Shown here: positions 1-32,000 of the stretch, one piece after another | Position numbering within the stretch: position 1 is the stretch's first letter | Layout: each line of letters begins with the position of its first letter | Origin: Flavobacteriaceae bacterium | GTDB taxonomy: Bacteria; Bacteroidota; Bacteroidia; Flavobacteriales; Flavobacteriaceae | Assembly: GCA_965224465.1 (NCBI GenBank) | Contig: OZ245049.1 | Coordinates: 3,990,001-4,022,000, forward strand | Reading direction: 5' to 3' | Length of the DNA: 32,000 nt | Notes under the pieces: generated by a model | Told to the model about the DNA's origin: nothing | The model's input: the letters and a program-made list of their open reading frames with translations, nothing else | The model's database searches: none | Position numbers and translations under genes: made by a program

Positions 1-78
1 GAGATTGCAAATTACAAGGGTTGCTACTCTTACTAGTATTCAATCTTTTTGTTGTGTAAATCTAATTTCAATAGCGGT

Positions 79-903
79 TTATATGCTTACTTTTCCTTTA
101 ATATGTGGGTGAGGTTCGTAATTTTCTAAGGTGAAATCTTCAAAAGTAAAGTCAAAAATATTTTTCACTTCTGGGTTTATCTTCATAGTAGGCAAGGGCT
201 TTGGTGTCCTTGAAAGTTGTAGCGCTATTTGTTCTGCATGGTTATTATATATATGTGCATCACCAAAAGTATGGATAAAATCTCCATATTCTAAATCACA
301 GACCTGTGCTACCATCATAGCAAAAAGGGCATAAGAGCTGATGTTAAACGGGACGCCTAGAAAAATATCAGCGCTGCGCTGGTATAACTGGCAAGATAGT
401 TTTCCATTGCTCACATAAAATTGAAAAAATGCATGACAAGGTGGAAGTGCCACTTTTCCATTGGCTACATTTTCTGAGAATGAGACTTCTGTGTCTGGTA
501 AAACGCTTGGGTTCCAAGCGGAAATTAACATACGTCTACTGTTTGGGTTTGTTTTTATGGTGTGAATGAGTTCACTTATTTGATCAATGCCTTCGCTGTT
601 CCAATTTCTCCATTGGTGACCATATACAGGACCTAGGTCTCCGTTTTCGTCTGCCCATGCATTCCAAATATTCACCTTGTTTTCTTTGAGGTACGCAATA
701 TTGGTGTCTCCTTTTAAGAACCATAACAGCTCGTGTATAATGGATTTTAGATGTAGTTTTTTTGTGGTTAACATCGGGAAACCATCATTTAAATCAAAGC
801 GCATTTGATAACCGAATACACTTTTAGTTCCAGTACCTGTTCTATCTCCCTTTTCTATTCCTTTTTCGCTTACATGGCGAATTAGATCTAAGTATTGTTG
901 CAT
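79..903 (-). CDS. thyA: Thymidylate synthase (ThyA type)
   Basis: Full-length 274-aa ORF with an unmistakable ThyA sequence. It has DRTGTGT near the N-terminus, the catalytic-Cys context [13 protein letters not shown], and [12 protein letters not shown]. Confidence 0.95.
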
Positions 904-924
904 AGCAATGTTTTTTTATAATAA

Positions 925-2307
925 TTAGCCAATAATCATTCCTGCAATAGTAGCAGACAATAAAGAGGCAATAGATCCTCCTATTAAAGCTTTAATCCCA
1001 AATTCCGACAATGTTTTCCGTTGTCCTGGAGCCAAGGATCCAATACCTCCAATTTGAATTCCGATGGATGCGAAATTTGCAAATCCGCATAACATATATG
1101 TGGCCATTATTACAGATTTACTATAGGTAAAATGGGTAGCACTTGCCATATTTTTAAGTTCGGCTAATTGGATGTATCCGATAAATTCACTGGCAGCTAA
1201 TTTTATTCCTAAGAGTTGTCCCATCAGCATCATGTCTTCTTTAGCAACCCCTATTAACCACATTAATGGCGCAAAAATAGTTCCTAAAATGGCTTCTAAG
1301 GATAATTCCTGATATGGAGAATTGGACGCTATAAAATCATTTAAATGTGTAACAGATCCAATTTTCCCTAAAATCCCATTCATCATGGCGATGAAAGCAA
1401 CAAATACCAATAACATGGCGCCTACATTAACGGCTAATTTTAGCCCTTCTGTAGTTCCATTGGCGATAGCATCTAAAACATTAGAGCCTATTTTTTCTGA
1501 AGATACTTTTACATCTGTATCTATTTTTTCGGTTTGTGGGTAGAGTATTTTAGAGATTACAATGGCTCCTGGTGCTGCCATTACAGAGGCTGCTAATAGG
1601 TGTTTGGCAAATTTTAATCGCAATACGGGGTCGTTTCCTCCTAGAAAGCCAATATATGCAGCCAATACAGCTCCAGCTACTGTAGCCATTCCTCCAATCA
1701 TTACCAATAGCATTTCAGATTTTGTCAAACGTTCTAAGTAGGCTTTTATCAATAGAGGTGCTTCGGTTTGACCTAGGAATATATTTCCTGCAACGGACAA
1801 GCTTTCTGCTCCTGAAATATGAAGTATTTTAGAAAGTAACATTGCCATTAATTTCACTAAATATTGAATAATTCCGAGATAAAATAGTAGCGAGGTAAGG
1901 GCAGAGAAAAAGATAATGGTAGGCAATACTTGGAAAGCAAATATAAAACCATAAGATTCTATATTCATCATACCTCCAAATAAAAATTCACTTCCCGCTC
2001 TGGTGTAATCTAAAATTTCTACAAAACCACTTCCTACAAATTCAAAAATCCGTTGGATAAAAGGAACTTTTAACACTCCAAATGCTATGATTAATTGGGC
2101 AGAAAGTCCGGCTCCAACTGTTTTCCAATTGATCGCCTTTCGGTTGTTACTTAAAATATAAGCAATTAGTATTAATACAACCATTCCTAAGATTCCTTTC
2201 CATACAGATGTAATGGAAAGTCCTTGACTTTTAATTAATTCTGAGTTTTGTGCTTGTGAAGCGATACTGCTAAGTAAAAGCAATGCTACCGATAATTTTT
2301 TAATCAT
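925..2307 (-). CDS. NupC/CNT-family concentrative nucleoside transporter
   Basis: 460-aa polytopic membrane ORF with CNT-family blocks (GNIFLGQTEAPLLIKAYL, C-terminal CGFANFASIGIQIGGIG). It ends 21 nt before the thyA start on the same strand. Confidence 0.85.
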   Translation of the reverse strand: MIKKLSVALLLLSSIASQAQNSELIKSQGLSITSVWKGILGMVVLILIAYILSNNRKAINWKTVGAGLSAQLIIAFGVLKVPFIQRIFEFVGSGFVEILDYTRAGSEFLFGGMMNIESYGFIFAFQVLPTIIFFSALTSLLFYLGIIQYLVKLMAMLLSKILHISGAESLSVAGNIFLGQTEAPLLIKAYLERLTKSEMLLVMIGGMATVAGAVLAAYIGFLGGNDPVLRLKFAKHLLAASVMAAPGAIVISKILYPQTEKIDTDVKVSSEKIGSNVLDAIANGTTEGLKLAVNVGAMLLVFVAFIAMMNGILGKIGSVTHLNDFIASNSPYQELSLEAILGTIFAPLMWLIGVAKEDMMLMGQLLGIKLAASEFIGYIQLAELKNMASATHFTYSKSVIMATYMLCGFANFASIGIQIGGIGSLAPGQRKTLSEFGIKALIGGSIASLLSATIAGMIIG

Positions 2308-2315
2308 GTGGCTCT

Positions 2316-2933
2316 CTATTTTGAACTTCGTTTTTCGATCTCGTCTCTTAAATTGGCTGCCAATTCATAGTCTTCATCACCAACAGCTTCTTTGAGTTTG
2401 ATATGTAGGTCTTCCAGTGTGTATTGGTCGTAAGCAGATTTTTTTGAATCCGTATCTTCTTCGATGATGTTTTCTATATCGAATTCTTCGGTTTCTAGTT
2501 CTAAGTCTTTTTCTTCTTTTTCATGAAGCTGTACTCCCGCTTTGTCTAAAATGTTTTCATAGGTAAAGATAGGGGCTTTAAAGCGTGTAGCCAATGCAAT
2601 AGCATCCGAGGTTCTTGTGTCGATAATCTCTTCAATTCCATCTCTTTTACAAATAATACTGGAGTAAAAAATACCGTCCACCAATTTATGAATGATTACC
2701 TGAGTGATGACAATGTGAAAACGATCTGCAAAATTCTTGAACAAATCATGAGTTAAAGGTCTTGGAGGTTTTATTTCTTTTTCAAGAGATATGGCAATAG
2801 ATTGTGCTTCAAAAGCACCAATTACGATGGGTAATGTTCTAGAGCCATTCATTTCGATAAGTACTAAAGCATAAGCTCCAGTATGTGTTTGGCTATAAGA
2901 AATTCCTTTTATATTTAATCGAACTAAACTCAT
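2316..2933 (-). CDS. Bifunctional nuclease family protein (BFN/DUF151 domain) with C-terminal UVR-type motif
   Basis: 205-aa ORF. The N-terminal part resembles BFN/DUF151 proteins (LPIVIGAFEAQSIAISLE..PRPLTHDLF) and the C-terminus has a UvrB/C-like helix (DEDYELAANLRDEIEKR). Its stop is 8 nt upstream of the nupC-like start. Confidence 0.75.
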   Translation of the reverse strand: MSLVRLNIKGISYSQTHTGAYALVLIEMNGSRTLPIVIGAFEAQSIAISLEKEIKPPRPLTHDLFKNFADRFHIVITQVIIHKLVDGIFYSSIICKRDGIEEIIDTRTSDAIALATRFKAPIFTYENILDKAGVQLHEKEEKDLELETEEFDIENIIEEDTDSKKSAYDQYTLEDLHIKLKEAVGDEDYELAANLRDEIEKRSSK

Positions 2934-2957
2934 TAAAATTGATTCGGTTTTAAAGTC

Positions 2958-3007
2958 AAAAAAAGACCCTCAATTTAAAGGACAGTAGTGCCTATAAATA
3001 GAGGACC
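2958..3007 (-). terminator. Possible terminator after etfA
   Basis: The minus strand has GGUCCUC ... GAGGGUC (7 bp including two G:U pairs) followed by seven T. The loop is large (29 nt), so this call is weak. Confidence 0.3.
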
Positions 3008-3032
3008 TTTTAGAGCGCCAATTTACTAAAAA

Positions 3033-3995
3033 TTATGCGTTTTGAGCTTTAAATTCTTTTAACTTTTCAATTAATTTAGGAACTACTTCAAATGCATCGC
3101 CCACAATTCCATAATCTGCTGCTTTAAAGAATGGTGCCTCAGGGTCTGTATTGATGACTACCTTTATCTTAGAAGCATTGATTCCTGCTAAATGTTGAAT
3201 GGCGCCAGAGATTCCGATGGCAATGTATAAATTGGAAGCCACGGGCTTTCCTGTTTGTCCTACATGTTCGCTATGTGGTCTCCACCCCAAATCCGAAACA
3301 GGTTTTGAGCAAGCGGTAGCTGCTCCCAATACTTCGGCTAATTCTTCGATCATTCCCCAGTTTTCAGGTCCTTTTAATCCACGACCTCCAGAAACAACAA
3401 TGTCTGCATCTCCAATGGTCACTTTTCCTGTTGTTTTTTCAACGGATGTAACGGATAAACTGTTACCTGTAACTGTAGGGTTGAAGTTTTCAACAACTCC
3501 AGATACTGCATTTTCTATAATTCCATAAGAATTCTTAGCCAAAGCGATTACTTTGGTATCTGTGGATATGTTGGTGTGATTGTATGCCTTGGTAGAGAAT
3601 GCATTTCGTTTTACGGTAAATCCATTGTCTAAATTTGGTAAGGAAACTACATTGGTCGTATATCCTGCATTTAAACCAACAGCGATCATAGGGCCCATGT
3701 ATAATCCGTTGTTTCCAGAATCTATAATTACAACAGTCGCATTTTCAGATTCGGCAGCTTGTTGGACTATAGATGCGTATGATTTGGCGTTGAAGTCTTT
3801 TAATGTATCGTTACTTACACAAAGCACCTTTTCTGCACCGTAATTGAATAATTGATCGTTATCTGCTGCGTTTATAGTTAAGGCAACGGTATTGGTGCCT
3901 AATAATTCTGCTATTTTTTTACCGTAACTGACAACTTCAAAAGCTGTTTTTTTAAATGTTCCTTCCGATGATTCGGCATATATTAATACTGACAT
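3033..3995 (-). CDS. etfA: Electron transfer flavoprotein, alpha subunit
   Basis: 320-aa ORF with the ETF-alpha FAD-binding C-terminal blocks (VVSGGRGLK, RPHSEHVGQTGK, LYIAIGISGAIQHLAG). It lies directly downstream of etfB. Confidence 0.9.
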   Translation of the reverse strand: MSVLIYAESSEGTFKKTAFEVVSYGKKIAELLGTNTVALTINAADNDQLFNYGAEKVLCVSNDTLKDFNAKSYASIVQQAAESENATVVIIDSGNNGLYMGPMIAVGLNAGYTTNVVSLPNLDNGFTVKRNAFSTKAYNHTNISTDTKVIALAKNSYGIIENAVSGVVENFNPTVTGNSLSVTSVEKTTGKVTIGDADIVVSGGRGLKGPENWGMIEELAEVLGAATACSKPVSDLGWRPHSEHVGQTGKPVASNLYIAIGISGAIQHLAGINASKIKVVINTDPEAPFFKAADYGIVGDAFEVVPKLIEKLKEFKAQNA

Positions 3996-4045
3996 AAATT
4001 AATTTTTTTAGGGTTCTTCTTTTAAAAAGAACATGAGTTGATTGA

Positions 4046-4792
4046 TTAGATTACCTTCGCTTCGTTGTGTAATAATGATATTAATTCATCAATATTATCA
4101 GGGGCTACTAATTTTACAGCTCCTCTTACTGCTGGTTTTTCAAAAGAAATACTGGTTGTAGTGTTCGTGCTTTCTATTGGTTCTACTATAGTTAACGGTT
4201 TTTTACGTGCCATCATAATACCTCTCATATTAGGAATGCGTAGGTCTTTTTCTTCAACCAATCCTTTTTGTCCTGCAATTACTAATGGAAGTGCAGCTGT
4301 TATGATTTCTTTTCCTCCGTCTATTTCACGTTCTGCTGTGGCTGTATTTCCTTCGATTTCTAATCCGATACAAGCATTTACAAAATTATAATCTAATAGT
4401 GATGCCAACATTCCAGGAACCATTCCTCCGTTAAAATCAATGGATTCTTTTCCTGTCAATACAAGGTCAAATTCACCTGTTTTTACAACGTTTGCCAATT
4501 GTTTTGCAACTGAAAAACCGTCTGTTGCCTCTGTGTTTACACGGATAGCAGCATCAGCTCCTATTGCTAGCGCTTTGCGTAATGTTGGCTCTGTAGTGTT
4601 ATTCCCTACAGTGACTACAGTAACGGAAGCTCCTTGTTTCTCTTTGAGCCACATAGCGCGTGTCAATGCAAATTCGTCATATGGATTGATTACAAACTGA
4701 ACACCGTTGGTGTCAAACTGTGTATTTTCGTCTTTAAAATTTATTTTTGATGTCGTGTCAGGTACATGACTGATACATACTAATATCTTCAT
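4046..4792 (-). CDS. etfB: Electron transfer flavoprotein, beta subunit
   Basis: 248-aa ORF with a typical ETF-beta N-terminus (MKILVCISHVPDTTSKI) and the usual paired arrangement with etfA. Confidence 0.9.
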   Translation of the reverse strand: MKILVCISHVPDTTSKINFKDENTQFDTNGVQFVINPYDEFALTRAMWLKEKQGASVTVVTVGNNTTEPTLRKALAIGADAAIRVNTEATDGFSVAKQLANVVKTGEFDLVLTGKESIDFNGGMVPGMLASLLDYNFVNACIGLEIEGNTATAEREIDGGKEIITAALPLVIAGQKGLVEEKDLRIPNMRGIMMARKKPLTIVEPIESTNTTTSISFEKPAVRGAVKLVAPDNIDELISLLHNEAKVI

Positions 4793-4927
4793 TTGATGTG
4801 TTTTGAAAATTAGTTAATAGTTTTATTTCTTTTTACGGCTACGAAGTTAAACAAAAAATTTTATAATTACTATGCGTGCATAATAAAATAATTGTATGCA
4901 TTATAATTGTAATAATTAGGAATTGTG

Positions 4928-4935
4928 TATTTTTG
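4928..4935 (+). promoter_or_regulatory. Bacteroidota-type -7 promoter box (TAnnTTTG) for pdhB
   Basis: TATTTTTG lies 20 nt upstream of ATG 4955. Confidence 0.4.
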
Positions 4936-4954
4936 CAAATTCAAAACGAAATAT

Positions 4955-5935
4955 ATGAAGACTATTCAATTTAGAGAGGCTATATGTGAAGCCATGAGTG
5001 AAGAAATGCGTAAAGACGACAGCATTTTTTTAATTGGTGAAGAAGTTGCGGAGTATAACGGAGCTTATAAAGCTTCTAAAGGAATGCTAGATGAGTTTGG
5101 TAAACGTCGTGTGATTGATTCACCGATTGCTGAGCTTGGTTTTGCTGGTATTTCTGTTGGATCTGCAATGAACGGTACAAGACCGATTGTTGAGTTTATG
5201 ACTTTTAACTTTGCACTAGTTGGGATTGACCAAATTATAAATAATGCTGCTAAAATTAGACAAATGTCTGGTGGGCAGTTGAACTGTCCAATCGTTTTTC
5301 GTGGTCCTACAGGATCTGCGGGACAGTTAGGAGCTACGCATTCTCAGGCTTTTGAGAACTGGTTTGCAAATACCCCTGGTTTAAAGGTAATTGTACCTTC
5401 TAATCCTTATGATGCAAAAGGATTGTTAAAAGCTGCTATTAGAGATAATGATCCAGTTATCTTTATGGAGTCGGAACAAATGTATGGTGATAAAGGTGAA
5501 GTGCCAGAAGGTGATTATGTATTGCCAATTGGTAAAGCAGATGTTAAGAGAGTAGGAACAGATGTAACTATTGTTACCTTTGGGAAAATAATTAAAGAAG
5601 CTTTTAAAGCTGCAGATATTCTTGAAAAAGAAGGGATTTCTATTGAGATTATTGATTTAATGACAGTTCGTCCAATGGATCATGAAACTATTTTAGAATC
5701 AGTAAGAAAAACCAATAGATTGGTTATTTTAGAAGAAGCTTGGCCTTTTGCTAGTGTAGCTTCAGAAATTACGTATCAAGTTCAAGATAAAGCTTTTGAT
5801 CACTTAGATGCGCCTATTAAGAGAATTACTACTGCAGATACTCCTGCGCCGTACTCTCCAGGATTATTAGCAGAGTGGTTGCCAAATGCAAATGATGTTG
5901 TGAAGGCGGTAAAAGAGGCAATGTATATAAAATAA
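4955..5935 (+). CDS. pdhB: Pyruvate dehydrogenase (acetyl-transferring) E1 component, beta subunit
   Basis: Transketolase-like pyrimidine-binding plus C-terminal domain sequence (IGEEVAEYNGAYK, SPIAELGFAG, FMTFNF). The ORF track starts at GTG 4925, but that stretch overlaps a TAnnTTTG promoter box (4928-4935). ATG 4955 gives the typical N-terminus MKTIQFREA. Confidence 0.85.
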   Translation: MKTIQFREAICEAMSEEMRKDDSIFLIGEEVAEYNGAYKASKGMLDEFGKRRVIDSPIAELGFAGISVGSAMNGTRPIVEFMTFNFALVGIDQIINNAAKIRQMSGGQLNCPIVFRGPTGSAGQLGATHSQAFENWFANTPGLKVIVPSNPYDAKGLLKAAIRDNDPVIFMESEQMYGDKGEVPEGDYVLPIGKADVKRVGTDVTIVTFGKIIKEAFKAADILEKEGISIEIIDLMTVRPMDHETILESVRKTNRLVILEEAWPFASVASEITYQVQDKAFDHLDAPIKRITTADTPAPYSPGLLAEWLPNANDVVKAVKEAMYIK

Positions 5936-5954
5936 AGGCATAATTTTTGCGTTT

Positions 5955-5990
5955 AAATTCCTTTCAGGTGTACCTGAAAGGAATTTTCAT
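5955..5990 (+). terminator. Intrinsic terminator after pdhB
   Basis: Perfect 14-bp hairpin AAATTCCTTTCAGG tgta CCTGAAAGGAATTT followed by a T-rich tail. Confidence 0.7.
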
Positions 5991-6010
5991 TTATAAAAAG
6001 ATTGAATTAT

Positions 6011-8500
6011 ATGGGGAAAAAATACGTTATTACAATATGTTTAGGATTCATTGGAGTATATACCCTGTTAGGCCAAGTTAAAATTGGAGGTCTAGTGGTG
6101 GATCAAAATAATGAACCTATTCCCTTCGCAAATGTAATTTTTACAAACTCTAGTGAAGGGACTGTTTCCGATGAAAATGGAACGTTCTACTTACAATCAA
6201 AAAACAACTATAAGGTTATAGAAGTTAGTTTTTTAGGGTATAAAACAAAAACACATACGATCAAATCTAGAGATTTACAATTGCGAATTGTACTAGAAGA
6301 AGCTGCAGCGGTTTTGAATGAAATAGTGCTTTATAGTGGTAAAATAAAAAAGAAAGGAAATCCAGCTATTGCTATTTTGAAAAAAGTGTGGGCAAAAAAA
6401 CGCCAAAACGGAATCTATTTATTTGATAGATACGAATATAAAAAATACGAGAAATTAGAGTTTGATTTGAACAATATAGACAGTGCTATGATTCATAGTA
6501 AATTGTTTAAAAATATGGAGTTTATTTTTAAAGGAATAGACACGTCCCGTATTACAGGGAAAGCTTTTTTACCTATTTTTATCAACGAGTCTGTTTATGA
6601 TGTATATGGAAATAATAAAACCAATAGGGTTCGGGAAGATATTATTGCCAATCGTAATTCTGGGTTTAGTGCCAATCAAAATATTATTTCATTTATAAAA
6701 GATCTCTACGTAGACTATAATATATATGATAGTTATATTAAGATATTTGACAAGAGCTTTGCGAGTCCTATCTCTAGAGTTGGTGTTTCTACCTATAATT
6801 ATATATTGACAGATAGTGCTTATATAGAAAGTAAATGGTGTTATAATATTGTCTATTACCCTAGGCGTAAAAACGAATTGACTTTTAAAGGTGATTTTTG
6901 GGTAAACGACACCACTTTTGCGGTGAAAGAAATTAATATGAAAGCCACTAGAAGTGCTAATATAAACTGGGTAAAAGACATTTATATTGAGCAAGAGTAT
7001 GAGGTGTTGAGTGATTCTGTGTTTTTATTAAAGAAAGACTATATGATGTCTAATTTTAGCTTTAATAAAAAAGACAAAGCCAAAGGAGTGTATGGTAAGC
7101 GAACCACCATGTATAAAAATTATGCGTTTGATGTAGAAAAAACAAATAAGTTTTACGCTACAGAAATTGATGTGTATGATGATAAAATCTATAAACAGAA
7201 TGATGAGTTTTGGGATGAGAATCGTCAAGAAGTATTGAGCGAAAACGAAAAAGGGATATACAAAATGTTAGACACCTTAAAAACAGTCCCCAAGTTTAAG
7301 CGCATGTATAATTTGGTGTCTATTTTAGGCTCTGGATATATTGAATTTAATAATTTTGATTACGGCCCTATTTTTTCGTCTTTTGGGATGAATGATGTAG
7401 AAGGTGTTCGACTAAGAATAGGAGGGAGAACCTATTTTAGTCAAAATGATAAATGGAGAATTCAAAGTTATTTAGCTTATGGGTTTAAAGATGAGAAATT
7501 TAAGTATGGGGTTTCAGGGAAGTGGATGTTTAATACTAAGAATCGATTTATAATAGGAGGAGGAAATCGTCGAGATGTAGAGCAGATAGCTGTAAGCTTA
7601 ACCACTACCAACGATGTTCTTGGGCGTAGTTTTGCCTCTTCGGCAGTTTTTGCAAGTGGAGATAACAGTAAGTTAACCTCTATTAATTTATCCAATGCTT
7701 ATTTAAGTATGGAGCCAAAGAAAAATTTATTATTTAGGGTAGGAGCTTCATATCGTACCTTAAAAACAGCATCGCCTAGTACCTTTAATCTGGATTATTA
7801 TACCGCTGTAAATAAAATGGAGACCAAGAGTGAACTAGTACAGTCCGAAGTTGATTTCTCTGTAAAATATACTCCGCATAAAAAAACGATTGGAAATGGG
7901 GTGGAGCGTACCAAAGTAAATGCGGCATATCCTACTTTTTTTGCCAGTTATTCCAGAGGGTTAAAAGGGGTAATCAACAGTGATTTTGACTATCAAAAAG
8001 TACAATTTTATTACAATCAACCGTTTCAAATAGGTGGTATTGGGAGAACAACAACAACTTTTGAATTAGGGAAAACGTTTGGAGAAGTACCTTTAGGCTT
8101 GTTAAATGTGGTGCCAGGGAATCAATCGTATTTTACCATTGCAAATACCTACGCATTATTGGATTATTATGAGTTTGTGACCGATAGTTATGCTTCTTTA
8201 CATGTGGAACATAATTTTAATGGGCGTATATTGTCTCGTATTCCGCTACTTAGAGCGTTGAATTTGAGGGAGATAATTGGTGTAAAAGCGTTGTACGGAA
8301 CTATTTCTGATGAAAATATTGCATTAAATGCGTCAAATATTAACTATATTGCGCCCGATAAAGGATATTATGAGTATAGTCTAGGGATAGGCAATATATT
8401 TAAAGTGTTAAGAATCGACTTTTCTTGGAGAGGAAGCTATATGAACACTCCTAATGCTAATAAATTTGTTGTAAAAGGGGCGTTTGGTTTTTATTTCTAA
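6011..8500 (+). CDS. CarboxypepD_reg-like domain / DUF5686-type protein (function unknown)
   Basis: Signal-like N-terminus followed by a carboxypeptidase-regulatory-like fold sequence (VVDQNNEPIPFANVIFTNSSEGTVSDENGTFYL..VSFLGYKT). The long C-terminal region has a beta-strand-rich end (..VVKGAFGFYF). I prefer the ATG at 6011 over the TTG at 6002 in the ORF track. Confidence 0.7.
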   Translation: MGKKYVITICLGFIGVYTLLGQVKIGGLVVDQNNEPIPFANVIFTNSSEGTVSDENGTFYLQSKNNYKVIEVSFLGYKTKTHTIKSRDLQLRIVLEEAAAVLNEIVLYSGKIKKKGNPAIAILKKVWAKKRQNGIYLFDRYEYKKYEKLEFDLNNIDSAMIHSKLFKNMEFIFKGIDTSRITGKAFLPIFINESVYDVYGNNKTNRVREDIIANRNSGFSANQNIISFIKDLYVDYNIYDSYIKIFDKSFASPISRVGVSTYNYILTDSAYIESKWCYNIVYYPRRKNELTFKGDFWVNDTTFAVKEINMKATRSANINWVKDIYIEQEYEVLSDSVFLLKKDYMMSNFSFNKKDKAKGVYGKRTTMYKNYAFDVEKTNKFYATEIDVYDDKIYKQNDEFWDENRQEVLSENEKGIYKMLDTLKTVPKFKRMYNLVSILGSGYIEFNNFDYGPIFSSFGMNDVEGVRLRIGGRTYFSQNDKWRIQSYLAYGFKDEKFKYGVSGKWMFNTKNRFIIGGGNRRDVEQIAVSLTTTNDVLGRSFASSAVFASGDNSKLTSINLSNAYLSMEPKKNLLFRVGASYRTLKTASPSTFNLDYYTAVNKMETKSELVQSEVDFSVKYTPHKKTIGNGVERTKVNAAYPTFFASYSRGLKGVINSDFDYQKVQFYYNQPFQIGGIGRTTTTFELGKTFGEVPLGLLNVVPGNQSYFTIANTYALLDYYEFVTDSYASLHVEHNFNGRILSRIPLLRALNLREIIGVKALYGTISDENIALNASNINYIAPDKGYYEYSLGIGNIFKVLRIDFSWRGSYMNTPNANKFVVKGAFGFYF

Positions 8501-8556
8501 AAAGAACTAACAGAATTAAAATTACTGAGTTATTTGTATAACTTTATACTAAACTA

Positions 8557-9096
8557 ATGACAAAAAAAATGAGTGCCACACCTAGAAGAACATTCGATGT
8601 TCTAATTGAAATTCCAAAAGGGAGTAGAAATAAATATGAATACGATTTTGTATTGCATAAAATTCGTTTTGATCGTATGTTATTTTCATCTATGATGTAC
8701 CCTGGAGATTATGGATTTATTCCTGAAACATTGGCATTGGACAAGGATCCTTTGGATGTATTGGTGTTAGGACATGAGCCTACATTTCCAATGTGTGTGA
8801 TGGAAGTAAAACCTATTGGAGTATTCCATATGGCTGATGAGAAAGGACCAGATGAGAAAATTATTTGTGTGCCTGTGTCTGACCCTATTTGGAATCGTTT
8901 AGATAATTTATCTGATATGAATCAGCATCAAGTAAAAGAGATAGAACACTTTTTTCAAGTTTATAAAGATTTAGAAGATAAAAAAGTAGCAGTAGGTGGA
9001 TGGGGTAATTCCGAGGAAGCCTATAATTTAATTGATGAATCAATTGCACGTTACGAAAAAAGTGAACATAAGAAAAATCGTAATTTCACGATTTAG
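8557..9096 (+). CDS. ppa: Inorganic pyrophosphatase, soluble family I
   Basis: 179-aa ORF with family I PPase blocks (EIPKGSRNKYEYD, YPGDYGFIPETL, DPLDVLVL, DEKIICVP). An alternative start at the second ATG (MSATP) is possible. Confidence 0.9.
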   Translation: MTKKMSATPRRTFDVLIEIPKGSRNKYEYDFVLHKIRFDRMLFSSMMYPGDYGFIPETLALDKDPLDVLVLGHEPTFPMCVMEVKPIGVFHMADEKGPDEKIICVPVSDPIWNRLDNLSDMNQHQVKEIEHFFQVYKDLEDKKVAVGGWGNSEEAYNLIDESIARYEKSEHKKNRNFTI

Positions 9097-9115
9097 AACT
9101 GTCATAAATACATAT

Positions 9116-9152
9116 AAAAAACCACCTTTATTTTTAAAAGGTGGTTTTTTTT
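9116..9152 (+). terminator. Intrinsic terminator after ppa
   Basis: AAAAACCACCTTT ... AAAGGTGGTTTTTTTT, a GC-containing stem with a long T-run. It separates ppa from hppA transcription. Confidence 0.75.
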
Positions 9153-9218
9153 GTTTTAAACTATTTTAGTACATTAGCAAGGAATCAAAGAAAAATTAAT
9201 TAAACTCAACAAAAAAAC

Positions 9219-11603
9219 ATGGAATTATTAGTTAAATTTCTACCTGCATTTGGTGTGGGTGCATTACTGTTTGTATTCTTTAAAAACAAATGGGTTACGA
9301 AACAAGACGCAGGAGAAGCCAAAATGGCTCGAATTGCAAAAGACATTGCCGATGGTGCAATGTCCTTTTTAAAAGCTGAATACAAAGTGCTTTCCATTTT
9401 TGTAGTCGCAGTAGCAGGCTTGTTATTTTTAAAAGGAACCTATGAAGACGGTTCTAACGGAATGATTGCTGTATCATTTATTGTCGGAGCTATTTGTTCT
9501 GCATTGGCAGGATTGATAGGGATGAAAGTAGCGACAAAAGCAAACGTAAGAACTACACAAGCTGCTAGAACTTCTTTAGGAAAAGCATTAGAAGTTGCTT
9601 TTGCTGGTGGTGCCGTAATGGGCTTGGGAGTTGTAGGTCTTGGTGTCTTAGGATTGAGCAGTTTGTTTATCTTATACCAAGGGATGTGGTCTGGTAATGA
9701 AAATTTAGCATTGGTATTGAATGTTCTTTCGGGCTTTTCATTAGGAGCCTCTTCCATCGCTTTGTTTGCCCGTGTAGGTGGTGGTATTTATACCAAAGCT
9801 GCAGATGTAGGAGCAGATTTAGTTGGAAAAGTAGAAGCTGGAATTCCAGAAGATCATCCTTTAAACCCTGCAACTATTGCTGATAATGTTGGGGATAATG
9901 TAGGAGATGTAGCAGGAATGGGAGCGGATTTATTCGAATCTTATGTGGGGTCAATTATTGGAACCATGGTGCTTGGAGCTGTATATGCTACCTTGCCAGA
10001 ATTTTCGGATCAATTTGATGGCTTAGGGGCTGTGTATTTGCCATTAGTATTGGCAGCTGTAGGTATTGTAATGTCCATTTTAGGGACATTTTTTGTACGT
10101 GTAAAGGACGGAGGGGATCCTCAAAAAGCATTGGATTTAGGAGCATTTGGTTCTGCTGGATTAATGTTGGTGGCCTCTTATTTTATCATTCAACAAATGT
10201 TGCCAGAATCTTGGGTGGAAGCTGGAATTACCTATACTTCTATGGGGGTTTTTTGGGCAACCATAGCGGGGCTTGTTACAGGATTATTAGTAGGAAAAGC
10301 TACAGAGTATTATACCGCAACAGGTAAGCCTCCAGTAATGTCTATTGTAAAACAATCTGAAACGGGTGCTGCAACTAATATTATTGCAGGTTTGGGTGTA
10401 GGGATGATGTCTACTATGATTCCTATTTTATTAATTGCAGCAGCTATTATGATATCTCATCATTTTGCAGGTTTGTACGGTATTGCTATTGCAGCTGTAG
10501 GGATGTTAGCAAATACGGGGATTCAATTGGCAGTAGATGCCTATGGTCCTATTTGTGACAATGCTGGAGGAATTGCTGAAATGGCGGAATTGCCAAAAGA
10601 AGTACGTGAACGTACCGATAAATTGGATGCCGTTGGAAATACGACAGCAGCTATTGGAAAAGGATTTGCTATTGCTTCGGCTGCCTTAACTGCCTTGGCT
10701 TTATTTGCAGCCTTTATGAAAACTGCTCACGTGACTTCTATTGATGTTTCTAAACCAAATATAATGGCAGGATTGTTAGTAGGAGGGATGTTGCCCTTTG
10801 TTTTCTCTGCCTTGTCTATGAATGCTGTGGGGCGTGCGGCAATGGCAATGATTGAAGAAGTGAGACGTCAGTTTAAAGAAATACCTGAATTAAAAGCTGC
10901 CTTGGAGGTGATGCGTAAATACGATTCGGATATGTCTAAAGCAAGCGCAGAAGATAGAGCTATTTTTGACAAAGCAGATGGCGTTGCTGATTATGGAAAG
11001 TGTATTGATATCTCTACCAATGCGTCTTTAAAAGAAATGGTGCTGCCAGGTTTATTAGCAATTGTTGTACCAGTGGTTGTTGGTTTTTTGGGAGGTGCAG
11101 AAATGCTTGGTGGACTTTTAGCTGGGGTTACTACCTGTGGTGTGCTTATGGCAATATTTCAGTCCAATGCTGGTGGTGCTTGGGACAATGCAAAAAAGAC
11201 TATTGAAGAGAATGGAGGGAAAGGAACCGATGTTCATAAAGCATCTGTGGTAGGTGATACCGTTGGTGATCCTTTTAAAGATACTTCGGGACCTTCTTTA
11301 AATATTTTATTAAAATTAATGTCTGTAGTAGCTTTGGTGATTGCACCGAGTATTGCTTTAGATGTGGATAAAATAGAGGTAAAATCGGAAATAGGGCAAG
11401 TTCAGTTTATGGAAAATATGACGAGTCAAAAGGAAGCTCAAATAGCAGTCGTAATTAATAGGAGTTCTGATGGGACCATAAAGGAAACAGTTAGGTCTAG
11501 TGACGGGAGAGCTACTCATGGAATAATTATTAAGGAGGGAGTTGTGGAAAAAGCAACGCTTAAAGGGACTCCCCGTGATAATACCAATTACAATCTAAAA
11601 TGA
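9219..11603 (+). CDS. hppA: Membrane-bound proton-translocating pyrophosphatase (H+-PPase) with a non-membrane C-terminal tail of about 75 aa
   Basis: Multi-TM 794-aa ORF with H+-PPase signatures ([67 protein letters not shown]). The ORF continues past the last hydrophobic helix. Its last codons and the TGA stop lie inside repeat copy A. Confidence 0.9.
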
Positions 11604-11656
11604 CCGATATAAATAATTCCATTTCTAAACCGTCATTTGGAAATGTATTTGGTATA
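11581..11656 (+). repeat. Dispersed repeat family, copy A (short form: 5' module joined directly to 3' module)
   Basis: ATACCAATTACAATCTAAAATGACCGATATAAATA + ATTCCATTTCTAAACCGTCATTTGGAAATGTATTTGGTATA. It aligns to both ends of copies B and C and overlaps the last 8 codons and the stop of hppA. Confidence 0.8.
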
Positions 11657-11691
11657 AGAATGTAAAATAGCTGTACTAATTTTAGTGGACT

Positions 11692-11726
11692 AAAAAAAAT
11701 GCTCGCAAACTGCGAGCATTTTTTTT
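11692..11726. terminator. Bidirectional intrinsic terminator between hppA (+) and the S9 peptidase (-)
   Basis: AAAAAAAAT GCTCGCA aac TGCGAGC ATTTTTTTT, with an A-run and a T-run flanking a GC-rich hairpin. Confidence 0.8.
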
Positions 11727-11799
11727 GAGTAGTACTGTTATGGAAAATGAACAGTGATTTTGTAGAAAATGTATTGGAATTAGGTTTTACCTAGATTGT

Positions 11800-14316
11800 T
11801 TAATTCTTCATTTTATCACGATTCATTTCAATGATATCTACACTGTTATCTGTATTTCCTAAAAAGTATTTGCTAAAGTGATCTGCTCGTAGCCAAAAGG
11901 AATACTCTGTCATTTTTCCAAAACTATGGCGTTGTCCAGGCATGATCATAAAGTCAAAACGTTTGTGGGCTTTTATGAGTGCATTGGCCATTCTAATTGT
12001 TGCTCCAGGGTGTACATTATTGTCTACATCGCCTGTGATTAATAGGAGTCGTCCTTTTAAATTACTAGCGAGTTCTTGGTTTTTATCAATTGTATATTTG
12101 TATTTAATTTTACCATCGGCATCTTTTTCCGCCAATACTCCATTGTGTGTTTCACTCCACCAGCTATTGTAGATGCTATTGTCGTGATTTCCAGCAGAAG
12201 AAACAGCTACTTTAAAAAAGTCGGGATATTGCAATATAGCAGCAGTTGACATAAATCCACCTCCTGAATGTCCGTAAATACCTACTTTTTCAATATTGAT
12301 AAAAGAATGTTTATCGGCTAATTGTTCTGCAACGTATTTTTTATCCGCGAGTCCGTAATCTCTTAAATTTCCATATCCGTAATTGTGATACCATTTAGAA
12401 CGGTTTGGATGTCCTCCTCTGTTTCCTAGTGTTACTACAATAAAACCTATTTGTGCCATACGGTCAACTCGATCCATTCTCAAAGAAAAAGCTTTGTTTA
12501 CGGCTTCGGTTTGTGGCCCAGGGTATACGTATTCTAATAAAGGGTAACTCTTTGTTTGATCAAAGTCAAAGGGTTTGTACATAACACCGTAAATATCTGT
12601 GATCCCATCGTCTGCTTTCATTTTAAATGTTTCCGGGAATTTATAGCCTGTGGCGAATAATTGAGATAAATCGGCCTCCTCTAATTTCATGATAAGGGAA
12701 CCATTATTGCTGCGTAATTCAGCAATTGGAGCTGTGTTTACCCGAGAGTAATTACTTACAAAATAGCGCTTAGAATCTGCCATGCTTGTTTTGCTAGTAA
12801 AATTACCAGGGTTTAAGTTTTTTAAGCCCGTACCGTTTAAGTTAATTTTGTAGAGGTGTTCGTAATACGGGTCTTGATCTTTACTGACACCGTTTGCTGT
12901 AAAATACAAAACGCGATTTTTTTCGTCTATGTTTTTAAAGCTATTTACGTGATATGCTCCAGAAGTTACTTGGTTTTTTAAGTTTCCTTTGTTGTCGTAT
13001 AGATAAAAATGTGCCCATCCATCACGCTCAGCCCAATGTAATAGTTCGGTTTCGTTATTAAATAATACTAAACTTCGTTTTTCGATATAAGTGTTAAAAC
13101 GTTCCTTAATAAGTACCTTGCTTTCTCCTGTTTGGATGTCAGCCACACAAATATCTAAGTTTTTACGGTCTCTGCTGATTGTGCTGTAATAGATTTTTCC
13201 TTTTTTTGATAGTAAGCGTGAAGGACGGAAATCGTCATCCATTGTTGCTTTTTTTCTAGGGGCTCTATAAATAGAAATTCCTTGTTGCACCGTGCTGTCA
13301 AGCGCTACATTTATTACTTTCTTGGTAGGGATGTCAAAAATCAACAATTCCTCTTTTGCAAATTCTTGTTCGCCAGGCATGTGGTATTTATAGGTTTCTA
13401 ATGTTGGACGTTTTTTAGCTACCGAATTAATTACCCATAAGTCTTTTAGCATCCGTTCGTCACTGCGTTTGAAAACAAACTTTTTTGAATTGTGAGACCA
13501 AACTCCCCAAATGTTTTTTCTGTCGTCTTTTTTCTTTTCTTTGCTCTCGTTGTTTTGTCCGTAGGTGCCTCCTCCGTAGTTGTAGTTTTCTACACCGTCT
13601 TTGGTCCATTGATGTTCTACAATTGTACTGTCTTTTTCGTCTTTAACTGCTTTTAGAAAGTTTTCTTTGTCCATCCAAAATAAGTTGAAATTTTTAGAGA
13701 AAAGAACAATAGTACTATCAGGAGCTATGTTTGCCCATTTTTCCCATTTCTTTTCTTTTTCTTTTTCAGTGTCAATGACCGTAAGTTTATTTCCTCCCAA
13801 TTTGTACTCTAAATGATATACTTTAGATTCCATTTTAGGTGCTTTTTTTTCTGATTTTTTAATGTCAGTACTGTCTTTTTTTTGAGCGTCCTTTTTAGTT
13901 TCTTTTACGGCTACTTTTTCTGTAGCTGTTATTCTAAAACGAATGGCGGTTTCGTTTTTGACAAATTTAAAACTGAACTTTGGTAAATGTTGTGAGTCGT
14001 AGGGGTCTTTGGTGATTAACGTGAGCCATTTTGCCATTTTTTCGTTGTCAAAAAGTACTTTCTTTGTGCGTTTATCGGCGTTTACCAAATAATAATTAGA
14101 TCCATTTGTAGTTTTGTATTGGTACCAGAATCTATTTCCGTTTTTTAACCAATGTGCTCTAACCTTTGTGGAATGTACCAGTTTTCCTAAATTTTCAGGA
14201 GCGTACTTTGCTGCCAATCGATAATTAGGTGTAGGTATTTTCGAAACTTGTTCTTCTTGAGAAAAGAGTGTATTCACACTTAAAAAAAGCGCAAAAATAA
14301 TGAATGTATGTTTCAT
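11800..14316 (-). CDS. S9-family serine peptidase, DPP-IV-like (N-terminal propeller plus alpha/beta hydrolase)
   Basis: 838-aa ORF with a signal peptide (MKHTFIIFALFLSVNTLFSQ). The C-terminal catalytic domain has the nucleophile elbow GIYGHSGGGF and downstream Asp/His contexts (GDVDNNVHP, PGQRHSF). Confidence 0.85.
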   Translation of the reverse strand: MKHTFIIFALFLSVNTLFSQEEQVSKIPTPNYRLAAKYAPENLGKLVHSTKVRAHWLKNGNRFWYQYKTTNGSNYYLVNADKRTKKVLFDNEKMAKWLTLITKDPYDSQHLPKFSFKFVKNETAIRFRITATEKVAVKETKKDAQKKDSTDIKKSEKKAPKMESKVYHLEYKLGGNKLTVIDTEKEKEKKWEKWANIAPDSTIVLFSKNFNLFWMDKENFLKAVKDEKDSTIVEHQWTKDGVENYNYGGGTYGQNNESKEKKKDDRKNIWGVWSHNSKKFVFKRSDERMLKDLWVINSVAKKRPTLETYKYHMPGEQEFAKEELLIFDIPTKKVINVALDSTVQQGISIYRAPRKKATMDDDFRPSRLLSKKGKIYYSTISRDRKNLDICVADIQTGESKVLIKERFNTYIEKRSLVLFNNETELLHWAERDGWAHFYLYDNKGNLKNQVTSGAYHVNSFKNIDEKNRVLYFTANGVSKDQDPYYEHLYKINLNGTGLKNLNPGNFTSKTSMADSKRYFVSNYSRVNTAPIAELRSNNGSLIMKLEEADLSQLFATGYKFPETFKMKADDGITDIYGVMYKPFDFDQTKSYPLLEYVYPGPQTEAVNKAFSLRMDRVDRMAQIGFIVVTLGNRGGHPNRSKWYHNYGYGNLRDYGLADKKYVAEQLADKHSFINIEKVGIYGHSGGGFMSTAAILQYPDFFKVAVSSAGNHDNSIYNSWWSETHNGVLAEKDADGKIKYKYTIDKNQELASNLKGRLLLITGDVDNNVHPGATIRMANALIKAHKRFDFMIMPGQRHSFGKMTEYSFWLRADHFSKYFLGNTDNSVDIIEMNRDKMKN

Positions 14317-14446
14317 GATAAGGGACGTGATTGTTTTTTTTGGTGAAAATACGAAGTTACTATTTCGTGTTTTATTGAGCAGGTGTTAAATGTTAAAATT
14401 ACCCTAATAATTGACACTGATTTTGAAGTAAAGATGAGGCGTAAAA

Positions 14447-14469
14447 AAAACGCGTTAGTTGCGCGTTTT
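14447..14469 (-). terminator. Intrinsic terminator downstream of the deoxynucleoside kinase gene and repeat copy C
   Basis: The minus strand reads AAAAACGCG caactaa CGCGTTTTTTTT. Confidence 0.6.
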
Positions 14470-14478
14470 TAAGTGTGT

Positions 14479-14640
14479 TATACCAAATATATTTCCAAGT
14501 GACGGTTTAGAAATATAATTATTTTTTGTTTTAGTTAGGCGAGAAATGGAAGAACAGCCTTAGCTATCGTTCTGTTTTTTAACAACGCTAGCACGTAAAA
14601 TAAACTATTTATATCGATTATTTTGGATTGGAATTGGTAT
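14479..14640 (-). repeat. Dispersed repeat family, copy C (long form, about 162 nt, inverted on the plus strand)
   Basis: The reverse complement aligns along its whole length with copy B. Shared blocks are ATACCAATTCCAATCCAAAATAATCGATATAAATAGTTTATTTTACG.., ..ACGATAGCTAA.., ..CTAAAACAAAAAA.., and ..ATTTCTAAACCGTCACTTGGAAATATATTTGGTATA. It starts 17 nt after the kinase stop, in the same orientation as that gene. Confidence 0.8.
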
Positions 14641-14656
14641 TAGAATGGGTGTTGTT

Positions 14657-15271
14657 TTAAAATAATCCATTTATTTGTGCATCTATCTTATCTATAATAG
14701 TCCCTAGATCCTCGGGTTTTGAAACAAAATCTAAATTATCTATATCTATTATTAATAGTTTTCCTTTGTCGTAATTTGTAATCCATGCCTCATAGCGTTC
14801 GTTCAAACGACTCAAATAATCTATACTTATTGAGTTTTCATACTCTCTGCCACGTTTGTGAATTTGACCTACTAATGAAGAAATAGAACCACGCAAATAA
14901 ATCAATAAATCTGGAGGTGATACAAGTTGCTCCATCAATTCAAATAGCGATGAATAGTTTTTAAAATCACGATTGGTCATCAAGCCCATAGCATGTAAAT
15001 TTGGCGCGAAAATACGTGCATCCTCATAAATGGTACGGTCTTGAATAATTTCTTTTCCACTTTTTCTGATTTTCAAGATCTGCCTAAATCTGCTGTTTAG
15101 AAAATAAACTTGTAAATTGAACGACCATCGTTCCATCTCGCCATAAAAGTCATCTAAATATGGATTTTCATCCACCGATTCGTAATGTGGTTCCCAGTTG
15201 TAATGTTTAGATAAGAGTTTGGTTAGCGTTGTTTTACCTGCTCCAATGTTTCCGGCAATGGCTACGTGCAT
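14657..15271 (-). CDS. Deoxynucleoside kinase (dCK/dGK family)
   Basis: 204-aa ORF with the P-loop AGNIGAGKTTL and dNK-family blocks (ERWSFNLQVYFL, QDRTIYED). Confidence 0.85.
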   Translation of the reverse strand: MHVAIAGNIGAGKTTLTKLLSKHYNWEPHYESVDENPYLDDFYGEMERWSFNLQVYFLNSRFRQILKIRKSGKEIIQDRTIYEDARIFAPNLHAMGLMTNRDFKNYSSLFELMEQLVSPPDLLIYLRGSISSLVGQIHKRGREYENSISIDYLSRLNERYEAWITNYDKGKLLIIDIDNLDFVSKPEDLGTIIDKIDAQINGLF

Positions 15272-15344
15272 ACTATTTGGTGTTCAAAATTTATAAAAAA
15301 TAAAAGTAATCAAATTTTTATAATTATACGGTGTATATAGTTGT

Positions 15345-16019
15345 CTAAATAATCAATTTATAACCTACACCTCGGATATTTAGTATTTTAATGCTTGTGT
15401 CTTTATTTAGTTTTTTACGTAGTTTACTTATAAAGACATCCATGCTTCTTGCATTAAAAAAATCATCATTTCCCCATAATTTATTTAAGATATAGGCTCG
15501 TTCTAATACCTTGTTTTTTGATTGGTATAAATAAAATAATAAGTCGGATTCTCTGTGTGTGAGTTCTGCAGCTATGTTATCATGGAAAAGCAATTGTTTG
15601 GTGTTGTCAAATGTATATGTTCCTATTTTAACGGTGCTTGACCCCTTGGTCTTCCTGTGTAATAAGGCTTCTATTCGAACGATCAATTCTTCCATAGAAA
15701 ATGGTTTTTTTAAATAGTCGTTGCCTCCGATATGAAATCCTTCTATTACATCTTTTACCTGTGATTTTGCCGTTAAAAAAATAATGGGAATAGAATTGTT
15801 AGACTGCCTGATTTCTTTGGCAACTGTAAATCCATCTTTTAAAGGCATCATCACATCCAACACTAAGATGTCTGGTGTATTGGTCTGATAATGGGCGATA
15901 GCTATTTGTCCATTGTTACATAAATCCACCTCAAAATTTCGTGTTTCTAAGCTCTCTTTTATAATCTGTCCTAAAGAGGGTTCGTCCTCTGCCAATAATA
16001 TTTTAATAAGATTGCTCAT
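15345..16019 (-). CDS. Two-component response regulator, OmpR/PhoB-type winged-helix DNA-binding
   Basis: 224-aa ORF with an N-terminal receiver (ILLAEDEP, LVLDVMMP, FLTAK) and a C-terminal trans_reg_C-like domain (LTHRESDLL..VFISKLRKKL..IRGVGYKL). It overlaps the upstream kinase gene by 17 nt. Confidence 0.9.
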   Translation of the reverse strand: MSNLIKILLAEDEPSLGQIIKESLETRNFEVDLCNNGQIAIAHYQTNTPDILVLDVMMPLKDGFTVAKEIRQSNNSIPIIFLTAKSQVKDVIEGFHIGGNDYLKKPFSMEELIVRIEALLHRKTKGSSTVKIGTYTFDNTKQLLFHDNIAAELTHRESDLLFYLYQSKNKVLERAYILNKLWGNDDFFNARSMDVFISKLRKKLNKDTSIKILNIRGVGYKLII

Positions 16020-17445
16020 GGGGTAGTTTTATAATGAATGTGTTGTTTTTGGATCCTTCAATATGAATGGTTCCTCCTGTTTTTTTAATGATGCTTTTGC
16101 AATAATACAAACCGATTCCAAAACCTTTTACCGTATGTGTATTTCCTGTCGGAATGCGATAAAATTGTTCAAACACCTTTTTTTTATGTTGCTTTTTTAT
16201 GCCTTTTCCATTATCTGAAATGGCTAATGTAATCTCATTTTTATCTTCTTTTAAATCGATATAAACCTTATAATTCCCATATTTTACAGCATTGTCTAAC
16301 AAATTATTTACCGCATTTTCAAAATGAAATTCATCTACCTTATAATGGATGTTAGCATTTGGTATATGGACTTTAAATTGATAGTTCGTATGTAAAGATT
16401 GATGTTTAGCCACTATTTTTTCTATTAGTTTACTCAGGTTTATCTTTTCAAATTCCGATTTTCGCTTGTTTAAAGAGGCTGTTTCTAATAGTTTTTCAAC
16501 CATATATTCTAGTTTTTCTAGTTGTTGCGTAGAAGTGTCTAAATATATTTTTGTTTTTTTTGGATCTTCTAGTCCTCCAAAATTTTGCAGGCTTTCCAAG
16601 GCAACTGAAATGGTTGCAATAGGGGTTTTAAATTCGTGAGTGATATTACTAATCAAATCATTTTTAATCTCAGAGAGTTGCTTTTGATTGTTGATAATGT
16701 GCAATAGATAAAACAGACATCCAATAATGCAACAGGATAGTAATAATGATAGCATGATCCCTGTGGCACTTCGCCTAAGGGCACCAGCAAATGGATTACT
16801 GAAATACAAACGGATGTTTTCGTTCTTTTTTAGAAAAGTTGATTTTGAAGATACAGATAGGTATTCTAGCTTTGATAAATAAAATTTAGGGTAAAATAGA
16901 GTGTCATTTTTATAATGATAGAGTTGCTTTGAAACCTTAATGTTTCGTTGTTTTAATTGGATATTTAATAAGGAGTCTACTTGAGAATAGGCTATAGTAT
17001 CCTGCTGAAAAGAAATAATTATTTTAGTTAACCCTTTTATTAACTCAAGACTGTCTCCTGATTTTTCCCCCTTTAAGATGATAATGTTGGAAATGTTTTC
17101 AGGTTTTAGTTTATTGAAATCATCTATTTTATACAGTTGTTTTTTCTTGTCCTGATGGGTGGTTTTATTTGAGCTAAGGGAAACAAAATGTTTCCTAGAA
17201 CTGTTATTAAAGGTGGATGTATATGTTTTAGGATCTCCTTTTTCAATTATAGAAAAATAATTATTCTTTGCTATGTCTGCATAATATTCTTCTAAGGAAT
17301 TGTCCAAACTCAATTGGATTTCGTTGACGATACGCTGTTTGTTGACAAGGTAATTATTGTAATTCCAGTATAATTGTGCTGCTATGGTTAGTGTAATTGT
17401 CAGACTGATTAAAATTAATAAATAGCTGTATTTTGATTTATTCAT
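16003..17445 (-). CDS. Sensor histidine kinase (two TM segments, extracytoplasmic sensor region)
   Basis: 480-aa ORF. One TM helix is near the N-terminus and a second is around residue 230. It has the H-box ISNITHEFKTPIATI and ATPase N/G boxes (LLDNAVKYG, SDNGKGI, GFGIGLYYCK). Confidence 0.85.
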   Translation of the reverse strand: MNKSKYSYLLILISLTITLTIAAQLYWNYNNYLVNKQRIVNEIQLSLDNSLEEYYADIAKNNYFSIIEKGDPKTYTSTFNNSSRKHFVSLSSNKTTHQDKKKQLYKIDDFNKLKPENISNIIILKGEKSGDSLELIKGLTKIIISFQQDTIAYSQVDSLLNIQLKQRNIKVSKQLYHYKNDTLFYPKFYLSKLEYLSVSSKSTFLKKNENIRLYFSNPFAGALRRSATGIMLSLLLSCCIIGCLFYLLHIINNQKQLSEIKNDLISNITHEFKTPIATISVALESLQNFGGLEDPKKTKIYLDTSTQQLEKLEYMVEKLLETASLNKRKSEFEKINLSKLIEKIVAKHQSLHTNYQFKVHIPNANIHYKVDEFHFENAVNNLLDNAVKYGNYKVYIDLKEDKNEITLAISDNGKGIKKQHKKKVFEQFYRIPTGNTHTVKGFGIGLYYCKSIIKKTGGTIHIEGSKNNTFIIKLPHEQSY

Positions 17446-17484
17446 GATTCAAAAATAAGGACTTATTTTTAAAAAATAACTGAC

Positions 17485-17509
17485 TTAACAGTCGTTAACA
17501 CTAATTAAC
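17485..17509. promoter_or_regulatory. Three TTAAC(A/T) direct repeats at exact 10-nt phasing (candidate OmpR-type response-regulator site)
   Basis: TTAAC starts at 17485, 17495 and 17505 (cTTAACAgtcgTTAACActaaTTAACTaag). The site is in the divergent region between the kinase/regulator operon and the GLPGLI gene. It ends about 22 nt upstream of the TATGTTTG -7 box. Confidence 0.4.
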
Positions 17510-17531
17510 TAAGTCATACGCTATTCTGTTT

Positions 17532-17539
17532 TATGTTTG
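17532..17539 (+). promoter_or_regulatory. Bacteroidota-type -7 promoter box (TAnnTTTG) for the GLPGLI gene
   Basis: TATGTTTG lies 22 nt upstream of ATG 17561. Confidence 0.4.
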
Positions 17540-17560
17540 TAGACATAAAATATTTATATC

Positions 17561-18370
17561 ATGAAAAAAAACTATACCATTTTAGCCTTGTTCTTGTCGA
17601 TGGCTGTTTGTGCGCAGTCATTTACTGGAAAGGCGCTGTATCAAAGTAAACGCATAGGGGACATTAAAATAGAATCTAAAGGAATGGGAGGGGCACAACA
17701 AGCACAACTTCAGGAAATGCTAAAAAAACGATTCGAAAAAGTATATGAATTGCATTTCCATAAAACAACATCCTTGTATTATGAACAAGAAAAATTAGCA
17801 ACACCTACTGCAAAAATGACGGGTGGAATTCAAATTGTAATTGAAGAGGGAAGTAATAATAAATTATACAAAGATATCAAGGAGGAAACGTATGTGGACA
17901 AAAGAGATATGATGGGGAAGTTGTTTTTGATAGAGGATCACTTAGAAAAACTAGATTGGAAATTAGAAAAGGAATCAAAAAAAATAGGTAATTACACCTG
18001 TTTTAAAGCTGTAGCCATTGAAGAATATGAACATAAAAAATTTATGACAGATAGCATTACGTTAAAATCGAGAAAAATAATTGCATGGTATACGCCAGAG
18101 ATTCCTGTGAGTCATGGACCAGGAAAATTATATGGATTACCAGGTTTAATTTTAGAAGTGGCAGAAGGAAAGAACCTATTATTGTGTACTAAAATTGTAT
18201 TGAATCCTTTGAATGCAGTGCTGATTAAGCAACCAAGACGAGGAAAAAAAGTAAGTCAAAAAAAGTATGATATCATTAAGTATAAAAAATCAAAAGAAAT
18301 AATGAAACGCTTTAGAGGAAGTAGGAAAAAGGGAAAAGGGAATCAAATAACAATTGAAGTAAGGGACTAA
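17561..18370 (+). CDS. GLPGLI-family protein (secreted, function unknown)
   Basis: 269-aa ORF with a signal peptide (MKKNYTILALFLSMAVCAQ). The family-defining motif is literally present (KLYGLPGLILEV). Confidence 0.75.
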   Translation: MKKNYTILALFLSMAVCAQSFTGKALYQSKRIGDIKIESKGMGGAQQAQLQEMLKKRFEKVYELHFHKTTSLYYEQEKLATPTAKMTGGIQIVIEEGSNNKLYKDIKEETYVDKRDMMGKLFLIEDHLEKLDWKLEKESKKIGNYTCFKAVAIEEYEHKKFMTDSITLKSRKIIAWYTPEIPVSHGPGKLYGLPGLILEVAEGKNLLLCTKIVLNPLNAVLIKQPRRGKKVSQKKYDIIKYKKSKEIMKRFRGSRKKGKGNQITIEVRD

Positions 18371-18549
18371 GTGTGCTTTGTGTGTCCAGTTAATTTTTGA
18401 TGTATGATTTTTTTGACAGAAACTTTAAATAAGGGACTAAACTAAAATTAAAAACAGCTAAAAAAGGCTTGGAGGAATGTTTGGGAGGATGTCCAGTAGG
18501 AATTGTAATTGGTGTAAAAAAAACATCAACCTAATTTAGAATTAAACTC

Positions 18550-21243
18550 ATGAGAAAAATAGTTTTTATTATCGCATTGTTAAGCATAACAAGTGCGTCT
18601 GCCCAAGTTAAAGTGATTGGGTTTATAAAAGACAGTATTGGAAATCCCTTAGAAATGGCTAATGTGATTGCTTTGAATAAAGCAGACAGTAGTATGGAGG
18701 ACTATTCTATTACGGATTCTAAAGGGAAATACCGTATCAATTTGAAAGAAAAAGGGATCTTTCAAGTGAAAGTGAGTTATGTTGGTTTTAAATCAAAAAC
18801 GTTTACTGTGGATACCAATAGCTCAGAAAAAAGCTTGCAAAAAAATATCACGTTGTATGCTCAAGATAATACTTTAGGGACGGTAACCTTAACTTATGAA
18901 ATGCCTGTGACAATAAAGGGAGATACTATTGTCTATAATTCTGATTCTTTTACCAATGGCACAGAGAAAAAGTTAGAGGATATTATGGAAAAGCTTCCTG
19001 GTGTGGAAATAAATAATGAAGGTCAGATAGAAATAGAAGGCAAAGTTGTAAAGAAAGTGATGGTAGAAGGAAAAATATTTTTTGACGGAGACACCAAATT
19101 GGCATTAAAAAATATTCCTGCGGATGCTGTGAGTAAAATTGAAGTCCTTAAAAATTATAATGAGGTTGGTCAACTGCGTGGATTGGGTACTGATGAAGAC
19201 AATGTAGCTATTAACATCAAATTAAAAGAAGGGAAGAAAAATTTTTGGTTTGGTGAAATCACTGCTGGTGGAGGACTAGATAGCCGCTATATTATCCATC
19301 CAAAATTGTTTTATTACAGTCCAAAACAAAGCATCAATATTATTACCGATATGAATAATACGGGTGAAGTTCCGTTTACATTTCGTGATTATATTAATTT
19401 CACAGGTGGAATGCGTCGTATGGGGTCTGGGACTGTTTTAGAGAGTTCCTCTGGAAGTGCAGGGTTGTCTATGTTAAAAAACAACAAAGCTCAAGAGATT
19501 GAAAGTAAGTTTGCGGCAGTTAATTATAATTATGCTGTCAATGATAAAACAAATGTGTCTGCTTTTGGGGTTTATTCAAATACGGATACTCAGATGTTTA
19601 CTGGTAAACAGACCGTTAATTATGTTGGTGAGATGTTACATATTGAAGATAAAATCACCACTACAAATCAAGGGAGTGAGTTAGCGATGTTTAAAGGGAG
19701 TTTGAAATATAAACCGAGTGTTAGTTTTCAGTTGGATTATGATGCCTTTATCAAAAAATCAAATACAGATGAATTGAATGCTATAATTTCCTTATCTAAT
19801 ATAGAAGGTGTTTTGAATGAGAACTTATTGGATATAAAGCAGCTTTCGAGTCCGTTTTCCTTTAGTCAAAATGCCAATATGTATTATACATTAAATAAGA
19901 AAAACATCTTTTCTGTAGCCATATTAATGGAATATAACAAAGATAAACCTGTGTATAACTCCATTTCAGAACAGCAACGTTTTGCGATGATACCTTCCTT
20001 GGAAGAAGGGGAGAGCCCATTTAATATAGAACAAATAAAAAAGCAAACAAGTAAAAAGTTAGCTGCTACGTTGGATTACTATTGTGTTATAAATAATAAG
20101 AGTAATGTAAACCTAACTTTTGGAGCTTTGTTGAGTGATCAAAAATTAGTATCGGCTATCAATCAAAAACTGAAAGATGGAAGTCAACTTAATTTTGAAG
20201 ATGTTAATTTATTAAATAATGTGAAATATGATTTTTTAGACAGCTATATGGGACTACGTTATAAATTTATAACCGGGGTTTTTACGTTCACTCCTGGTGT
20301 AATTCTACATCATTATTCGTTTGGGAATACGCAATTGGGAAGAGAAGAAACAAATTCGTTTACTAAATTGTTGCCTGATTTTTATGTAAAAATATCCTTT
20401 GGGAAGTCAGAGAGTGTCAATTTAAAATACAATATAACCACTTCTTTTACAGACGTAAATAGGTTGGCAGAAGGAACTGTTTATTCTAATTATAGTACCT
20501 TGTTCTCGGGGAATAGGAATTTAGACAATGCCTTGTATGAAAATTATTCCTTAAACTATTTTAATTTCAGAATGTTTAATTTTACTAATATCTATGCTCG
20601 ATTAAATTATACTAAAAAGAAAAAGGCGATTAAATTTAGTTCGGTTATTACAGGGATTGATCGTGTAAATACCGTGGTAAATATCGATGATCCTGAAGAT
20701 TCATTTTCTGCAAGTGCTCGTTATGGTCGTCGTTTTAATACCTTAAAAGTAAATTTGAAGGGTAGTTATCGATTGAACAATTATAATAATATTCAAAACA
20801 ATAGTATTAGTAAGACCACTTCGGGAACTCAAAGCTACAAAGCGAGGTTGGGAACTAATTTTAAAGAATGGCCAAATATGGAAATTGGCTATCAGCAAAC
20901 CTATAATAAGTTTGAAAGTGATAAGAGTGTGGATTCGTATAAAACACATCGTCCTTTTGTGAACCTAGAAATAATTTTCTTGAACGACTTTACCTTAACG
21001 GCTGATTATAGTTATTATCAATATAAAAATAAAAGTGGCTCCATAAACAATACGTATTCCTTTTTAAGTAGTAATTTGTATTATCAACAAGGCGATAGTA
21101 AATGGGAATTTAAATTAGCAGCGACCAATTTATTGGATACAAAAACAATAAATAAGGATAGTTTCTCTGAATTATATAGTTCGTCTTCTCAGTATTTTGT
21201 ACAGCCAAGATATGTAGTGCTCAGTGTGAAATATAATTTGTAA
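18550..21243 (+). CDS. Outer-membrane beta-barrel family protein with N-terminal CarboxypepD_reg-like domain (TonB-receptor-like)
   Basis: 897-aa ORF with a signal peptide and a CarboxypepD_reg-like start (VKVIGFIKDSIGNPLEMANVIA..VSYVGFKS). A plug-like segment follows (GDTIVYNSDSF..LEDIMEKLPGVEI). The barrel is long and Tyr/Asn-rich and ends ..YVVLSVKYNL. This is the usual partner of GLPGLI genes in Bacteroidota. Confidence 0.75.
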   Translation: MRKIVFIIALLSITSASAQVKVIGFIKDSIGNPLEMANVIALNKADSSMEDYSITDSKGKYRINLKEKGIFQVKVSYVGFKSKTFTVDTNSSEKSLQKNITLYAQDNTLGTVTLTYEMPVTIKGDTIVYNSDSFTNGTEKKLEDIMEKLPGVEINNEGQIEIEGKVVKKVMVEGKIFFDGDTKLALKNIPADAVSKIEVLKNYNEVGQLRGLGTDEDNVAINIKLKEGKKNFWFGEITAGGGLDSRYIIHPKLFYYSPKQSINIITDMNNTGEVPFTFRDYINFTGGMRRMGSGTVLESSSGSAGLSMLKNNKAQEIESKFAAVNYNYAVNDKTNVSAFGVYSNTDTQMFTGKQTVNYVGEMLHIEDKITTTNQGSELAMFKGSLKYKPSVSFQLDYDAFIKKSNTDELNAIISLSNIEGVLNENLLDIKQLSSPFSFSQNANMYYTLNKKNIFSVAILMEYNKDKPVYNSISEQQRFAMIPSLEEGESPFNIEQIKKQTSKKLAATLDYYCVINNKSNVNLTFGALLSDQKLVSAINQKLKDGSQLNFEDVNLLNNVKYDFLDSYMGLRYKFITGVFTFTPGVILHHYSFGNTQLGREETNSFTKLLPDFYVKISFGKSESVNLKYNITTSFTDVNRLAEGTVYSNYSTLFSGNRNLDNALYENYSLNYFNFRMFNFTNIYARLNYTKKKKAIKFSSVITGIDRVNTVVNIDDPEDSFSASARYGRRFNTLKVNLKGSYRLNNYNNIQNNSISKTTSGTQSYKARLGTNFKEWPNMEIGYQQTYNKFESDKSVDSYKTHRPFVNLEIIFLNDFTLTADYSYYQYKNKSGSINNTYSFLSSNLYYQQGDSKWEFKLAATNLLDTKTINKDSFSELYSSSSQYFVQPRYVVLSVKYNL

Positions 21244-21287
21244 TTTAAGGGTATAGGAAAGGAATTGCCGAAGAAGGATTAGGACTT

Positions 21288-21444
21288 ATATCAACTACAA
21301 TCTAAAATATCCGATATAAATAGTTTGTTTTATGTCTTGTCGTTATTAAAATCAGTACGATAGCTAATTTTGTGTTTTTTACCTAGCTAAAACAAAAAAA
21401 CAATTCCATTTCTAAACTGTCACTTGGAAAATGTATTTGGTATA
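21288..21444 (+). repeat. Dispersed repeat family, copy B (long form, about 157 nt)
   Basis: ATATCAACTACAATCTAAAATATCCGATATAAATAGTTTGTTTTATG...ACGATAGCTAA...CTAAAACAAAAAAACAATTCCATTTCTAAACTGTCACTTGGAAAATGTATTTGGTATA. It starts 45 nt after the OM-barrel stop. Confidence 0.8.
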
Positions 21445-21573
21445 AGTTTTTTAGAAGTGAGGAGAAATTTTAACTTAAACCAGTTATTTTATTTGTTGTC
21501 AGGTAAAATGATTGTTAGTCTTTTAAAAGCAAAAAAAAATGTAGGGAAACCTTGTTGATATGAGTAAATTTAT

Positions 21574-21627
21574 AAACGAAAAAAAGCCTGTAACACTTAT
21601 GTTTTACAGGCTTTTTTTTCGTTTATA
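21574..21627. terminator. Bidirectional intrinsic terminator between the OM barrel gene (+) and metK (-)
   Basis: Extended palindrome ATAAACGAAAAAAAGCCTGTAA...TTACAGGCTTTTTTTTCGTTTAT. Confidence 0.8.
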
Positions 21628-21637
21628 AGAATACTTT

Positions 21638-22891
21638 TTAAATTTTAAAAGCATCTTTTATTTTTGCAACATAGTCTAATTTTTCCCAGGTAAATGTTTC
21701 CACTTCTTTTTCGAAAACTTCTCCACTTCCAGAAACAAATTTCACTATTTTAATCTCTGGTGTACGTCCCATGTGTCCGTAAGCTGCTGTTTCGGAATAA
21801 ATAGGGTTTCTTAGTTTCAAGCGTTTTTCAATAGCTGCTGGTCGCATGTCAAACAATGTTTGAACAATCTTAGAAATTTGCCCGTCGTTTAAATTAATTT
21901 TGGAAGTACGGTAGGTATCTACGTTGATAGATGTTGGTTCAGCAACGCCAATAGCGTAAGAAACTTGTACTAAAATTTCATTACAAATTCCAGCGGCTAC
22001 CATGTTTTTAGCAATATGTCTCGCAGCATACGCAGCAGATCTGTCAACTTTACTAGGGTCTTTTCCAGAAAATGCTCCACCTCCGTGTGCTCCTTTACCA
22101 CCGTATGTGTCTACGATAATTTTACGACCTGTTAGTCCTGTATCTCCATGAGGGCCACCAATTACAAATTTCCCTGTTGGATTTACATGGTAGGTGATTT
22201 TATCATTGAATAATGCTTGTGTTTTTACGGGTAATTTTGCAATTACACGAGGCATTAAAACATTAATAACATCACTTTTAATTTTAGCTAACATGCTGTC
22301 GTCTTTATCAAAATCATCATGTTGGGTAGAAACTACGATGGTGTCAATACGTTGTGGAATGTTATCATCAGAATACTCAATAGTTACCTGACTTTTTGAG
22401 TCTGGGCGTAAATAAGTAATGTCCGAGTTTTCACGGCGCATCTCTGCCATTTCAATTAAAATCCGATGACTTAAATCCAATGCCAATGGCATGTAGTTTT
22501 CTGTTTCTTTGGTAGCGTACCCAAACATCATTCCTTGGTCTCCTGCACCCTGATCTTCTCCTTCTGCACGGTCTACTCCTTGGTTAATGTCTTGTGATTG
22601 CTCATGTATAGCAGAAAACACCCCACAAGAATTACCGTCAAAAAGGTATTCGCTTTTGGTATATCCAATTTTATTAATAGTATCTCGTGCTATTTTTTGC
22701 ACGTCTAAATAGGTTTTTGTTTTTACTTCACCAGCCAATACTACTTGTCCTGTGGTAACCATTGTTTCACAAGCTACTTTTGAGTTTTTGTCAAAGGCTA
22801 AAAAATGATCGACTAAGGCATCTGAAATTTGATCGGCTACTTTGTCTGGGTGTCCTTCCGAAACGGATTCAGAAGTAAATAAATATGACAT
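21638..22891 (-). CDS. metK: S-adenosylmethionine synthetase (methionine adenosyltransferase)
   Basis: 417-aa ORF with canonical MetK blocks ([45 protein letters not shown]). Confidence 0.95.
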
Positions 22892-22924
22892 AATTATTCT
22901 ATATATTTAGTTATAAAGAATGTA

Positions 22925-23001
22925 AACTGATTGTACGGGAAAGGCTAAAGAAAGTAATTGATTACTGCTTTAGCATTTTTTTTATGAGGTTGCAATCAGT
23001 T
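22925..23001 (-). promoter_or_regulatory. Structured 5' leader of metK (nested helices), regulatory RNA class unassigned
   Basis: On the metK-sense strand, a 9-bp outer helix AACUGAUUG/CAAUCAGUU (23001-22993 with 22933-22925) encloses a 7-bp helix GCUAAAG/CUUUAGC (22974-22968 with 22950-22944). The structure lies between a TAnnTTTG box and the metK ATG. Confidence 0.3.
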
Positions 23002-23030
23002 CAAATTCTTCCTCTTTTTAATTTGAGATG

Positions 23031-23038
23031 CAAAGATA
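23031..23038 (-). promoter_or_regulatory. Bacteroidota-type -7 promoter box (TAnnTTTG) for metK
   Basis: The reverse complement reads TATCTTTG. It lies about 140 nt upstream of the metK ATG, which leaves a leader long enough to contain the nested helices. Confidence 0.35.
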
Positions 23039-23282
23039 TACAATTTATAGAAACTGATATAATAAAATACTTAAAAAAACACAATGCAAACCTTTGACTT
23101 TTAAAATTAAACCACCGTTATTTATAGTTGTTCTAAATAGAATTATTGCTTTTGTGTTTTAATTTAATGGATATGTAACTTTATTTTCTGAAGGGTGTAC
23201 TGTCCTTATTTGTCTTTTTTTCTTGTTGTAAAGGAGATAGTATTGAAATTTCGAGGTGTCAATTAACTCCCACAGAGCTGCA

Positions 23283-23302
23283 ATTTCTAAACGGTCACTT
23301 GG
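23283..23302 (+). repeat. Orphan copy of the repeat-family core motif
   Basis: ATTTCTAAACGGTCACTTGG differs at one position from the conserved core ATTTCTAAAC(C/T)GTCA(C/T)TTGG. The flanking modules are not recognisable. Confidence 0.5.
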
Positions 23303-23468
23303 GGGTTTAATTGAATTATATCGTAAAATCATAGTGATAGATTATTCAAAACACCACAGTGATATTGATAAAGACATTCCTGTGAAAACATATATCAGGA
23401 GAGAAAGGACTGATAAAATTTGTAAGAAAGAATCATGTTGTTGTAGCAAGAGTAGTGGTATAATGGCT

Positions 23469-23525
23469 TAAGTGATTTTAAGTGAAGTTTTGTTTTTTTG
23501 ATTTTGTAAGCGGTTTTGTAAGTGA
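23469..23525 (+). repeat. Cluster of short direct repeats TTTT(G)TAAGTGA
   Basis: TAAGTGA occurs at 23469, 23479 and 23519, with a variant TAAGCGG at 23507. Each is preceded by a T-run (GATTTTAAGTGAAG, GATTTTGTAAGCGG, GGTTTTGTAAGTGAA). Confidence 0.45.
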
Positions 23526-23934
23526 ATTGGATTTTAATTTACTTAGTAATAGTTATTTGTCTTTATAGTTGTGTGAAGGCTGTTTTTGATTTCGTATTTT
23601 TAAAAGTAACTTTTAAGAAGAAAAATAAAGAAAAAACGTTTTTTTTGATTAAAAAAATGAAGCCCAGTGTTTGTTTTAACTGAGAATAATTAGATTAAAA
23701 ATGGAAATGAAAGCTTGGCTGTTAACGTTAGGACGTGTTTGTTCATAATACATAAAGAAAATTGTATTATTTCAAGCGAATTCTTGGACGTTGATTTGGT
23801 GTTTAAAAAATGCTATATATTGTTTGTTTTTGTTAGAAATATGTACATTTATCCCATAAAATATAAATGAAAAATGTGCGTGTTGTTCGTATTTAAAAAA
23901 TACTTCCAATAGAAACTCAACAAAAACAAAACAT

Positions 23935-24756
23935 ATGAAATCAATTAATATTTTAGTGATAGGTGCTGGAAATATGGGGCTTACCTTTGCAGAAGGGATG
24001 AGCAGGTCTAGTATTTTAAAAGGGAATAAAATAAATATTTACGATGTTTCTCATCAAAGAATTGCGGAAATTCAACAAATGGGACTCTTTAATGTTTGCT
24101 CTTCTTTAGACGTGTGTTTACCGCAAGCAGACATTGTTTTTTTAGCTGTAAAACCGTACAATATAGAGGAGCTATTTACAAGTATGAAACCGTTTACAAA
24201 TCCCGACCAAATTTTTGTTTCGATCATGGCTGGAGTCAAAATTAAAACGATTCAAGACAGCTTAGAAGTAGACAAAGTAATTAGAAGCATGCCTAATTTA
24301 CCAGCTAAAATTGGAGAAGGGATGACTAGTTTTACTATTTCTAAAACGGTGTCTAAATCAGAATCATTTTTAGTAAACGAATTAATGGAGACTACAGGAA
24401 TTACGGTGGAGGTTGCCAATGAAAAAATGATTGATGCATCTACCGGGATTTCGGGCAGTGGTCCTGCGTATGTTTTCTACTTTATGCAAGCGATTGTAGA
24501 GAAAAGTATAAATCTTGGGTTTACGGAAGAAGAAGCTAAAAGAATGACAATTCAAACGTTTAACGGTGCTGTTAAGCTCTACGAAAAGCACAAAGAAACG
24601 CCCAACGAGTGGATTGAGATGGTTGCTTCTAAAGGTGGAACCACAAGAGCGGCTATCGATATTTTAGACAAAGGACATGTAAAAGAGTCGATTATTCAAG
24701 CCGTAACAGGCGCCTTTGAAAGAGCCGTTGAATTAGGAGATATTGATGCGAAATAA
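23935..24756 (+). CDS. proC: Pyrroline-5-carboxylate reductase
   Basis: 273-aa ORF with the Rossmann motif VIGAGNMG and P5CR C-terminal blocks (GSGPAYVFYFMQA, SKGGTTRAAI). Confidence 0.85.
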   Translation: MKSINILVIGAGNMGLTFAEGMSRSSILKGNKINIYDVSHQRIAEIQQMGLFNVCSSLDVCLPQADIVFLAVKPYNIEELFTSMKPFTNPDQIFVSIMAGVKIKTIQDSLEVDKVIRSMPNLPAKIGEGMTSFTISKTVSKSESFLVNELMETTGITVEVANEKMIDASTGISGSGPAYVFYFMQAIVEKSINLGFTEEEAKRMTIQTFNGAVKLYEKHKETPNEWIEMVASKGGTTRAAIDILDKGHVKESIIQAVTGAFERAVELGDIDAK

Positions 24757-24788
24757 TCAATAAAAAAGATGTTTTATTTAAAAAATAG

Positions 24789-24818
24789 TTGGAGACTATA
24801 AAAATGTTTCTATATTTG
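24789..24818 (+). promoter_or_regulatory. Candidate promoter of the metY leader (-33 TTG, 19-nt spacer, -7 TATATTTG)
   Basis: TTG at 24789-24791 and TATATTTG at 24811-24818. This would place the transcription start about 10-15 nt before the leader ORF L1 ATG. Confidence 0.4.
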
Positions 24819-24838
24819 CCAATAGATAAGAAATAGAA

Positions 24839-24910
24839 ATGAATAAAAATTTAAACATAATGTGTCGCTGTATGATGTGTATTAATTACGCAGAGGACGC
24901 GAGTGTATAA
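24839..24910 (+). CDS. Candidate leader peptide L1 (23 aa, MNKNLNIMCRCMMCINYAEDASV)
   Basis: Hand-translated ATG..TAA mini-ORF. Six of seven consecutive codons (residues 8-14) are Met or Cys. It lies downstream of a TTG..TATATTTG promoter-like box, and an intrinsic terminator follows about 20 nt after its stop. Confidence 0.5.
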   Translation: MNKNLNIMCRCMMCINYAEDASV

Positions 24911-24927
24911 ATTTTAAAATATATATC

Positions 24928-24960
24928 AAGAGCCTCTGAGAAATCAGAGGCTTTTTTTTT
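24928..24960 (+). terminator. Intrinsic terminator T1 after leader ORF L1
   Basis: AGCCUCUGA / GAAA loop / UCAGAGGCU, extendable to about 12 bp, followed by a run of nine T. Confidence 0.75.
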
Positions 24961-24972
24961 ACAAGAAACACA

Positions 24973-25059
24973 ATGAATACTATTTTTAACTTTTTAATGA
25001 TGATAATGTGCCGCATGCGTATGCTGTGTTGTTGCATGATAAGATATTGCCAAATTTAG
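24973..25059 (+). CDS. Candidate leader peptide L2 (28 aa, MNTIFNFLMMIMCRMRMLCCCMIRYCQI)
   Basis: Hand-translated ATG..TAG mini-ORF. Eleven of eighteen codons (residues 9-26) are Met or Cys, and it shares the I-M-C-R core with L1. A second intrinsic terminator follows about 24 nt after its stop, immediately upstream of metY. Confidence 0.55.
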   Translation: MNTIFNFLMMIMCRMRMLCCCMIRYCQI

Positions 25060-25082
25060 TTTTTTTAAAGTATAAAATTTAG

Positions 25083-25122
25083 AAAGCCCCTTTGGTAATA
25101 TCAGTATTCAAAGGGGCTTTTT
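25083..25122 (+). terminator. Intrinsic terminator T2 after leader ORF L2, 29 nt before metY
   Basis: AAAGCCCCUUUG ... CAAAGGGGCUUU (12 bp) followed by UUUUU. The 14-nt loop can extend the stem (AAUA/UAUU). Confidence 0.7.
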
Positions 25123-25150
25123 CCATTTAGTTATACAAAAAATAGTACTT

Positions 25151-26440
25151 ATGAGCAATAAAAAATTTTCAACAACAGCATTACACGCAGGACACGATAC
25201 TTCAAAAACAGCAGGGACTAGAGCAGTGCCTATTTATCAAACTACCTCTTATGTTTTTAATGATACCCAGCATGCCGCCAACGTTTTTAGTTTGGCAGAA
25301 CCTGGCTTTATTTACACGAGATTAAACAATCCAACCAACGATATTTTAGAAAAACGTTTGGCAGCCTTGGATGGAGGGATTGGAGCAGCAGTATTTGCTT
25401 CTGGAACAGCCGCAATTTCATCGGCTTTATTAACTTTGTTAAGAGCAGGTGACCATATTGTTGCATCAAGTACTTTATACGGAGGGACCTTTAATTTATT
25501 GAATGTTACCTTACCAAGATTAGGGATTACTACTACTTTTGTAGATGCATCGGATCCTGAGAATTTTAAAAAAGCTATTCAAGACAATACCAGAGCAGTG
25601 TTTATTGAATCTATAGGGAATCCAAAATTAGATGTATTGGACATCGAAGCAATTGCGGATATTTCTAAAGCTAATAAAATTCCATTATTAGTGGACAATA
25701 CTGTGGCGACTCCTTATTTATTAAATCCTATAGAACACGGAGCTAATTTGGTTATTTATTCTTTGACTAAGTTTATTGGAGGACAAGGAAACTCTTTAGG
25801 AGGTGCTATTGTAGATGGAGGTAACTTTGACTGGACAAGTGGTAAATTTCCAGAGTTTACAGAGCCTTCTGCGGGATACCATGGGTTAATTTATAGCGAA
25901 GCTTTAGGCGATGCTGCTTTTATAGCCAAGGTACGATTGGAAGGATTGCGAGATTTTGGGGCAGCATTGAGCCCGTTCAATGCATTTCAAATTATTCAAG
26001 GCTTAGAAACCTTATCTATTAGAATGGATAAACACAGTAAAAATGCGTTGGAATTGGCGCATTGGTTAGAAGAGCAAGAAGAAGTGAATTGGGTAAGTTA
26101 CCCAGGATTAGAGAGTCATGCATCTTATGAAAACACAAAAAAATACTTACCAAAAGGTCAGAGTGGTGTCTTATCATTTGGTGTAAAAGGAGGCTTTGAA
26201 TCTGCAAAAATCACCGTGGATAATGTCAAAATATTTTCGTTATTGGCAAATATTGGAGATACAAAATCATTGATTATTCACCCTTCAAGTACTACACATC
26301 AACAATTAACGGATGCGCAACAAGAGAAATCTGGAGTCACAAAAGACCTGATTAGATTGTCGGTAGGAATTGAAGATATCAACGATTTAAAACAAGATTT
26401 AAAAGAGGCGTTTTCTAAAATAAAGGTGTCGGCACATTAA
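25151..26440 (+). CDS. metY: O-acetylhomoserine sulfhydrylase / aminocarboxypropyltransferase (Cys/Met-metabolism PLP family)
   Basis: 429-aa ORF with the length and sequence typical of MetY/MetZ-type enzymes (TRAVPIYQTTSY, NPTNDILEKRLAALDGG). The PLP-lysine context is YSLTKFIGGQG. Confidence 0.9.
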   Translation: MSNKKFSTTALHAGHDTSKTAGTRAVPIYQTTSYVFNDTQHAANVFSLAEPGFIYTRLNNPTNDILEKRLAALDGGIGAAVFASGTAAISSALLTLLRAGDHIVASSTLYGGTFNLLNVTLPRLGITTTFVDASDPENFKKAIQDNTRAVFIESIGNPKLDVLDIEAIADISKANKIPLLVDNTVATPYLLNPIEHGANLVIYSLTKFIGGQGNSLGGAIVDGGNFDWTSGKFPEFTEPSAGYHGLIYSEALGDAAFIAKVRLEGLRDFGAALSPFNAFQIIQGLETLSIRMDKHSKNALELAHWLEEQEEVNWVSYPGLESHASYENTKKYLPKGQSGVLSFGVKGGFESAKITVDNVKIFSLLANIGDTKSLIIHPSSTTHQQLTDAQQEKSGVTKDLIRLSVGIEDINDLKQDLKEAFSKIKVSAH

Positions 26441-26514
26441 TTTTCTTAAAAATCTGTTGTATAAGAAATAGATTATACGTTTATTTGTGTCTTAGTTCAT
26501 ATACTTATTGAATA

Positions 26515-26614
26515 TTGTTATTAAGAAAGGCAGAGGGATTAGACCCGCTGAAGCCTTAGCAACCCTTTAATTTTAAAGAAGGTGCTAAATTCTACCAAAT
26601 CGGATAGATAACAA
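26515..26614 (+). promoter_or_regulatory. SAM-I (S-box) riboswitch aptamer upstream of metX-thrA-metB/Z-like operon
   Basis: The sequence matches the SAM-I consensus core almost block for block: UUAUUAAGAAAGGCAGAGGGAUUAGACCCGCUGAAGCCUUAGCAACCC..(P3 hairpin)..AAGGUGCUAAAUUCUACC..GGAUAGAUAACAA. P1 can form between 26515-26522 and 26607-26614. It lies 88 nt upstream of a methionine-biosynthesis operon. Confidence 0.85.
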
Positions 26615-26701
26615 ACGGACATAAAACCACTGGTATTTTTTCCTTCTTAATAACAATAACATTTAAGTAACATTTAAATTAATTATTGTTAGGTTTTATT
26701 C

Positions 26702-27667
26702 ATGCATCAAATTAAATACATATCCATTCCAACTATTGTTTCTGAAAAAGGAACTACCTACGAGGGTTTTAAATTGTCGTATCAAGTTTTTGGAAAAAAA
26801 ATACATTCAGCACCTGTGGTGTTGATCAATCATGCGCTTACAGGGAATTCTGATGTGGCAGGGGAGAATGGATGGTGGAAATCATTAGTAGGTATTGGTA
26901 AATTAATTGACACAGAAAAGTATACAGTGCTGTGTTTTGATATACCTGGGAATGGGTTTGCTATTAAAAACACTTCTTTTTCTTACGATGAATTTTCTGC
27001 CAAAGATGTGGCTAATTTGTTTGGTTTGGCTATTTCAGAATTAAAAATAACATCGCTTTTTGCTGCCATTGGTAGTTCTTTAGGGGGTGGGATTGCTTGG
27101 GAAATGACGGTGTTGTTTCCAAATTTAATTCAACATTTAATCCCAATAGCCTCAGATTGGAAAGCATCGGATTGGGTGTTGGGACACAATAAAGTACAGC
27201 AGCAAATTTTAGAAAATTCTTCCAAACCATTACATGATGCCCGTATGATGGCCATGCTTTTTTATCGTACCCCAGCCTCTTTTGAGCAGAAATTTAAAGG
27301 GTCAAGAAACGAGGCTATGGATATGTATAATGTAGAAAGCTGGCTGCTGCATCACGGAGAAAAATTAGAGGAGCGATTTAGTGTACACGCCTATAAAACA
27401 ATGACGCATTTGCTCAGTTCTTTTAATATTTTTAAAGGAAGAGCGTCAGAAGAGGAAGTTTTTGATAGGATCAAAGCAACGGTGCATATGGTAGGGGTAG
27501 ATTCTGATTTGTTTTTTGTGCCAGTACAGAATAAAAAGACACTGAATATATTAGTAGAAAAAGGAAAAAAAGTAAGTTATAAAGAAATAAAATCGGTCCA
27601 TGGACACGATGCGTTTTTAATAGAGTTTGAACAATTAGTGAACATATTAAGAGACGTTTTTAAATAA
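26702..27667 (+). CDS. metX: Homoserine O-acyltransferase, MetX family (short Bacteroidota form)
   Basis: 321-aa alpha/beta-hydrolase ORF with the nucleophile elbow AIGSSLGGGIAWE and the C-terminal His context VHGHDAFLIE. It is the first gene after the SAM-I riboswitch. Acetyl versus succinyl specificity cannot be read by eye. Confidence 0.85.
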   Translation: MHQIKYISIPTIVSEKGTTYEGFKLSYQVFGKKIHSAPVVLINHALTGNSDVAGENGWWKSLVGIGKLIDTEKYTVLCFDIPGNGFAIKNTSFSYDEFSAKDVANLFGLAISELKITSLFAAIGSSLGGGIAWEMTVLFPNLIQHLIPIASDWKASDWVLGHNKVQQQILENSSKPLHDARMMAMLFYRTPASFEQKFKGSRNEAMDMYNVESWLLHHGEKLEERFSVHAYKTMTHLLSSFNIFKGRASEEEVFDRIKATVHMVGVDSDLFFVPVQNKKTLNILVEKGKKVSYKEIKSVHGHDAFLIEFEQLVNILRDVFK

Positions 27668-27676
27668 AAAAGTACA

Positions 27677-30094
27677 ATGAAGATAGTTAAATTTGGAGGA
27701 AAATCATTGGCCAATGGAAAAGGAATGGAATGTACCTTGGCAATTATAGCAGCAAAAGTAGCAAGAAAAGAAAAAATAGCCTTGGTGGTTTCTGCACGAG
27801 GGAAGTCTACCGATCATTTGGAGTCTATTTTAGAAAAAGCGAAGAATAATATTCCTTACAACGAAGAGTTTGAAACGTTTAAAACATATCAAAACAATGC
27901 AGACACTTCTATTGATTTTTTAAGTGAGTTTACATTGCTAGATGAGATTTTTAGGGGCGTGAGTTTGTTAAACGATTACAGTGCTAAAATAAAAGACCAA
28001 GTATTGGCACAAGGAGAGTTGATCTCTGCAAAGTTTTTGACACATCAATTGTCAAAGAAAGGTTTGAAAGCATCTTTTGTAGATGCAAGAAAATTGATTG
28101 TAACAGATAGTGAATTCGGAAATGCGCAACCTTATAAAAGTGTTTCGGAAACGAATGTTATTGCTTATTTTGAACAAAATGACACCGATGAAATAAAGGT
28201 GATAACTGGTTTTATAGCGTCTAATCAACAAGGAGAAACAACTACTTTGGGACGCAATGGAAGTAATTATTCAGCATCGTTAATTGCCAATTATTTGAAC
28301 GCTTCTGAATTGCAAAATTACACCCATGTAAATGGAATTTACACGGCAAATCCTGACATGGTTTCTAATTCTAAAAAAATTAAAAAACTCTCGTATCAGG
28401 AAGCAAATGAAATGGCCAATTTTGGTACTAATATCTTACATGCAAAAACCATTATTCCGCTGATCGAAAAAAATATTCCTTTGCGTATTTTAAATACGTT
28501 TAATTCGGATAACGAAGGTACTTTAATAGGGAAAGCATCAGAACGTGGAGGGATTAAATCCTTGTCTGTTCAGGAAAATGTTGCATTGGTAAATCTTGTA
28601 GGACGTGGTTTGCTTGGGAAAACGGGAGTTGATGGTCGTATTTTTACCGCTTTGGGAAGAGAACATATTAGTGTGAGCATTATTTCTCAAGGATCGTCGG
28701 AACGTGGGATTGGGTTTATAGTAGATGCTAAGGATGGTTATAAGGCAAAAAAGGTATTGGAAGATGAGTTTTCTAACGAGTTCAAGCGCAGGGATATTAG
28801 TAAGATTTATATAACAGATAATGTTTCGGTAATTTCTATTATTGGTCAGAGTTTACATTCGTTTTATCAGCCGTATAGCGCCTTGATAAAAAATAGGGTA
28901 ACGCCTATTTTAATTAACAATACAGTGACAGGTGAAAATGTGTGTTTGGTAGTTAAAAAATCGGAGTTGAATAAAGCTGTGAATGTGATTCATGGTGAGA
29001 TATTTGGTGTATCTAAAAATATAAATATAGCTGTTTTTGGAAAGGGATTAGTAGGAGGTACGTTGATTGATCAAATTTTAGAGAGTAGTGCTACTATTTT
29101 AAAGCGGAAAAATATAAATTTAAATGTTTTTGCTGTTGCAGGTTCGTCCAAGCTTGTTTTGAATAAAGAAGGGGTGTCTAAACATTGGAAAAACGAATTG
29201 GAAACAAGTAGGCTTCTCAATTATGAAGTAAATGATGTGATTTCCTATGCAGAAAAACATCATTTAGAAAATTTAATAATGGTAGATAATACCGCAAGCC
29301 CAGAATTTATAAATAATTATGTTGCTTTTGTAGAAAACGGTTTTGACTTGGTCTCTTCTAATAAGGTTGCCAATACTGTTGGATATAAATTTTACAAAGA
29401 GTTAAGAGATAAATTACATTTTTATAAAAAATCATATTTATACGAGACAAACGTTGGGGCAGGATTACCTCTAATCGGAACCATTAAGTTATTACATGAC
29501 TCTGGAGAAAATATTACGAGGATTAGAGGTGTGTTTTCAGGATCGTTAAGTTATTTATTTAATATATTTTCAGCGGAAGATCGTCCTTTTTCGGAAGTGT
29601 TACAGGAAGCGATTGATCGTGGTTTTACCGAGCCAGACCCAAGAGAAGATTTATGCGGAAATGACGTGGCTCGTAAGCTGTTAATTTTAGCACGTGAGTT
29701 AGATTTGCAAAATGAGTTGGGAGATGTTGTTGTAGAGAATTTAATTCCTGAGGAATTGAGAGAAGGATCTTCACAGCAATTCTTATCAAACTTAAAGGCT
29801 TTAGATAGCGTGTTTGATAGGATTAAAAAAGATCAAAAGGAAGGACATGTATTGCGTTATATAGGTGATTTGTCTGGCGATTTACAACAAGACAAAGGGC
29901 AGCTAAAAGTCGAATTGGTTTCTGTTCCTGCAAACAGTCCATTAGGACAAATAAAAGGAGCCGATGCTATATTTGAAATTTTCACTGCGTCTTATGGCGA
30001 TGCGCCTATTGTGATTCAAGGAGCAGGTGCTGGGGCTGCTGTTACAGCAAGAGGTGTTTTTGGAGACATCATTAGGCTAGCAGATAAAAATTAA
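27677..30094 (+). CDS. thrA: Bifunctional aspartate kinase / homoserine dehydrogenase
   Basis: 805-aa ORF with an N-terminal aspartokinase (MKIVKFGGKSLANG, TLGRNGSNYSAS), central ACT-like repeats and a C-terminal homoserine dehydrogenase (VFGKGLVGG.., NVGAGLPLI, IQGAGAGAAVTA). Because it sits in a SAM-controlled met operon, it functions like metL. Confidence 0.9.
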   Translation: MKIVKFGGKSLANGKGMECTLAIIAAKVARKEKIALVVSARGKSTDHLESILEKAKNNIPYNEEFETFKTYQNNADTSIDFLSEFTLLDEIFRGVSLLNDYSAKIKDQVLAQGELISAKFLTHQLSKKGLKASFVDARKLIVTDSEFGNAQPYKSVSETNVIAYFEQNDTDEIKVITGFIASNQQGETTTLGRNGSNYSASLIANYLNASELQNYTHVNGIYTANPDMVSNSKKIKKLSYQEANEMANFGTNILHAKTIIPLIEKNIPLRILNTFNSDNEGTLIGKASERGGIKSLSVQENVALVNLVGRGLLGKTGVDGRIFTALGREHISVSIISQGSSERGIGFIVDAKDGYKAKKVLEDEFSNEFKRRDISKIYITDNVSVISIIGQSLHSFYQPYSALIKNRVTPILINNTVTGENVCLVVKKSELNKAVNVIHGEIFGVSKNINIAVFGKGLVGGTLIDQILESSATILKRKNINLNVFAVAGSSKLVLNKEGVSKHWKNELETSRLLNYEVNDVISYAEKHHLENLIMVDNTASPEFINNYVAFVENGFDLVSSNKVANTVGYKFYKELRDKLHFYKKSYLYETNVGAGLPLIGTIKLLHDSGENITRIRGVFSGSLSYLFNIFSAEDRPFSEVLQEAIDRGFTEPDPREDLCGNDVARKLLILARELDLQNELGDVVVENLIPEELREGSSQQFLSNLKALDSVFDRIKKDQKEGHVLRYIGDLSGDLQQDKGQLKVELVSVPANSPLGQIKGADAIFEIFTASYGDAPIVIQGAGAGAAVTARGVFGDIIRLADKN

Positions 30095-30115
30095 ATAGTA
30101 AAAAAAAAGCAGAAA

Positions 30116-31285
30116 ATGAAATACAGTAATTTTGAAACACAAGCAATCCGAAACCAATTGGAGCGATCTCAATTTGAGGAGCATTCGGTACCTATCTATG
30201 TAACTTCTAGTTTTGTTTTTGACGATGCAGAGGATATGAGAGCCTCGTTTTCTGAAGAGAAAGACAAGAATATATATTCTAGGTTTACCAATCCGAACAC
30301 CACGGAATTTATTGATAAAGTAGTGGCTATGGAAGGTGCAGAAGACGGATATGCTTTTGCTACCGGAATGGCAGCTGTGTTTTCTACCTTTGCTGCCTTG
30401 TTAAATAGTGGCGATCATATTGTGTCGGCAAGGGCTGTTTTTGGTTCAACTCATACCTTATTCACAAAATATTTACCCAAGTGGAATATCAGTACTTCTT
30501 ATTTTGAAAGCAACGATTTGGACGCCATAGAAAGTTTGATTACTCCTGCTACAAAAATTTTATATGCAGAGTCGCCTACCAATCCAGGCATTGATATTTT
30601 AGATTTGGAACGCTTAGGAGAGATTGCTAAAAAGCATGCGTTGTTATTGGTCATAGACAACTGTTTTGCAACTCCATATATTCAGCAGCCTATAAAATTA
30701 GGTGCGCATTTAGTCATCCATTCAGCTACTAAATTAATGGATGGACAAGGCCGTGTTCTAGGAGGAGTGGTTGTAGGAGAAAAAGAATTGATTCGAGAAA
30801 TATATTTGTTCTCTCGAAATACAGGGCCTGCAATGTCTCCATTCAATGCTTGGGTATTGTCTAAGAGCTTAGAAACGTTGGCTGTTAGATTAGATAGACA
30901 TTGTGAAAATGCAGAAAAAGTAGCAGATTTTTTGGAGAGACATAAAAATGTAAATTCAGTAAAATACCCTTTTTTACGATCTCATCCACAGTACGAAATT
31001 GCCAAAAAACAAATGAAATTAGGCGGGAATATCATCGCCTTTGAAGTCAAAGGAGGAATAGATGCTGGACGTACATTTTTAGATGCTATTCAGATGTGTT
31101 CACTTTCGGCTAATTTAGGAGATACGCGGACTATTGTTACCCATCCTGCTTCTACAACGCATAGTAAATTATCTGAAAATGAGCGCTTAAGTGTAGGTAT
31201 TACAGATGGATTGATTCGGATTTCGGTTGGTTTGGAACATGTGAGTGATATTATAGCCGATGTAGACCAAGCATTGTTAAAATAA
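30116..31285 (+). CDS. Cys/Met-metabolism PLP-dependent enzyme (cystathionine gamma-synthase / O-acylhomoserine sulfhydrylase-like)
   Basis: 389-aa ORF of the trans-sulfuration family (YSRFTNPNT, DNCFATPY). The PLP-lysine context is HSATKLMDGQG. The exact reaction (MetB, MetZ or gamma-lyase) cannot be decided from sequence by eye. Confidence 0.85.
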   Translation: MKYSNFETQAIRNQLERSQFEEHSVPIYVTSSFVFDDAEDMRASFSEEKDKNIYSRFTNPNTTEFIDKVVAMEGAEDGYAFATGMAAVFSTFAALLNSGDHIVSARAVFGSTHTLFTKYLPKWNISTSYFESNDLDAIESLITPATKILYAESPTNPGIDILDLERLGEIAKKHALLLVIDNCFATPYIQQPIKLGAHLVIHSATKLMDGQGRVLGGVVVGEKELIREIYLFSRNTGPAMSPFNAWVLSKSLETLAVRLDRHCENAEKVADFLERHKNVNSVKYPFLRSHPQYEIAKKQMKLGGNIIAFEVKGGIDAGRTFLDAIQMCSLSANLGDTRTIVTHPASTTHSKLSENERLSVGITDGLIRISVGLEHVSDIIADVDQALLK

Positions 31286-31433
31286 GCACGAGTTTTTTTA
31301 TCTAAATTGTTGTAAATCAGTTAAAATATAACAGATATGTTAAATAATAGTCAAATAACAGCCTTAAACCCTATAGACTTGGTAGGGTAATAAAATTATA
31401 GTAAGTTTGTCACGGAATAATTAAATAATTAAA

Positions 31434-31700
31434 ATGATTGTAGAGCAATTAATTGATAGCAAGAAAAATGGTGGGCCATCGGTTTTTGAAGATGATAAGA
31501 ATTCTGAAAAGCCTATGAGAAGCATCCTAAAATCCATTAGTTGGCGTATTATTGGGACCTTAGATACGGTGTTGATCTCATGGTTTGTGACAGGAGATAC
31601 TGCCATGGCGCTTTCAATTGGTTCTGTAGAATTGGTAACAAAAATGGTTTTGTACTTCTTTCACGAAAGATTGTGGAATCGAATAAAATGGGGTAAATAA
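31434..31700 (+). CDS. DUF2061-type small membrane protein
   Basis: 88-aa ORF whose C-terminal roughly 60 aa match the DUF2061 pattern (KSISWRIIGTLDTVLISWFVTGD..SIGSVELVTKMVLYFFHERLWNRIKWG). An alternative start is ATG 31515 (MRSILKS). Its stop overlaps the next start (TAATG). Confidence 0.7.
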   Translation: MIVEQLIDSKKNGGPSVFEDDKNSEKPMRSILKSISWRIIGTLDTVLISWFVTGDTAMALSIGSVELVTKMVLYFFHERLWNRIKWGK

Positions 31701-32000
31701 TGGATATTGATAAAATAAATAAACAATTAAAGGGGAAGTCACCTCAGGTGATTATAAAATGGGCAATGGAATTTGCGAAAAAACCATTGGTAACTACCAA
31801 TTTTAGGCCCTACGAAGTGGCAATTTTACACGCATGTACACAAGTAGATAAAGAGTTAAAAGTGATTTGGTGTGATACGGGATATAATACTCCAAACACC
31901 TATAAACATGCGAACGAGCTTATTGAGAGCTTGGATTTGAACGTGTTTTTATACGTGCCAAAACAGACCGCTGCTCACAGAGATGCTACTATGGGGATTC
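31700..32000 (+). CDS. cysH: Phosphoadenosine phosphosulfate (PAPS/APS) reductase family protein, 5' part only (runs off window)
   Basis: Hand-translated from ATG 31700: MDIDKINKQLKGKSPQVIIKWAMEFAKKPLVTTNFRPYEVAILHACTQVDKELKVIWCDTGYNTPNTYKHANELIESLDLNVFLYVPKQT... This has the PAPS-reductase-like N-terminal layout (the xDTGY nucleotide-binding loop). The frame is still open at the window end. Confidence 0.65.
   Translation, partial: MDIDKINKQLKGKSPQVIIKWAMEFAKKPLVTTNFRPYEVAILHACTQVDKELKVIWCDTGYNTPNTYKHANELIESLDLNVFLYVPKQTAAHRDATMGI

Follow-up and report, generated by a model that had tools for sequence, protein, structure and literature searches.

Three repeats at gene ends in a Flavobacteriaceae genome are very probably copies of a small MITE with a 3-bp T(A/T)A target duplication

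MITEs are a common kind of bacterial repeat, and the family described here is very probably a further example. ERIC elements are generally described as duplicating TA at the target, versus the 3-bp T(A/T)A of the family studied here. Correia and RUP elements also duplicate TA, and Correia ends give rise to promoters and contain sites for IHF and RNase III. Both Correia and RUP are multicopy, differ in presence between strains, and are often co-transcribed with their neighbors (PMC2649163, PMC2229807). MITEs are known in 3' UTRs, QMITE2 and ERIC being examples, and ERIC co-transcribed as a hairpin can change mRNA decay (PMC10969869). In Porphyromonas gingivalis, MITEs are non-autonomous and have inverted ends in common with IS5-family insertion sequences (PMC4596501); in Flavobacterium, MITEs are abundant (PMC11602168). 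The mark of PIF/Harbinger transposons, which are related to bacterial IS5, is a 3-bp TWA duplication (PMC4482050).

We analyzed a 32,000-nt stretch of a Flavobacteriaceae genome (hereafter, the window), in which a first-pass annotation had reported a repeat present three times. The repeats are very probably insertions of one small non-coding MITE family in the gaps between gene ends and terminators. All three lie in the places and orientations originally reported. Copy A (11582–11654, plus strand) is a short form, with a 73-bp core (TACC...GGTA) consisting of the two terminal modules only; TAA precedes it at 11579–11581 and follows it at 11655–11657. Copy C (14481–14639, minus strand) is full-length, with a 159-bp core between TAA at 14640–14642 (the 5' side, read on the minus strand) and TAA at 14478–14480 (the 3' side). 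Copy B (21289–21442, plus strand) is also full-length but for a small internal deletion, and more decayed. Its target-site duplication is decayed as well, with TTA on the 5' side (21286–21288) mismatched to TAA on the 3' side (21443–21445). The internal segment of ~85 nt said to be common to B and C is indeed there, and is missing from A. The 5' and 3' modules proposed as the repeated units were also borne out: the 3' module matched all three copies with 0 mismatches (at 11621, at 14492 on the minus strand, and at 21408) and the 5' module matched three times, each against a chance expectation of 0.

Identity to the family consensus is 97% for copy A, measured over its ends, and 85% for copy B. 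Local duplication was rejected as the source of the three copies, which are mutually 82–91% identical, none being another's closest relative in a full-length comparison. The 3' module pattern also matched at 23283, with 3 mismatches. A fragment had been noted there (23283–23302); it is real and extends to about 23313, forming a solo remnant of the MITE 3' end (23283–23313, plus strand) inside the long metK–proC spacer. Roughly 28 of 33 positions match the family 3' end, as counted by eye on the aligned sequences. A second possible fragment, at 11765–11784, did not hold up; it has >3 mismatches to the 3' end and was missed by nhmmer too. A weak match at 18499–18515 was dismissed, its flanks being without similarity to the MITE family.

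Terminators around the copies were called with a purpose-made scan, and those after the deoxynucleoside kinase (dNK) gene, after hppA and before metK are all conserved at orthologous loci. The dNK gene (14657–15271, minus strand) has its stop codon 16 nt upstream of copy C, and the native dNK terminator (14443–14470, minus strand) is kept at all orthologous loci, ~24 nt past the stop codon. An outer-membrane beta-barrel gene (CarboxypepD_reg + OMP_b-brl_3; 18550–21243, plus strand) ends 44 nt upstream of copy B; the terminator between this gene with copy B and the convergent metK (21574–21627) is kept in L018/L019. A bidirectional intrinsic terminator (11692–11726) is common to hppA and a convergent S9 peptidase gene; it is native, and kept in relatives without the MITE. 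The order of gene stop, repeat and terminator, described earlier for all three copies, stands for B, for C and for all of the terminators. It fails for A, which starts within the hppA ORF. This ORF (9219–11603, plus strand; 794 aa) encodes an H+-translocating pyrophosphatase (H+-PPase), with PF03030 covering residues 15–708, and enters copy A by 22 nt, its TGA stop (11601–11603) lying within the element. Copy A supplies the last 7 codons (NTNYNLK) as well as the stop codon, and the ending before insertion reconstructs as ...PRD-KNVK*. MITE insertion accounts for this one altered protein C-terminus.

Twelve more copies were found in Flavobacteriaceae MAGs from North Pond, a subseafloor source (NORP129, NORP150, NORP167 and NORP351). 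This brings the total to 15 copies, besides remnants, across the window genome and the four MAGs, every locus being different. The contig that holds one of the copies had been binned as Labilibaculum. Family members match the consensus at 85–97% identity, and their canonical form is a core of 159 bp, 5'-TACCAATTACAATCC...GGAAATGTAATTGGTA-3'. Measured from ATACC to GGTAT, copies are 75–195 nt long. The short form with a 73-bp core is represented by copy A and L010, at two non-orthologous sites in two genomes, and an insert of ~28 nt sets apart four copies, all from NORP167; subfamilies are in this way genome-specific. Across copies, the internal region is dispensable and rich in indels. No transposase-sized ORF fits in any copy, and copies are located only in intergenic regions or at extreme gene ends. 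The family is unnamed and apparently confined to a Lutibacter-related clade of Flavobacteriaceae.

The ends of the element form imperfect terminal inverted repeats of 24–26 nt that are 79–81% complementary (24 nt and 79% in the short copy A). These inverted repeats are the 5' and 3' modules. The earlier claim of inverted ends is therefore right as to their nature; their length goes far beyond the 9 nt given then, and the supposed hairpin 'loop' falls inside them. Over the 15 copies, terminal pair cells are 87.8% complementary, versus 21–43% when the partner is slid, and the two ends co-vary with each other at two positions. The interior is roughly palindromic too, making the whole element a quasi-palindrome. 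Consistent with this, aligning the consensus with its own reverse complement gives 69% identity (score 55 versus –5.8 ± 8.3 in shuffles).

A perfect 3-bp T(A/T)A duplication, either TAA or TTA, surrounds TACC...GGTA in 10 of the 15 copies (permutation p = 0.019). Alternative boundaries were scanned in the same 15 copies (duplications of 2–6 bp, offsets of 0–3), and only the 3-bp definition yielded an informative direct repeat. A 2-bp 'TA' duplication was rejected, because its matches come from the inverted repeat itself, in its palindromic part. The other five copies have no perfect duplication: the flanks of L003 and L007 do not match, L008 has a 1-nt change, and those of B and L013 are discordant. 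In three copies, the target duplication is itself the stop codon.

Comparison with relatives revealed empty sites. Copy C is missing from nine orthologous loci, in which dNK is 96–99% identical and both stop codon and terminator are retained. These loci read stop codon, spacer of ~24 nt, then the same terminator; the extra 161-nt element is present in the window only. By our own arithmetic, the insertion at the dNK locus comes to 162 bp when the 3-bp duplication is counted once. The corresponding loci of syntenic relatives lack copies A and B (L018/L019 in the case of B), and nhmmer detected no family copy in orthologous loci L018–L023 (about 100 kb). The empty-site spacers of the relatives have diverged, and a single pre-insertion TAA is not readable in them base for base. 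The first-pass annotation had named target-site duplications and copies inside genes as marks of plain MITE behavior. The former are present, perfect in two-thirds of the copies, and one copy overlaps the last codons of a gene. Small non-coding size, inverted ends, target duplication, dispersed copies, and filled and empty sites were all found, and the MITE alternative raised at that time is strongly supported.

These features suggest how the element might move. A transposase encoded elsewhere in the genome would bind both ends and then excise or copy the element, which would insert at a T(A/T)A trinucleotide that thereby becomes duplicated. The ends may be the only parts needed for movement, as suggested by the 73-bp short form, which keeps just the two ends. 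From the 3-bp TWA duplication only, always TAA or TTA in this family, we infer that the mobilizing enzyme may be a DDE transposase of the IS5/PIF-Harbinger type; elements moved by such enzymes are expected to duplicate 3 bp, TWA or else TNA/ANT (PMC4482050). Copies would persist where harm is small: in terminator-proximal spacers, and at stop codons or just past them. Where the target is a TAA stop codon, the duplication would restore the stop, which could account in part for copies lying 'right after the stop codon'. Copies A, B and C should become part of 3' UTRs by co-transcription, forming long hairpins there, and might have side effects on mRNA decay of the kind reported for ERIC and Correia elements.

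Several searches were made for a partner transposase and for additional copies. In an all-against-all blastp of ORFs, no protein recurs among the 13 copy-bearing sequences (12 loci plus the window). Nor did ~250 kb of window and loci contain further family matches that could mark an autonomous partner with matching ends (TACCAATTACAATCC... / ...GGATTGTAATTGGTA). A blastn search with a full copy gave no match in PLSDB plasmids or INPHARED phages, and an exact-pattern scan for the conserved modules gave 0 matches in viral contigs. The same scan gave four matches in metagenome contigs. Two of these were set aside as chance matches inside other sequence; in the other two, L015 and L017, a 47-nt match to the family 3' end, the same in both, lies downstream of a pepP gene.

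Is there more to the position of these copies than tolerance? Six copies lie ≤20 nt from a stop codon, five sense and one antisense (one-sided p about 0.11, by our own binomial arithmetic). This 5:1 ratio is a weak hint of orientation bias, which the MITE model alone does not predict. Together with the three copies whose duplication is the stop codon, it raises the idea that the MITE favors TAA stop codons in sense, through preferential retention or even targeting, its long hairpin having been co-opted as a 3'-UTR mRNA-stability module or a processed small RNA in this Flavobacteriaceae clade. We regard this as quite improbable.

The sense excess near stop codons would also fit the reading favored by the first-pass annotation, namely a cis-acting or sRNA-producing RNA element. 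Selection would hold it in sense in the 3'-UTR stretch from stop codon to terminator, and its functional 3' hairpin would have a conserved 14-nt loop. We consider this very unlikely. In the window, each of the three copies is in sense with its upstream gene and precedes a terminator, a layout seen again in L001 and L005; but these are the only five of the 15 copies between a stop codon and a terminator, and four others (L003, L004, L006, L012) lie beyond a terminator. For copies between same-direction genes, the count is 4 sense versus 3–4 antisense, with L007, L009, L010 and probably L003 antisense to both neighbors. Hence, the argument for RNA-level selection from three sense copies out of three does not survive the larger sample. 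Even in the window, the genes on the two sides of copies A and B are convergent, and either orientation is then 'sense' to one neighbor, so that copy C alone provides a clean orientation test. MITE-derived sRNAs and 3'-UTR stability effects have been documented elsewhere (PMC10969869), but the element here is missing from close relatives with the same genes and terminators and is thus not a conserved part of those transcription units.

Folding told a similar story. The folding energy of the sense strand is well under that of shuffled controls (z from –1.7 to –7.8), yet in 13 of 15 copies the antisense strand is the more stable of the two, and A.C mismatches exceed G.U pairs on the sense strand (81.5 versus 39). 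The 3' hairpin does have one compensatory pair change, in copy C, as claimed. However, its covariation was equalled by shuffles in 153–226 of 500 trials, and in RNAalifold 8 of the 9 predicted pairs were without informative variation, the covariation term of +0.22 giving no support. The near-invariant 14-nt 'loop', read earlier as an RNA feature, is mirrored in the 5' module and so belongs to the inverted repeat. The dispensable, indel-filled interior likewise speaks against a structured RNA. Rfam gave no match on the repeats at gathering thresholds across the whole window, and in E-value mode copy C and L011 gave chance-level matches only (best 8–22 bits versus thresholds of 37–290). For Flavo-1 (RF01705), suggested earlier for comparison, the best match reached 14.5 bits where the gathering threshold is 42 (E = 1.6), on the opposite strand. 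Nothing that we found demonstrates RNA-level selection of the repeat.

We find it barely credible that the element is a palindromic repeat of the REP/REPIN type, mobilized by a RAYT (IS200/IS605-like tyrosine transposase) or through some other structure-specific, non-DDE mechanism. Such repeats would likewise be multicopy, intergenic, palindromic and near gene ends, and the whole element here forms a predicted hairpin; but it is AT-rich and ~160 bp, as opposed to a short GC-rich stem-loop, and the general ORF comparison of the 13 copy-bearing sequences offered no recurring protein as an associated mobilizing gene. The copies also have long inverted repeats at their termini and duplicate 3 bp of the target, neither of which REP/REPIN or IS200/IS605 elements are known to produce. 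An integron attC site, the imperfect palindrome that closes mobile gene cassettes beside an integron integrase, was rejected, the flanking genes (hppA, dNK and the metK neighborhood) being syntenic core that is element-free in relatives.

Reading the repeats as a MITE has mainly practical value, for annotation, and opens no new biological question. Recognizing the family prevents its copies from passing for conserved RNA genes or 3'-UTR motifs. Insertion polymorphism could serve as a marker for strain distinction and for checks of MAG binning, and the clean 3-bp TWA duplication points to an IS5/PIF-Harbinger-like transposase as a candidate.

Among described systems, Flavo-1 RNA is a structured non-coding repeat found only in Flavobacteria, and the element here does not belong to it. 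Close in form are the ERIC/IRU elements of Enterobacteriaceae, including the YPAL variants of Yersinia. Like the family here, they are non-coding imperfect palindromes of ~70–170 bp, have short forms and forms with internal insertions, and occur in intergenic transcribed regions, including 3' gene ends, in either orientation; the host phylum differs, and no sequence similarity was seen. Correia (CREE) elements of Neisseria and RUP of Streptococcus pneumoniae are, like the family here, bacterial MITEs of ~100–155 bp with terminal inverted repeats of ~26 bp (PMC2649163, PMC2229807). The family here differs from both in its TWA duplication, and a less than rigorous test identified no promoter or IHF site in it. 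BrickBuilt and MITE239/293/700 of P. gingivalis, which derive from the IS5 family, belong to the same phylum (Bacteroidota) as the family here, yet their inverted repeat, GAGACCTTTGCA, is unrelated to its TACCAATTACAA. The TWA 3-bp duplication itself is found both in this family and in the eukaryotic Tourist/PIF-Harbinger MITEs (PMC4482050).

Three copies of the repeat lie in the window: A (11581-11656, + strand), C (14479-14640, - strand) and B (21288-21444, + strand), exactly where the first-pass annotation had placed them. The 3' module pattern, ATTTCTAAACNGTCAYTTGGAAA, has three exact matches in the window and one with three mismatches at 23283, and the 5' module pattern has three matches; dinucleotide-preserving shuffles of the window gave zero matches to either. 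Comparison of the copies confirmed that an internal segment missing from A is common to B and C. One of two proposed fragments, that at 23283, stands on its partial 3' module; the other, at 11765-11784, is unsupported. Another stretch, GGAATTGTAATTGGTGT at 18499-18515, 35 nt upstream of the barrel gene start, has 3 mismatches to the 3' terminus of the family, but this is probably chance, since the surrounding sequence lacks similarity to the family.

Gene order was established by Pfam. Copy A lies between the H+-PPase gene hppA (9219-11603, +) and a convergent S9/DPP-IV peptidase gene (11800-14316, -), and copy B between a CarboxypepD_reg/OMP beta-barrel protein gene (18550-21243, +) and convergent metK (21638-22891, -); hence only copy C, next to the deoxynucleoside kinase (dNK) gene (14657-15271, -), is between same-direction genes. 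All three terminators claimed earlier are present. The claim that a gene stop precedes each repeat fails for copy A, where the H+-PPase ORF enters the element by 22 nt and ends at a TGA within it. The terminators at 11692-11726 and 21574-21627 are strong, conserved and bidirectional. Both were recognized by eye, custom scan and conservation, and went unreported by a standard terminator scan; for 21574-21627, the 3-8-nt loop limit of that scan is the likely cause.

The repeat is very probably a MITE. We fetched nine orthologous loci with dNK 96-99% identical to that of the window. All nine have the same terminator ~24 nt after the stop codon, and only the window has the extra 161-nt element. 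One of these empty loci belongs to NORP167, a genome carrying family copies elsewhere. Copies A and B are likewise missing from syntenic loci, and about 100 kb of syntenic sequence from relatives (L018-L023) contains no copy. Among 15 copies (A, B, C and 12 from North Pond MAGs), 10 have identical TAA or TTA flanks on both sides of the TACC...GGTA core, with the variable middle base concordant between sides (permutation p = 0.019); other offsets and lengths tried yielded no informative repeat. Among copies lacking a perfect duplication are the two least identical to the consensus, at their ends or overall (L008 and B), and also L013, one of the more decayed. The inverted-repeat arms span 24-26 nt and are 79-81% complementary. 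What had been described as an invariant 14-nt loop, TAAACCGTCACTTG, is mirrored in the 5' module as CAAAATGACCGATA, and so belongs to the inverted repeat. Aligned with its reverse complement, the full consensus is 69% identical (score 55 vs -5.8 +/- 8.3 for shuffles), and the copies in best condition fold into a single long rod. These data show an inverted-repeat element that is dispersed and non-coding, that generates a T(A/T)A (TWA) duplication when it inserts, and whose presence differs between close relatives. The MITE alternative of the first-pass annotation is strongly supported by empty orthologous sites, TWA duplications and inverted ends.

When one genome per species was scanned for the exact pattern, 12 true copies turned up elsewhere, all in MAGs of the North Pond study. 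They come from Flavobacteriaceae NORP129, NORP150 and NORP167 and, in one case, from a contig binned as Labilibaculum NORP351. A thirteenth match, in a Muribaculaceae genome, was due to chance. By dNK homologues, the window, whose source contig measures 5.24 Mb, falls in a Lutibacter-related clade. The 161-nt consensus is ATACCAATTACAATCCAAAATGACCGATATAAATAGTTT...AATTCCATTTCTAAACCGTCACTTGGAAATGTATTTGGTAT. A short form (75 nt, ATACC to GGTAT) retains the two ends alone and occurs at unrelated loci (copy A, L010), a form with a ~28-nt insert occurs in NORP167 only (L003, L004, L007, L012), and assorted internal deletions are seen in B, L003 and L013. The copy in the Labilibaculum-binned contig (L008; JAESUW010000033.1, 9.6 kb, 2868-3027) is full-length and of the same sub-variant as NORP150 copies L005 and L011. 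Labilibaculum is a Bacteroidales/Marinilabiliales-type genus, and NORP351 comes from the same samples as the other copy-bearing MAGs; its copy suggests mis-binning or horizontal transfer. The sole addition from a JGI metagenome scan was a 47-nt stretch matching the 3' end, present on two contigs (L015, 2714-2760; L017, 102-147; nhmmer E about 1e-7). The contig is unrelated, and the match adjoins the 3' side of the terminator of an Xaa-Pro aminopeptidase-like gene; it may represent a solo end or a related family. No family match came from viral contigs, plasmids or phages.

A DDE transposase acting in trans would move the element. We infer an IS5-like enzyme because PIF/Harbinger elements, relatives of bacterial IS5, characteristically leave a 3-bp TWA duplication (PMC4482050); Bacteroidota host IS5-family-derived MITEs (PMC4596501). 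No partner transposase was found in the window or the fetched loci. The upstream gene's own TAA stop codon forms the 5' duplication at L001 and L005, and a stop codon in reverse complement forms the 3' duplication at L010; C follows a stop codon at a distance of 16 nt and L011 at 12 nt. Copy A inserted four codons ahead of the original stop, replacing the ending ...PRD-KNVK* with one whose last 7 codons (NTNYNLK) the element supplies; the altered tail was already variable among relatives. The hppA C-terminus (11343-11603) forms a ~85-residue extension past the Pfam H_PPase domain end (residue 708), with low conservation in close relatives. In an AT-rich genome, a TWA-targeting element would often strike TAA stop codons or AT-rich surroundings. 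Such insertions would be tolerated because the duplication would restore the stop; with a native terminator only a short way downstream, surviving copies would come to lie between it and the stop codon. Together these features may explain the stop-adjacent copies.

Copies A, B and C would be transcribed within 3' UTRs as hairpins (predicted -17 to -27 kcal/mol). By analogy with ERIC and Correia elements, for which effects on mRNA decay are reported (PMC10969869, PMC2649163), these hairpins may alter decay as a side effect. A co-opted 3'-UTR role on top of the MITE origin is very improbable.

The first-pass annotation had leaned toward selection at the RNA level, citing consistent sense orientation between stop codon and terminator. 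With the element set as +, copies between same-direction genes are sense in four cases (L006, L008, L011, C) and antisense in three or four (L007, L009, L010, probably L003), so the orientation is not consistent. Six copies lie between convergent genes, a layout that makes them sense to one neighbour whichever way they are oriented. Across the 15 copies, only five (A, B, C, L001, L005) follow a stop codon and precede a terminator, and four (L003, L004, L006, L012) lie beyond a terminator. Six copies lie no more than 20 nt from a stop codon, and five of these are sense (one-sided binomial p about 0.11), the lone hint for a weak version of the RNA idea, in a sample too small to test it. The small 3' hairpin was the only structure that RNAalifold predicted, and its covariation term (+0.22) lends no support. 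Compensatory change had been cited for a six-pair version; five pairs lack informative variation, the sixth is C-G in 5 copies, U-G in 5, U-A in 1 and unpaired in 3, and 153-226 of 500 shuffles equal the observed covariation. The terminal pairing co-varies at two positions (U-A/A-U at pair 8, C-G/A-U at pair 11), a score reached by 0 of 500 shuffles; co-varying ends are expected of a transposon subfamily, so this signal does not separate DNA- from RNA-level constraint. In 13 of 15 copies the antisense strand is the more stably folded one, and the sense strand has 81.5 A.C mismatches vs 39 G.U pairs, a comparison that is indicative only because many differences are inherited from shared ancestors. 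These strand tests weigh against selection on the sense RNA. Rfam gave no match; Flavo-1, suggested for comparison, scored 14.5 bits against a threshold of 42, on the opposite strand. RNA-level selection as the primary explanation is very improbable. Local duplication as the origin of A, B and C is ruled out by their mutual identity of only 82-91%, with no one closest to another over full-length comparison; they are separate insertions.

Two SAM riboswitch classes occur <4 kb apart in the metK region: a SAM-II (long-loop) aptamer in the metK leader (22960-23020, -; 70.4 bits) and a SAM-I/S-box aptamer (26515-26614, +; 80.4 bits) upstream of an alpha/beta-hydrolase (metX-like) gene, itself followed by genes for aspartokinase-homoserine dehydrogenase and then a Cys/Met PLP enzyme. 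The spacer between metK leader and proC (23021-23934) is non-coding and unusually long (about 910 nt); the metK-proC gene gap is 1043 nt, vs 633 nt in orthologous L018. The extra ~420 nt (roughly 23400-23815) contains no ORF or recognised feature, and the MITE 3'-end remnant (23283-23313) lies close to it. Downstream of hppA in L020, the spacer (about 13330-13690) holds a tandem heptanucleotide array, (CAACTAG)n, which by alignment is missing from the window and L018.

Flavobacterium MITEs have already been catalogued by the thousands (PMC11602168), and MITEs concentrated in 3' UTRs, such as QMITE2, are known (PMC10969869). The family described here is unsurprising, and of use in annotation and strain typing. 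It is like the bacterial MITEs ERIC, Correia and RUP in function and structure, but differs from them in sequence, in host clade and in its TWA duplication, where theirs is TA.

Follow-up and report, generated by a model that had tools for sequence, protein, structure and literature searches.

The 24789-25150 interval is very probably a metY leader that carries two ribosome-mediated transcription attenuators in series, with an intrinsic terminator between each of two short, Met/Cys-codon-rich open reading frames and metY (T1 after L1, T2 after L2). This reading is based on the anatomy of the leader, its conservation and covariation, alternative folds in silico, and its exclusivity with SAM riboswitches; from these we infer that L1 and L2 are translated, that ribosomes stall on them, that transcripts have 3′ ends at the terminators, and that expression responds to Met and Cys. 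The relevant features of the window, i.e., the whole 32-kb stretch of DNA that was analyzed, are as follows.

21638-22891, minus strand: metK, downstream of a SAM-II riboswitch
22960-23020, minus strand: SAM-II (long-loop) riboswitch, upstream of metK (RF01726, 70.4 bits)
23935-24756: proC, flanking the metY leader upstream
24789-25150, plus strand: metY leader, read from the sequence as promoter, L1, T1, L2, T2, and then metY
24789-24818, plus strand: candidate Bacteroidota-type promoter, with TTG at 24789-24791, a 19-nt spacer, and the TAnnTTTG box TATATTTG at 24811-24818
24839-24910, plus strand: leader ORF L1, 23 codons, MNKNLNIMCRCMMCINYAEDASV and stop; regulatory Met/Cys codons 8-14 (24860-24880)
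24876-24892, plus strand: unit 1 hairpin 1:2 (anti-antiterminator), UG.UGU of codons 13-14 with ACGCA
24890-24896, plus strand: unit 1 region 2, GCAGAGG, antiterminator 5′ strand, partner 24933-24939 in the T1 5′ arm
24928-24960, plus strand: intrinsic terminator T1, 12 pairs; 5′ arm 24928-24939, loop GAAA, 3′ arm 24944-24955, U-run to 24960
24973-25059, plus strand: leader ORF L2, 28 codons, MNTIFNFLMMIMCRMRMLCCCMIRYCQI and stop; Met/Cys codons 9-22 (24997-25038) plus Cys26
25043-25054, plus strand: unit 2 region 2, GAUAUUGCCAAA, antiterminator 5′ strand, within the last 5 codons of L2
25083-25122, plus strand: intrinsic terminator T2, 13-15 bp stem, 12-nt loop, U-run
25091-25102, plus strand: unit 2 region 3, UUUGGUAAUAUC, top of the T2 5′ arm plus loop
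25151-26440, plus strand: metY, O-acetylhomoserine sulfhydrylase/homocysteine synthase family (TIGR01326, E = 1.3e-195)
26515-26614, plus strand: SAM-I riboswitch heading the next unit after metY (RF00162, 80.4 bits)

Gene and Rfam matches bore out the setting described in an earlier note on this DNA, with proC before metY and a SAM-I-headed operon after it, the latter containing metX, aspartokinase/homoserine dehydrogenase, and a metZ-like gene. The box TATATTTG matches what we take to be the Bacteroides/Flavobacterium promoter consensus, which would imply a transcript start near 24825, ∼14 nt 5′ of the L1 AUG; all homologous loci have a TAnnTTTG-like box ∼20 nt 5′ of the L1 start codon.

The coordinates and translations first given for L1 and L2 agree with the sequence, as do the Met/Cys counts: residues 8-14 of L1 include 3 Met and 3 Cys (6/7 residues), and residues 9-26 of L2 include 6 Met and 5 Cys (11/18). 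To place these values, ATG-ORFs of 15-45 aa on both strands were screened for at least six Met/Cys in any 8-residue stretch. Only L1 and L2 reached this threshold among the 192 ORFs of the window, the next best having four, and every such ORF among 3106 in 66 related loci sits upstream of metY. The earlier impression that the two units, with their common I-M-C-R core, look like a duplication found little backing; that string is not retained even in the closest relatives. What L1 and L2 have in common extends over just 27 nt of AUG/UGU codons in the Met/Cys runs (local score 26 versus 17.7 ± 2.5 for shuffles), and unit 2 earns no more than 21-36 bits from the unit 1 covariance model. The idea that L2 is a recent copy of L1 was rejected as unsupported, and units 1 and 2 (U1 and U2) are two distinct unit types, each conserved separately. 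A division of labor, with one unit for Met and the other for Cys, was also rejected because both units mix the two codons and because both are Met-only in one related locus (L003) and nearly Met-only in another (L058). Small ORFs of the form MMPxCMxCC.. were seen ∼600 nt 3′ of metY, along with antisense ORFs across the metY start; all are most likely conserved genes read in another frame.

The hairpins at 24928-24960 and 25083-25122 were confirmed as strong predicted intrinsic terminators. T1 was paired in 96.9% of alignment cells, with compensatory changes in three pairs, whereas T2 was missed by the consensus terminator scanner because its loop is longer than the 8 nt that the scanner allows. 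The leader as a whole folded more stably than shuffled sequences (z = -5.5; 0/100 shuffles as good).

Both proposed antiterminator pairings were found to exist. In unit 1, CAGAGG (24891-24896) pairs with CCUCUG (24933-24938), and the 2:3 helix was paired in 83% of cells, versus 22-44% with the partner slid. This helix is nearly invariant and thus covaries little, but compensated variants occur in L024 (GCAGCG:CGCUGC) and L058 (UGACG:CGUCA) and covary with both terminator arms. The unit 1 antiterminator is short (6-7 bp) and, at ∼-12 kcal/mol versus -22 for the competing terminator fold, the less stable of the two; it must therefore win kinetically. In unit 1, hairpin 1:2 ties up the 5′-most bases of region 2; it was recovered in the RNAalifold consensus (alignment A1), where one pair had five double-sided changes, and also when the free RNA was folded to minimum energy. 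In unit 2, GAUAUUGCCAAA (25043-25054) pairs with UUUGGUAAUAUC (25091-25102) over 12 bp including one G:U, and a helix of 10-12 bp with the T2 5′ arm and loop was present in 14/14 sequences, with compensatory changes; the cognate duplex had an energy of -16.0 kcal/mol, versus -7.5 ± 2.5 for shuffles. In the MAFFT alignment of unit 2 (A2) the terminator loops are placed wrongly, and pairs were counted in an anchor-based register instead; since the proposed helix was used to fit this register, the permuted-partner control alone is informative, with 154/196 cells paired versus 143 ± 3 for permuted partners (6/2000). In unit 2, the 1:2 pairing was seen at the level of single-sequence folds.

When a ribosome mask was placed on the Met/Cys codons, folding yielded the antiterminator in 14/14 unit 1 and 14/14 unit 2 sequences, whereas a mask at the stop codon yielded the terminator; when the antiterminator was forced, the terminator was absent. 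Together with the comparative data, these masked folds support the trp/his-type attenuation geometry that had been suggested for the leader. A reservation raised with it, namely that antiterminator and terminator overlap only in part, is also resolved: in both units the antiterminator encloses the rest of the terminator 5′ arm, and only a pseudoknot could accommodate both helices at once.

The order promoter-L1-T1-L2-T2-metY recurred in at least 17 other Bacteroidota loci among the matches listed, either as two-unit leaders upstream of metY (L001-L003, L023, L024, L027-L029, L037, L045, L058, L084, L089, and L094) or in a reduced form in the same place (L032, L033, and L096). These loci span at least four MetY clades, including Flavobacteriaceae genera, Flavobacterium, and one Lentimicrobiaceae (Bacteroidales) MAG, and a metagenome scan contributed at least four of them (L084, L089, L094, and L096) among the matches listed. 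Orthologs of L1 were found in 13 further loci and those of L2 likewise in 13, among the loci listed. Alignment upstream of metY orthologs, the check that the earlier note had proposed, revealed that the start codon, reading frame, Met/Cys enrichment, terminators, and both antiterminators were kept in several genera, whereas the spacers, the ORF tails, and the order of residues drifted. Where the stop codon falls with respect to region 2 was likewise conserved. UGU and UGC were exchanged synonymously among the leader ORFs, and the L2 core reads ..LMMIMCRMRMLCCCM.., ..FIMMRCMRMMCCCM.., or ..FMMMCCMRMMCCYM.. in loci with 92-94% MetY identity. Both units recurred across genera despite differing upstream genes. 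Several unit 1 copies have few Met/Cys codons but keep the RNA switch (L032, L033, L096, L045:4600-4730, and Flavobacterium psychrophilum); additionally, T2 is lost in L023 and L094 has unit 2 only. In 0.65 Mb scanned, the unit 1 covariance model exceeded 40 bits only beside met genes, and its strong matches included no second copy of unit 1 in the 32-kb window. A weak match lies at window positions 21508-21619 (E = 0.09), and others at 9039-9153 and in L048 were, on inspection, ordinary gene-end terminators.

In most relatives, the regulatory slot taken up here by the leader belongs to a SAM-I riboswitch. Among loci without leader ORFs, 55 have a SAM-I riboswitch 110-430 nt before metY (110-330 nt except in L065) and two have a SAM-II riboswitch in the same slot, while in the remainder metY lies directly behind another gene; the metY slot of leader-type loci contained no riboswitch in any of them. 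Since the leader recurs where other relatives carry a SAM riboswitch, it is most likely a two-stage Met/Cys switch operated by ribosome stalling. At gathering thresholds no Rfam family matched within 24700-25250, SAM classes and T-box included. At E ≤ 10, the best sub-threshold matches were Phe_leader at 23-29 bits (28.8; gathering 55) and Bacteroid-trp RF01692 at 22.4 bits (gathering 49); these leader-family matches span the terminator hairpins, and the other matches were to unrelated RNAs.

An element in the SAM-I slot could instead be a switch that binds a ligand or protein (e.g., a new SAM/Met-responsive riboswitch or a regulator site), the frames being incidental. Such a switch would suit the unit 1 copies that persist with few Met/Cys codons, as well as the Flavobacterium-type unit 2, in which two more conserved hairpins would give a three-way junction in the antiterminated state. 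We nevertheless consider it very unlikely, because conservation is highest at the codon level (AUG, open frame, and Met/Cys content with shuffled order), stop codon placement is conserved with respect to region 2, the alignments contain no aptamer-like conserved unpaired core, and no Rfam riboswitch family matches the leader.

In F. psychrophilum, an independent transcript of ∼100 nt, Rfp20, is catalogued as a small transcript (PMC9723704 supplement) and maps onto the unit 1 homolog, 270-370 nt upstream of metY. This entry would fit terminated leader transcripts that serve as trans-acting small RNAs. Attenuated leaders acting in trans are known in other systems, and here such action could be an added role rather than an alternative; as the explanation of the element it is improbable, the strict position before metY being accounted for by action in cis. 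The same short transcript, and the conservation and Cys/Met-richness of the ORFs, might also be expected if L1 and L2 were genes for functional small peptides (metal-binding, redox, or precursor) with their own terminators. However, residue order and ORF tails vary even in close relatives, the conserved C-terminal codons coincide with RNA pairing segments, the ORFs always lie between promoter and metY and are never accompanied there by a SAM riboswitch, and no maturation or export genes adjoin them, making peptide genes very unlikely. Chance ORFs in an A+T-rich spacer followed by ordinary terminators (e.g., of proC) are scarcely credible: the genome has 34% G+C, small ORFs are frequent (192 in the window), and no terminator was found in the proC-L1 interval when one was looked for, but the Met/Cys enrichment is unique in the window and among the 3106 background ORFs, and the recurrence of the same two units across genera behind different upstream genes already contradicts this reading.

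Under ribosome-mediated attenuation, each unit would comprise region 1 (the Met/Cys codon run), region 2 (late in the mini-ORF), and regions 3 and 4 (the terminator arms). With Met-tRNA and Cys-tRNA well charged, the ribosome would reach the stop codon and cover region 2, the terminator would form, and the transcript would end at ∼24960 or ∼25122. With low charging, the ribosome would halt on the Met/Cys codons, melting the 1:2 hairpin and exposing region 2, which would pair with region 3 once made; the terminator would be excluded, and the polymerase would continue into metY. Untranslated RNA would adopt the 1:2 plus terminator fold and hence terminate too. Met would be the core signal, given the Met-only runs in some relatives, and Cys a frequent second input. 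The two serial units would multiply their read-through probabilities, for low basal expression and a steep response. Met starvation should also lower initiation on the leader ORFs, which would favor termination. Translation in the host phylum initiates without Shine-Dalgarno pairing, and we know of no demonstration of transcription-translation coupling in Flavobacteriia.

The E. coli leaders trpL, hisL, leuL, thrL, pheL, and ilvL are alike in having a short ORF rich in end-product codons and share the scheme of a 1:2 hairpin, a 2:3 antiterminator, and a 3:4 intrinsic terminator read by ribosome position. The metY leader differs in its signal, Met plus Cys, in its two complete units in series, in a region 2 that lies within the ORF, immediately 5′ of the stop codon instead of 3′, in the absence of sequence similarity, and in a host without Shine-Dalgarno-led initiation. 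Within the phylum, leader-peptide attenuation is represented by Bacteroid-trp RF01692 and by the leader peptides reported for F. psychrophilum ilvE and hisG (PMC9723704 supplement). These have the Bacteroidota promoter and an A-rich start context in common with the metY leader, but involve another amino acid and another controlled gene, and at 22.4 of 49 bits the window is not a member of RF01692.

The earlier note knew of no described Met/Cys leader-peptide attenuator in Bacteroidota, and for this phylum the openly accessible literature yielded no description; elsewhere, Met leaders have been predicted and tandem attenuators are known. A Met leader peptide, MetL, is predicted before metBA of Campylobacter jejuni (PMC3847290), and metL before metNIQ of Streptomyces lividans is predicted to encode ..CMCRRMC.., mixing Met with Cys (PMC8079986). 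Like the metY leader, both are short Met-codon ORFs on a short RNA before methionine genes with proposed stalling; however, they belong to other phyla, consist of single units with three Met codons or of a leaderless ORF lacking an evident terminator, and are reported without conservation or covariation analysis. The resemblance, drawn from the S. lividans peptide and the description of MetL, is functional. Cys codon runs control sulfur amino-acid genes by attenuation in mycobacterial polycysteine sORFs (bioRxiv 10.1101/834739) and in leader ORFs of Actinobacteria (PMC1262725), and a Cys-codon upstream ORF, uORFC-8-2, acts by attenuation at Rhodobacterales cysS (PMC8632094); in contrast to the metY leader, these use Cys only and occur in other phyla before other genes. 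Two switches in series in one leader are also found in tandem riboswitches or T-boxes and in the Salmonella mgtCBR leader, a virulence/Mg2+ operon in which the tandem ORFs mgtM and mgtP read ATP and proline (PMC3641672), whereas the metY units carry the same kind of codon, with a separate canonical intrinsic terminator for each. The SAM-I riboswitch before metY in most Flavobacteriaceae shares the position, gene, and output (premature termination) of the leader, but senses SAM directly via its aptamer, while the leader is predicted to sense tRNA charging via translation.

It is conceivable, though we lean against it, that Met/Cys leaders are a sensor class for sulfur amino acids that is widespread yet has gone all but undescribed, and that they and SAM riboswitches have repeatedly replaced each other before metY; comparable ORFs rich in Met/Cys were found upstream of metY in two Gemmatimonadota-like loci (L076 and L128). 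If so, the paired units of Bacteroidota would act as a device with two stages and two inputs, Met and Cys charging, with metY answering amino-acid charging and the neighboring met genes answering SAM. Methionine genes are classically controlled by a SAM riboswitch, a T-box, or a repressor. Met leader-peptide control is rare, having been suggested only from transcript maps in two other phyla, and here a conserved Bacteroidota family would replace SAM-I at one gene while SAM-I and SAM-II stay on neighboring units, so that one locus would read both tRNA charging and SAM. The leader would thereby offer a natural system for asking why Met/Cys charging, rather than SAM, is sensed at the sulfide-fixing step, and would show how attenuation at Met codons is reconciled with the Met requirement of initiation itself. 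It would also let the contribution of two serial attenuators be measured and transcription-translation coupling be tested in a phylum without Shine-Dalgarno initiation. For annotation, it would provide a new RNA/ORF family and account for the unassigned Rfp20 transcript of a fish pathogen. A tiny MMCMCSC ORF was also observed in L111, after a SAM-box-like sequence recognized by eye.

The leader between proC and metY (TIGR01326 O-acetylhomoserine sulfhydrylase) contains two Met/Cys-codon-rich ORFs, L1 and L2, each followed by an intrinsic terminator, T1 and T2. Translation, a terminator scan, folding, and gene searches bore out this arrangement and the flanking genes as described in an earlier note. 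The features of the leader and its neighborhood are:

22960-23020, minus strand: SAM-II long-loop riboswitch of metK, upstream of the leader on the opposite strand
24811-24818, plus strand: promoter box TATATTTG, preceded by TTG and 19 nt, ∼20 nt ahead of L1, read from sequence
24839-24910, plus strand: L1, peptide MNKNLNIMCRCMMCINYAEDASV
24928-24955, plus strand: T1 stem, U-run to 24960, from a consensus terminator scan
24973-25059, plus strand: L2, peptide MNTIFNFLMMIMCRMRMLCCCMIRYCQI
25083-25122, plus strand: T2, 13-15 bp stem with a 12-nt loop, present in every fold
26515-26614, plus strand: SAM-I riboswitch after metY, followed by metX, aspartokinase/homoserine dehydrogenase, and a metZ-like gene

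The TTG and the 24811-24818 box fit the consensus of a Bacteroidota-type promoter. The leader RNA folds far more stably than its shuffles (z = -5.5). Opposite-strand ORFs of 51 aa (24882-25037, minus) and 20 aa (24796-24858, minus) overlap it, with no sign of conservation seen. Within 4 kb, each of three neighboring methionine units carries a different type of regulatory RNA: SAM-II on metK, the Met/Cys leader on metY, and SAM-I on metX and onward.

To assess conservation, 160 metY loci from genomes and metagenomes, among the matches listed, were compared. The full order of promoter box, Met/Cys ORF, terminator, Met/Cys ORF, terminator, and metY recurs in two NORP Flavobacteriaceae MAGs (L001, L002; MetY 92-94% identical), Namhaeicola litoreus (L003), Urechidicola vernalis (L023), loci L024 and L089, a Flavobacterium clade (L027-L029, L037, L045, L084, L094), and a Lentimicrobiaceae (Bacteroidales) MAG (L058). 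In a neighbor-joining tree, leader-bearing loci fall into at least four MetY clades, interspersed with others. Relatives encode L1-type peptides such as MKFNVCNMCCMMMWRNPAETTIV, MKKSLNNMYMMMHFKRSRG, and MKLTAVNMMSMMMQERS and L2-type peptides such as MKSSNINKMMMCCMMCCCAPNHHYQKRKS and MKKLNLNSSMMQKMMSQNMIRYCQH; in the L2 of the closest relatives, the Met/Cys count stays at 11-12 while residue order is shuffled, and Cys codons alternate between UGU and UGC, as predicted if selection acts on codon content and not on the peptide. The enrichment is also rare: of the 192 ATG-ORFs of 15-45 aa found on either strand of the window, L1 and L2 are alone in reaching six or more Met/Cys per eight residues (next best, four), and when 3106 ORFs of this kind from 66 related loci were compared, every one at that level lay upstream of metY. 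Many SAM-I-type loci have recurrent Met/Cys small ORFs downstream of metY (MMPxCMxCC.., ∼4850-5000, plus strand) and antisense over its start (3016-3123, minus strand), which probably reflect other frames of conserved coding sequence rather than leaders.

Both units contain a conserved candidate antiterminator. In unit 1 (L1 and T1), GCAGAGG (24890-24896) repeats the T1 3′ arm and can pair with CCUCUG(C) of the 5′ arm; 83% of cells are paired, vs. 22-44% with the partner slid. The T1 stem covaries, and the antiterminator changes along with it (GCAGCG:CGCUGC in L024; UGACG:CGUCA in L058; GUGGG:CCCAC in L032, read by eye from the sequence). A small hairpin also pairs the last Met/Cys codons with ACGCA of the antiterminator 5′ strand (region 2), one pair having five double-sided changes. 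In unit 2 (L2 and T2), the last L2 codons (GAUAUUGCCAAA) can pair with the terminator loop and the upper part of the T2 5′ arm. This helix measures 10-12 bp in 14 of 14 sequences, and several of its positions carry compensatory changes; pairing is found in 154 of 196 cells vs. 143 ± 3 with permuted partners (6/2000), and the cognate duplex has -16.0 kcal/mol vs. -7.5 ± 2.5 for shuffles. This pairing accounts for the conserved look of the peptide tail (..RYCQ.., ..HYQK..) and terminator loop. The Flavobacterium type (L027-L029, L037, L045, L084, L094) has two further conserved hairpins between region 2 and T2. The L2 stop codon lies in the loop of the first (L027, L028, L037) or just upstream of that hairpin (L029, L045), and the second, UAUAG..CUAUA, stands immediately before T2; the pair may act as pause signals or form two arms of a three-way junction when the leader adopts its read-through fold.

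Folding under simulated ribosome occupancy agreed with the proposed switch. A stalled ribosome was mimicked by a mask that began at the start codon and ended 12 nt beyond a middle Met/Cys codon, with RNA supplied as far as the terminator loop; the minimum-energy fold was then the antiterminator in 14/14 unit 1 and 14/14 unit 2 sequences. When the mask also covered the stop codon, the terminator alone formed. In free RNA, the Met/Cys codons pair with region 2 and the terminator also forms. The earlier concern that the pairings overlap the terminator stems only partly is answered by forcing the antiterminator, which leaves no terminator: it encloses the remaining 5′ arm, making the helices incompatible except as a pseudoknot. 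Because the terminator is favored at equilibrium (-22 vs. -12 kcal/mol, unit 1; -21 vs. -17, unit 2), the choice must be kinetic, as is common to classical attenuators.

A duplication origin of the units, suggested in the earlier note, fared less well. Their similarity in the window is confined to 27 nt of Met/Cys codons, and the unit 1 covariance model scores unit 2 at only 21-36 bits, which indicates two distinct, separately conserved unit types; a duplication, if any, would be ancient. Over 0.65 Mb, this model recovered its training sequences. It also found homologs in L032, L096, L033 (a second copy), and L045 (a further copy, 4600-4730), all poor in Met/Cys codons, whereas the window yielded no additional copy.

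The strongest argument that the leader regulates metY is its alternation with riboswitches in the same slot. Rfam scans of 80 Bacteroidota loci placed SAM-I before metY in 55, at 110-430 nt (110-330 nt except L065), and SAM-II there in two, and found no riboswitch in front of metY in any leader-type locus; in L064, metK-metY lies under SAM-II. In loci with neither element, metY directly follows another gene. Ten leader-type loci have SAM-I downstream of metY, ∼80-140 nt away in the window, L001, L003, and L023 and 0.45-2.3 kb away in the Flavobacterium clade; the scans found none there in L002, L024, L058, L084, and L094. In SAM-I-type relatives, metY is not followed by another SAM-I, and the operon thus appears split in leader-type lineages. 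In several Flavobacterium-type loci, Flavo-1 RNA (RF01705) matches adjoin SAM-I, at L028:6777-6855, L029:6723-6802, L037:6799-6896, and L046:2477-2638 (minus).

The comparative evidence supports the attenuator interpretation: the metY leader is most likely a tandem ribosome-mediated attenuator, which would read charging of Met (usually also Cys) tRNA. Judged by sequence comparison, it is a conserved, uncatalogued Bacteroidota family alternating with the SAM-I riboswitch. Although this class of mechanism is a familiar one, the signal, the tandem form, and the phylum are new; no Met/Cys attenuator in Bacteroidota was found described in the literature searched. The F. psychrophilum transcriptome (PMC9723704) includes Rfp20, listed as an independent transcript of ∼100 nt, which maps 270-370 nt upstream of metY and whose sequence is a unit 1 homolog (MKITICNICRMASENSAEY.., with UUCCGCAGAG). 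Leader peptides of ilvE and hisG and a Bacteroid-trp leader are reported in the same species (PMC9723704), so leader-peptide attenuation is accepted in Bacteroidota. Elsewhere, two reports give Met leader peptides predicted from transcript maps, C. jejuni MetL before metBA (PMC3847290) and S. lividans metL (..CMCRRMC..) before metNIQ (PMC8079986); Actinobacteria and Rhodobacterales have known Cys leader ORFs (PMC1262725; bioRxiv 10.1101/834739; PMC8632094), and Salmonella mgtCBR has tandem leader-ORF attenuators (PMC3641672).

Several leaders depart from this plan. Both units generally mix Met and Cys, and those of L003 and L058 are essentially Met-only, pointing to Met as the core signal. In L023 (2890-3000), unit 2 is reduced to MKIMIMLGYCHN and a stop, and T2 is lost (without 3′ arm and U-run), with pairing segments GGUAUUGCCAC / GUGGUAAUACC retained; it looks like a decayed second stage. 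L094 has unit 2 alone. Unit 1 has just 2-4 Met/Cys codons in L032, L033, L096, and F. psychrophilum; known attenuators can work with a few regulatory codons, but this scarcity makes the Met/Cys run less secure as a defining feature. Homologs of both units in L032:2587-2900, L033:2569-2910, and L096:828-1140 keep terminators and a covarying antiterminator (GUGGG:CCCAC), with 3-4 Met/Cys codons in unit 1 (for example, MNFNVCNISKSMQEKSCGSFIA), and may be weakened or re-tuned attenuators; L033 has an additional intact unit 1 (2089-2208), then MKTIGNKMMMMYF... In the Flavobacterium hydrocarbonoxydans locus (L045), a ∼91-nt tandem repeat interrupts the stretch between the units (2285-2500), and the 4600-4730 element, a third, unit-1-like one (MMQIQLNVNKMCYAISDKTVGSFIA, stop, terminator), lies downstream of metY, ahead of a SAM-I riboswitch. 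In L111:360-690, a SAM-I-like box with terminator precedes a tiny ORF, ATGATGTGCATGTGTAGTTGCTGA (MMCMCSC, stop), ∼90 nt before metY, and may combine riboswitch and Met/Cys mini-ORF in a single leader. In two high-GC loci (L076:2670-3000, L128:730-1060), one of them a Gemmatimonadales MAG, metY is preceded by a conserved Met/Cys-rich ORF, ending ..MSCRRAMCCRMIPCSPRLGWTASSARARGSGGA and ..RPMCCRMMLCLPRLGWTASSAHARGSGGL before the stop and followed in each case by a strong GC hairpin; this arrangement may represent a comparable attenuator in a different phylum.
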